Shown: piece after piece, positions 1 through 64,000 of the stretch
Layout: the number at the start of each line of letters is the position of its first letter
Numbering within the stretch: position 1 is the first letter of the stretch
NCBI RefSeq assembly: GCF_021028975.2
Contig: NC_059427.1
Coordinates: 10,726,001 to 10,790,000 of the forward strand
Source: Sphaerodactylus townsendi
Taxonomy: Eukaryota
Reading direction: 5' to 3'
Length of the DNA stretch: 64,000 bases
Notes under the pieces: model-generated
Told to the model about the DNA's origin: nothing
Databases searched by the model: none
What the model saw: only the letters and a program-made list of their open reading frames with translations
Position numbers and translations under genes: made by a program

Positions 1-186
1 TTCAAAGCAAAACCACCGACTACCACCAAGCTTACTCCTGAGTAACGCACGCCTCGGAGCCAACCAGTTTTTCTAAACGAAAACCTCAGTATTCAGGTTA
101 AATTGCCGTGTTGGCACTTTGCGATAAATAAGTGGGTTTTGGGTTGCAGTTTGAGCACTTGGTCTCGAAAAGGTTCGCCATCACTG
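1..186. mobile_element. Partial hAT-type MITE, family with TIR CAGTGATGGCGAACCT
   Basis: Ends in aggttcgccatcactg. The internal sequence is the reverse complement of the full copies at 30035, 49806 and 54208. Confidence 0.85.
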
Positions 187-603
187 CACTAGGGCGACCC
201 TGCTTAATTTACGAGATTGAGCTAGTCTAGGCTATGCTAGTCAGGGCTTACTTTTCCAATAGGGCAAGGAAAAGTAGCAGCTCAACGCAGAGGTTTCTGC
301 AAACTCCAAGGACCATGCAAGATGCAATAAAAAGTTCTTATTTGTAAATAGAAGACACCCCCTCCCTTGATGAGGAGTGAACAGGTGCTTCTAAAACCAC
401 GTACTGTATATTCCAGCCTGCCAGTTGAGTCCCCCCACCCCTTTAATCTTAGGCCTTGTCATTTGCCCTCCATAATTCAGGAACAGACATTGAGGGCAGT
501 TGAGTGTCCATTAAAAATATGGGTTTGGAGGGGGAAATTGGCTGACTCACCCCTTTGAAATGTTATAGGACACTGGTGAAGATTCATATTAATTCCACAT
601 AAG

Positions 604-732
604 AAGAACATAAGAACAAGCCAGCTGGATCAGACCAGAGTCCATCTAGTCCAGCATTCTGCTACTCGCAGTGGCCCACCAGGTGCCTTTGGGAGCTCAC
701 ATGCAGGATGTGAAAGCAATGGCCTTCTGCAC
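604..732 (-). mobile_element. CR1 LINE 3' end fragment
   Basis: Reverse complement of the 3' end at 14880-14998, including the (TTCTTATG)-type tail. Confidence 0.8.
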
Positions 733-1203
733 ATGGACACATGTACTGCAGGACATTGAAGCATCTATCCTCAGAGTTCGACAATCGTAAGGTTGTTGAT
801 CCCAAACTTTTTAGTCCTTCAAAGGACTCCGCTTGGAGGGGTTATAATCCACAGTCTCCTGCTTAACAGGTGGCAGGGATTTCTGAGTTGCTGAAGGCTT
901 GAAAAGTGACGAAAAGCTTATTGTCTTAGAAAGGTGGTAAGTCAAGAAGCGTTGCAATATTTGCAAATGCAGGGATGTGGGCTGCTTTGGCTGTGGCGGG
1001 CTGTTTCCTTCTTTGGCTGGTAGGTTTTCTTTTTTCTTTAGAGGTGAGGCCAGTCTCTTCCTGCTGGGGACCCCCTTTACCCATCTTCTGCTGTTTACAG
1101 GTGAACGGCCTTTTTGCAAGAGTTCCTGGAGCGGCTGTGTGCTTTATTCAAAGCAGAGTTCTTCAAAAGCCGAAAATCCATCCTTCCCCATGTGAACTGA
1201 GCA

Positions 1204-1992
1204 ATGGAAACCTTGAGCTTGGAGGTGAACATGTCTGTAGAGGAGGGGGCGACAATGGCCACACGGCTGGAAAATGCCCCCAATTTCAAATTATGGGCAG
1301 AGTTAGAGGGAGCCAAGTCCCCACACAGTTTGCGTGTAGGGAGCATTGGAGAGTTGCAGACAGAGGCAGCTCCACATCAGATAAAATGTGAACGAGAGGA
1401 AGGGCTGCATGACCGGTGGGAGGCCCAGTGGCAGGAATTCCTGAAGACACTGCAAGCTCCTGACTCAGGATGGGGGAGCCCACATGTGGCCAATAAACCC
1501 GCACCTTTGGAGGATGCTAAGGCTTTCCTGGCCTCCTTTGAGCAAGTTGCATGGGTGTGCCAGTGGCCTCGTGACAAATGGGTGACCCTCCTACTGCCGG
1601 CCCTCAGTGGGGAAGCCAAGCAGGCCTTCAGCAACCTCAGTGCCCGAGACAGAGAGGACTATGGGAAGGTGAAGGCAGCCATCTTGCGAAGAGAGGCCAT
1701 CACCAGAGAGAGGCGACGTCAGCACTTTAGGCAGTTCTGCTACCGGGAAGCGCAGGGGCCGAGAGCAGCTTATGGCCAGCTCCAGGAACTTTGCAATCTG
1801 TGGCTGAAAGTTGAAAGATACACCAAAGAAGAGATCTTGGAGCTGCTAGTTCTGGAACAGTTCTTGGCTGTCCTTCCCCAGGAAATGCAGAGCTGGGTCA
1901 GGGAATGCAACCCTGAGACGTGCATCCAGGCAGTCACCTTGGCAGAGGATTTCCTGGTAAGACAGGTGGACCCCACGAGACTGAAAGAGCAG
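1204..1992 (+). CDS. SCAN-ZNF gene A, coding exon 1: Gag-capsid-like N-terminal segment plus SCAN domain
   Basis: Contains the SCAN signature [61 protein letters not shown]. Phase-0 donor CAG|GTGAGA at 1992/1993; upstream acceptor TTTACAG at 1100. Confidence 0.9.
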
Positions 1993-2133
1993 GTGAGAGG
2001 GTTTGAAGATGCTATGTCAGGAGATTCTTTTCATGAGATTCAGGCAGCTTTTGCATCCTTGACTTTTTGTGTTGGTTGCATTGAGGGAAATCCACTGGTA
2101 CCTGGTTGTCTGAAGGGATTAAATGAGCCAGAG

Positions 2134-2285
2134 CAGGGGTCTGCAACCTGCGGCTCTCAAGATGTTCATGAACTACAATTCCCACCAATTCCCACCATCA
2201 ATTCCCACCAATTGGCCATGGTGGCAGGGTCTGATGGGAATTGTAGTCCATGAACATCTGGAAAGCCGCAGGTTGCAGACCCCTG
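2134..2285. mobile_element. Palindromic hAT MITE (TIR CAGGGGTCTGCAACCTGCGGC)
   Basis: Terminal inverted repeats with an 8-bp TSD, agccagag/ggccagag. Related copy at 47471-47614. Confidence 0.85.
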
Positions 2286-2307
2286 GGCCAGAGGCTCAAT
2301 TTGCCCT

Positions 2308-2611
2308 GGAGCAGCAGTGGCGTAGGAGGTTAAGAGCTCGTGTATCTAATCTGGAGGAACCGGGTTTGATTCCCAGCTCTGCCGCCTGAGCTGTGGAGGC
2401 TTATCTGGGGAATTCAGATTAGCCTGCACACTCCCACACATGCCAGCTGGGTGACCTTGGGCTAGTCATAGCTTCCCGGAGCTCTCTCAGCCTCACCTAC
2501 CTCACAGGGTGTTTGTTGTGAGGGGGGAAGGGCAAGGAGATTGTAAGCCCCTTTGAGTCTCCTGCAGGAGAGAAAGGGGGGATATAAATCCAAACTCTTC
2601 TTCTTCTTCTT
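2308..2611 (+). mobile_element. tRNA-CORE SINE, Squam3-like
   Basis: tRNA-like head with A/B boxes, CORE-like gctgggtgaccttgggctagtca and a (CTT)n tail. Many near-identical copies in the window. Confidence 0.8.
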
Positions 2612-3618
2612 CACCACTTTCAGCCATCTGGGGTTTCTTTCCCCATCCCCTTTATTTATTAACTTTATTTATATCCTGCCTTTCTCCCCAACAGAGATCC
2701 AAAGTGTCTTATATTGTTCTCCTTTCCTCCATTCTATCATCACAGCAGCCCTCTGAAGTAGATTAGGCCAAGAATGTGTGGCTGGTTCAAGTCACCCAGC
2801 AAGAGACAGCATGGTGTATTGGCTAAGAGTGATGGACTCTAATCTGGAGAACCGGGTTTGATTCCTCACTCCTCCACATGAGTGGTGGACTCTTATCTGG
2901 TAAACTGGATTTATTTCCCCATCCCTACACATGAAACCTGCTGGGTGTCCTTGGGCTAGTCACAGTTCTCAGAACTCTCTCAGCCCCACCAGTCTCACAA
3001 GTTGTCTGTTGTGGGGAGAGGATAGGAAAGGAGTTTGTAAGGTGCCTTGAGCCGCCTTACAGGAGAGAAAGGCGGCTAGGGCAGTGTAAGGTTTTGAACC
3101 TGGGTCTCTCAGGCCCTAGACTGACAGTCTAGCTGATTACACCATACTGGTTAAAATGGACTGGTGGGAGTTTGTGGGGTGTCTTATTGTAGTAATTTGT
3201 GGGTGTTCTTAGTCAAGGCTTAGCCTGCCTGGATGTATCCCTCTTGCTAACCAGGATTGAGCCTCGCTTTCATTTCAGATTCAGCCTCTTATGGGGATGG
3301 TAGCTGTGATTTCTTAAATTCTTGAATGGTTGGGTGTGGCAATGGCCACACACATGGAGACTTCCAAAGTTCTTGGAGGATGGGTCTGTCTACTTGCTTC
3401 CAGCCATGAGGACTAAAGGGAACTTCCATATCCAGAGGCAGTTAGCCTCTGAAATATCAGCATCAGGAGGCAGTGTGGGGGGAGTCCTCAGCCTCTATGC
3501 TCTATGTTGGCACTCCTGGTCATCTAATTGGTGAGAAACAGGTGCTTGACCAGGTGGGCCACTGGTTTGATTCCATGGGACTCTTCTCATGTCCCTGTGT
3601 TCTTCTTCCACATCCCAG

Positions 3619-3697
3619 GTTCCACCCTCTGCCACCTGGGCTCATCATCTCTGCAGCGATGCCAAGCAGGAGCAAGTAGAAGAGGCAACACCACTGG
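3619..3697 (+). CDS. SCAN-ZNF gene A, middle exon (79 nt, phase 0 to 1)
   Basis: Acceptor CATCCCAG|GTT and donor CTGG|GTAAGG. Its 3n+1 length bridges the phase-0 SCAN exon to the phase-1 finger exon. Confidence 0.75.
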
Positions 3698-3702
3698 GTA
3701 AG

Positions 3703-4210
3703 GACTCATTGATGCGGCTGGCCTCCACCCGGGCCAGGGCCTTTACAGCTCTGGCCCCTGCCTGGTGGAACGCTCTCCCTCCAGCTGTCCGGGCCCTGCG
3801 GGATCTTAATGAGTTCCGCAGGGCCTGTAAGACCGAGCCGTTCCGCCGGGCCTTTGGAGGATCCGGCCGCTGATGGTGCCCCCTCCTTCTTTTCCTGGCC
3901 CTTTACACCTGGGCCTCTGTCATCTATTGGGACCTGCCGCCCCTCCCTCTTGGGAGAGGATTTTGAAAATGGGGTTGTCGGACGCCACTTATACCTATAT
4001 TTATTATATTTACTATATTTAGTCTTTTATGTTTTACCGCTGCTTTAAAGGTTTTAGTTATTTTATGACTGTATCATGTCTATATGTTGTACACCGCCCG
4101 AAGCCCCTCGGGGATAGGGCGGTATCCCCCTCGGGGATAGGGCGGTATAAAAATCTAAAGAATGAATGAATGAATGAATGAATGAATAAATAAATAAATA
4201 AATAAATAAA
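3703..4210 (+). mobile_element. L2-clade LINE 3' end
   Basis: Encodes RAFTALAPAWWNALPPAVRALRDLNEFRRACKTE, typical of an L2/CR1 ORF2 C-terminus, followed by a 3'UTR and a (GAAT)n(AAAT)n tail. Confidence 0.8.
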
Positions 4211-4927
4211 TAGATAGGTATCCAAATCACTGAGTAAAGCAAATTACCTATCATGCTGTAAAGTGAAGGTTGATTAGCTAATGGTTGCTAATGAGGAGTT
4301 TGGATTTATGCCCTGCTATTCTCTCTGGGAAGGAGTTTCAAAGCAGCTTATACATTCATTCTCTTCCTCTCCGCTCAACAGACACTTTGTGAGGTTATTT
4401 TATTTATTTTTATTTTATTTATTATTTAGATTTGTAGACCGCCTCATCCCCAAGGGGCTCTGGGCGGTGCACAACAGTGTCAATGAATAAACAAGGTATA
4501 ACAAAGATCACAATAGTGACCACATTCACTAAGATCCATTAAAATCCATTAAAACAGCGGTCAAAGCAATAATAACAGGCGTCCCATAACCCAGTTCATG
4601 AAAAACCTCCCCAAAAAGAGGGAACGGCCGGACTCCTCCCTCAAAGTTGTAAAGATAAGGGTTAGTGAGGCTGAGAGAGTCCAGAGAGACCTGTGACTAG
4701 TCCAAGGTCACCCAGCAGGAATGTAGGAGTGTGGAAGCAAATCTGGTTCACTAGATAAGATTCCACTGCTCATGTGGAGAAGTGGGGAATCAAACCTGGT
4801 TCTCCAGATTCGAGTCCACCACTCTTAACCCCTTCATCCCTTTATATGAATCTGAATGCAGGACTGATCTGATCCAGCAGGGCTTTTCTTATGTTCCTAC
4901 GTGTAACTTCTTTGTTTATTCCTGCAG

Positions 4928-5967
4928 GAGATGAACAGACCTCTGATGATAAATGTCAGCAGGACAATTCAGAACAGGTGGAATTGAGACTTGCATGGCT
5001 AGGAGGAAACCAGATTTCTCCGTATTACAATGGGAGTGAATTAGAGAGTGAAAAGGACGGTCTGGTGGATAAAGCCCTTTCCACTGTAGAAGATACATGT
5101 GATCACGCAGGAATCAAAACAAGCCAAAATATCCACCTCTCCGGAAGAAGTTTCAGATGGAGCTCAGATCTCCGAGTGCACGAGTGTACCCGATCAGATG
5201 GAGCATATAAGTTCACCAAGTGTGGGAAAGATTTTTATCAGAAAGGAGCCCTTAAGAGAAACGAGAGAACTCACCCAGGAGAGAAACCATTCAAGTGCTC
5301 GTTGTGTCCGAAGGGTTTCTCTAATGGCTCTAGCCTAATGGTGCATGAGCGAATCCACAAAGGGAAGAAGCCGTACAAGTGTTCAGCATGCGAAAAGAGC
5401 TTTGGCCGCAAGGGCACACTCATCATACATGAAAATCTCCATGCTGCAGGGAAACTGTACAAGTGCTTTGGTTGTCCCAAAAATTTTGCCAGCTGCTCCA
5501 ATCTCGTTGCCCATGAGCGAATTCACCGAGGAGAGAAACCCTACAAATGTTTGAAGTGTGGGAAGGGTTTCAGTCAGAAAGGTACCCTTACAGCACATGA
5601 AAGAATCCACTTTGGGGAGGAACCTTTCAAATGTCTGGAATGTGGGAAGAACTTCTGCAGAGCCACGAAACTGAGAGACCACCAGAGAATCCACACCGGA
5701 GAGAAACCATATCAGTGTTCCACGTGTCAGAAAAGTTTCACGGACGGCTCCAACCTCAGTAGACACGAGAGAGTTCACACGGGAGAGAAGCAGTTTGTGT
5801 GTTCTGAGTGTGGGAAAAGCTTCAATCAGAAGGGAAACCTACTGATACACGCCAGGATCCATACTGGAGAGAAGCCGTTTAAATGTGCGGTGTGTGGGAA
5901 GAGCTTTAGCCAGAAAGGAAACCTTGCAAAACATGAAAGAACTCATACTGGGAGAGAAATATTATAA
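4928..5967 (+). CDS. SCAN-ZNF gene A, C2H2 zinc-finger exon (8 intact and about 2 degenerate fingers)
   Basis: Phase-1 acceptor CCTGCAG|GA, tandem CxxC...HxxxH units with TGEKP-type linkers, stop at 5967. Confidence 0.92.
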
Positions 5968-6735
5968 CTACTTGTGACGCTGAACTGGGCTTTATTTTCC
6001 AACTGGTCCTGCTGTTTCCTGACATGTCCCTGTGAACTGAGAGGGGTAGATTTTGTGCCGTACAGGAAAAGTTTCTTCCCTCCACCCCCTGTAAATAGAA
6101 AATAAGAAAATGAATATTAATCTTTTTTAAAAATACACACACACACACTCAAAGTGGGGTTCACCTGATGAAACTGCTGTGGGAAAAGAAAATACTTTTC
6201 ATGCAACCCATGTTCAGAAACATGGATCTCTTTGCCATGAGATATAAAGGCAGCCAATTTCAATGCCTTTAAAATAGGGCTTCCAGTTCCCTGGTAACTC
6301 TAGGTGAGCAGTTTTACCACAGAGTGGTAATTCCTAGAGCAACTCTTCCAGGTACTCTATGGTAGGAATTCTTTGGTAGGAACTATGATAAGAGTTTCCT
6401 GTAAGCAGAAAAACTTTATTTTTCTTTTTTATCCCAGAATGCCACCTCTCCTAACCCTCCTGCCAATTGGCAGGTACTGGTAGGGTAATTTTGTCAACAG
6501 CTATTAATCGTGATAGCTAAGCAGAACCTCAGTGTACTGAATTGATCTATTTCAGAGAAAAAGAACAGAAAAACTTATTTAAATAACAGCCTTTTCTCCC
6601 TTCCAGCCACAAGGGCAACAACCCCTTTTCTCCCAACTCCATGTCTCTTCTCCTTCTGTCAAATTGTTCCCGAAAACCTGTGTTTTTCAAAGCCACTTGC
6701 TTTCTATTCCACTTTTTGGGGGTGATTAGGTTTTA

Positions 6736-7330
6736 GGAGCAGCTGTGGCGTAGTGGATAAGAGCAGTGGCTAAGAGCAGGTGCACTCTGATCTGGAGGAA
6801 CCAGGTTTGATTTCCAGCTCTGCCGCTTGAGATGTAGAGGCTTATCTGGGGAATTCAGATTAGCCTGTGCACTCCCACACACGCCAGCTGGGTGACCTTG
6901 GGCTAGTCACAGCTCTACGGAGCTCTCTACTTACAGTTCAGGCTCAAAAACGGCCTGAGGAACTACAGTTCCCAGGAGACCTTGGAATTCACAAGGTATC
7001 ATGGGAAGTATAGTTCCTCAGGCAGTTTTTAGCCTAAACTGTGAAGAGGCCGCTTTTTTCAGCCTGAAAAAGTACTAGAAAAAGAAAAGGAACTAAGGTA
7101 AATGTGGGATGGGGGGGGGGATGGGGGGACAGAAAAAACACATTGCACACCCCGCGCAGTTTGGCCCAGCTACGCCTCTGCCTTGGGCTAGTCACTGTTC
7201 TTCGGAGCTCTCTCAGCCCCACCCACTTCACAGGGTGTTTGTTGTGAGGGGCGGGAAGGGAAAGGAGTTTGTAAGCCCCTTTGAATGTCCTTACAGGAGA
7301 GAAAGATGGGGTATAAATCTAACTCTTCTT
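6736..7330 (+). mobile_element. Squam3-like SINE interrupted by a partial hairpin hAT MITE (about 6930-7180)
   Basis: SINE head and tail flank a segment matching the element at 20236-20718, ending in gctacgcctctg. Confidence 0.7.
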
Positions 7331-8388
7331 CAGGAACTGGCAGCTATAACATGATTGACAGTCCACATGGTCTATTCACACATACTGCAACATATAGTTT
7401 GGCCCTTACTTGGTAGCTTATATTAGCTTTTTCAATAATGCATGGTTAGCCTATCTGCCCTCCAAAGTAGCTCAGGCACTTGTATGTCATTTTCTCCTCA
7501 CAGTTCTAGGAGGTTGGTAATGCTGAGAGAATGCAGCACATCCCAAGCCATTCAATATACTCCATGGTAAAAGTGTGGATTTGAATCCAGACCACCCCAT
7601 ACTAACCCTTACACCAGACTGGAGCTAATTCACAAAAATGGACTGCCCAAGTCAGGTATTGGGATTAAAATGGTTTCCAAACCGGCTTGTTTAGACAATT
7701 TAGTCAGATAAGCTGTTGAAGTTGAGCTGGTCTCTTGGAATAGAGAAATTGCTTAGGCAGTTGTCACAATTATCTGCAGGGTTTTTGATCAATAGTCCCT
7801 TTTGCCAGAGCTTAGGGAGCTCCTTGCTTTAGTGGGAACTTGCAGACGAGGCAGCAGGAAGACGGCAAATGGGTGGGAACTCTGAATGTCAATGAGATCC
7901 AGCGTAGTGTAGTAGTGAAAAGTAGTGGACTCTAATCTGGAGAACTGGGTTTTGATTCCCTACTCCTCCACATGAGCTGCAGACTATTATCTAGTGAACC
8001 AGATTTGTTTCCCCGCTCCTCCATACAAAGATTGGGCTAGTCTCAGTTCTTCAGAACTCTCTCAGTCCCACTCACTTCACAAGATGTCTGTTGTGGGGAA
8101 AGGAAGGGAAGGAGTTTGTAAGCTGCTTTGAGACTCCTTAGAGTTGAAAAAAGCAGGGTATAAATCAAAACCCTTCTTGATTAGTCTGATAAGAGTGTTG
8201 AAGGCTGGAATAATCCTATTCCTTCCAACACAAGGCCAAGTGAAAGGTCAGAGCTGTGCTGGCAGGGGATGATGGGGATTGTAGTCCATGAACATCTGGA
8301 ATGCCATAGGTTCGCCACCATGGGTAGGGTTACCATTCTCCAGGTGGGGACTTTGAAGAGTGGAGCTTATGGCTTTGCCCAGGGTTAA

Positions 8389-8700
8389 GGAGCAGCAGTG
8401 GCGTAGGAGGTTAAGAGCTTGTGTATCTAATCTAAAGGAACCGGGTTTGATTCCCTGCTCTGCCACCTGAGCTGTGGAGGCTTATCTGGGGAATTCAGAT
8501 TAGCCTGTGCACTCCCACACACGCCAGTTGGGTGACCTTGGGCTAGTCACAGCTTCTCGGAGCTCTCTCAGCCCCACCTACCTCACAGGGTGTTGTGAGG
8601 GGGGAAGGGCAAGGAGAATGTAAGCCCCTTTGAGTCTCCTGCAGGAGAGAAAGGGGGGGATATAAAGCCAAACTACTACTACTCTCCTCCTCCTCCTCTT
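8389..8700 (+). mobile_element. Squam3-like SINE
   Basis: Near-identical to 2308-2611. Confidence 0.8.
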
Positions 8701-10419
8701 TATGCCTAACTGAGGTCCCTTCCCTCCCCAAAACCCACACACTCCCATAGCTATATCCCCAAATCTTCGGGAATTTCCCCAACCTAGAGTTGGCAGTCCT
8801 AGCTGTAGGAGTCCCCTAACTGTAGGAGTCCCCTTTATTGAGCCTATTGCTGCTTTTGGAATTTTGAGGGAAATGGCATCCAGAGAAGGTGGGGTCTGTC
8901 ACAAAGTGATTGCCAGATCTGAGAAGGCGGACTTGTCACAAAATGGCTGCCATGGGAGGCCAGTTACAAAATATTGGGAAGACTTCAGCCAGGTTTTCTT
9001 GTGATTGAGGCAGCTATTTTCCAAATGGGTGCTCCTTTTAGACACAAAGTTGATGTCTACTGCCCTTCTCCAATGATGCATGGGAAAGCCAAAGTTGGCC
9101 CCTTGTTTTGGGAAATAAACAAGAATATATGTTCGTTGACACCACGTTGGAGATTATATTTTTGCCCAGGGTTAAGGCAGAAAGCCTACTCAGTGAATAT
9201 TTTTACACTTCATGTCATACAGTTGAACACAGGGCAACGAAAACCAGTCTTTTAAAATATTAATTCTGTTGAGACTGCTTCACAGTATCTTAAGTGCTTA
9301 TAGGTCTGATCTTGATTTATGCTGTAACTTTGCAGGAGCACAGAGATCTACCAAGATTTATAGCCCATGCCATCCAGGTCTTGTCTAGTGGCTGCTAGAG
9401 AGGTAATAATTAGGAGAAGCCTGTGGCCCTTGTGTTGTGCATCTGACCCTTCCGGGGCATTGAGTTTCCTCAGAATTTCAGTATGACCCTTCCTTCCTGT
9501 TTTAGAGCAATGAAAATTTATATGGCTAATGAACCACCTATCAACATGCATTAAAACAACAGTGGATAATCAACAGAAGCATAAAAACAACAGCTTTTCT
9601 TATTGTCAACTTATGACTCCATAGGGTTTTTAAAGGCAAGAGATTTTCAGAGGTGGTTTGCCATTGCCTGCCTCTGCAGAGGAAAGGGGTGGGAAATCTT
9701 CCTGTTCTTCCTCGGATATGGGCAACATCCATAAAATCAACAAATCAAGAGGGCAGAAAACACCTATTCCAGCAAGGTCACAGACCCGCTTCCATCCAGA
9801 AAGCTCGAAAGCCGGGCAGAAAGAAAATTGCACTGCCCCACTGATTGTGATGATTGCCAGTAAGCCTAAATATGCATATTTGGTCCCCTTAATAGAGACT
9901 TAATGGATGGAAATAAGTAGCTGAAGCTTTCCATGGCTTGGAGGCAAATCATATATCTGGTAAACCTCCATTAAGGGGGCAGGGCCTTTTTTTTCATCAG
10001 ACAGTTGGAAACCACCTCTGTTTCAGATACTGACTGGTATAGTGCCCCAGTATGTGGAGGTTTTACTTATATTTTTCATGAGCAATTGCTGACCAATCCA
10101 AAAGCTGAGCATTGACTTTCACTAAACTTCACAACTAGCTGAGGTACACTGCACCTGAACATGGAGGATTCTTTCAGTTACCATGACTCATACCCACTAA
10201 CAGACAGACACATCTTTGTCAGGAAAATAAATTGTATTAAGCCAAGAGCTATCCTCTCAAAGCCAGCGGGGCATAGTGGTTAAGAGCAGTAGGATCTAAT
10301 GTGGAGAACTGTGAAGAACTGAGTTCGAGTTCCTGTTGGGTGACTTTGGGCCAGTCAAAGCTCTCTCAGAACTTCCTCGGCCCACTCAGCAGCAGCCGAT
10401 GGCAAAACTTGCTGGATTG

Positions 10420-10562
10420 TATTAAATTAATCGGTATTAAATTAATTTGTGCAATATCAATGCAATAAAATTGCAATATTAATGCAATTAATTTTGCAAT
10501 ATCAATGCAATTAATTTTGCAGTATTAATGCAATTAATTTTGCAATATTAATGCAATAAAAT
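10420..10562. repeat. AT-rich quasi-palindromic minisatellite, unit of about 23 bp (TGCAATATTAATGCAATTAATTT)
   Basis: About 5 degenerate tandem units are directly visible. Confidence 0.8.
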
Positions 10563-10599
10563 TCATCACCTTCGTCAATTTCGCCAACCATCAGAGACC

Positions 10600-10920
10600 A
10601 TGGAAATATTCGCAAAAGCGCCCCGCCCCCAAGAGAGGAGGGATCCACATAAATGACGTCATTCCACAGCCACATTACCAAGACAGCCACCCCTCCCGCC
10701 TTGAAATGTTTAAGGACCGCCTAGGAACGGGCACTCTATGGCGTTAACTCTTGCAGCTCTCTCGTAGCCGTGATTAGAAAAACACGCCCAGAGAGCCTGG
10801 GAGGAAGAGAGGCAAGGGAAGGAGAACGGCTCAGAAACTTTCTTGCAATGCGATTGTTCGTTTCTTTGGACAATTAGATTGCAGCTTTAAAAAGGAGAAA
10901 ACAGGGCGGAAGTCAGGTTC
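10600..10920 (+). promoter_or_regulatory. CpG-rich promoter of the Harbinger-derived gene
   Basis: GC box CCCCGCCCC at about 10621, full CRE TGACGTCA at about 10654, GGGCGGAAGT (ETS-like) at about 10904, and raised CpG density. Confidence 0.6.
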
Positions 10921-11226
10921 CTTTGCTATGTTCCCAACAGCAAGGCTTAGCTAACATTGTTTCGGAATTTGTTTTGTGCTTGCAGTTCTCATGGTGTGCC
11001 TTATCCGTCAATCGCTCCAGCTTTATTGGCATGAGCATTGGCCACCAATATTTTTGTGTTAAAATAGTTATCGATCTGGTAGTGATTTGAGAGGTTTTGG
11101 GGGGTTGGGGGGACACTCACAAAAGTTGCAAATAAGGTGGTGTGTATGAGCGAGGGAAAGAGGGCTTCCCCCACCTTTTAGAAAGAAATCAACCTTGTGT
11201 AGGTGTTTTGTGTGCTTCTGGGCATC

Positions 11227-11793
11227 ATGGAGAACCTAGAGGCAATCATCCTGGTGATCCTGGCCACCCACAACCTGGTCCGCCTGCACTTGCACCGCAG
11301 CGGCGTTGCTGCCCGGGCCCGGAGAACCATGCACCGGGTCATGGCAAACCACATCTCCCTGCTGCACCAGCTCCTTCCAGATATGTGTCCCGACAATGAG
11401 ACCAGGCTGATGGTGGAAGAGCTGAACGCCGGCCCGCATCGCTTCTGGTCCCGTCAGATCAGCCAGGACTGGTGGGAACGGGTGGTGCTGGAGACCTGGG
11501 ACCCCAACCAGTGGCTCCAGAACTTCCGCATGACCAAAGACACCTTCTTGGAACTCTGCGAGAAGCTGCGGCCGGAGCTGCAGCGCCAGACCACCACCAT
11601 GAGGGCCCCGCTCAGCGTGGAGAAGCGGGTGGGCATTGCCCTCTGGAAACTGGCCACCACCGAGTGCTACCGGTCTGTGGCCAACCACTTTGGGGTTGGG
11701 CGGTCCACCGTCGGGGAGGTCTTCATCGAGGTGTGCCTGGCCATCGAGAAGCTGCTTTTCAAGAAGGTGGTGTCTCTTGAAGACCCAAAAGAG
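11227..11793 (+). CDS. PIF/Harbinger transposase-derived protein (HARBI1/ALP1-like), exon 1 (HTH region)
   Basis: WLQNFRMTKDTFLELCEKL...LSVEKRVGIALWKLAT...YRSVANHFGVGRSTV matches the Harbinger transposase N-terminal HTH. Phase-0 donor GAG|GTAG at 11793/11794. Confidence 0.88.
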
Positions 11794-12687
11794 GTAGTTG
11801 CTTTTGTGTCATGGTGGCCTTGAGTGTCGCGTATCGTTCGGTAATAATAATAATAGTAATGCATTTTTCACTTTATTTGGGACAGGGGTCCTCAGCGTGA
11901 CCAGGGCTTCATGGTGCCCACAAGTGTTTTTGGAGAGTGGGTGGGACCAAATAGGATTTTTGTCAATCATGGCTTCTGACTGACCACTAGAGGTTAGATT
12001 GGCTTTAAGATTTTTTAAAATGTTGCTTAGGCTTCACCAGGATCTGTTCTGTGCTACTGAAGGTAAGCTGCAGCAGTCATATTGTGACTGTCTTAGCTTC
12101 TTGTAATCATTTTATGACTGTGCCCACCACACTGTGCCAGAATTGCAATGCCAGGGACTCCAATTTAGGAAATGAGTTCTGTGCTTTCTATCTGAGGGGC
12201 TCTACAAATAAAAATATCCACAAAGAGGGTATATCATTTGTGCAGGCTGGGAAGATAAAGGGCCTTGGAGCAAGTCAAGGAGACTGGCTGCAACTGTGGT
12301 GTTGCAAGCTAATTGCTGCAGGGGCCACTCAGTTTAGACCCAGCCAAAAGTAGGTGTCAACTCACACACTGCTTCTCCCAAGAGGAGGCTGTGAGACAAC
12401 ATCCATCATTGGCACAGCTGGCAAAGTCTGGATGGCTCCTAAGCACTGGCAGAGCTACTGGGACTTGGCTCTGCTTGCTCCTGGATGCCAGTGGCCCTTC
12501 AGTTCAGTGGGCTACCAGAAACTTTCCCTATAAGTGAAATGGCCAGGCTGCCCCAAATACAGCTTTTATTTTTTAAAAATCAATTTCCTTCTTTCCTTTT
12601 TAAGAATCCATAACATGGGTTTTAAAGAAATTGATAAAAATGAATAATGCCTTTACAAAGCACAAAATGACCAAGAGATATACTTCT

Positions 12688-12911
12688 TGGGGTGCTGTGT
12701 GGTTTCCGGGCTGTATGGCCATATTCTAGCAGCATTCTCTCCTGATGTTTCGCCTGCATCTGTGGCTGGCATCTTCAGAGGACCCAGCCACAGATGCCAG
12801 CCACAGATGCAGGCGAAACGTCAGGAGAGAATGTTGCTAGAACACGGCCATACAGCCCGGAAACCACACAGCACCCCAGTGATTCTGGCTGTGAAAGCCT
12901 TCGACAATACA
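12688..12911. mobile_element. Penelope pLTR-derived inverted-repeat remnant in the intron of the Harbinger-derived gene
   Basis: Both arms match the pLTR of the element at 18591-19301. Confidence 0.75.
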
Positions 12912-13196
12912 TTGAACATCTCTATGGGGAGAAATTGTTCCAAGACACACGGAGACTGGAAAAACTACAGCTCAGATATACTTCTTATTTTACTCCCCTT
13001 ATACAGTGCTTTCTCCCCCAAGGCGGCTTCCTGGTATGTTGTTTTCTCCTTCATTTTATCCTCACAACAACCCTATATCTAGTCCCCTTGTGGGGGTTAA
13101 ATATGGCCAAAATGTGAAAAGAATGAAGATGACGTTGTTAGGAAAATGAGGGGATATATGGGAATGTCTTAATTTCTCGATCTTTCCATTCTGAAG

Positions 13197-13898
13197 GTTA
13201 TGGAGGGCTTTGCAGAAATGGGGTTTCCCAACTGTGTGGGCGTCGTGGACACAACCCACATCCCCCTCATCTGCACATTTCGAAAGGGCACCAGCGTCAG
13301 CCAGAAAGGGTTTTTCCCCATGTCGATGCAAGGGACTGTGGACCACAGGGGCCGTTTCATTGACATTGAACTCAGCTGGTGTGGCAAAGATAAGGACGCC
13401 TCCTTCTTCCAAACCTTGGGTCTCTGTGAGGCAATGGACCAAGGATCGTTCGTCCCCGGGAACCCTACGATGACCCTCAGTGATGTGGAGATTCCCCCGC
13501 TGATCTTGGGTGATGAGTCCTACCCTCTGAAGAAGTGGCTCATGACACCCTTCACTGGCAACCTCGACCCACGTAAGGAACGATTCAACTCCCACCTGAG
13601 CGACTGCAGGAAGATGGCCGGACACGCTTTCGGGCTGCTGAAAGGGCGGTGGCGATGCCTGGCTACCCGATTGGAGGTCGCGGAGGAGAACGTCATCCCC
13701 GTTGTGGTGGGCTCTGTTGTGCTTCACAACATATGTGAGAGTCGTGGGCATGCCTTGCTCGATGGGCCGTGGGTCCAGGACGGAGCGTGGGACCAAACTC
13801 CAGAGGGACACTTGAAATTCCCTACATCCACAGAGGACACAAGGAATGGGAACCAAGTGCGGGAGGTCCTGGCCAGCTACTTCATGAGCAATTTCTGA
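13197..13898 (+). CDS. Harbinger transposase-derived protein, exon 2 (DDE_Tnp_4-type nuclease domain)
   Basis: Acceptor TTCTGAAG|GTT in frame with exon 1. Motifs GFPNCVGVVDTTH, QGTVDHRGRFID, ILGDESYPLKKWLMTPF, FGLLKGRWRCL and VLHNIC; stop at 13898. Confidence 0.9.
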   Translation, partial: VMEGFAEMGFPNCVGVVDTTHIPLICTFRKGTSVSQKGFFPMSMQGTVDHRGRFIDIELSWCGKDKDASFFQTLGLCEAMDQGSFVPGNPTMTLSDVEIPPLILGDESYPLKKWLMTPFTGNLDPRKERFNSHLSDCRKMAGHAFGLLKGRWRCLATRLEVAEENVIPVVVGSVVLHNICESRGHALLDGPWVQDGAWDQTPEGHLKFPTSTEDTRNGNQVREVLASYFMSNF

Positions 13899-14513
13899 TT
13901 TTGATAGGCCTTGATTGAAGCAAGGCCATTGTTTTAAATTTGTACTTCGGGTGAATTCAGACCCACTATTTACTCTTGTAAGGAAAGAGAAGACAGAGGA
14001 AGGTTGCGAGCTATGGTATGAAGCTAATTTTACCATTCTGAAACTCATTATATCTAAATGTGTCATCTTTTTATTTTGCCATTCTGGGTGGCTTGTGATC
14101 CTCCCCTGATTTCTTTGTGGTTGTCATGGTGATTCATACCTCAGGGCCTAGCTTCCAGGCAAGGGGCTTTTAAAGGGGCAGGATACAGCCTGGCTAGTTC
14201 CCCCTACCCCCAGTTGTCAACTCTAGCACTCATTGGATTCCTCTGTCTTTACAAAAGAGTGGCTGTTTGACAGAAGCTAAAGACAGGCGTTGAGGAGGAA
14301 AGCGCTTGCCAACCAGATATTTCCTAATTTTAAAAAATAAACCATTTGGAAACCATTCGACTCCATTGAACTTTTTTTTTTAAATTGAAATCAGCTTGGA
14401 TGTAATTTGTGTTGGTGTTAAGGCTTCCAACCTCCAGGTGGGACCCAGAGATCTCCCAGAATTACAGCTGATCTCCAGATGACAGATATTTAGTTCCCCT
14501 GGACAAAATGAGG

Positions 14514-14998
14514 AAAGGAGATGGCTGAGGGGGGATATGATTGAAGTCTATAAAATTATGCATGGGGTAGAAAATGTTGACAGAGAGAACTTTTTCTCTC
14601 TTTCTCACAACACTAGAACCAGGGGGCATTCATTGAAAATGCTGGGGGGAAGAATTAGGACTAATAAAAGGAAACACTTCTTCACGCAACGTGTGATTGG
14701 TGTTTGGAATATGCTGCCACAGGAGGTGGTGATGGCCACTAACCTGGATAGCTTTAAAAGGGGCTTGGGCAGATTTATGGAGGAGAAGTCGATTTATGGC
14801 TACCAATCTTGATCCTCTTTGATCTGAGATTGCAAATGCCTTAACAGACCAGGTGCTCAGGAGCAGCAGCAGCAGGAGGCCATTGCTTTCACATCCTGCA
14901 CGTGAGCTCCCAAAGACACCTGGTGGGCCACTGCGAGTAGCAGAGAGCTGGACTAGATGGACTCTGGTCTGATCCAGCTGGCTTGTTCTTATGTTCTT
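14514..14998 (+). mobile_element. CR1 LINE 3' end
   Basis: Encodes LRGDMIEVYKIMHG...TRGHSLK...RKHFFTQRVIGVWNMLPQEVV, the CR1 ORF2 C-terminus, plus 3'UTR. Confidence 0.9.
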
Positions 14999-15573
14999 AA
15001 AATGGCTGGTTTTGGAGGCTAGACTCTATGGTATTATACCATGCTGAGGTCTCCTTCCTCCCCAGCTTCCACGTTTTCTCCCAATACACCTCTGGACTGA
15101 CAGGGGCTCAAATGTTTACAGATGATTTCTGTCAATGCACGTGTGTGTGTGTGTGTTTTGTGCCATCAAGACAGCTGACTTGTGGCAAACCTTCAGGGTT
15201 TTTTAGGTAAGAGACGTTCGGAGGCGGCTTGCCATTGCCTGCCTCCCTGTTACAACCCGGGTACTCTTTGGAGTACTTACCAGGGCCCACCCTTCTGAGT
15301 TTCTGAGACCTGATAGCCTACATTTATCCAGGCCAGGTCTATATCTATAGAGAGAGAAGTGGGGGGAGTTGTAAAAACTAAAAATTCAACGTAGGGAAAT
15401 GGATTTACTGTTCATGTGCTTTTCCAGACAGGGTATCCAATCCCACATCTCAGGTTGGGGAATCTGATGTCTGGAAAGGGAGGAGTATTACACATACAGA
15501 GTGGATGATATAATCTCTTCTGAGGGCAAGGATGTCCCCCTACCCTAAAAGCTCCAAAATGCTGGGATCTAGG

Positions 15574-16013
15574 CAGTGGTGGGATCCAAAAAGTTTAGTA
15601 ACAGGTTCTCATGGTGGTGGGATTCAAACTGTGGTGTGTAATGGTGCGCCACACGATGGGAGGCTGGGCGGGGCATTCGTAATGGAGGCAGCGATGGCCA
15701 GGCATTCCAGTGAGGGCATTCCAGTGAGGGCTGTGCGCAAGGATGCAGCCATTGCATTGCACGGGTCCTTAGGCTGAGGAAGCAGATATGCACGCAGGCA
15801 CAGGCTGCTCACATGCACGCCAGTGCATCTCCTGCCTAGACTGCTTCAGAGTTCCTGCTGCTAGCTACTGGCTTGCTGGAGAGAGAGGTATAGAACTAAA
15901 GCAGGCAAAAATCACATGGCAAAATCACCAATTAGTAACCCCCTCTTGGCACACACAAATAATTAGTAACCTACTCTTGGGAACCTGTGAGAACCTGCTG
16001 GATCCCACCTCTG
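15574..16013. mobile_element. hAT MITE (TIR CAG[T/A]GGTGGGAT)
   Basis: TIRs with a perfect 8-bp TSD, gatctagg. Confidence 0.9.
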
Positions 16014-16991
16014 GATCTAGGAGAACTCCAGGAACTGCAGGAAAAAGAGAGTCTGAAGTCAACCCCCAACACTGCTGGATCCCACACTGGAAGGGAGAAA
16101 ATAAATGGGGACCGGAGGCTGCGAAATGCACGTAGTACTCATCCAAAGGGGTGGGGGTGGGGACAGTTGATTGTTTTCTGAAAGAAAAGCGAACTATTGA
16201 TTGTTTTCTGAAAGTTATCAATTCCTTCAGGTAGCACTTTCAGAGGTAAATGACAGAGACTCAGTTTCTCCATAGAACAAAATACATTGGCCGATTACCC
16301 ATGGCTGGCTCTGCCCTGCCCTTGCCCTGCTCTGGGCAAAAGTCACTCCAGAAGTGCTCTCACTTTCCACAGGGAAAGCGAGAAGCACAGGCGGGGCAAG
16401 AGGAAGCACGCTGGGACAAGAAATCTTCCCTCGATATGCTTGGAGTGCTGCAGGGAGGAAGTCTGTCTGGACAAGACTTTTTTGCCCTTTCATGTTTCTG
16501 TTCCCAGCATGCACTGGGGAGGAAGTGTGTCTGAACAAGATTTCTTGCCCTGACACACTCCACATGCCAGTGTGTGGCAGCCGCCCCATGGGTAATTGGC
16601 CATTGTGTTCAATATGGTTGGGTCTGAAACAGACCAAACTTACAGGCTACAGGTCCAAATATAACATGGTTCAATCCTGAGGGGTGTCTGGAAATATTGC
16701 TAGGCCCCCCGAATCTCTGAATTCTGGATACTGGGACCGGGCAACCCTAAACATTGTGAAAAGCTTCTATGGTTTCTCCAGAACACAGTAAAAAAAACCC
16801 TACTGATTAATGGCAGATCTTGTCAAACATGGTAGCTTCAAGGTAATATTTCCCTAACTGACTTATCTTCTCAGGAACCCAACTACATCCACCAAGGTGC
16901 CATATGCTCCCATGAACATTGTGTGTTGGTTTTTCTGTTGCGGATCCCCTTATTGGCTGTTAGAACTGAAAGAATCTTTAAAACACACTTA

Positions 16992-17132
16992 GGCCCCTTC
17001 CGCACACGCAAAATAATGCGTTTTCAAACCACTTTCACAACTGTTTGCAAGTGGATTTTGCTATTCCGCACAGCTTCAAAGAGCACTGAAAGCAGTTTGA
17101 AAGTGCATTAATCTGCATGTGCGGAATGAGCC
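16992..17132. mobile_element. PIF/Harbinger-type MITE
   Basis: TIRs GGCCCCTTCCGCACA / TGTGCGGAATGAGCC with a 3-bp TSD, TTA. Copies at about 29085-29226 and at 36612-36752. Confidence 0.8.
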
Positions 17133-17605
17133 TTAATTACTTCCCTAGGCTGCAGTTTCCATGGGACAATCTGTCACATCAGGCAATTTGTTTTCCAAGG
17201 AAGTCTGTTCCACGTTAGTATTATTCACGCCAAAGAACCTCTGCCTTCCATCAAAACATTTTTTGAAGAGAGACCAGTTTCTCAACTTACTCCATTTCTA
17301 AGAACCCCTTTGTGAAATCAATTCATATGACTTTCACTCTCCAATAATATATGAAATTCAGCCAAAAACCTGCAGGATTTTTTGTTGTGGAGGGTTTTTT
17401 TGGTAACTTGCTGGTTTGAGGTCAGACTTAGGGTTTTTGTAGTACATCCAGGCCCAGGGAAAACTATACTGCCTGCAAAGTTATTTCTAGAATGATTTTT
17501 AAGTGGGAGATGCCAGATCTCAACCGTGAAGATGAACAGTCGGTGTGCAGCGAGTCCTAAATTCAATCTAATTCTGTACTTCTAAAAGGGCTTCTGGTAA
17601 GCAAG

Positions 17606-18130
17606 TGTAACCCCCCGTGCTCAGATTGGGTTGACCCAGTAAGGGGTGGAGACTCAAAGCAGCAAGAGGCTGCAGAGCTCATGTATTTGGAGGGGACAAG
17701 GCTACCAGACTCAGACCTTGATTTCTATAAGCCCTTAACACCTTGTTAATGTAACTGCAATATTGTTGGGAACTACTGGGAAGGTAGTTGTTTGTTTTTG
17801 CTATGTTGTAAATGTTGGAGTTTATTGTTTCAGGGTTTTTTGTGGTTGTAATGGGTGAGAGTTCTCCTGGAAACCTTCATCATGTTGAATCCTGTTCATC
17901 GAGCCCTTGGAGTCTTCAGGAGCCAACCCTCTTGCAAAGAAGAATTGGACTTGGCAGTATCAGTAGACTGTAAATATAAGGACTTGAAAATGCAACCTGA
18001 ACAGGACCTTGAAGTGCAATGTTAAATGTTGATGTTATCTGTTAAGAAAGTAAACCATTTTGTTTTTAAAATTTGTTGTTGCAAACTCATTCCAAGCTCT
18101 GCCCCACAGAACCCACAGATAGAGGTTACA
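17606..18130 (+). mobile_element. Solo LTR (Gypsy or ERV type)
   Basis: TGTAACC...GGTTACA termini, 4-bp TSD caag, AGTAAA polyA-like signal near the 3' end. Confidence 0.8.
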
Positions 18131-18590
18131 CAAGCCCAGGAAAGGACCCTTCCCTGAAACTGTAAAGAGCTGCTGCCAGTCACATGTGCTGATATCAGTT
18201 TATTTATTTCATTTATACCTCACCTTTCTCCCCAAGGGGAATTAAAAAGAGAATAGTCAGCATTCTGTTTCCAACAGTGGCCACTCAAACACTACAGAGA
18301 AGGCCCGAGGCCTAGGCAGTTCTGCTCCCCAGCCATTAACGACCAGAGGCAATCTTGCCTCTGACCTGATTTGGGTGAAATGGTTAGCTGCTGTCTATCA
18401 TTAATTTATCTGTCCTGGAAGAAATTTAAAGCTAGGACACCACCATGTTTCCCCATCGAGCCTATGATCAGGACAAAAGATATTACTTCCATGATGTTTC
18501 ATAATTTTATTGTGTTTTGTTTTGTAGGCCTCCTTGGGCAGGTTGCCTGGAGAGGCAGCGTAAATTTTTTTCCAAATAAATAAGCTTCCC

Positions 18591-19301
18591 TGGGGTGCTG
18601 TGTGGTTTCCGGGCTGTATGGCCGTGTTCTAGCAGCATTCTCTCCTGACCTTTCGCCTGCATCTGTGGCTGGCATCTTCAGAGGATCTGATAGTAGGAAT
18701 GGAAAGCAAGTGGAGTATATATACTGTGAGGTCAAAAGGTGAGGCCCTCTGAATAGAGTAGCCTGGTATGTGAGTCACAAAGAAGTCTGTAGCCTGGGAG
18801 TAACCATGAAGATAGCAAGGTCAATAGGTGAATGCATCTGAATAGAAGTATCCTGGTCTTTGTTTCCTTTGATGGCTATTGTCTATAGTTGTCCTGTGTT
18901 TGTGTGGAGCTGATTAGTCACTGTCTTGATTCTAGAGTTTTTCAACACTGGCAGCCAAATTCTGTTCATTTTCATGGTTTCTTCCTTCCTGTTGAAGTTG
19001 TCCATGTGCTTGTGGATTTCAATGGCTTCTCTGTGTAGTCTGACGTAGTGGTTGTCAGAGTGGTCCAGAATTTCTGTGTTTTCAAATAATATTCTGTGTC
19101 CAGGTTGGTTTATCAAGTGTTCTTTTGACCTCACAGTATATATACTTCACTTGCTTTCCATTCCTAATATCAGATCCTCTGAAGATGCCAGCCACAGATG
19201 CAGGCGAAACGTCAGGAGAAAATGTTGATAGAACACGGCCATACAGCCCGGAAACCACACAGCACCCCAGTGATTCCGGCCGTGAAAGCCTTTGACAATA
19301 C
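18591..19301 (-). mobile_element. Penelope-like element 3' fragment with inverted pLTR
   Basis: ORF 18883-19134 (EHLINQPGHRILFENTEILD...RLHREAIEIHKH...NFNR) matches a GIY-YIG endonuclease C-terminus. Inverted arms at about 18591-18737 and 19122-19269. Confidence 0.85.
19175..19217 (+). ncRNA. Minimal type I hammerhead ribozyme motif in the Penelope pLTR
   Basis: TCCT-CTGAAGA-T-GCC(loop)GGC-GAAAC-GTC-AGGA: conserved core, helix I, helix II and a GUC cleavage triplet. Confidence 0.7.
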
Positions 19302-20235
19302 AAATAAGCTTCCCCATTGTATACTCACAACAACATAGTATTCAGATATACTGCCTCAACAAATGAAGGTTCTTTTTAGTCCTTTTTAAAAACCAACTAA
19401 GCTAGGTTCAGAAAACGTAATATGGACCACAAACACACACCTCAACTGGATTTTAATCAAACATGACTGAAGTGATAAAGAAAACCGAACACATAAATCC
19501 CAACAATCAACAATCAATGCAAGGTATCCTTTTGAATTTAGATGTACAGTCTGATAACAAAAGTAGAGTTCCTTTTTAAATTACTAGGCCGTTTTTTAGA
19601 AAGAAAAGACAACTCAACTGCTGCTGGTTCACATTTACCCAGAAAGAAGGATCCTGGTGAAGATACCTCATTTTCAGCACCCCGAGGGTAAGCTTAGAAA
19701 TCTCTTCAAAGACTGCTCCTCCCAGCCCCAGTTAAACATCCAGCTCAATTCAACACCAAAACGAACACTTCAGATTTCTTCCACTGAAATGAACAAGAGT
19801 TCAAAAGGTGTTGGAACTTCCCCCTCTGAAGCCAAAGGAACTTAAGGAGTTTTGAATTATATATATATATATTTACCAATCTCCAAAATGTTATGTGAGA
19901 GTGGAGAGGAGGGAACAATGTCCCATTCTATCAGCAATTTGCCCAAAACTTCATGCGCTGTCCTTCATAGGAGCGGCCAGAAAACACAGTCACAAGCAAA
20001 ACATAGATTCCTGCTCCAAGGATCTTACACACCCAATTCAGAAGGCAAGGAGAAGAAGACAGGAAAAGTAAATAACTTAATCTGAACAGCTCAACCTGGA
20101 ATATATGGTCCTCCCTTCTTTCATTTTATCCTCACACTAATGTTTGAGAGAGACTGGCCAAGGTCACCCAGAGAGCTTCATGGTTAACCACTACCACACA
20201 CTGGCTCCTGGTGACAAGAGATGAACATTAGCAAG

Positions 20236-20718
20236 CAGAGGTGGGGCTACCAGGGGACGGGGGGGGGGGGGGTCCGCCACGCACTGGGCGCATGGTTTTG
20301 GGTCATGTGGTGGGTGCAAAATTCCACCCAACCCCTTCCCCAGGCCCCTCCGCCTTCCCCCCCGCAGTGCCCCCCACCCCCCTTTCCCACACTTACCTTA
20401 GTTCCTTTCCTTTTCCTAGAACTTTTTCAGGCTGAAAAAAGGGCCTGTTCACAGTTCAGGCTACAAACAGCCTGAGGAACTACAGTACCCAGGAGACCTT
20501 GGGGCTCACAAGGTCTCCTGGGAAGTATAGTTCCCATCAGGCCGTTTTTAAGCCTGAACTATGAATAGGACTTTTTTCAACCTGAAAAAGTTCTAGGAAA
20601 AGGAAAGGAACTAAGGTAAGTCTGGGAAGGGGGGGCGCCACGGGGGGGGTGCCATGAGGGCGGGGAGCAGAAAATATAGACTGTGCACCTGGTGCAGTTT
20701 GGCCCAGCTACACCTCTG
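20236..20718. mobile_element. hAT MITE with a long internal hairpin, in the gene B 3'UTR region
   Basis: CAGAGG...CCTCTG termini, perfect 8-bp TSD ttagcaag, internal inverted repeat at about 20390-20625. Confidence 0.85.
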
Positions 20719-20765
20719 TTAGCAAGAGCAGTTCTGTTTTTTCCTGAGAACACCAAGTACCAAAT

Positions 20766-22576
20766 CTAACCCTTCTCGCAATCAGGACATTTGTACGGTT
20801 TCTGCCCTGTGTGGTCGCTCGTGGGAGCTAGGAGATTGGGTCTTCTCACAAAGTTCCGCCCACAGTCTGAGCACTGATATGGCTGAACACCTGTGTGGAC
20901 ACTTTGGTGGGTGAGGAGGTGTGAGCTATTCCGAAAACTTTTCTCGCAGACAGAGCACTTGAACGGCTTTTCCTCTCCACAGTTTCTTGCCCGTACCACC
21001 AGATCCGAGCTCAGATAGCTGCTTCTCAAGCACTCAGAACATTTTGAGCCCTTCTCTCTGGTCCGGTCAATCTGGTCCAACCGCTGCCAGAAGATTCTCC
21101 CACACTCAGAGCATGTACAAGGTTCCTCTTCTGCGTGGATTTTCTGATGTCGAAGGAGAACAGAATTGGAGGTGAAGCTTTTTCCACAGTTGGAACAGTT
21201 GTAAGGTTTCTGCCCAGTGTGGATTCTCACATGCATAAGAAGATTGGACCTCCGGTCAAAGGCTCTCCCACAATCTGAACATCTATAGGGCTTTTCTCCT
21301 GTGTGGATTCTCTCATGCAACACCAGGTGAGAGCTCCAGCGGAAGGTTTTATCACAGTAGGAACACTTATATGGTTTCTCTCCTGTATGTGTCCTCTCAT
21401 GTGATTTAAGATTTGGGACATTTCTGAAGTTTTTCCCACAGACTAAACATTTGTATGGTTTTTCTCCTGTATGGATTCTCTCATGAATAATCAAACTCTG
21501 CCTCTGGCTAAAACTTTTCCCGCACTGGGAACATTTATGCTGCTTCTCTCCTGTATGTACTTTCTGATGTGCGATCCGTTGCAAACTGTTCCGGAAGGTC
21601 TTGCCACAGACAGAACATTCAAAAGGCTTCTCTTTGTGGGTCCGTACATGTGCAACTAGTTCCGCACTGACACTGAAAGTCTTCCCGCAGGCAAAGCATG
21701 CAAACACCTCCTTTGCCGCATGTGTTCGCTCATGCTCGATGAGGTCCGACTTTTGACTGAAGCTTTTCCCACAGTACGAGCATAATGCTGTGTGGATTCT
21801 CTCATGCGACATAAAGTGAGAGCTCCAACTGAAGCATTTCCCACAGTGCGAGCATTTGTATGGTTTCTCCCCTGTGTGGATTCTCTGGTGGACTTTGAGA
21901 CCTGAGATGTTTGTGAAGTTTTTCCCACACACAGCGCATTTGTATGGTTTTTCACCTGTGTGAGTCCTCTGATGTTTAAGGAGGTCTGATCTCTGACTGC
22001 AGCTTTTCCCACATTCTAGGCATGTGTAAGGCTTTTCACCAGCATGGATTCTCTCTTGCGAGTTCCACCCAAAGGTATTCCCACAGTGTGAGCATTTATG
22101 AGGCTTCTGCCCTGTGTGGGTTCTCTCACTTTCTCCACAGTGGGCACATTTATACAGCTTCTCCCCCACGTGGGTTCTCTCGTGGGACACAAGATCGGAG
22201 CTGCTACCAAAACTCTGGCCACAGTGCCAGCACTTGTATGGTTTCTCTCCCGTGTCGCTGCTTTCACCTGTAAGTCGGTACAAGTTCTGAGTCAAGCTTT
22301 CCTCGCACGTTTCATCTTTCACTTTATTTCCCCACTGCTGGACTGTAACTTCATCAAGACTTCTGAAAGTGCAGTCAGAAGGGACAGACTCAGCCACTTC
22401 ATTATTGTTGTCACTTCTGTTCTGTCTGTTTGCCCTGCACTGGTTCTCATCACTTTCTCCACCACATGGGGTATCGTTCTCTTGGGCCGTTTCCAACGAC
22501 ATCATCTGTGGTCCCTCTTGCTCAGGGCTTTCCACGAAAGGCTTCTGCTCATCATTTTCACTTGGCCACCCGTCAC
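20766..22576 (-). CDS. SCAN-ZNF gene B, zinc-finger exon (13 intact fingers and several degenerate)
   Basis: Phase-1 acceptor TTCAACAG|GT in frame with the 589-aa ORF; tandem C2H2 array. Confidence 0.92.
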
Positions 22577-23581
22577 CTGTTGAAGGAAAAGGAAGAATCC
22601 AGAAGCAAATCTAGATGATGTTATCCGAGATTAGTGAACTAAAATAAGATTAGCATGCAGGTAAAAAAAGAAAAGCTCAGTCACAGATCATCAACTGACC
22701 AGTTACTGGACTGCCTATTGTTTGACACAGGTGAAACATTGGGCAGCATTCTAAATTTGACCTGTGGGTGGCAGTGTCCCTTTTTGGTATAATTCTGTCT
22801 TCATTTCCTAGCAAGGGCAGGAAAAGGTCCCTCAGCCTTGCAAGTGTCAGGAGCATCCTGAAAGCAGAGCAAAGATTCCCCAGCTGGCACCTTGCTACGC
22901 TGGCAGCCACCTCCAAACAGGAAGAAGAAGAGTTGGTTTTTATACCTTGCTTTTCTCCACCTTTTAAGGAGTCTCAAAGCCGATTACAATCACCTTCCCT
23001 TTCTCTCTCCACAACAGACCACCTTGTGAGGTAAGTGGGGCTGAAAGAGTTCTGAGAAAACTGTGACTAGGTGACCCAGCAGTCTTCATATGGAGGAGTG
23101 GGGTATCCAACTTGGTTCTCCAGATTAGAATCTGCTGCTCTTAACCACTACACTGTGCTACTTCTCTTGGCCTACTGCCAACGCTGAACAACTTTCTAAC
23201 GATCGTAGAAAGAATAATAGCCTCTTGGGTTTTTTTCACCTCCCTCACTGCCGGAGAGACACTTATTATTAAGCTCTGGAAACTTTACACCTCAAGAACC
23301 AACTATGCTGTGTTAGGACTTCAGTAAGTAGTTCAGAATGTTAGTGTTGTTATTTTTCTATGCATCTCTGAACTGCATGCCTTGTTTTAATATCTTTTTC
23401 TTAAGTTTTCTCTAACAAACCTGGCCAAACCCAGTTTAGTCTGGTTACGTTACCACACCACATCACAGCTCACTTACTACAGTCCTTGATAGAGGCCACG
23501 TTCAATTCATGTGAGCAACAGAGAAGGAGCCAGAACTACTTCAGAAATTCTGCATGGCAGACCCTACCTGGGAAGTCTTAC

Positions 23582-23708
23582 CTGAAAAATCTGCACTTCC
23601 ATCAACACACTGCTCGGCTTCGGTGAAACGCTGTTTCTTTGCTGCGTCTGGCAATTCCTTGCTTGTCTTGGGTAGATTTACAAACATATCTTCTGACATA
23701 CCCTTAAT
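23582..23708 (-). CDS. SCAN-ZNF gene B, middle exon (127 nt, degenerate KRAB-A-like)
   Basis: Pyrimidine tract with CTTCAG|ATT acceptor and TCAG|GTAAGA donor; open reading, phase 0 to 1. Confidence 0.8.
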
Positions 23709-24876
23709 CTGAAGGTGGGAGGGTGGGGAGCAGGAGAGAGCAATTAAATAGGCAATCAGCAGGTAGACAGAGAACTATGTGGCAGAATTGGGGACTTGTA
23801 GCAAACTCTAAAATACACAGTAGTATGACTTCAATTATGTTGGGTGGGTGGTTGCAGACCTAACCCTGTTTCATTGTTTACTTGAATGCCCTGCAGATAC
23901 GCTGCTCCCAGACGGTTTAGGGCTTTAAAAGTTAATACCAACACCTTGAACCGGATTCAGTACAGCAGCTGGAGCCAGTCCAGCTAGAAATCAAAAATTT
24001 GGTAGTGAATGGACCCAAGGGGGTGGGACAGGAAATCACAGTGGAACATAAATACAGATAGCTTGATAAGTCTGAAGTGATTCTGCTAAATATTAACTTT
24101 ACAAAACTCAAGAAGAAGGGCCTAGTATTTATTGATTTTTTTTCCAAACCCTCTTGCATTCACTGACCAGAATAAGGGAACACTGGAACAGTTCCATTCT
24201 TCCCGAAGCAACTGGATCCAATGGTTTTTTAAAAAATGTTATGGTCAAACTATTTAGAAAGTTTCAGAAGCCACAGGAATAGAAAGCCCTGGCTGAGAAA
24301 AAAGAGACGTTAATCCCTTTGATGGCTATAATAACTGACAAGAAACACTGAAGAAGGCTTAACAGCCAAAAACGCATTCAACGCGCAAGGCGTTCTAGTT
24401 ATCTTTATGTTTATAAAAGAACTGTTCTACACCCACTGCTAAGATTTATGAATGAAATTTTACTACTGGATACTCCGGACAGTAGAATCTTTACTTGCAA
24501 CTACAAAAAGGAGCCAAGTATCTGCATAAAAGATTTATTATAAACATTACTTATCAATATTAATTACAAGATACACCTCTTCTACATGTCTTATGATGTA
24601 ATAAGAACTGTTACAACTCTGGCCTAATCTGTTTCACAGGGTTGTTGTGAGGACAAAGTATGTTGCCAGGTGAAAGACAATGTTAATCGCCTGGGGCTCC
24701 TCCTATTTTTCTGTGGCCCAGCCTTTAACAAGGCTGAAAATATGACCACCTTTACAGGGCTGTAAGGTTGCCAACTCTGGGATAAGATATTCTTGGAGAT
24801 TATGGAGTGGACCCTGGGCAGGGGTTGTGGAGGGGACCTCAGTGGGATAAAAAGCCATCAGAGTCCATCATCATCA

Positions 24877-25480
24877 GTCGCCACATCTCAAAAGGGATAT
24901 CAAAGAGATAGAAAAAGGGCAGAGAAGGGCAATGAGGATGACTGAGGGACTGGAGCACCTTCCTTATGAGGAGACTGTCTGGGGCTCTTTAGGGGGATAT
25001 GGGTCTGAGGGGGGATATGATTGAAGTCTATAAAATTATGCGTGGGGTAGAAAATGTTGACAGAGAGAAATTTTTCTCTCTTTCTCACAATACTAGAACC
25101 AGGGGGCATTCATTGAAAATGCTGGGGGGAAGAATTAGGACTAATAAAAGGAAACACTTCTTCACGCAACGTGTGACTGGTGTTTGGAATATGCTGCCAC
25201 AGGAGGTGGCGATGGCCACTAACCTGGATAGCTTTAAAAGGGGCTTGGACAGATTTATGGAGGAGAAGTCGATTTATGGCTACCAATCTTGATCCTCTTT
25301 GATCTGAGATTGCAAATGCCTTAACAGTCCAGGTGCTCGGGAGCAGCAGCCGCAGAAGGCCATTGCTTTCACCTCCTGCACGTGAGCTCCCAAAGGCACC
25401 TGCTGGGCCACTGTGAGTAGCAGAGAGCTGGACTAAATGGACTCTGGTCTGATCCAGCTGGCTTGTTCTTATGTTCTTAT
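24877..25480 (+). mobile_element. CR1 LINE 3' end
   Basis: Near-identical to 14514-14998, with additional upstream ORF2 remnant. Confidence 0.9.
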
Positions 25481-25894
25481 AAGAATTATATGAATTTGGT
25501 ATTTGCATTTAATTATGCATTTTGTGTTTTGAATTTTTTTGAGGTATTCACATATACATGAGTATATACATAAAATACAGTTGGCAGACTGCCTCGTGTT
25601 GGTTACTTTATTCTTAATTATCAGGACCTTTTTGTACCTGGGTATTGCATTAGAGGATATTTGTTAGAAATATATAGTACCATTCAGATTTATGTAGTGT
25701 GAACACGTTTTTCTGGTAATCATGGTCAAACTATTAACAAGTTTTAATTCTTGTTTAAAAAGGGGTAGGCCACGCTGTCTGGTGATGTCTCTCTGAGCGA
25801 GACATAGGACCAGGGTGTAAAATGGGCAGTTTTCTATGTATTTTAAAAGCGATAAGACAGGTAGTGAAGTGGGGCTGCCTAACCTACCTGTAAC

Positions 25895-26194
25895 CAGAGG
25901 TGGGATGCAGCCTATTCGCACCTATTCAGTAGAACCGGTTGTTAAAATTTTCTCAGTTTGGAGAACCGGTTGTTAATGATAAACTCCACTAGGAACAAGG
26001 GGGTAATCTCTGTCCTTGGGTACAACCAATCTCATCAAGTGAGGAATGCCCACCCCGCTCTGGAACTGCCCAGCTCTGGAATGCCCCACCCCCGGAACAC
26101 CCAGGCCACGCCCCCACCACGTCATGCCCCACCCGACCCCGTTGGCCCCACCACCATTGGAACCTATTGTTAAAAATTTTGAATCCCACCACTG
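25895..26194. mobile_element. hAT MITE
   Basis: TIRs CAGAGGTGGGAT / ATCCCACCACTG with 8-bp TSD cctgtaac. Confidence 0.88.
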
Positions 26195-26744
26195 CCTGTA
26201 ACCCTGAACCTATGGGAGAGACGTTGTGGAGGGTGGCTCTGTGTAAGTGGGAAAAGATTGTGACATAAAGACTCTGGCCCCTTTCCTTGAAGAAATATAA
26301 GGGAAAAGGCGCATCTTCACAAGAGAAGGAGATAGAGGTTTGCTATTTTTAATGAAAGCTGAGAATTCAGAGACCCTGATACATTTATTGTTAAATGGTA
26401 CACTGATTTAACAATAAACTAATGCCCTTTTTTAAAAAATTGCAAAAGTTCTAGCAGCCCAGGAGAAAGGATCAGTTCTGGGGGATTGGGGCAGGGAAAC
26501 CTGCCACATGGAAACTCTGTTGCTGCTGGAATTAATCTGGAACAGCCCCAGTAATGGGGAAGCCATAAACATTGTCCCCATTTGGAAGCCACCTATTATA
26601 AAAACCCCAAACTGACTGCTCTAATGTTATACTTCACTCTTCATGTCATTGTAGCGTTGGGCTCCCCCCCCCCCCCCACTTCTGGGAGGTTCAGTTCTTC
26701 TGGGATAACCTAATTCTTTGCGGGGTGGGGGATCTTGTCCTCAC

Positions 26745-27494
26745 CTGCCGTCCCCATCCTTTGGCACCTTGCTGTGCCTGAAGGAAATCCTCCGCTAGAG
26801 TCACTGCCTGGGTGCAGTTCTCCGGATTGCTCTCCCTGACCCAGTGTTGCATCTCCGGTGGCAGGATGGCAGAGAATTGCTCCAGAGTCAGGAGATCCAA
26901 GATCTGCTCCTTGGTGTGGCTCTCGGGCCTCAGCCACTGACAGCAAAGTTCCCGCAGCTGCCTGCAAGTCTCCTGAGGGCCCTCAGCTTCTCGATAGCAG
27001 AGTTTCCTGAAATGCTGGCGACGTATCTCGGCCTTAACAGCATCTCCAGTTTGGACTTTCTCTTTCTCCTTCCCACAGCACGTGGCTGGCTGGTCCCGCT
27101 TTGCTTCTCCAATGGAAACCAACTGCGTTTGGGAAGCCCACAATCCACTGAGCCACTTGGTGGCCTCTGTCATTCCTTCAGAAAGCACTGGAGATGATCC
27201 ACTATCATTCCACAGCCTCAGTTCAGACAGTTGTGGGCTGTCCCCCCTAGAACAAGGGCCCTGAAGCATCTTCAGGAATTCCTGCAACTGGGCATCCCAG
27301 TTTTGGGATGGCTCTTCCTCCGGTTCTTGCTTCACAACCTGTGGAGATTCCCCAGATAAAATTTCACCAGTCTTCCCTGCTTTTTCCATTTCTTTCCCTG
27401 ATTCGGAGCTTGTAAAGTCCTGTTCCTCCATTTTGATTAGATTTCCCTGCTTCAGCGATTCTTCATCAACCGTGGTCTCTGGTGCTGTGGCCAT
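26745..27494 (-). CDS. SCAN-ZNF gene B, SCAN exon
   Basis: [53 protein letters not shown] at 27494 and phase-0 donor CAG|GTGAG at 26745. Confidence 0.88.
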
Positions 27495-27897
27495 TATCTT
27501 TCTCAAGAGGCAGCACAGCCCCCACTGGTGCACAGACACCACCCCCTTACCACCAATCCTTGTGGAACACCTCGGCTCTCCCACAGGACCCCTGAAATTC
27601 CATCAGGGCAAGAGACTGATCTGACGAGGCTGGTGGGATCTTTCAAACACGATGGTAAAACATCAGGGCTCTTCGACAAACAATGGGACCCAATGATACT
27701 TCCAGATAACTCTACACTGCAGTCAACAACAAAAATGGAGACAAAAGGAAACCAAAACAGAGATAGAATTGATTGGCGTGAAGACTCAAACTTCCGGGAA
27801 ACACCCAGATCTCGTTTCATGAAGAAGTAATGGCCACTTGCTTAGATGCGTTTAAAAGGGGATTAGATAAATTCATGTTGGAGGGGGCATAGCTAAA

Positions 27898-28182
27898 GCA
27901 GCAGTGGTGTAATGGTTAAGAGCAGGTGTACTCTAATCTGGAGGAACTGGGTTTGATTCCCCACTCTGCCGCTTCAGCTGTGGAGGCTTATCTGGGGAAT
28001 TCAGATTAGCCTGTGTACTCCAACACACATAGGCTGGGTGACCTTGGGCTAGTCACAGTTCTTCTGAGAACTCCACCTACCTCACAGGGTGTTTGTTGTG
28101 AGGGGGGAAGGGAAAGGAGTTTGTAAGCCCCTTTGAGTCTCCTTACAGGAGAGAAAGGGGGGGGATATAAATCCAAGTCTTC
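27898..28182 (+). mobile_element. Squam3-like SINE
   Basis: Similarity to the other copies in the window. Confidence 0.75.
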
Positions 28183-28661
28183 TAAAGGTGGCTAAACGAA
28201 GCCTCCAGTTTCAGAGGCAGTGTATCCCTGAGAATCAGTTGCTGAAGAGCAGCAGCAGGGGAGGGCTGATATCTTTCATATCTTGCTTGGGGCTTCCTGG
28301 AGACACCTGGGTGCATCACTGTGGGAAACAAGATCTTGGGCTAGATCACCAATGCAATCCAGCAGAGCTCTTATGCTTTTGATGAATCCTATTACTGCAT
28401 TCCTTTCAAAACTGCAGAATCTCCATAAAAGCTAAACAACATTATTTTAGCAAGCATGATTAAGTCAGCAAACATTTTGTTAATTTAACGGACAAAAACG
28501 ATAAGATATTGGGACCCAAGTATTGGAAAGCAAGTGACAAAGCTTTCCTCTTTTAATTTTAAGGGCAGGTGACCAAACAGAAACATAATATCTTCACTGT
28601 TCCAGATTCAAGATTTGGAGGCGTGAGAATAAAAACCACCCGTCCACATAGAGCTCTTTCC

Positions 28662-28857
28662 ACTCACCTGTCCTTTGCCTCGCCTACCGGCAATCCCCGG
28701 GAATAGACGCCCTCGCTCCCTCCCCGCTGCAAAATGCAAAATAAATATGCAAACAGTTATCTATTGCAAAAAGACGGGAAGGAGCCGTTATGTTTTTTCA
28801 TCTTTCCTCCCTACGTGGCCGCTCTAGGACCCAGGGCTCTGTAGTTTTAACCCCTTC
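28662..28857 (-). promoter_or_regulatory. Putative promoter and non-coding first exon of gene B
   Basis: CpG-rich; paralogue-shared AAGGGGTTAAA...CCTAGA motif; donor CAG|GTGAGT at 28667. Confidence 0.55.
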
Positions 28858-30034
28858 ATAGCGGCTGAACATCATCTGACTCCAGGGATGTAGCTGAGGT
28901 TACTCCGCTGCACAAAAAAGGGGGAAAAAGAAGAAAGACGATTGTGGCGCTTGGAAACTCACACTTTTTGAACTGTAGCACAAGGGGCTCTGGCCAGTGA
29001 AACTGAAATAGGCGCAGAGGGAACAGAAATGTGTAATTAGGCAGAAGGAAACCCAGCAAGTTTTTTTTTTACTGTTCTCAAGCCTCTCTCAATTCCGCAC
29101 ATGCAGAATAATGCACTTTCAAACTGCTTTCAGTGCTCTTTGAAGCTGTGCGGAATGGCAAAATCCACTTGCAAACAGTTGTGAAAGTGGTTTGAAAATG
29201 CATTATTTTGCGTGTGCGGAAGGGTCAGCTCGTTTGCCTTCAGGGCGCCATGACAAAAGCTTTCTAGTATATACATTATGATGGTGTGGGGAGGGGGTTG
29301 ATCGTGGTTGTCATTCCCTAAGGTTGCCAACCTCCAGGTGAGGCCTGGAATTTGAGGTCCAGAGTACAGAGGCGTAGTTTCCCTGGAGAAAATGGCAACT
29401 TTGGAGAATAGGCAGTGTACCTCGTTGTTGTCCCTCCCCAGACTTCACCCCCAAATCTCCAGAAAATTTTTTATACCTTGGAATTTGCAACCCTATATGC
29501 CCTGGATGAGTTGGGCATGAGCAGCTGCAGCCATGATCTGGCTGCCCAAGAACGTGGGTGAGAGAGGCCACCACCAAGATGGCCCTGGTCGGATCAGGTT
29601 TGTGCAGCAGTGGCAGTCGGCTTTTCCTCTTGTTTTCCTCCCTCTGTTGGGGGAGTGGGGGCATGGGTGGTCCTGGGGACCTGTTTGCCCATTGGCTAAG
29701 ACTGTCCTGTGTTAGCCCTCCCCTCTGCCTGGCATGGTTATTTTTGTGACCGGTCAGAGCTTTTGCTCTGTGGACAGGGCCTTTGCCCTGTGCCTATCAT
29801 CGGTGTGGGGTGGTGATGGTGGTGGGATTTACTGGCAATTGAATATCATATCAATGTAACTTTCTAACAATATGTTCTCTAAATTCCTGTCTTTAATTTG
29901 CAAAAATAGTAACTTTCTAGCCCCTTTTGTTGTGAAGATATAAGGGGAAAGGAGTATTAAGAGATTGATTTTTCTTTTAATGAATGCTAGGAATTCAGAG
30001 AACTTGATACGCACATTGTTATAATGTTATATAT

Positions 30035-30411
30035 CAGTGATGGCGAACCTTTTCAAGACTGAGTGCCCAAATTGCAACCCAAAACCCACTTATTTATCGC
30101 AAAGTGTCAACACGGCAATTTAACCTGAATACTGAGGTTTTAGTTTAGAAAAAACAGTTGGCTTTGAGGCACATGTTACTCAGGAGTAAGCTTGGTGAAG
30201 CAACCTAGGAGGGTTTACTCAGAAGCAAGCCCCATTGCCAGAAACCGAGCTTACTCCCAGGTAAAGGATCATGCCCAGGCCAGCCTAGGTGTGTGTGTGG
30301 GGAGGGGGGGGTAATTTTCCACACACACCCATGATGAACTCTGCACACGTGCCCATAGAAAGGGCTCTGAGTGCCACCTCTGGCACCCGTGCCATAGATT
30401 CGCCACCACTG
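30035..30411. mobile_element. hAT MITE (TIR CAGTGATGGCGAA)
   Basis: Perfect 8-bp TSD ttatatat. Confidence 0.9.
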
Positions 30412-31036
30412 TTATATATCAACATCATGATACTGAAGTGCTGATGAAAAAGAAAATGCCCTGGAGATGTGGGGGGGGGGGGGGGGCCACTACTGGGAGA
30501 CTGGGGGGAGGAAAGTGCTGCCATGTGGAAGCTCTATTTCTACTGCACTATATCGGCATCTGCAGCATCACTAGGTACACATGCCTGTGCCCCTTTTCAA
30601 GGCTCTTACCCCGCATATTGTGATGTGGTCTAATGGAAGGCTGGAGTGAAGGTGGGAGTTGGAATTACAGGGTGAAATAACAAAATGCACTTAGGCTGTT
30701 GGGGTGCAATCGTAGAATTGGTCCAGGAATAAAATGCCTCAACCACCTAAACAGGCGACTGAAGTTTTTCATGGCATGGAGGTCAATAGGATCACTTGCT
30801 ATTTGCTCAGGACGAAACTGATATTGTTAAAAGGGCAGGTGGAGGAATCTCTTTTGAAGGACGACAACCCTAGATATCAAGCAGGCAAGTCACACCAAAT
30901 GCCAAAAAGCCCACAGGAAGATAAACAAACAAATATCATAAATCCCTCACGTAGGGGTTGCCACAACATGTCTCTGTTTTTCCCTCCCATCTTGCGTCAA
31001 CTCCTGGGAGGATTAAAAAATACAATGTAGGATTCT

Positions 31037-31235
31037 GAAGGGTTAAATAAATAGAGCTCTAGTGCCCAGAGAGGCATATGAATTTGCAAAGGTCTCTGTG
31101 AATGCTGTGCCTTTGTGTCCCTCCACCCCTTCCCCGGTTGGCCGAAACTGTCCCTTTTCTGGATTTCGTCTGTTTTGCAAGATCTGGAGCCTGTTCCCGG
31201 GAAAGCGATGGAAAGACCACAAGGAACAGGTGAGT
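31037..31235 (+). promoter_or_regulatory. Putative promoter and non-coding first exon of gene C
   Basis: GAAGGGTTAAA motif followed by donor CAG|GTGAGT at 31229/31230. Confidence 0.5.
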
Positions 31236-31613
31236 TCAAGGCCTGGAAGAAGGAAATCTGCATGGGCAGGAGAGAGGTTTTGGGATACCACTGCTGGGAA
31301 GGTGTGTATCTATTTGAAAGGTGTATATCTGGCAGCTCCCTGGAGGAAGCCATTCAGGCCATAAAATGACAGTCCACAAAACTCCTCCGCCAAGGTAATA
31401 AATGAGGGTTGCCTCTTACAAACCAGTGCTTTACGGCCATCAATCACATTTGACTGTTGAAACACTGCCCCCTACTGGTTTTCTGCAGAAGCGTCAAGAG
31501 CTGGACCAAGCTAGGACAGTACCCCTCTCGTGCCCAAGTTGGCAACCTAAGTTGGATTCTGCCAGTGATCAAACGAGGCATTCATTGGATTGATTTACAG
31601 GCTGTATTTAGGG

Positions 31614-31747
31614 CATAGGTGTCAAACTTGCGGCCCTCCAGATGTTATGGACTACAGTTCCCATCATCCCCCGCCAGCATCATGCTGGCAGGGGATGATG
31701 GGAACTGTAGTCCATAACATCTGGAGGGCCGTGAGTTTGACACCTGT
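31614..31747. mobile_element. Palindromic hAT MITE (CAYAGGTGTCAAAC termini)
   Basis: Hairpin element with an 8-bp flanking duplication atttaggg/atttagtg. Copies at about 34699-34830 and 43240-43374. Confidence 0.75.
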
Positions 31748-32434
31748 GATTTAGTGTATTTGAATGGACATTTACAACAGCGACCTCTGACCTTCTGCAG
31801 GGCTTCTACCACTCAGCCATGACCCCTCCCTGTGAAGTGCAAAATCTCTGGTTTGAAACTTGCTCCTGGCACTAATGAAGCAGACTCTGGCTCCTGAAAG
31901 CTTCTACCAACATCTGGTGAATGCCAGAAACACTCTTTGATATTTAGGTCTTACATGAGCTGTTCCCTTTTGGCCTCAGCCCCACAGCTCCCACCTGCAA
32001 TATGGGGAATCACGGCCCAGCCTACCTAATGTGACTATTGAGAGGGGATGTATACGAAGTGTTTTATGAAGGTTAAGTAGTAAATGTGCTACCTCAGGAG
32101 AGAAAGTGAGCTTTTGACACAGGGATGTAGATTACGGACTTCTCTTTTCTTAATGCCTGTACAGGGACTGTCGGCTTGGATCGAGTGGTGCATTTCGATG
32201 GACAGAAGGATTGCCACAGGTGGAGTGTGACCTTCTTGCCTCCTGCTTCTAGCTGCAGCCCCAAATGCCCCTGAGCTAGTTCTCCTTGGGAAAATGGAGG
32301 CCTCCTCTGAACATGTCTGGTGGCTGTTGTGGGTTTTCCAGGCTGTGTGGCTGTGGTTTGATGATTTTAACTCCTAACATTTCACCCACACTTGTGGCTG
32401 GCGCCAGCAGAGGTATGTCATGGTAAGAAGCATC

Positions 32435-33390
32435 TCACACACTGAAGACAGAGAATCAATATATTCAATGAATGTATTTATGTATATTTTATAATTGTCC
32501 AGTTACTGAATCCAATATTTGTACATCCAGTTTTTTCAATTCAATTTCAATTCCATATAGAAAGTACTTCCCAAACGACTTGCGCGTTTATAAGTACGTT
32601 TTCACTGGCTCTGGGAGCTTTGTCACCAATGGCTGAAGCCTGAGAGACACACCAAGGAGGAGATCTTGGAGCTGCTGATCCTGGAACAGTTCTTGGCGGT
32701 CCTGCCGGAGGAAATGCAAGGCTGGGTCACGGAATGCAGGCCAGAGACCTGCAGCCAGGCATTGGCCCTAGCAGAGAACTTCCTGTTGATGCTGAAGGAG
32801 TCCGAGAGCCAGAAAGGGCAGGTAAGGGGCGTGTGGGAAAGCAAATTAATCGGGGAAGAAATCTGGCTCTTCCTCAGGAGAAGCAATTCTTCCTCAGGCT
32901 CTTCCTCAGTACGTCTTCCTCAGGAGAAGCAATTCTTTCAGGAAAATTATTCATTCATTTGCCATGCACAGGTCTTTCTACAAATAAATAAAACAACATA
33001 GTATAATTTGTACATTAGATTCTAGCAATATCGAACACCATTTTTAACAATTTTAGAAAATTGGTTTTACAAAAACCATAATGATTATAGTGGGAAATGT
33101 TAGCAGTCATCTAATGTACAAATTATACTATGTTGTTTATTTATTTGTAGAAAGACCTGTGCATGGCAAATGAATGAATAATTTTCCTGAAAGAATTGCT
33201 TCTCCTGAGGAAGACTACCGTGAAAACGTACTTATAAACACGCGAGTCATTTGGGAAGTACTTTCTATGTGGAATTGAAATTGAATTGAAAAAACTGGAT
33301 GTACAAATATTGGATTCAGTAACTGGACAATTATAAAATATACATAAATACATTCATTGAATATATTGATTCTCCGTCTTCAGTGTGTGA
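32435..33390. repeat. Foldback (inverted duplication) insertion carrying a captured SCAN exon fragment
   Basis: 32435-32605 is the reverse complement of 33220-33390, and 32913-33020 of 33109-33215; spacer 33021-33108. Confidence 0.9.
32609..32867 (+). pseudogene. Duplicated fragment of the gene C SCAN exon 3' end with intron start
   Basis: 259-bp direct copy of 34384-34642; one mismatch seen by eye. Confidence 0.9.
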
Positions 33391-33876
33391 CGCGCTGTTT
33401 TGTTCCTCTGTCATTTACGTTACACACAATTTGGCTTGTTTTCATGGTAAGAAGCGTGCCATGGAGAGAAACACATCTTACCGTGGCACGCCTCTGAAGA
33501 AGCCAGCCACAGGTGTGGGTGAAACGTTAGGAGCTAAAAGCACCAGACCGTGGCCACACAACCCAGAAAACGCACAGCAGCCACTTTCCAGCTGTGAAAG
33601 CCTTCAACAATATATTTGTGGTGGTGTTTTGGGTTGGAACTCCAGATAAAGGATGGGAAAGTCATGCTCTGCGGGTGGAAATTCCTCGTCGGTAAAAATG
33701 CTCTGTTAGCTCCAATTCTGAAGGTGGATCTTTACAGTTATTGTCTAACCACTACACTACATGGTCTCTCACCTGTGCGTTACGCCAATCACTTATAGCA
33801 GCTTTTCAAAAATTGGGTTTTATGCCTCTTACTGGCGCTGAATGTCTTTTGATTTTTGTCAACAGAGCAAAAAAAC

Positions 33877-34596
33877 ATGACAGAAATCAAGGTGGAAAAG
33901 CAGGATCCGGCAGCAGACAAATCAGGAGCCGGCCAGGAGAGAGACCTTCGCTTCATCCAGGTTGAGGCAAGCGGAGAACACCTGACTGAAGCAGCCAGAC
34001 ATGATATTAAGCAAGAGCCTCCAGAAGAGCCACATCACTTTTGGAAAGCCCAGAGGCAGGAGCTGCCAAAGGAAACACCATTTCCTCAACGAGGATGGGA
34101 AAACTCCCAGCTGCCCCAGTCTGAGGAGAATGTGAAGGCGTTGAAGCTTTGCTTCAAAGGATCAGATGATGCTGAACAGTGGCCTCGTGGTGAATGGAGG
34201 ACCTCAGTGCTGTCGACTAGCAGTGTAGAAACCAACCAGGCTGACAGAAACCAGGATCTGTCTGGAAATGTGGCTCTAGTTGAGACTGCAGAGGAGGATC
34301 CCGTCGGCTTGGAGATTCGGCGCCGGCGCTTCAGGCACTTCCGTTACTGGGAGGCAGAGGGACCTCGAGAGGTTTTTGGCCAACTCTGGGAGCTTTGTCA
34401 CCAATGGCTGAAGCCTGAGAGACACACCAAGGAGGAGATCTTGGAGCTGCTGATCCTGGAACAGTTCTTGGCGGTCCTGCCGGAGGAAATGCAAGGCTGG
34501 GTCACGGAATGCAGGCCAGAGACCTGCAGCCAGGCATTGGCCCTAGCAGAGAACTTCCTGTTGATGCTGAAGGAGTCCGAGAGCCAGAAAGGGCAG
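33877..34596 (+). CDS. SCAN-ZNF gene C, SCAN exon
   Basis: Acceptor GTCAACAG at 33865, ATG at 33877, SCAN motif [34 protein letters not shown], phase-0 donor CAG|GTAAG. Confidence 0.88.
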
Positions 34597-35516
34597 GTAA
34601 GGGGCGTGTGGGAAAGCAAACTAATCGGGGAAGAAATCTGGCACAGATTCCTGTTTAGGAATCTTATCAAGGGTGAGATTGTGGGCAACAGGATAGGGCA
34701 TAGGTGTCAAACTCGCGGCCCTCCAGATGTTATGGACTACAGCTCCCACCATCCCCTGCCAGCACCATGCTGGCAGGGGATGATGGGAGCTGCAGTCCAT
34801 AACATCTGGAGGGCCACGAGTGACACCTGTGGGATAGGGCTATCATGTAAGGGTGCATCTTCTGTATTCAAAGCAGGTGTTGCCCAGGTTTGGCATCTGC
34901 AGTATCTCCGGTGCTGAGAAAGACCTTTCTGTGCCTAACATCCTAGCAAGGTGCTGCCCATAAGAACATGCATGAAGCTGCTGTATGCTGAATCAGACCA
35001 CTGGTTCACCAAGGTCAAAACTCCATATGACTAGCCGTTGCTCTCCAGGGCCTTCAGGCAGAGGCCTTTCACATCACCTGCTACCTGTTCCTTTAATCGG
35101 AGATGCTGTGGATGGAACTTGGGACCTTCTGCCTGCAAAACAGAGGCTCTTTCACTTAGCCATGCAGGAAGGCAGTGCTCGTCTGTTTAAGTTCTGGGCT
35201 GCCTCCAGCATATTTGGAGAGGTGATGTACAAACTGAAATAAATACACGAGGCAGAGCCATAGGATCATGTAAGGACAACTGCGTTTGGGTGGGCCTGTA
35301 GGGTTGTTGTAGGGTTGCCAGCCTCCAGGTGGGAGTCTTGAAATTTTTCTCTATTACATCTGACAATATGGAGAATTGTCTGAAGTCCTCCTCCAAACCC
35401 CACACTCCAAACCCCACACTCCCCACAACCCCCCCCCTTCCTGGGAATTTTCCAACCCAGAGTTTGCAACCCTAGCTCACAGTCAGTTGCTGATGATTTA
35501 GTTGGCATGACTATGC

Positions 35517-35826
35517 TGCAGCAGTGGCGTAGGAGGTTAAGAGCTTGTGTATCTAATCTGGAGGAACCGGGTTTGATTCTCCACTCTGCCGCCTGAGCTG
35601 TGGAGGCTTATCTGGGGAATTCACGCCAGCTGGGTGACCTTGGGCTAGTCACAGCTTCTCGGAGCTCTCTCAGCCCCACCTACCTCACAGGGTGTTTGTT
35701 GTGAGGGGGGAAGGGCAAGGAGATTGTCAGCCCCTTTGAGTCTCCTGCAGGAGAAAAAGGGGGGATATAAATCCAAACTCCTCCTCCTCCTCCTCCTCCT
35801 CCTCCTCCTCCTTCTTCTTCTTCTTC
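35517..35826 (+). mobile_element. Squam3-like SINE with internal deletion and (CCT)n(CTT)n tail
   Basis: Similarity to the other copies in the window. Confidence 0.8.
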
Positions 35827-36037
35827 TAAGCCTGTGATCACTTTGTTTAACCCATTGTTTCTAATAGGTCGTGATTTTCTTCACATTTCTGAACCCTAGC
35901 CCTATTATGTTGCTTCCTATACTTATAGACACCTCTTTCTACTAATCATATTGATTTTCACTGTAATCTGCCTGGACTCTAAGTGAGAATGACAGACATA
36001 AACAAAGTTTTAAAAAATAAAATTCAGAAGGGGAAGG

Positions 36038-36198
36038 CAGAGGCGTAGCTCCAAGGGAACAAGGGGGGGGCAACGCACCGGGCGCGCGCCCCTGTGAGGA
36101 TGTGGCAAGGGCGTTCCGGGGGTGTGAGTGTTCCAGGGCGGGGCAGGACAGAGGACGCACCGGTGAACCCAGCACTTTCCCCCCTTGCTACGCCTCTG
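36038..36198. mobile_element. Short GC-rich hAT MITE (TIR CAGAGGCGTAGC)
   Basis: TIRs with an 8-bp TSD, ggggaagg/ggggaacg. Confidence 0.8.
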
Positions 36199-36317
36199 GG
36201 GGAACGGGAATTCTGTGTATTTGATTTTTTTAAAACTTCGGGTGCCAAATCAGTCTCAGTGCTCATCTGGATTTATCCCCCAACCCTTGACTAATTGATG
36301 TGTGACCTTTTTTTCAG

Positions 36318-36414
36318 GCACAAAGGACATCTGGAGGAGATCCATCACAGACAGTAAAGAGTCAACTTCCCACGGAACCTACGCAGGAGGGTGATGGGGA
36401 GACTGCTTTCCCTG
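36318..36414 (+). CDS. SCAN-ZNF gene C, middle exon (97 nt, phase 0 to 1)
   Basis: Acceptor TTTTTCAG|GCA and donor CCTG|GTAAGG; open and frame-bridging. Confidence 0.78.
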
Positions 36415-36611
36415 GTAAGGCGGTCGTAGAGTGTCCAGGTGTTTGCATCAGGGTGGAGAATTTTGTTTCCTGACATTCAGGATGTGATGATCATATATTG
36501 TATTTTCATCCTGCTCATTTTCCAAGGTGCTGAAACTACCAAACCAGCTTCACCGCATCATTCATACTTTTTTATTGTTGCTGCTGGTTCTGGGTTTTTT
36601 TAGTTGTGTAT

Positions 36612-36752
36612 GGCTCATTCCGCACATGCAGAATAATGCACTTTCAAACTGCTTTCAGTACTCTTTGAAGCTGTGCGGAATGGCAATATCCGCTTGCAAA
36701 CAGTTGTGAAAGTGGTTTGAAAATGCATTATTTTGCGTGTGCAGAAGGGGCC
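36612..36752. mobile_element. PIF/Harbinger-type MITE
   Basis: Reverse-orientation copy of 16992-17132 with 3-bp TSD TAT. Confidence 0.8.
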
Positions 36753-37291
36753 TATGTGTCAAACAGGTCTGGAGAGGTGGCTTACACAATTCCTAAATCA
36801 ACAAATACACTACACTGGCCATTCCCTTTCCTCACAGTATCCTGAGTAATTTAGATATTTAGTGGGGGGACAGTCTCACTAGCTCTGTCTCCCTGAACCC
36901 TCACAAAACTACAACTCCCAGAATTCTTTGTCAGAAACCAGTCCAGTTAAAAAGATGTGGATAGTCAGAGAATGACTGTAATGTGGATGTGCTTAGTCAG
37001 TGTAGGATTGCCAACCTCCAGGCAGTATCTGGTGATCTCCTGCAGTTACAGCTGGTATCCAGGCTACAGAGATTAATTTCTGGTAGAAAATGTTGCTTTT
37101 GAGGATGGCCTTTATCATACCCAACTGAGGTCTTTCTGCTCCCCAAACTCCACTTTCCTCAGAACCCCAAATCTCCAGGAGTTTCTCATCCCAGAGTCAG
37201 CAGCTCTACCATTGACTGTGTTTCTTTTCTCAAAGTGTAGGCCAGCTCTTAGTTTGCTATATGTGTGTTCATAGGCTTCCAATTTCCTCTA

Positions 37292-37579
37292 GGAGCAGCA
37301 GTGGCATAGGAGGTTAAGAGCTCGTGCATCTAATCTGGAGGAACCGGGTTTGATTCCCCGCTCTGCCGCCTGAGCTGTGGAGGTTTATCTGGGGAATTCA
37401 GATTAGCCTGTACACTCCCACACATGCCAGCTGGGTGACCTTGGCTAGTCACAGCTTCTCGGAGCTCTCTCAGCCCCACCCACCTCACAGGGTGTTTGTT
37501 GTGGGGGGGGAAGGGCAAGGAGATTGTAAGCCCCTTTGAGTCTCCTGCAGGAGAGAAAGGGGGGGATATACATCCAAAC

Positions 37580-37610
<31 letters not shown>
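37292..37610 (+). mobile_element. Squam3-like SINE
   Basis: Near-identical to 2308-2611. Confidence 0.8.
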
Positions 37611-37611
<1 letters not shown>

Positions 37612-37653
37612 ACTCCAAAGGACTGGATTTCATAATGACTCTGTTTTTTCCAG

Positions 37654-38522
37654 GAGACAATTGGCATATAATCGTAAAAGAGGAAGAAGTGGATCTTCAG
37701 CTGGAAGAACCGAAAGAAGTGGGCACCCCTGGTGCATTGTGGGAAGGTAAAGAGAAGTTTTTCCAAGTTCCTGAGCAGGAACAGATACACAAAAGTTTGC
37801 CTGAGCCAGACAATTACCAGGAAAGCCATTCCTGGAAGACATCAGAACAAACTTTTCTTTGCGAAGGGACTGGGAAACTTTTGCACGGAAAGACCCTCCA
37901 AGAGGGCTTATGCCAACATAAGAGGAAAAAGGCAGGTGCAGATTGTAAGAAAGATATCCGCCAGAGTTTGAACTTTCTTGAGTATCAGCAAATAGAAACA
38001 GGAGGAAAAACATACAAATCCACTGAATGGGGCAAGAGCTTTAAGTTGAAACTGCATCTTAATATGCATGAACGATTGCATGCCAGAGGGAGACCTTCTA
38101 TATGGTCAGACTTTGGAAAAAAGTTCCCCCGGCCCTATGAAGCTTCTCGACCTCAGGAGATCTATGCCAAAACAAACCAGCATACGTGCTCTGAGTGTGG
38201 TAGAACCTTTAGCAGGCAGTCCCACCTCTTGATACATCAGAGAATGCACACTGGAGAAAAACCTTACACATGCTCGGAGTGTGGGAAAAGCTTCAGTTAC
38301 AGCTCAGTCCTTACAGAACACGAAAGAATCCACACTGGGGAGAAACCCTATGAGTGTTCAGACTGCGGGCAAAGCTTTAGCCGGAGGTCATACCTGATTC
38401 AGCACGAGAGAACCCACACAGGAGTGAAGCCATACGAATGTGCAGAGTGCCAGAAATGTTTCACCCGTCGCAGTGGCCTTCTTCGACATCAGAAACTCCA
38501 CATGGCCCCGAAGCAATGTTAA
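37654..38522 (+). CDS. SCAN-ZNF gene C, zinc-finger exon (4 intact fingers after about 3 degenerate ones)
   Basis: Phase-1 acceptor TTTTCCAG|GA, C2H2 array, stop at 38522. Confidence 0.9.
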
Positions 38523-39977
38523 TTCCAGCATTATTATTTTTTTGTAATAGTTTACAGACACGAGAAAAGGTCATGTGGTTTTCCAGTGTGGTTGATTTTA
38601 GACTGTATATTTAAGCAAAGCACCATCTGTTTAGGAACAGAACTGGCAGGCTCAGTCCAAAGGTCTAGCTTGTGGAAGACCTTTTGCTGTATCTTCCTCC
38701 TGTTATGATGTTGCTTGTGTTGGGTTCAAATGTCTTTTTCTTGGCTCCCTACCCAAAGTCTGCAATTTATGGATAATAATACAGACCTTCCTTACTGGGG
38801 TTGTTTTAAGGATTATTTATGTGATACACTTTGAACGCTCAAGCCAGTGCTGTGCGGTGGTCAGGACTAAGGCTGGCAAGATCTGGTTTCAAATTCTCAC
38901 AGAAACATGAAAGTTGCTGGGTGACGTCAGGCCAGTCTCTCTCTCTCAGCCCATCCTATCTGAAGGTTGCTGGATGATCTTGGGCCAATCACACATTTTT
39001 CAGCCTGTTCCTACCTCACAGGGTTGTTGTGAGGATAAAATAGAAGAATGGAGAACAATATGAGCCACTTTGGGTCCTCATTGAAGAAGAAGATGAAGTG
39101 TCAATGAAGTAAATGAGTAAAATAATAATAAACAAATGGAGGCAGGGAGAGCTATGATGACCTCCCACACAAGCTGCTTGAAATATGGGTGGGATAAAAA
39201 TGTACCAACTAAATAAACCATTTTGCCGGCTGCAAAATGGTTGCTACAGTATAATTTCAGTCACACAGTGAATTTCTTTGTGCTGTGGTAGCAGTTTGTT
39301 GCCAAAGCAACATTTTAAAGAGATCTACACAGCCAATCAGAAGCCTTGCTGGGCAAAAGCCCCACCTAGCTCACCCGCTTTCTCAAAAACACTTGACAGG
39401 AACCGAAATAGGTATTGGTGGGTGCCAAGGCACCATATTGTTTTCCTGTGCTTTATATATAAATTGGACTGAGAACAGATGGAACTAATCTATTGGATAG
39501 GTTTTTCACACAATATCAGCTTTTTGTGGTTTCCCCATTGCTGCTACAATTTCCAATAAAGTGCAGTGGCACCAGGGATTCCACTTGGCAAGTTCTCCAA
39601 CATTTTCCTCACCCCAGATCTCCAACAGTAGCTATTTGTTTTACATACCGACACACACTTACACAGCCCACCAGGTCTTTTCCCTTTAAAAACAACAACA
39701 AGCAATTTAATGTTGTTATAATAATATAACAATGTGTGCATCAGGTTCTTTGAATTCCCATTTTCTTTAAATGCTTTAAATTTCATTTTTAAAAAGTATT
39801 ATTTTACACTTTTGATTCCAGAGATTTACCTTTCCTCTGATATCTTCCCAATGAAAAAGGTTATAGAATTACTTTAAAAAAAACCCCAAAAGCTGGAATT
39901 CAGATACTCACACAGATCATCATATCTTTGTATGATATAATGAATAATGATAGCCACTTCCCATAAAACCAAAAAAA

Positions 39978-40245
39978 GAAGAAGAGTTGGATTTATATCC
40001 ACCCTTTCTCTCCTGTAAGGAGACTCAAAGGGGCTTAAAATCTAATTCCCCACCCCCGGTGAGATAGGTGGGGCTGAGAGAGCTCAGAAGAACTGTGACT
40101 AGCCCAAGGTCACCCAGCTGGCATGTATTGGAGTGCATAGGCTAATCTGAATTCCCCAGATAAGCCTTCACAGCTCAAGCGGCAGAGCGGGGAATCAAAC
40201 CAGGTTACTCCAGATTAGAGTACACCTGCTCTTAACCACTACATC
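39978..40245 (-). mobile_element. Squam3-like SINE
   Basis: Reverse-complement similarity to the other copies. Confidence 0.75.
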
Positions 40246-40952
40246 AGAGCTGCTCCAAAGGGCTTCATGGCAGCAGAAGGATATGGCATCAGTAGGCAGG
40301 GAAAATGGCCACTATGCACACTAGGCCCAGGCAAATCTGATTTTTTTCAACCACATGACTTTGTAGCAATCTTTTCCAAACTTTAAGAAAAAAGCATCAA
40401 ACCTGGGCTATAATGAGGCAAAATTGATATCACAGAAACCCAGATGCCAGGAAATGCTGGCTGCTTTTACTATGCTTTGCATAGTAAAAATATTACAGAT
40501 ACATATTACAGTGAATGGGAGTACAGCCTGCACTTACCAAAGAAACAGCCAATATCTCTTCAGTTAAAAAAAAAGCAGGGCGGGCAATACCTGAATAAAT
40601 GTATGATTTAAATTGTGTATTTCATCATATATACTTGGTACATGCACAATATTTTATTCAACAAAATTTATATCCTCTGCCAGGTTTGTGCCAGGAAGTT
40701 TGAGGGTGGGGAACATTGCTCGTTTTTGGGTTAGACATGGAAGCATTCAGATGTTCTCGACTGAATCACAGAGACAGCCCATATCTGTACACACTTCCCC
40801 CATGAGCTACCGGTAACAATCCCATGGAAATAGGGTTGTCTGTGACCAGGCAACTCAACCTGAAGAAGAATGTCCTGTCCCTTTAACAAATGGGTGGCAA
40901 TGGGCAGTTGAAACTTTTCCTGACTTTGAGGTAAATAAACCTTTTGTTAAGC

Positions 40953-41510
40953 AAGCCTTTATTGGCATAGACAGCAGTACAACAATAATAAAAACAGATT
41001 AAAAAGCATATACAATACAGGATATACATGTTAGGACGAAGGAAATCTACTGGCATTTAGTAATTTCCAGGAGAAAGTCTGCCACTATCATACAGAGAGA
41101 AGGATCAGAGTTGTCCAACAAGTAGTGTAATTAATTAAATCGGGGAGATTGGGTAAATGTAAAGGAGTGAGATTCACATACTTGGATCTGATTTCCTTGA
41201 ATCTGAGACAGTGAAGTAATTGGTGGGCCAGAGATTCAACTGAGCCATCGTTACATGGGCACAATCTTTTAGCCTTTTCTTGCTTATTAAATCTGCCATG
41301 TAACAAGGCAGAAGGCATAACATTAAACCTGGCAAGCATTATGGCTCTCCTTTGAACAGGGTTTACTAAGCAATACAGGTAGTATGCCAAGTGGGAGAGA
41401 AAAATACACAGGGGAGCACGTTTTCTTGGCTGCGGTGATTAGGGTAGAGAACTCTCTATTCAATAGTTGACCTTTTAATTTCCTATAAGCTTCTGAGTAG
41501 GACAAAGGGC
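40953..41510 (-). mobile_element. 5'-truncated non-LTR retrotransposon with a C-terminal CCHC knuckle (RTE-X-like; clade uncertain)
   Basis: RLCPCNDGSVESLAHQLLHC motif, AATAAA tail and a 16-bp TSD aaaccttttgttaagc (40937-40952 and 41511-41526). Confidence 0.85.
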
Positions 41511-42376
41511 AAACCTTTTGTTAAGCTTCTATCAGAGATTTTTCTACACTGCTTATTCATTGTGGATCTTTGCTTTCTCCATCTTGCCCTGCTATATCAC
41601 CTTGGCACCTGGCGTTCTGTTGTCACAATGCCCACTGTAATGAGGCCGACAGCATTCTGGAAGCCTCCAAGGCGTCAGTTTTCTTCTCTTTGGCTGAGCT
41701 CCTCAGCATCTTTGAACTCTGTCCGTGGACTGTCTTGCAAAGCATTGAGTTCAAGAGAACTCAGGTCCAATGAAAGCTGCTGTCTCTGTTCAGTGAATCT
41801 GTGTTCATCAGGTTGCTGACATCCGCCCCACTCAAGCAACAGCTCTGTATCTTTTGACGGCCGCAGGACAGGCAGAAATTCATCTGGTGAAGAGGACTGC
41901 CCACCTACTTGTAATTATAACGTTTTACTTCATTGTTATTTTCCAAAGGTTGCATGCATCTATCATCCATTTTAGCTTCACAACAACCATGTAGGGTAGG
42001 GCCAGCTGAGAAAGGAACATGTGGTGGCTTGTTAGCAGAATATCTGCTTTGCGTACGTCCCCCAGAGAGCTCCCACTCCTCCTAGGCCCTGCCCCTAAAT
42101 TCCCAAGAGTATCCCAAGCCAGAGTGGAAACCCATGTTGTGGAACAGGACTGATGATAACCAAAGGGTGTATATATGCTTCATCCTCAAATTGAACTACA
42201 CAACCACTCCTTCAGCGGCATTGCCCCAAGCTTCAAAGCAACCATATAAGCTACTAAGAAAGAAAGATCCTGATGATGGCTCTGCCGCTTCATGTCTGGT
42301 TGGATCCGCACTGTTATGAAACGTAGCAAGCGAACTTGGGCAAGTCAATAACTTTTCTCTTTCTCTCAGTCTAACC

Positions 42377-42816
42377 CAGGGGTAGGGAACTCATGCGGCT
42401 CCCGAGGCAGCCGCATGCTTGCACTTCCGTTCTCAACTAGCCGGCAGCTGGAGCTCCATCTCTTCTGCCTCTGCAGGCAGTAGGGTGTGGTGTGAACCAA
42501 CTGCCCGCCAGTCGGCTACAAGCGCCAGCTGGCTTCCTCTCTCAGCCCTCTGCCCCGCTGAGCTGGGCGGCACTTCCCGGCGGCAGCTGGCGAAGCCAGC
42601 CGCTGGGTTCTGAGTCCTTGCCCCGCCCTGCAGGCAGCAGGGCGGGCGCATCCATGCGCTTCTCAGAATGAGCGGAGTAAAAGGTTAAAAAACCCAATAT
42701 TTACAGTGTTATCTGTATTTTAAATGTCAAAAATTATTTGCGGCTCCAAGTGTTTTCTTTTCCCATGGAAAACGGGTCCAAATGGCTCTTTGAGCATTAA
42801 AGGTTCCCTACCCCTG
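42377..42816. mobile_element. Non-autonomous hAT element (Charlie-like)
   Basis: TIR CAGGGGTAGGGAAC and perfect 8-bp TSD gtctaacc. Confidence 0.9.
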
Positions 42817-44180
42817 GTCTAACCTACCTTATAAGACAAAAAGGGGAGATGAATGTATGATAGCAGGACACAAGTGTAGAAGAAGAGGAGTTTGGGTTTA
42901 TACCCTGTCTTTATCTCCTGTAAGAAGTCTCAAATTGGCTTACAAGCTCCTTTCCCTTCCTCTCCCCACAACAGACCCCTCGTGAGGTAGGTGGGGCTGA
43001 GAGAGTCCTGAGAGAACTGTGACTGTCCCAAGGTCATCCAGCAGGCATCTTGTGGAGGAGGGAACAAACCTGGTTCTCCAATTAGAGTCCATCACTCTTA
43101 ACGACCACACTAAGCTGGTGTTAAACGAACAAAGCAATAATTACTAATTATTAGCTAGAGTTGCAGCGCCCAGGTGGGGGCTGGCGATCTCCTGGAATTA
43201 TAATTAATCTCCAGATTACAGAGATCAGTTCCTTTGGAGCACACATGTCAAACTTTTGGCCCTCCAGATGTTATGGACTACAGTTCCCATCATCCCCTGC
43301 CAGCATAATGCTGGCAGGGGGTGATGGGAACTGTAGTCCATAACATCTGGAGGGCCACAAGTTTGACACCTGTGCTTTGGAGGAAATGCTTGGTTTGGGT
43401 GTTGACTCTATGGTATTGGACTTGGCTGAGATCCCTTCTTTCCCTGAACCCTGACCTCCCCAGGCTTCTATCCAGATCTCCAGGAATACTCCACCCCAGA
43501 GTTGGCAACTTTACATGACAACGCAGTAAGATAATAAAGACTAAATATAAGTGTACATGTGTACACACACATACACACTATTAATAACCAGGATGTAAAC
43601 ATAATGGTATAATGTTAACCTTTTCCAACCTGGAATGTAGTAGAATGAAGGGGTGGTTTTTTTGCAGCTCCTAACCTGGTCATTCCTTAAAAAATCAGCA
43701 CTGTTAAGATGGTTGGAACTCTTTTTCTGTACTTCTCACTGCTCAGATAGACTGCTCTTTCCTTGTGGTCCTCTGCAGCCCAGTGCTCTCATATGCTCCT
43801 AATTTCTCAGTTTCTAATGCCTTGGTATTTTAATGGCTTGTTGTGTCGTTGAATTTTGTGCTTTAAATGTACCTGTTTGTTTCCCCCTTTAATGCCTTGA
43901 CTAATATTCTGAAAAGTGGGTAAAACATAATTTTTGGGTCTCTGCCTTCAGCTGGCAACTTTACTCCGCCTGGCTGGCTGCCCTTTCTGCGCCTCCAAGC
44001 AATTGGCCGTGCTGTTTTTTCTTCTTGATGCACAAATCGTTATTCTTCCCCGAGGGGGTGAAAAAAAAAAACCATCAGTCAGCCTCGGATAGTTGCAACA
44101 ACTGCCGTTATCTTACACAGACTGGCTGCTCTCCCCCCTATAGAATCCAATTTCCCCCTTCTGTCCCCTAAGCATGGCCG

Positions 44181-44420
44181 AAAGGGTTAAACGCACTGAG
44201 TTCTTCTTTCCTAGAACGTCCCAAACAGCTCAAAGTGAGAACCGAGCCAACAAAAAAAAAAAGAGGTAGCAAAGGACGCCTTCCTGCTTCCTGTCCTCTC
44301 CCTTTACTGTCCTTAATGGGATCCCCACTTCTGGATTTCTTACTGTTTTGTTTTATTTCCCCAGACAGGGAGCAACTTCAAACACGTGTCTCTTCGCCAG
44401 CATGGAAAAAGAGGGTGAGT
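44181..44420 (+). promoter_or_regulatory. Putative promoter and non-coding first exon of gene D
   Basis: AAAGGGTTAAACGCACTGAGTTC...CCTAGA motif, CpG enrichment, GTGAGT donor at 44415. Confidence 0.55.
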
Positions 44421-44677
44421 GTCCTGCAAAGAATAGGCGGATTTCTGGAAGGGGGCGAAGCTGTGCAGGGAAGAGTTGCAAAAGGGGGGGGGGGCAATGT
44501 CTGAGATAGTTGGATCATATGTCAAAAGGTGCTCATTTCCACTGGTTGCCTTGCCCACCTTAGGACTTGGAAGCCCCTCCCCCCCCCAAAGGTGCTGGTG
44601 GATGATGATCTCCCGGAATTAACTGATCTCCAGGCAACAGAGATCACAGTGTGTAACAGACTTCCCTCTGTGATACA

Positions 44678-44718
44678 CCTCTGAAGATGCCAGCCACAGA
44701 TGCAGGCGAAACGTTAGG
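44678..44718 (+). ncRNA. Penelope-derived minimal hammerhead motif
   Basis: CCT-CTGAAGA-TGCC...GGC-GAAAC-GTT-AGG. Confidence 0.55.
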
Positions 44719-45742
44719 AACAAGATCCACCAGACCATGGCCACACAGCCCGGAAAACCCACCAGAACCAACAGAGATCAGTTATCCCTGGAGAAAATAG
44801 CTGCTTTGGAAAGCGAGATCAATGACATTATACCCTGATGAAGTTTTCCCCTCCTAAAACCTGGCTTCTTCCCAGGATCAACCTCCAACATCTCCAGGAA
44901 TTTCCAAATTCAGAGCTGGCAATGTTATGTACCCTCCCCCCACCAAAAAAAAATCCCTGTCCAGTTTTGTAATCCTAAGTCTGCTGCATGGTTTGTACTA
45001 TGTCGTTGCTATTTGAAGAGAATTTGTGTTTCATATTTTGTAATGGGCTTTCAGTTTCAGTAAGGGGGCAGGGGTAAGGGGGTTTGAGTAAGTAAGGGGT
45101 GTACCTGCCCGCCTCAAGTTGTTTAGGGCCACATTTTGTTAACTTACTCAGGACTCCTGAATTGTGTGTTTAAATCTAGGTTTTATATTTTGAATTATTT
45201 CATTTCATATGTTTTTATCTATGCTGTAAATTACCTGGAGCTCCATATGGACAAAAGGCAACTAATACATGTTTTAAATACATATAAATAAAGAGAATAA
45301 TAATAACGGTACCAGTAGCTCAGTCTTACCATTGCTGACTGGCAAGAGTTCTCTAGGATGTTTTTCCCAACACAAATTGCTGGTAATTTTTACCTGGAGA
45401 TACTGGAAATTGAACCTAGAAATTTCTGTGCACCAACAGGTGGCCTGTTGTTGAGACACAGCTCCTCCCCAAATTTTGAAAGTAATCCAAAAGCAGATTT
45501 GATTGTGAAAAATGCAGACGTAAAAGACCCATACCTTTCAATATAGCTCTCCCAGCCATACTTAACTTTGTTTCTTACTGGTAGAAGTGAAATCCTGAAG
45601 GGGTGGGGAATTTAGATCGATGATCAAAGTATGAATGAGTTGGATAGATGATCTGACTGTTCCATTTTTCCCAGGGAAGATTGGTGGCTATCTCTTCCTC
45701 TGCTGCCTTTCAAAACCAAGAGGCAAAATATTGTTTGCATTG

Positions 45743-45956
45743 AGGTGCTGTGTGGTTTCCGGGCTGTATGGCCATGTTCTAGCAGCATTCTCTCCTGACG
45801 TTTCGCCTGCATCTGTGGCTGGCAGAGGATCCTCTGAAGATGCCAGCCACAGATGCAGGTGAAACGTCAGGAGAGAATGCTGCTAGAACACGGCCATACA
45901 GTCTGGAAACCACACAGCGCCCCAGTGATTCTGTCCGTGAAAGCCTTCGACAATAC
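45743..45956. mobile_element. Penelope pLTR-derived palindromic remnant with a sense hammerhead motif at 45830-45872
   Basis: Inverted arms matching 18591-19301; contains TCCT-CTGAAGA...GGT-GAAAC-GTC-AGGA. Confidence 0.78.
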
Positions 45957-45996
45957 ATTGTTTGCACTGTCTTTTACAGAGCATGTGGAAGTAAAG

Positions 45997-46695
45997 ATGG
46001 AAAAATTGGATCCAGATGGACCCCCGAAAGAGGCAAGAGACCCTACTGGTGCTTCACTAGGAACTGGTAGGGAGGCCCTCAGTGGGCTGGCTCCAAAGCA
46101 AATTAAGCTGGAACCTGAAGAGGGGTCACAGCACCAGTGGGAAGCCCAGTGGCAGGAGTTCCTGAAGACGGTGGAGTCCCCTCGCTCAGGATGGCGGCGG
46201 CCACAGATACCTCAGCTGCAATCATGGGAGAATACAAAATCTTTTCAGGACTTCTTCAGGGGAGTTGCAGATGTAACCCAGCACCTTGGGGGACAGCTTG
46301 AGACTGAGTCTCCATTGGGTCTCCATAGGGGCCTCTGCGAGGCCCTGGAAAGTCCAGACCCCCCTGTGGCAGTGAAAGAAGAGAGGCTGGATGAAAAGGG
46401 TGTCGACCCGCAGGTGAGCTGTCGGCGCTTCAGGCGCTTCTGCTACTGGGAGGCCAAAGGGCCCCGAGACGTTTGCCGGCAGCTCTGGAGACTCTGTTGT
46501 CAGTGGCTGGAGCCAGAGAGATGCACCAAGGAGGAGATCCTGGATCTGCTGGTCTTGGAGCAGTTCCTGAGCATCCTGCCAGAGGAAATGCAGAGCTGGG
46601 TGCAGGAAGGAGGGCCCAAGAGCTGCCTCCAGGCGGTGACCTTGGCTGAGGCATTCTTGCTTAGGCTGGAGGAGCCGGAGAAACAAGGAGGGCAG
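45997..46695 (+). CDS. SCAN-ZNF gene D, SCAN exon
   Basis: Acceptor TTTTACAG at 45979, ATG at 45997, [10 protein letters not shown] and SCAN motifs, phase-0 donor CAG|GTGAGT. Confidence 0.88.
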
Positions 46696-47470
46696 GTGAG
46701 TGCATTGCCATTTGGGAAGTCCGAGAGGGGATGGGGCTGTGATTCAGGGGCATAGCACCTGCCTTGGTGGCCCCAGGTTTGCTCCCCAGCACCTTCCGGG
46801 AAGGGACCCTTCTGGCCTGGTTTCCCGGATATCTGCTGGTAGATGACCTAAAATGACAGCATGTGAGATAGACCAATGGGCTGACTCAGATTAATTGCAT
46901 GCAGTCTCTTTATGCACGGAAGAGACAACATAACAGCAGTCTTAGCCTGGCTTAGAGGGGACTTAGGATAAACACAAGAATCCAGCGCAGGCAAGACACG
47001 CATACATGCTGATGAAAATGACAGCACACCACGAAACGGGCATAAAACCAGGAAGCGCATCTTTGATTTTAATATTATGGATGGTTGTTGAATGGTGGAC
47101 ATTGGGACTCTCTCCTAGAGGACTTGATGTGAGAATTGGGCAATATACTTGAATGTTTATGGTGCGCTTTTGGAGATTCTTGAGTCACATATTCCTAACT
47201 ATTTTACAGTTTCTGCGCTTTAGCAGACACACTTGCACAGAAGTATTAAAAACATGTAGCACTTTTGCACTGGATATATTTGTGTACACAATTGTGATTT
47301 TTTTTGGTTGTCACCTTGATATAGTTTCCTTTTTTTTAGGGTTTGTCTTTTCCAGTATATACTATATCTAGTGGATTCTGCATGGGTCAAAAACAGCCGT
47401 GTGAAAACGGTGTAAAAGGGTTTAAAACGGTGTAAAAGGTGGTCACGTGAAGCTGCCTTATTGTATACTC

Positions 47471-47614
47471 CAGGGATCTGCAACCTGCAGCTCTCCAGAT
47501 GTTCGTGGACTACAATTCCCATCAGCCCCTGCCAGCATGGCCAATTGGGAATTGTAGTCCATGAACATCTGGAGAGACATGAACATCTGGAGAGCCGTAG
47601 GTTGCAGACCCCTG
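47471..47614. mobile_element. Palindromic hAT MITE
   Basis: Same family as 2134-2285; TSD gtatactc/gtctactc. Confidence 0.85.
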
Positions 47615-47798
47615 GTCTACTCAGACTGAAAGCAGCTCTCCGGGGTGTCAGGCTGAGATCTTTCACATAACGTACTGCCTTTTCCTGTTAACTGGTGATG
47701 CTGTGGAGTGAACCAGGGACCCTCTGTATGCCAAGCAGATGGTCTACTGCTGAGCCACAGCCCCTCTACCTCATCTTTGGGTTCATAACTGTCTCTGT

Positions 47799-48800
47799 TG
47801 TTACCAGCCAGACCTAGTGGTGAGATGGGGAGGCCCTGTTTTTAGCAAATACAGGCCAAAGATGGATGCCATCTCCTGTATCTAACCCCAGTAGTGCCAG
47901 TAAGAAAGAATCTGCCAGGACAAGCCTCCTGTCAGTCATTGAGATGCATAGCAGTTTGCTTCACTTTCCCCCACCCCCTCACCAAAGGCAATCTTGAAAG
48001 ACAAAGCATAAACCTGCAGGACTGCAGCACCCCTGTCTCCAGTGAACAAAGGGTATGCAGATAGCCAACGGCCTAACACAATCAGAACTGCCTTTGTCCT
48101 ATTCCCTGCCTCACTAATTCTATCTTCCTGACTAACCTCCGGAAAAGACCGTTAAAAATCTGCATTGGAATCACCCCAGAACTGTAATTGTATTAGTTCC
48201 ACCTGAAGATTAATCACTGGGCACTCCTCGGGCTTGAGCCATCAAGCCAAAGTGTCCGCTTTTGTTCTCCTCTGAAGGACAAGAGCTTCCTTTGTCCAGG
48301 AAGATTTAGCTCTTAACATTGCTGGAAGGGAAAGTTTCCCTATAAATTAGCTGCCCACCTTGCAGTCAGTGCCCAGTGCTTTCTGGACTAACCCCTGATT
48401 CAGTTGCACTGCATGCCATCTGCTTTCACCTCTTCTCCTTGGTCCTCAGTGCTGATGCTGAATTTTGCTTCTCAAGCCATTCCTCTTCAAGGTCATTATT
48501 ACCCTTCCCCACAATGCCCCAAACTATTCCAAACCTTTCCTCTCAACTCTATCTACATGCTAGGACTGTTTGAACACTCTGTGTGCTTGTGTTTTATGTT
48601 TGAGCGTGTGTAAGTTTATCATTTTACCCTCCAATAAAATTGCTAAACTTTATTTCTGACTCCTGCAGATTTCTGAGGAGAACCACCTACCATAAACAAA
48701 GATAGAAAAGATCTCGTGGCTACCCCCTCTCAAAAGGCAGGTCTGTCACTTGCTAATTCCCCCATCTAAAAAGGAACAGACTGAACCATTTCGGATAACA
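47799..48800 (+). mobile_element. Solo LTR (ERV-like, about 1 kb)
   Basis: TGTTA...TAACA termini, 4-bp TSD ctgt, TATAAA at about 48341 and AATAAA at about 48633. Confidence 0.82.
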
Positions 48801-49088
48801 CTGTGGGATAATGCATCTTGAGGCAGGAAATATATGGAACCTCCATGTTTAGGAGCAGTGTTCTGCTGCTGAGAGCCAACCACCAGGGAAAGGCTTTTTT
48901 TGCTTTGTCCTCTTGACAGTCGTTGGAAACACAGTGCTAGGCTAGAGAGATCCTCATCCTGAATGTGGCAAGGCGCTCTTGAATGAAATCTGGTCTACTT
49001 TACTGCCTTTGCTGCTACACAGTGGAGTCAGGCATTTGTTCTCCCTGTCCTGTCATGACATTTCCCTGCGTTTGTTCTCTAGTGTCAG

Positions 49089-49215
49089 GAGCTGGAGCCT
49101 TTTGAGGAGGTGATTGTTCATTCCCCCAAGGAAGAGCCGGATCTGTCAGATACCGAGGAGATGGAGCTCTCTGGGACAGCAATGCAGGAGGGCAAGGCGG
49201 GTGCCAGGGTGTTTG
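49089..49215 (+). CDS. SCAN-ZNF gene D, middle exon (127 nt, degenerate KRAB-A-like)
   Basis: Acceptor AG at 49087-49088 (alternative at 49081-49082), donor TTTG|GTAAG. Translates as ELEPFEEVIVHSPKEEPDLSD...MQE. Confidence 0.8.
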
Positions 49216-49805
49216 GTAAGTATCTGTAGGATGAGCAGTGGCATATCACCCAGGGGACGAGGGGGGGCACGCGTCTTGTGGGGGTGGGACATTCCAGGAG
49301 CACAGGGCACATATGCCCTGGGCGCAGTTCCCCCTCGCTACGGCACTAAGGGTGAGACTGGGCGAACAGTTAAAATACAAAGTACATTGGATGGTTTCCT
49401 GAGCTTGCAGGCTTTCTGTCCAGCCATGATTGCTGGTGTAGCTTTGAGCCTCTGCTCACCATTTTTGAGGATAGGACGTAAAGAAAGAATCAAGACCCTT
49501 CTTTGTGAACTTCCTGCTGTTATGCCACTTTGCACTGGGAGGAAAGGTGGGATATGCATGTTTAATAAATAAATGAATTTTGGGTAGCAAATGCCAGGTC
49601 AGATTAGAGACAGGAATTATGTTTGTGGAGGCATTCGCCATATTTTTCTCCCCAGTGGTAATTCAAAGAGGTTAACAGTGTAAACTGCTTTGGGGGAAAG
49701 ATGGCACGTAGATGAAGTAAATAAATAAAACAGCTTACAGCCTCATTTCTCCTCTCCTGCATTTTATACTCACAGCAGTCCTGTGAGATTGCTTAGGCCT
49801 TAGGC

Positions 49806-50308
49806 CAGTGATGGCAAACCTTTTCGAGACCGAGTGCCCAAATGGCCCAAATGACCCACTTATTTATCGCAAAGTGCCAACACGGCAATTTAACCTGAGG
49901 TTTTAGTTTAGGAAAAACGGTTGGCTCTGAGGTGTGCGTTACTCGGGAGTAAGCTTGGTGGTAGTCGGTGGCTTTGCTTTGAAGCAACCGTGCAACTCTT
50001 CCAATGGGTGAATCATGACCCTAGGAGGGTTTACTCAGAAGCAAGCCCCATTGCCAGCAACCGAGCTTACTCCCAGGTAAAGGATCGCGCTTTAGTTCTT
50101 CGCATGAAAATCAGTGGGGTTTAACAGCGCTTAACAGGGTTACCTACACTGCTTCCCCAAAACTAGGTCCTCGGTTTAATGCGAATAATCGAGCCCAGCG
50201 GTCCAGGCCAGCCTAGATGTATGGGGGGGGGGGGACTGTTTGTGCGTGCCCACAGTGAGGGCTCTGAGTGCCACCTCTGGCACCTGTGCCATAGGTTCGC
50301 CACCATTG
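49806..50308. mobile_element. hAT MITE (CAGTGATGGC family)
   Basis: TIRs with TSD ccttaggc/ccttagga. Confidence 0.88.
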
Positions 50309-50630
50309 CCTTAGGATGCAGATTGGCATAAGGTCACCCATTGAGCTTCCAAGGCAGAGTGGGGATTTGAACTTGAGTCTCCCACATACTAGTCCAACAC
50401 TCTAACCAGGCTGCACGCTTAAGACGCAGGTTTAAAAAAAACATCTGGAAATAGCACTTACTGGTTGATCTTGGACCGTCCAGCCTAACATAAATCACAG
50501 GACTGATGTGAGGATTAAAGGGGGAGGGGGAAACCTGTACATTTTCCTGTACATTTTTCCTGGGATCTTTAAATGATGGGTGGGATGGGAATGGAAGAAA
50601 ATAGCTAACGATACTTTGTTTTAATTCCAG

Positions 50631-51514
50631 AAGACAATGGGCAAACGATTGAGAGTGAAGCAGAGAATCTTCCTCCAGAGAAACCTGACCAAGCGGAAGG
50701 CAGCATGAAGCTGGCGGAATGGGTAGCAGGGAAGCATCCGCAGGATTCTCCGTTTGTCCAAGACGGCAAGAAAGAAAGGCAGAACCTTCCACCAGAGAGA
50801 GCCAGACAGGCTGAAGTCAGCGAAATCTCTTTGGAAAAGCCCAGTGGGAACCTCTTCCATGTTCATAAAGGGGATGGAGCACCGGGAAGTCAACCGGGCT
50901 CCAAACGACCCCAGGAAAATCCTCCAAGGAAGACGCTGCAGAGAGACATTGATTGCAGGGTGGAAGATGATGGAATCTTAAACGAGAGCCTGTCTCAAGA
51001 GAGGGTCCCTGCAGCCGAGTGTGGGAAAAGCTTCAGTCTGGGTTTGGACCTTGGTCCACCTCCAAAGACCCAATCCTATGAATGTTCATACTGTGGGAAA
51101 AGGTGGCCATGCCAATCTCAGCTGCGCAGGCATGTGAAAATCCACACGGGGGAAAGACCGCACAAGTGTATGGACTGTGGGAAAAGCTTCAGCACTAGCT
51201 CCAACCTCAGCCAGCACAAAAGGGTACACACAGGAGAGAGGCCCTACATTTGCAAAGACTGTGGGAAAAGCTACCGGCGCAGGGCCTCCCTGGTCCAACA
51301 CGAGAGGGAAACCTGCGCAAAGGGAAGCCATTTGAACACCTCGGCGGTGGGTTATGTTGTTTTGGGAAACTGCACTTTGCTTTGCGTGAAAAAGTCGACA
51401 CCAGGTGGAAGAAACCGTGTCATTGCTCCGAAGGGGGGAGAACCGCCTCTAGCCCCTCCGCCCCTAAAGGTTTTGACAGGGTACAGCCAGGAGAGAAGTC
51501 ACTCAAATGATTAA
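50631..51514 (+). CDS. SCAN-ZNF gene D, zinc-finger exon (2 C2H2 and 1 C2HC finger, then a frameshifted tail)
   Basis: Phase-1 acceptor ATTCCAG|AA in frame with ORF 50705-51514. Confidence 0.82.
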
Positions 51515-52285
51515 GTTGGGTTGGGAGGGGGAAGGGGGACAGATTCTAGCGGCAGGCCAAACCTCCTCATTCAACGCAAGGCGGGTCTTGATGAGGAAGA
51601 CAGTGGTTCGAAGTGCAGCGAAAATATTTTGTCAGGAATCACAGGTGACTGTGTGAGAGAGAGTCGTGTCGTCTGACCCCCACACATGCAGAAACCATTT
51701 TCCACTCTGACTTATTTTGCAGGCCTTAAATTGGTCAATGAGTGAGAATTTGCCTGGAAGCTAAGGAACGGCTGTAAGGTGCTCAAAATAGAGATGACGA
51801 GGTGTCTGTGTCTATTGCACTGAACTTTATTATTATTATTATAGAGTCCACAATGCCTTTTTTTTTTGAGGAGGAAAATAAAAATGTGCCTGTAATAGGA
51901 TTACAGATTTTTATGTTCTTAAAAGAAAGTGGATTAGGGTTGGGAGAACCTAGGCTTTGCTTAAATAAAAGTTTAGGAGGACTTTTAGGCAGGGTCAGAT
52001 TTTATATCCTCACACATAGATACCCTAGTGAAACCTCTCAGCTAGGAGCAAAATTCTAAATACAAGATCAACATGCACTTGATTGGAAACTCCCTCCAGA
52101 AACCGAACCAATGTACTGGAGCAGAACCTTTGAACTGTGCTACAAAAACATCTGTGAGGTTACAACAGTGAGAGAGAAAATAATGTATTTCATGTCTACT
52201 TTTTTTAGTTGTTTTTTCCTCCCTCCATATTTTGCGTTTCAGGGCATCACGTTCTTTATAGAAGATTATAATAACAAGTTTCAAG

Positions 52286-52677
52286 CAGTGGTGGGATCCA
52301 AAAATTTTAGTAACAGGTTCCCATGGTGGTGGGATTCAAACTGTGGCATAGCGCCAATGGGGCTGGGTGAGGCACGACGGGGGCGTGGCCAGGCATTCCG
52401 GGGGCGGAGCATTCCTGGGCTGGGCTATGGCAAGGACATAGCCGCTGTGCTGGTCCTTGGGCGGGAAACGAATGCACGCAGGCGCAGGCTGCCACGCACG
52501 CCGTTGCACCTCCTGCTAGACTGCTTCAATTTCTGCGCGCTACTGCTGAGAGGAGGGGCGTAACTGAGGCAAAAATCACGTGGCAAAATCACCAATTAGT
52601 AACCCCCTCTCGGCACACACAAATAATTAGTAACCTACTCTCGGGAACCTGTGAGAACCTGCTGGATCCCACCTCTG
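52286..52677. mobile_element. hAT MITE
   Basis: TIRs with perfect TSD gtttcaag. Confidence 0.9.
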
Positions 52678-53337
52678 GTTTCAAGCCTCCTGCTCGGCGT
52701 AGACCCTTTTGTGCAGTGCTCTAACCACTGTCCACCACTGATTCTCAGTATCTCCTTACCTTCACAGGGTTCTTGTGGGAATACTTTTAGGTAAGGTGGT
52801 CATCTTGTAAATGGGCTGCACTATGTAAGATAGCAGGGAGAGTCTTATGCTAATACAATGTTTTTCCACACTTAAAAAAAGAAAAAATTCCTGAATATAG
52901 AAAACGAGTATGTCAGACAGATGACTAAAACCCATCTCCCTGATACCCACTCTTCTACAGGCAGGGATTTTTTTTTTTGGTAGGAGCATTCCATTGCACA
53001 TGAAACCTGAGAGTGGTACAGTCCAGGCACAGTTGACCACCTCAGCTAGACATGAACTTGATCAATACTGTTTAACAAAGCTCATGGCAGAATGCCGACC
53101 TGGATACAGACTTGCCTGATCCGAGCCCCAAACTGGCTTCTGCAAGACACTGGTTCTCATAGAGATGACCCATATTCTGCTCCTGGAAACAAGGAACACT
53201 GTTTTTAAATATGAAGCTTTGGTGACAATTTCCTAACTTTAGGAAATCAAAATTCCTTTTCTTCCCCTTGGTGAGGGAGTAGGGCTCCCAGTTCCTCTAC
53301 CTGTAACAACTACCTGGTGTATAAACATGTAAATTTA

Positions 53338-54050
53338 GCAAGCCTTTATTGGCATAGACAACAGTACAACAATAATAAAAAAACGGATTAAAAAGTATAT
53401 ACAATACAGGGAATAAATGTTAGGTCGAAGGAAATCTACTGGCGTTTAGTAATTTCCAGGAGAAAGTCTGCCACTATCATACAGAGAGAAGGATCAGGAT
53501 TGTCCAACAAGTAGTGTAATCTAATTAAATCGGGGAGATGGTGTAAATGTAAAGGTGTAAGATTCACATACTTGGATCTGATTTCCTTGAATCTGAGACA
53601 GTGTAGTAATTGGTGGGCCAGAGATTCAACTGAGCCATTGTTACATGGGCACAATCTTTTAGCCTTTTCTTGCTTATTAAATCTGCCATGTAACAAGTCA
53701 GAAGGCATAACATTAAACCTGGCGAGCAGTATGGCTCTCCTTTGAGCAGGGTTTATTAAACAATACAGGTAGTGTGCCAGGTGGCCCCGTTCAAATGGGA
53801 GAGAAAAATACAGGGGGGAGCACGTTTTCTTGGCTGCGGTGATTAGGGTAGAGAACTCTCTATCCAATAGTTGACTTTTAAATTTTCTATAAGCTTCTGA
53901 ATAGGACAAAGGGCAAAGTGAATCCACTGACAGTCCAATAGAGGCCTTTTTTTTTCAATTATGGAAAACCAGGGGTTTGAATGGGTATCAGAGAGCAGAC
54001 GGTGGACCAGGGAATTACAGTCTGAGAGAGAATGAATTCGCAGCCAGAAT
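53338..54050 (-). mobile_element. Second copy of the CCHC-knuckle LINE 3' end
   Basis: 163-aa ORF highly similar to that of 40953-41510; 5' boundary approximate. Confidence 0.8.
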
Positions 54051-54207
54051 CTAAAAGGTGTTCAAACATGAGCAAGTGATAACAGGCCATGACAAGCTTG
54101 CTGAATTGGCTTCTGCAAATCAATGTATAATTTACAGGGACCAGAGCAAAGCCTGGTCAGGCTCCCCGAGTCCTACCCCATCCTTTAGTTTGTTGGTGAC
54201 CCTAGAA

Positions 54208-54795
54208 CAGTGATGGCGAACTTTTTCGAGACCAAGTGCCCAAACTGCAACCCAAAACCCACTTATTTATCGCAAAGTGCCAACATGGCAATTTAACTTT
54301 TTAAAGTTGTTTTATCATTGTTGTTCACCGCCCTGAGCCCCATAGGGGGAGGGAGGTTTAGAAATCAAATAAATAAACCTGAATACTGATGTTTTAGTAT
54401 AGAAAAAATGGTTGACTCCAAGGCGCGCGTTACTCGGGAGTAAGCTTGGTGGTACTTGGTGGCTTTGCTCTGAAGCAACTGTGCAACGCTTCGAACAGGT
54501 GAATCAAAACCCTAGGAGGGTTTACTCAGAAGCAAGCCCCATTGCCAGCAACCGAGCTTACTCCCAGGATCGTAAAGGATCGTGCTTTAGTTCTTTGCAT
54601 GAAAATCAGTAGGGTTAAACAGTGCTTAACAGGGTTACCTACACTGCTTCCCCAAAACTAGGTCTTAGGTTTAATGCTAATAATCTCCCTGAAATAATTA
54701 CACTATTATCACATGACAAACTCTGTGCATGCGTGCCCACAGAGAGGGCTCTGAGTGCCACCTCTGGCACCCGTGCCATAGGTTCGCCACCACCG
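54208..54795. mobile_element. hAT MITE with a nested short L2-type tail insertion (about 54298-54377)
   Basis: Perfect TSD ccctagaa. The extra segment ending in (AAAT)n is absent from the sister copies. Confidence 0.88.
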
Positions 54796-55256
54796 CCCTA
54801 GAAGGTGGAATTATATTTGCAGGGCTGTTACGCCCATCTGCCTCACCCCCTGGGAGACCCCAACGCTTTGGGCTGTTGCGTCACAGCGAGACCAGGCCCC
54901 AGGATCAAATCCCAGTTTCATTGCAAGAGGTTCTAATGGAGGAAGGGCTTTGGATATCTCGTGACCAGAGTGGTGGGGCTTCTGAGTATTCAAATGGGGC
55001 AATCTGTCTCATCCTGCACTTGATCCAATCTGTGAAGTAGGTTAGGTTAAGTGGAAGCAATAGTCGCAGGGCCACCCATTACACTTCCCAGTCTCCGATG
55101 CTCTAACCACTACACTACATCGGTTCAATTAAATTCCTGGAGGTGCTATGTACAGCAGTTGCACAGAAATAAATAAAAGAAGAGTCATAATTATGAACTG
55201 GTAAATTACCAGAGCCTTTCCAGGAAAGCTGTGCTTTAGTGCAGATGTCCCCAACA

Positions 55257-55612
55257 CAGAGGTGGGATCCAGCAGGTTCTCTCAGGTTCCCGAGAGTAGG
55301 TTACTAATTATTTGTGTGTGCCGAGAGGGGGTTACTAATTGGTGATTTTGCCACGTGATTTTTGCCTTAGTTACGCCCCTCCTCTCAGCAGTAGCGCGCA
55401 GAACTTGAAGCAGTCTAGCAGGAGGGGCACTGGCGTGCGTGGCAGCCTGCGCCTGCGTGCATTCGTTTCCCGCCCAAGGACCGGCGCAGCGGCTGCATCT
55501 TTGCCACAGCCCCACCCCCGGAATGCCCCGCCCAGCTCCATTGGTGCTACGCCACAGTTTGAATCCCACCACCATGGGAACCTGTTACTAAAATTTTTGG
55601 ATCCCACCACTG
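55257..55612. mobile_element. hAT MITE, reverse copy of the 52286 family
   Basis: TIRs with perfect TSD ccccaaca. Confidence 0.9.
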
Positions 55613-57552
55613 CCCCAACATGATACACTTGGGCACCATGATGCCTACCAATTGTGGGCAGTGCTAGGGGGGGACTTTTGCCCAGGCAGGCTTTTGATTG
55701 GCCTTTGAGAATTTGATTGGCAGTGCGATTTTTTAAAAATGTTGCTTTGGCAGCAGCTGCCACAACACAAAGATCTTCACTGTGGGACAGAAAATAAACC
55801 ACGGCAGCCATTTAAGGCATGGTACCTATTGATTAGGATTTCCCTGCAAATCCCAAAATCCACTGTTCCATGGCAGGGATGGCAGATTCTACATCTAAGG
55901 GCCCCCACGAGACCATTTCAGAAGCACTTTTGAATTTCCATGGAAGGACAATAAAATTCCAACAAGACTGGATTTTAAAAATCAGACCTTGGAGAGATGG
56001 CAAGGCTGACGGTGTTTATAAGAGACATGGACCAAAACAAGTAAGGAAGTTCCGCTGGGCCTGCAAATTAGCCGACGTTCCCAAAGAACTGAGGCAAAAC
56101 CGGCAAAAATAAAGGACCAGGAGATATTATTGAAGAAATGGGAGGGTGAGGGCTAACACTAGGGTGTCAGTGAAGTTGCCTGGTTGCGGAGACAGGTCAC
56201 AGGGAACGTCGAAGTTGTCAGAAAGAGAACCCTAAAGAAAAATGCTGCTGTTTCTTTAGAGGGGAGGGGGCCTGCTCTTCAGAACTACTAAGGTTTTGAA
56301 CTACTAAGTTCTCCCTTTTCTCTCACTGAGACAGGCACATTCCTGCTGAGCTTTAAAGCAGAGTTGCAATCTTTGCCCTGCCTCTCTGGTCACCACTCTT
56401 CTTGGTTCTGAAGAACAGGCTAGTTCTATTCAAAAAGGGGCTCCTCAGGAGAGTTCCGGGAGGGCCTCCGATCTCCCCAATACTTATAAAAGACAGAGGA
56501 AGATCAAAGCAGGAAGTCCAAGCATAGCAGGAAGATTGCAGACACAGAGAGCGCACTATAAGTTGCGTTTTTGCTATGGTCCAAATATTGAGCAGATGCT
56601 AGGCTCAAATGCCTTCGTTTCAGATTGAAGTGTATTTTCCACCTACCCCCCCCCCCCAATAAAACCCACTCCTGGTCTTGGACAGAAGCACCAAGTCCCC
56701 TCTGCTGTCTCAGGTAAGAGGTAGGTAGGAATCCAGATGCTTTATAGGCAATGTGTGTGTCCCCCCACCCCATTATGCTATTTTTGGCAAGCAAAGCCTT
56801 TTGTAAGACAAATCTGGATGGAAAACCAACCCTGCTACTCAGCAACAGCCTGCGAACCAACCGGCTCCTTTCCCCGCCCACCTTGGCAAAGTCTATTGCC
56901 GTGGTGGCGAACCTTTGGCACTCCAGATGTTATGGACTACAATTCCCATCAGCCCCTTCCAGCATGGTCAATTGGCCATGCTGGCAGAATGATGAAAGTA
57001 TGATCCTGTATCTCAAAAAGATGCTAAAATTCACCACCACTGGTCTATTGCAATCAGCCCCCTACCCTCCCTATAACTCCGCATGCGTTTCTTTGCATTG
57101 CTGCCCCCGCCCAGTGGAACAGAGGAAATCAGCACCCGCTGCCCCAAAATTGTAGACTGAAACATCGCGATGGCAGTAAACAAGGACTTTATTTTACCTT
57201 AACAAAAACAAAGAAACAAAAATGCTAGTTAGCAAGGAAAAGCAGTGGCAAAGACAATTTCAGTTAACCTTTAACATTACAGTGCATGGAGCAACAAAAA
57301 AAAGTACATGTAACAAGGAACATTGTTGAGTACACAGTCTTAACAGTCCACTGCGACCCCCAAACAAACAGGGAGGACAATCAGAAGTCTTAGCGTTGCC
57401 TTGCTTTTCTCACACACACCCGTTTTCTGCGTGGTCTTTGGTTTTCCTGACACTCTGAGAGAACAGGTGGTGGGTTTGGATCTGGGGCTGCTAGTGCATT
57501 CTGTGAATTGTTGTTTATCTTTGTAATGGCAACAGGCCATCGCAGTTAGATT

Positions 57553-57818
57553 CTATCCCACGACAGCCTGGGACTCCGCGCCTTCCTGCACAAGTCTGCA
57601 CTCCTCCATCCTCAGCTCGGACCTGCATCTTTTCTCGGCCATCTGATCCCTGTGGTGCTGCTGGGAACTCTCCACCTTACACTCAGCCTGCCCCACCGTG
57701 CACTTGGCAACATTGCTGAGCACAGCCACCTGCCTCTTCTGTTTCCCTGCACTGGTGGTGCAGGTGGCCAGGGACATCTGCCCCACTGGCATCTCCTCTG
57801 GAACCCCAGGGTCGCTTC
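57553..57818 (-). pseudogene. Candidate terminal exon of the Myb/SANT-like gene
   Basis: Acceptor CCTTTCAG|GA and an open charged, helical-looking frame (KQKRQ...QMAEKRCRSELRMEE). The link to the Myb exon is inferred. Confidence 0.35.
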
Positions 57819-58206
57819 CTGAAAGGACACAGAACATTAATGTCTCCCCCCCCACACTCCAAGCCAACATCTAGACACAAAAGTTGCTTCGGGTGGCCCC
57901 TGTTCGGCCAAAACTGGAAACCCCTGTGGTCAGGCGGCAATGTGCATGCATTGTCCAAAATGTGGGGCAGACACTTCACGTTGCCTGTCCATTTTCAAAG
58001 TCAAGACCACTTTCTGGAGGTACAAGACATAATACTGTCTCCCCGGAAAAAGCATAACAGCACCTGATAGCAGACTTGAGCGGTACTACTCAAAGTAGAC
58101 AAGTGGGCATATACAGCAAACTCCCACCTTCAAGAAGAAATTCTCCACACAGCAGATTCTTTCAAAAGAAGGCTTTTACCGTAGAGTTGCTATATGTACA
58201 TGATAC

Positions 58207-58443
58207 TACCCTGTTTCCCCTAATATAAGACATCCCCTAAAAATAAGACATAGTAGAGGTTTTGCTGAAGTGCGGAATATAAGGCATCCCCCGAAAGTAA
58301 GACATAGCAAAGTTTTTGTTTGGAAGCATGCCTGACAAACAGAACACAGGAAAAATAAGACATCCCCTAAAAATAAGACATAGCACATCTTTGGGAGCAA
58401 AAATTAATATAAGACACTGTCTTATATTCTGGGAAACACGGTA
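58207..58443. mobile_element. Tc1/mariner (Tigger/Tc2-like) MITE
   Basis: TA-flanked TIRs CCCTGTTTCCC / GGGAAACACGG with internal ATAAGACA repeats. Confidence 0.75.
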
Positions 58444-59161
58444 TATACAGAGTAGTTTAAACAGTCCAACAAAGTTGCTCCGTGGGACTACTTGTTCCCT
58501 AGGAACAACCACTTTGGTGCATTGCTTATTTGCTTATATACATGGTTCCACCCAATCACTGTAAAGGTCACTACAACTGGAATGAACGGTCTGCTTGTTC
58601 TCCAGCTGTCAGATCATTCCTTTCTTTGCTGACTCATGCTGCTGGATGCAGATCACTGCTGATCTAACTGTCTTAGTAGCACCTACCTTCAATGGCTCAC
58701 CTAGGTGCTGGGGTGGCTCTTCTGCAGCAGCACCTTCCCAAGGAGAGAGAAAATGGGCAACTCAGTATTGTCCCCACTACCAATTCACCTCAAAACGAGC
58801 AACAGGATCTCTCCCACAATTGTGATTCCCCACCTCGTAGCAAGTGACTGAAAACAACCACACATTGTCCATTGTTGGGGAACAGAAAACCTTTTGAAGG
58901 TGGGGCAGAAGGAAACCATTTTTGTGATGGGGGGGATTGTGGTAGTGGGATGAACTATTGGTTTGGTTTCACAATACTTTCATGTAAAACGTACATAAAA
59001 CTCCCACAACAATAGCCATCCTGATACCTAAATTGTAGACAACTGTGTTGCACCCCCCTCAGCTGAGCCAGGCCAGGGCCCGGGCCACCATCTCTGTGCA
59101 GAGGTCCTGGGCTGCATGGCATTCCAATGGCGGGCAGAAATGGTGCAGCCTCACCTCAGAC

Positions 59162-60198
59162 TGTTGGGATCTTGCAAGTGTCTGTCACAACTCAGTTATA
59201 AAAGGGTTAACTGTATGTATACATGTTGCTGAAGTCACAATTCACGACCTGATCTATTGATTAGCTATTGGTCAGTGAGATAGCCATTGATTACATGTTA
59301 GTGAGCACGTACATCTGAAGTTATAAAGTCAACTCTGTTTCTCTGTTTGAGCAGACACGACACCAGAGAGGAGACACGAAGTAGACATTATGTGAGACAG
59401 CAGATAGGTAGCAAGATGTAACCAAACGTACTGTAATGTAGATGTGTAACAGGAAAGAAAGGATTTCTTATTTTTTTCCTCGAAGTAGACATTATGTGAG
59501 ACAGCAGATAGGTAGCAAGATGTAACCAAACGTACTGTAATGTAGATGTGTAACAGGAAAGAAAGGATTTCTTATTTTTTTCCTCGAAGTAGACATTATG
59601 TGAGACAGCAGATAGGTAGCAAGATGTAACCAAACGTACTGTAATGTAGATGTGTAACAGGAAAGAAAGGATTTCTTATTTTTTTCCTCGAAGTAGACAT
59701 TATGTGAGACAACAGATAGGTAGCAAGATGTAACCAAAGCGTGCTGCCAGTGTAGATGTGTAACAGGAAAGAAAGGATTTCTTATTTTTTTCCTCGAAGT
59801 AGACATTATGTGAGACAGCAGATAGGTAGCAAGATGTAACCAAACGTACTGTAATGTAGATGTGTAACAGGAAAGAAAGGATTTCTTATTTTTTTCCTCG
59901 AAGTAGACATTATGTGAGACAGCAGATAGGTAGCAAGATGTAAGCGATGCATTGTAATGTAGATATGTAGCAGGAAAAGAAAAGGATTTCTTTATTTTTT
60001 TCCCTCTGATAGACATTATCGTGGAGACAGCAGATAGGTAGCAAGATGTAATCCAAACGTACTGTAATGTAGATGTGAAACAGGAAAGAAAGGATTTATT
60101 TTTTTCTCCGCGTAATCCTCCCTTATAGTTAGTAAAGTATAAAAAGCAACTGAGAATCTGTCTCTTCTGTCCTACTCTGCTAATATATATACATAACA
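59162..60198 (+). mobile_element. Probable solo LTR expanded by an internal tandem array
   Basis: TGTT...AACA termini, flanks cagac/cagag (5-bp TSD with one mismatch), TATAAA at about 59324 and AGTAAA at about 60131. Confidence 0.5.
59377..60108. repeat. 104-bp tandem repeat, about 7 copies
   Basis: Units start at 59377, 59481, 59585, 59689, 59795, 59899 and about 60005. The first three are identical. Confidence 0.95.
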
Positions 60199-61820
60199 CA
60201 GAGCTGCATGAACCCCCAGCTGAAGGGGGGGGGACACAAAATAGGCAGCTGGTGGTGGCTGCTCCATATGAGGTCTACTCGGGAAGCAGGAAATGTATGT
60301 GCCTACACCAAACTCAAAGGAGAAAATAGGACCTGGTGTCTCCCCCAATTTCAGCTGAGTTCTGTACGTTTCACATTTGCCCGGCAGTCTATTGGTTGGC
60401 AGTTGTTTGCAGCAGAAGCAATAATAATATAATACCCTGCAGAGCCCCCACAAACCAGTAATGGCAGCAAAATGGAGGCTGCAAGGGAAAGATAACGGGG
60501 AAGGGGCCGGACAGCAACATGGGATGAGAGTGTGAGGACAAAAGAGAGGAACAGCTCCTTTGTGGGAGGGGAAAAGGCGGGACGGAAGAACGTGTTTGAC
60601 ACATGGTCTACTTTGCCTGCAAAGAGGGGAAAGGTCAGGTTTTCCCTGCATAAAGTGTGGTTGCTTTGAAACAGTTGCATAACTGAAAATCTAACCAGGC
60701 AAATAGATCAGTTGCAGACACCCACCCACCCCCCACCCCCCAAAAAAATCAACTTAAGGCAAGGAGACATTTCATGTACAATTGGCCAGTATCCGGTTCC
60801 ATTTTATACTCCCAACAAACTTGTGACTTAGGTTAGACTGAGAGCACGTAACTGGCTCAAAGCAACACAGTGAGCTTCCACAGTGCAGTGGGGATTCAAA
60901 CCTGGGTTTCCCAGATCCCGCTACAACACTTTAACCACCACACAACACTGGCTATAATAATATTCCGGTGCTGAATTAAAAATTAAAAAAATGCGAAAGG
61001 CCTGTTGGCCCAGGGGAGTGAGGGTAGCCACTTCCAGGAGACAGGAAGGGAAACCTACCATGTGGAACCCCCGCCCCCATCAAGCTTAATCTGCAGCCAC
61101 AGATGTAATGGAAAAAAAGAAACAAAAACTATCCTCCATGTAAGGAAGTCACCATCATTATTCCCCAAATGAGTCAAAAAAGGTAGGTTCGTGTGAGGGT
61201 GGAGTGTGATCATGCATGTTGACCAAACGTACCTGAGGTTGCAGAATCAGACCACCAGAAATCGCTGCTGATGGGCGAAGTGGAGTCCACTCTAATGGTT
61301 GTGATTTGCCAGGACCTGTAGGTATCGATAAAGAAGTATGAATAGCAAAAATACAGAAAGCAGCACCTGTCAGGAAGAAGAGAGCCGAACATACTTTGAG
61401 TTGCTTTCAACCATAAAGAGCCTTTGGGGATGAGGCGATTATAAAAAAATTCTAGGCAATAAATAAATAAATAAAAGTTTACCAACTTAAAGGGTAGGGT
61501 TGTTCGGAATAAAAACAAATAAACGTTATGCTGCTCTGTTATATTTACAGTACTCACAATGCACTTAAGACTACATCTTGACTACATATTCTACTTCTTT
61601 CTCTCCAAGTACTCCAGTCTACTCTATTCTGCTAGAACAAAGAAAACAAGTTAACTTTCTAACTTCTGATGGGAATGCTTCTAACCTGTAACCAGCGATT
61701 ACCTGACTGACCAATACCAATAGCTAATCAACAGGTCAACACATTACAATATCACCTGGGCACCCTGTTTACATACAAACAGATGTTTCACCACTGGTTG
61801 TGACAGACACTTGCAAATAC

Positions 61821-62183
61821 CTAAGGATTTCCCCCATGGGTTTGGGGATCCCATCGCCTTGCAGAATCCAATCCAGCTCTGAGTAGAAAGGGCTGGTTCT
61901 GGGGGTCTTAAAGCAATAAGTGTTGTTTGCAAAAGCCCTCTTGTGCTCTTCGAGTCGCGAATCCCCGCGATTTTGGCCCGACTTGCTCCAGCGCACAGAA
62001 CGCAATAGCCAGCGCCGAGCGCCATTGCTCGGCAATTCTTTGGAAGCCATCGCAGGTCCTTTTCCGGCGGGAGGGTCGGAGGACCTCCTCCATCTTCTTA
62101 CTCCAAACCCGTACCAAGTCCTTGGTCTCCCTTTCTGTCCAGGGCCCCCCACCTACTCCCTCAGAAGCGTCTCTCGACTGCAT
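61821..62183 (-). pseudogene. Myb/SANT-like (trihelix; Harbinger ORF2/MSANTD-type) DNA-binding domain exon, frameshifted
   Basis: Read across frames: WTERETKDLVRVW...FQRIAEQ / MALGAGY...RAKIAGIR / EEHKRAFANN...RTSPFYSELDWIL, in the motif order of Myb_DNA-bind_4. GCCATG start in CpG-rich DNA. Confidence 0.75.
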
Positions 62184-62948
62184 GGCCGAAAAGGAACTCA
62201 GCACTTAGAACACGCGGCGCTTTAAAAGGGCGCGGGAGTTTGGCGAGCTCTTCCGGGTAGAACGTTCCCGGGAGCGCCTTTTCCCGCCTCTGCAGATTGA
62301 CCAATCCCAGTGCGACTACCAAAAATAGTGAGGTGGGCGGGGCCATGGGAAACGGGGCAAACGGCGGTGCAGCATGTAAAATCGCACTTGAGGCGGGGAG
62401 ATGAAAAAAGCTTTGTGGCAGAAACGCCATCAGTCTCCAATGCACTCTGAAATAAAGCAAATCCAGAGAGTTCTGCCCCGGGAACGTCCCATTCTTTGGG
62501 GAAGAAGCTAGGATTTAGCAATGCAGTCTATAAAATTCACTGGAAAGGAACGGAGGATTTATTTATTTGCGCGACCTCTCTTGGAGGCTCAGGTTACCTT
62601 TCGGGCTGGATTTAAGTTTGTCAGCTTCTGAGCTGGCCTTTGTTTTTGTGCCTGCATAAAAGGATAATCGAAGCGAGCTAGCAAACCGGGGGGGTGTTTT
62701 CTGTCTGGTCAGAGTTGGCCTCAGCTGTGAAATGACCTCTCCCAGGGAGGTTTAAAGTGTGCCTCTGAGCATGTGCCAATTGCCCTTTTCTGGACCCAGA
62801 GGCCCCCCTTATCTTTCTTGCTAAATGAGCATCTGTTAACAAGAAGGAGTCCGCTTCGCTAGTTAGGAGACTCTGAAATTTCTTCTCCCCGCACCAATTC
62901 TCTCCGTGCTCAGAGTCTCCTCTTCACAGGTTTTCCCGGAGAAGTTAG

Positions 62949-63064
62949 GAAGGGGTTAAACACACTGAGTTCTGTTTCCTAGAGAGCTCTTGCTTTTGCA
63001 ATTGGCCACGGGGTGCAAATTGTCCTCGGGGTGCAAAGCGGGGGGCTGCCAGAAGCAGGTGAGT
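62949..63064 (+). promoter_or_regulatory. Putative promoter and first exon of a further cluster gene beyond the window
   Basis: GAAGGGGTTAAACACACTGAGTTC...CCTAGA, nearly the same as at 44181; donor CAG|GTGAGT at 63059. Confidence 0.5.
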
Positions 63065-63573
63065 TAAACCATGGAGAATGCTAAGAAATAGGGGAGCTGA
63101 AAAAGAGACCCATGGCTGGCGGCAGAAACAGTTCTACAGGCAGCCCAAAGCTTTACTCCCGCTTGCCAATGGAAGGCTCCTAGCTAGGACTCTAAGGGGA
63201 TTCTCGCTGGGGGGCCATCTAGCCCGATATGGGATCCCTAAGGGGACCAATCCACCTGCAGTCTGTGGAATCAAACACCCTCTCGTCTGTATGGTCCCCA
63301 ACTAGGGTTGGGACATTCCAGGATATTTGGAGCTGAAGCCTGAGGAGGGCGGGGGCTGGGGAGAAGAGGGTATTTGGAGGGATACAATGCCAGTGGAGTC
63401 CATCCACCCAAAGGAACTGATCTGTGTAGCTTGGGGATCATTTGTAGTTCTGGGAGAGTGCCGGGCCACAACTGGAGACTGGCAGCCCTACACGCTACCC
63501 TCCAATTCTTCTCCAGTTCCCCGGACTCCTGTGTTTCTTTTTCATGCTGACTCTCCAACCTTTCCTCAAAGGA

Positions 63574-64000
63574 AGAACATAAGAACAAGCCAGCTGGATC
63601 AGACCAGAGTCCATCTAGTCCAGCACTCTGCTACTCGCAGTGGCCCACCAGGTGCCTTTGGGAGCTCACATGCAGGATGTGAAAGCAATGGCCTTCTGCT
63701 GCTGCTGCTGCTCCTGAGCACCTGGTCTGCTAAGGCATTTGCAATCTGAGATCAAAGAGGATCAAGATTGGTAGCCATAGATTGACTTCTCCTCCATAAA
63801 TCTGTCCAAGCCCCTTTTAAAGCTATCCAGGTTAGTGGCCGTCACCACCTCCTGTGGCAGCATCTTCCAGACACCAATCACACATTGCGTGAAGAAGTGT
63901 TTCCTTTTATTAGTCCTAATTCTTCCCCCCAGCATTTTAAGTGTATGCCCCCTGGTTCTAGTATTGTGAGAAAGAGAGAAAAATTTCTCTCTGTCAACAT
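63574..64000 (-). mobile_element. CR1 LINE 3' end, running off the window
   Basis: Reverse complement of 14570-14998. Confidence 0.9.

Follow-up and report, generated by a model that had tools for sequence, protein, structure and literature searches.

In the vertebrate literature that we searched, no host gene other than HARBI1 is described as a derivative of a Harbinger transposase; HARBI1 arose about 500 million years ago and is found from cartilaginous fishes to mammals (PMC9392472). Independent domestications of Harbinger transposases are HDP1/HDP2 in Arabidopsis and DPLG/DPM in Drosophila, each with a Myb-like partner (PMC5339849, PMC9710019). ALP1, an Arabidopsis PRC2 accessory protein whose partner is ALP2, is a domesticated PIF/Harbinger transposase as well; its triad residues were lost only in angiosperms and are kept in basal land plants, and in rice PING the mutation of one DDE triad residue drastically lowers transposition (PMC4671723). 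In squamates, a preprint describes an "endogenized, transcriptionally active Harbinger element" that anchors the harbiTRIM locus, where antiviral TRIM genes adjoin it (bioRxiv 10.1101/2025.06.23.661133). Here we analyze a gene in a 64,000-nucleotide stretch of DNA from the gecko Sphaerodactylus townsendi (the window). We consider it probable, at roughly 0.72, that this is a squamate host gene that arose from a domesticated PIF/Harbinger transposase and works as a non-catalytic adaptor. Judged from sequence comparison, it would be the second vertebrate case, independent of HARBI1 and much younger.

The gene has two coding exons on the plus strand (11227..11793 and 13197..13898), joined in phase 0 at GT/AG sites into a 422-aa protein. 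Exon 1 holds 189 codons, starts with an ATG that has A at -3 and G at +4, and is followed by GT at 11794; exon 2 holds 233 codons and a TGA and is directly preceded by AG at 13195-13196. The encoded protein is RefSeq XP_048345372.1 (database protein P0270, 422 aa), which was also our full-length reference for searches. The exon translations were compared with it one by one, and each is 100% identical to its matching part (residues 1-189 and 190-422), with EDPKE and VMEGF on the two sides of the exon boundary. A first-pass annotation, made from the letters of the window, had proposed exactly such an uninterrupted protein of about 422 aa from two exons in phase 0, and the splice sites and the identity to the RefSeq entry bear it out. 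The RefSeq name "ALP1-like" is automatic and reflects similarity only; ALP1 is a separate, plant-specific domestication, and plant ALP1-like clusters rank below animal clusters in the Atlas (rank 26).

Exon 1 encodes N-terminal helices and a helix-turn-helix region (DUF8040 / HTH_Tnp_4-like): it has a weak match to HTH_Tnp_4 (E 0.016), and PF26138 is precomputed on orthologues. Exon 2 encodes the RNase-H-like domain DDE_Tnp_4, matching the Pfam model at profile positions 1-158 of 158 (75.9 bits with a cut-off of 24.8; E 3.6e-21); the full protein scores 73.9 bits. In the AlphaFold2 model (pLDDT 81), the predicted fold is that of an RNase-H-like DDE transposase: residues 94-382 match Tn5 transposase (Z 10.4, 248 residues aligned), piggyBac (Z 9.8), Tn4430 TnpA (8.2), and ISCth4 (7.6). 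The Foldseek rows were weak (E of at least 0.0096) and nearly all were transposases or integrases. A PDB search by sequence returned no relative, and no Harbinger structure was found among PDB entries.

A full-length transposase-like open reading frame is what a copy of a mobile Harbinger element, autonomous or recently immobilised, would show, and near-identical paralogues in Eublepharis indicate that related families were recently active in geckos. Copy number and setting make this origin exceedingly improbable. In the DNA-like runs X1-X3, exons and unique flanks are equally deep in contigs (20, 62, and 34), with the intron and 3' repeats reaching millions, and one locus per assembly is seen in 10 genomes. 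Between 8000 and 17000, no inverted repeats bracket the gene; the sole spanning pair, 19 nt long and 79% complementary, is at chance level. SCAN and C2H2 exons lie on both sides of the gene in the window, and its neighbours are SCAN-ZNF genes in eight of the nine other species (Anolis, Sceloporus, Gekko, Paroedura, Eublepharis, two species of Podarcis, and Hemicordylus). In Eublepharis and Paroedura they have the same +/+/- order as in the window. In the ninth species, Varanus, a piggyBac-derived gene is the sole one called within 10 kb. A dN/dS of 0.09 and an identity of 78-93% over about 200 million years also argue against a mobile element. The gene is not a transposon copy.

At least 16 squamates have a single orthologue, 422-423 aa long (427 in Hemicordylus), with the intron at the same position. 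They represent Gekkota (Sphaerodactylus, Gekko, Euleptes, Heteronotia, Paroedura, and Eublepharis) as well as Scincoidea, Lacertoidea, Anguimorpha, and pleurodont Iguania (three species of Podarcis, Lacerta, Zootoca, Rhineura, Elgaria, Varanus, Hemicordylus, two species of Anolis, and Sceloporus). Amino-acid identity among the orthologues is 78-93%, and in the phylogenetic tree they form a clade that is supported at 100% and has a long stem (0.57) but very short branches inside. All members with at least 77% identity come from squamates, and the next matches reach at most 53%. Because the gene is seen only in squamates, we date it to about 200 million years: a PIF/Harbinger transposase was domesticated before the crown-squamate radiation. 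No orthologue was seen among the annotated proteins of snakes, agamids, tuatara, turtles, crocodilians, and birds; therefore, the gene is either dispensable in some lineages or was missed there. No paper was found in a literature search by six of the orthogroup's accession and locus names.

Some RefSeq records of the orthogroup carry the automatic name "putative nuclease HARBI1", as would be expected of a squamate orthologue or recent duplicate of this pan-vertebrate gene. The tree, which was built without a verified HARBI1 sequence or a Repbase consensus, makes such an origin very unlikely: the orthogroup is nested among sauropsid Harbinger lineages (40-53% identity), and the sister clade holds squamate sequences only, among them those of a recent burst in Eublepharis. 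The phyletic range argues in the same direction, as HARBI1 spans cartilaginous fishes to mammals and dates to about 500 million years ago (PMC9392472), whereas the orthogroup is seen in squamates only. A search for short HARBI1-type motifs, a weak test, found none in 380 relatives, including the best 150 of 1.84 billion representatives. Like HARBI1, the squamate gene is a conserved, single-copy host gene derived from a transposase with a DDE_Tnp_4 domain. Unlike HARBI1, which is reported from jawed vertebrates at large and is about 500 million years old, it is about 200 million years old, encodes 422 aa, and groups with Harbinger lineages of sauropsids; it has also lost its triad repeatedly, and every member has substitutions at four conserved motif residues.

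The coding sequence is under strong purifying selection. The median NG86 dN/dS is 0.094 (range 0.06-0.17; 45 pairs with dS of 0.13-1.9), and 59% of sites are unchanged throughout the orthogroup. The N-terminal helix-turn-helix region is the most constrained part: under the GY codon model, omega is 0.04 in exon 1 compared with 0.12 in exon 2, and residues 101-180 have 0.2-0.45 changes per site. The gene also appears to be transcribed. Logan contigs of a relative (1.4-2.0 kb) contain intronless coding sequences of 422 and 430 aa, which we read as spliced cDNA. In run X4 from S. townsendi, called RNA-like from its coverage pattern alone, the exons have a depth of about 74, the intron has 4.6-17, and the upstream sequence (10552-10735) has 0. 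Its contigs have edges at 11795 and 13195, and the exon-2 contig has 26 extra letters at the 5' end; the 11793/13197 splice joint is not among the X4 joints listed. The first-pass annotation had placed a domesticated squamate gene in a SCAN-ZNF cluster, had recognised no terminal inverted repeats around it, and had named copy number, synteny, dN/dS, and transcription as checks. The setting and the absence of such repeats stand, and the checks agree with that proposal: exon depth is that of unique sequence, the neighbourhood is conserved in eight of nine other species, constraint is strong, and transcription is supported by the intronless coding sequences and the exon-shaped X4 coverage.

The reference columns for the catalytic triad were taken from 295 relatives outside the orthogroup. 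They hold D in 91%, D in 87%, and E in 89% of these sequences, with G in only 1% at the third position; thus, they are the conserved acidic positions of the family. The window protein has the motifs VDTTH, SVSQKG, GKDKD, GDESY, and RKMAGHAFG. The codon of Asp207, the first triad position (13248..13250, plus strand), is kept: it is GAC or GAT in 12 of 12 coding sequences, and D is found in 19 of 19 proteins. Asp256, the second position (13395..13397, plus strand), is kept here and is Asn in Anolis and Sceloporus. The third position, Glu in 89% of the family, is Gly331 in the window (13620..13622, plus strand); the codon is GGA here and in Gekko and GAA or GAG in 10 others, and among the differences listed for four runs from three samples none falls in this codon. 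The window protein (D207, D256, G331) therefore lacks an intact D-D-E triad. The motif states that had been read from the letters (retained Asp residues; DTTH, SVSQKG, and GKDKD; GGA at 13620) are all present. The conclusion drawn from the Glu-to-Gly change, that the gene is probably nuclease-dead, fares less well: Gly331 is real in the window, but it is not gene-wide, as 16 of the 19 rows of the orthogroup alignment keep Glu331. Asp256 is likewise kept in 16 of 19.

Across the orthogroup, at least four independent changes broke the triad: Glu became Gly once in Sphaerodactylus and once in Gekko, Glu became Lys in Rhineura, and Asp became Asn in anoles together with Sceloporus. Gly331 of the window results from an A-to-G transition specific to its lineage; Gekko japonicus acquired the same change separately. 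Position 331 changed three times within the orthogroup (91st percentile of variability), position 256 once, and position 207 never. Other changes are older. All members carry the stem substitutions Y222S, N224S, R225Q, and H255K at sites that are conserved in 75-90% of the family, and the shared ancestral motif changes are DGTH to DRTH, YxNRKG to SxSQKG, and HD to KD. Overall constraint is equal in broken-triad lineages: Sphaerodactylus, Gekko, and Anolis have pairwise omega values of 0.10-0.13, like the others. By this comparison, it is not the catalytic triad that selection protects. Given the four stem motif changes and the repeated triad losses, catalysis looks dispensable. The case for a non-catalytic protein rests on repeated triad loss against a background of 59% never-changing sites, and not on the window allele alone.

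D-D-E is still intact in 12 of the 16 named species of the alignment (15 of 19 rows) after about 200 million years, and D207 and D295 are invariant; therefore, a nuclease could be the selected function in most lineages. Gly331 and the other losses would then be lineage-specific inactivation, or tolerated hypomorphs of a catalysis-dependent function. HARBI1 itself is presumed to be a working nuclease, and the predicted fold of the squamate protein is that of a DDE transposase. We find this possible but considerably less plausible than a non-catalytic role: lineages with a broken triad are as constrained as the rest, E331 is among the 9% most changeable sites, and every member carries the four stem substitutions. 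In addition, the structural model has its lowest confidence within the catalytic core at the loop with D256, where pLDDT is below 50 (residues 253-258). Decay in S. townsendi specifically, with E331G as a first step of pseudogenisation, is improbable. The window protein does have other private changes (T208, F216, Q260/T261, and L336), and the gene is seemingly lost in some squamate lineages. However, its reading frame is intact, omega against Gekko is 0.11, its terminal branch (0.063-0.07) does not exceed the Paroedura or Heteronotia branches in length, and the coverage of its RNA-like run is exon-shaped.

For the non-catalytic adaptor that we favour, we infer a chromatin or partner-binding function by analogy with HARBI1-NAIF1, ALP1-ALP2, and HDP1-HDP2, on which the proposed mode of action is modelled. 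DNA and/or a Myb/SANT-type partner would be bound by the most constrained part, the N-terminal helix-turn-helix region (residues ~100-180), together with the RNase-H-like scaffold, and this partner would bring the protein into a nuclear complex. For HARBI1, with its partner NAIF1, action is likewise expected through a Myb/SANT-like protein (PMC9392472, PMC9710019). ALP1 is similar in having a single conserved intron and in its history: its early-branching lineages keep D-D-E and later ones lose one or two triad residues (PMC4671723).

HDP1/HDP2 and DPLG/DPM each have a known Myb-like partner, whereas for the squamate gene the window offers a single partner candidate, 48 kb away: a weak Myb/SANT-like exon (61911-62204, minus strand), which matches Myb_DNA-bind_4 with 19.5 bits (cut-off 27). 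It appears to be split by a frame change and to hold half a domain. A search for homologues among proteins of 54-171 aa was blank, longer relatives being outside that range, and no copy was found in the orthologous loci within 10 kb on each side. The open reading frame lists beside the gene have no Myb-like entry (small flanking frames lay outside the Pfam scan).

A second possible association is with the harbiTRIM locus. Its Harbinger resembles the squamate gene in being squamate-wide, about 200 million years old, transcribed, and apparently domesticated, and the orthogroup is the only conserved clade sampled that has all three groups shown in the preprint's locus figure (gecko, iguanian, and lacertid). 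The harbiTRIM Harbinger lies near TRIM, butyrophilin, and PRY-SPRY genes, whereas the called neighbours of the squamate gene within 10 kb are SCAN-ZNF genes in eight of nine other species, and in Eublepharis only these. No PRY-SPRY domain was found among the Pfam-scanned open reading frames of the window (at least 146 aa, 33.8-60.7 kb), and the nearest TRIM cluster noted in the S. townsendi genome is 6.2 Mb away. The text of the preprint, in both versions, gives no identifiers for its Harbinger, so the squamate gene may or may not be the "endogenized Harbinger" described there. It is doubtful that the gene is half of a still-linked two-component module with the Myb/SANT-like gene, and/or the anchor of harbiTRIM. 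If either were true, the former transposase would be a locus-specific adaptor in a fast-evolving ZNF/TRIM defence region.

The signature of domestication is clean, with strong constraint over about 200 million years, a fixed intron, and a fixed neighbourhood. Moreover, the orthologues form a natural "mutagenesis series" in which the triad is broken in four lineages and overall constraint is retained; this series directly addresses why a domesticated Harbinger transposase is retained, and gecko orthologues with Glu331 can be set against those with Gly331. The tree also contains at least two more conserved squamate Harbinger-derived clades and several KRAB fusions, which makes sauropsids a rich and largely undescribed field of domestication. 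KRAB-Harbinger genes are host-transposase fusions in the sense of Cosby et al. Those of reptiles and kiwi share the sauropsid Harbinger stock with the squamate gene, and in Sphaerodactylus and Paroedura some are on the same chromosome-sized record. They have an N-terminal KRAB domain and are 40-47% identical to the squamate gene, which, unlike them, has no added host domain.

Upstream of the gene, a conserved non-coding block on the plus strand (10738..10850), a putative proximal promoter, lies 5' of the start of RNA-like coverage; blocks within it align between Sphaerodactylus and Gekko, and partly with Hemicordylus, whereas the surrounding sequence does not align. The upstream motifs named in the first-pass annotation are present as letters and are putative: a GC box (10620-10629) and a CRE-like TGACGTCA (10654-10661), together at 10620..10661 on the plus strand, and GCGGAAGT at 10906-10913. 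Minimum extents of the plus-strand untranslated regions follow from X4: the 5' UTR (10959..11226) is covered by an 837-nt contig of depth 74 on 10959-11795, and the 3' UTR (13899..14478) by contigs of depth 54-74 that run to 14478. Coverage reappears at 15095-15500, past a high-copy repeat.

The phase-0 intron (11794..13196, plus strand; 1403 nt, GT..AG) follows the homologous residue in nine genomes (aa 189; aa 194 in Hemicordylus, whose 427-aa orthologue is extended by 5 residues at the N-terminus) and is 1.1-3.2 kb long in these genomes. Its sequence is not alignable to loci L001 and L002, where the exon is about 80% identical. The transposable element remnants that had been claimed for the intron are there. 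A foldback (inverted-repeat) transposon remnant occupies 12688..12878 (no strand assigned), with 87-nt arms that are 95% complementary and 17 nt apart. Contig depth summed over 12576-13127 reaches millions in all runs; thus, the foldback is a member of a very high-copy repeat.

The two exons in the window make up a domesticated Harbinger transposase gene specific to squamates, whose spliced model is already annotated in RefSeq. Exon 1 (11227-11793, + strand) starts with an ATG in good context and has a GT just after its end, and exon 2 (13197-13898, + strand) is preceded by an AG and ends with a TGA. The first-pass annotation gave both reading frames correctly; each exon, once translated, matches the 422-amino-acid RefSeq protein XP_048345372.1 (P0270) of Sphaerodactylus townsendi at 100% identity, and the junction in that protein is exactly as predicted. 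In Pfam profile searches, DDE_Tnp_4 covers exon 2 over the whole profile (75.9 bits, E = 3.6e-21), and the helix-turn-helix match in exon 1 is weak. The RefSeq models carry automatic names ("ALP1-like," "putative nuclease HARBI1," "uncharacterized LOC..."), and our literature search found no mention of the gene-model identifiers of the squamate orthologues (the orthogroup).

Two contigs of 1.4 and 2.0 kb assembled from sequencing runs (Logan contigs) hold the whole coding sequence of a squamate relative without the intron. In X4, an RNA-like run from Sphaerodactylus townsendi, contig depth is 0 upstream of the gene (10552-10735), about 74 on the exon 1 side (10959-11795), 4.6-17 in the intron, and about 74 on the exon 2 side (13195-14478). 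Contig edges coincide with the exon borders, and the exon-2 contig carries 26 additional 5' letters that lie off the intron; the joint of exons 1 and 2 itself is absent among the X4 joints listed. This is the pattern of spliced mRNA, where the RNA status of the run is read from coverage shape alone, and together with the intronless Logan sequences it supports the proposed splice at the transcript level. A G-to-A change at 13582 in X4 and in the DNA-like run X1 would convert Arg318 to Gln; it is a within-species polymorphism at a site that also varies between species. Just upstream of the start of X4 coverage, Sphaerodactylus shares a conserved non-coding block (approximately 10738-10850) with Gekko and, in part, with Hemicordylus. 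The GC box and CRE of the first-pass annotation are present as letters and are putative elements. Directly upstream of this putative promoter lies an AT-rich minisatellite (10440-10557; 23-nt unit, 5.1 copies, 87% matches).

The window gene is a host gene and not a transposon copy. When exon 2 was searched against 1.84 billion representatives, it retrieved one full-length relative, a 423-amino-acid Anolis protein with 72% identity, the next matches having at most 53% identity. We then used the Anolis match as a query and read the 90% clusters, which yielded one protein of 422-423 amino acids per taxon (427 in Hemicordylus). Besides the window species, these orthologues come from geckos (Gekko, Euleptes, Heteronotia, Paroedura, and Eublepharis), lacertids (three Podarcis species, Lacerta, and Zootoca), Rhineura, Elgaria, Varanus, Hemicordylus, two Anolis species, and Sceloporus, with identities of 78-93% within the orthogroup. 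The coding sequence is interrupted in nine genomes by a phase-0 GT/AG intron of 1.1-3.2 kb, placed after the residue homologous to residue 189; in Hemicordylus, where the protein has an N-terminal extension of five residues, the intron follows residue 194. In two genomic Logan contigs that come from other species, the acceptor is the same and the exon is approximately 80% identical, while the intron cannot be aligned to that of the window. There is one locus per assembly, and the SCAN-zinc-finger (SCAN-ZNF) setting described in the first-pass annotation recurs within 10 kb of the gene in eight of the nine other species whose flanks were read. The gene order and orientation of the window are repeated in Eublepharis and Paroedura, and Varanus has a piggyBac-derived gene in the flanks instead of SCAN-ZNF genes. 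Pairwise dN/dS is not near 1 but has a median of 0.094 (range 0.06-0.17, 45 pairs), and a codon model puts omega at 0.04 in exon 1 and at 0.12 in exon 2. No inverted repeats bracketing the gene were found. In three DNA-like runs from the same organism, contig depth is equal on the exons and on the unique flanks, while repeats reach millions; therefore, the gene is single-copy. Two repeats at the locus belong to extremely high-copy families, their summed contig depths reaching millions in each of the four runs: a foldback in the intron (12688-12878, with 87-nt arms; depth region 12576-13127) and a repeat in the 3' flank (14416-15151).

The catalytic triad of the first-pass annotation corresponds to D207, D256, and residue 331. 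In 295 relatives outside the orthogroup, these columns hold Asp in 91%, Asp in 87%, and Glu in 89% of sequences, respectively (Gly at the third in only 1%); therefore, the triad was correctly identified as the conserved acidic columns of the family. Within the orthogroup, D207 is Asp in all members, and D256 is Asp in most members and Asn in both Anolis species and Sceloporus. Residue 331 is Glu (GAA/GAG) in 16 of the 19 alignment rows, Gly (GGA) in Sphaerodactylus and Gekko, and Lys in Rhineura. The two changes to Gly are independent, because Glu is retained in Euleptes, Heteronotia, and Paroedura, which the tree places closest to Sphaerodactylus and Gekko. What the first-pass annotation observed is confirmed, and its interpretation is supported in part, including its view of a domesticated host gene; Gly331, although present in the window, does not characterize the gene in general. 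On average, a site changes 0.95 times over the orthogroup tree, and 59% of sites are unchanged throughout; E331, which changed three times, is at the 91st percentile of variability. Substitutions common to the orthogroup (G208R, Y222S, N224S, R225Q, and H255K) fall at positions that are 75-90% conserved in the family and shift its motifs from DGTH to DRTH, from YxNRKG to SxSQKG, and from HD to KD. Overall constraint is equal in triad-broken lineages and in the others. We infer from these comparisons that catalysis is dispensable for the selected function, and by analogy the window protein very probably has no nuclease activity. ALP1 shows the same pattern, with a triad that basal plants retain and angiosperms have lost, and mutation of one triad residue in rice PING drastically reduces transposition (PMC4671723). 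The orthogroup supplies an informative natural series of triad losses.

Variability is lowest in two stretches, residues 341-360 and residues 101-180, the latter forming the helix-turn-helix region with 0.2-0.45 changes per site. An AlphaFold2 model built on 85 sequences (pLDDT 81) has an N-terminal helical hairpin, a helical helix-turn-helix region, and an alpha/beta core, with low confidence in the loop that bears D256. The best structural alignments of the core are with Tn5 transposase (Z 10.4), piggyBac (9.8), Tn4430 TnpA (8.2), and ISCth4 (7.6); sequence and structure searches of the PDB found no Harbinger transposase with a solved structure. The best-supported reading is that of a putative non-catalytic adaptor, which would act through its helix-turn-helix region and a putative Myb/SANT-type partner. 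One candidate for such a two-component arrangement, a lead and nothing more, is an exon of the same SCAN-ZNF cluster at 61911-62204 (- strand, within 57553-62250), 48 kb downstream of the gene. Its match to Myb_DNA-bind_4 is weak (19.5 bits versus a cut-off of 27), and language-model (Atlas) features agree with it (0.91). The second half of the Myb domain reads in another frame, and the exon may be frame-shifted or decayed; no homologue of it was found in the 54-171 amino acid range. The literature lists ZSCAN20 as a SCAN gene whose Myb domain is of Harbinger origin (PMC9392472). A tandem array at 59377-60109 (104-nt unit, 7 copies, 92% identity) yields a spurious repetitive ORF of 235 amino acids on the - strand.

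The window gene may or may not be the endogenized Harbinger of the harbiTRIM preprint, which is said to anchor a squamate neighbourhood of TRIM, butyrophilin, and PRY-SPRY genes (bioRxiv 10.1101/2025.06.23.661133). Its identity with that gene would fit the fact that the orthogroup is the only conserved clade in our sample with gecko, iguanian, and lacertid members; however, all genes called within 10 kb are SCAN-ZNF in the eight species with SCAN-ZNF flanks, a Pfam scan of ORFs at 33.8-60.7 kb of the window shows no PRY-SPRY domain, and the nearest TRIM cluster noted in the S. townsendi genome is 6.2 Mb off.

The tree gives full support to the orthogroup as a clade, which sits on a long stem (0.57), has very short inner branches, and broadly agrees with squamate phylogeny. 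The sister group is long-branched and squamate-only, and it contains KRAB fusions and a recent burst of near-identical Eublepharis copies; lineages of turtles, crocodilians, and other squamates branch further out, followed by fish and then by sequences of invertebrates and fungi. Among annotated proteins, no orthologue was found in snakes, agamids, tuatara, turtles, crocodilians, or birds, a distribution which suggests that the gene arose in squamates and was later lost in some lineages. The tree took in the retrieved relatives; no HARBI1-like protein was found among them, a weak test with short HARBI1-type motifs, and HARBI1 itself is about 500 My old and found in all jawed vertebrates (PMC9392472). 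Therefore, the independence from HARBI1 that had been proposed appears well supported, if indirectly.

Other Harbinger-derived proteins appeared in the same tree. Near-identical paralogues from Eublepharis macularius (P0296, P0297, P0299, P0305, and P0319; tip branches 0.001-0.02) indicate recent activity of a Harbinger family in the leopard gecko, inside the sister clade of the domesticated gene. Two more squamate clades with long stems and very short tips (P0304, P0309, P0310, P0324, and P0325; P0311, P0313, P0314, and P0318), one of which includes snakes and the other agamids and a lacertid, look like additional independent domestications. Kiwi and many reptiles have annotated fusions of KRAB with a Harbinger transposase (P0293 and P0337 from Sphaerodactylus, P0328 from Paroedura, and P0124, P0125, P0285, P0289, P0279, and P0323); both Sphaerodactylus fusions and the Paroedura one share a chromosome-sized record with the orthogroup gene of their own species.
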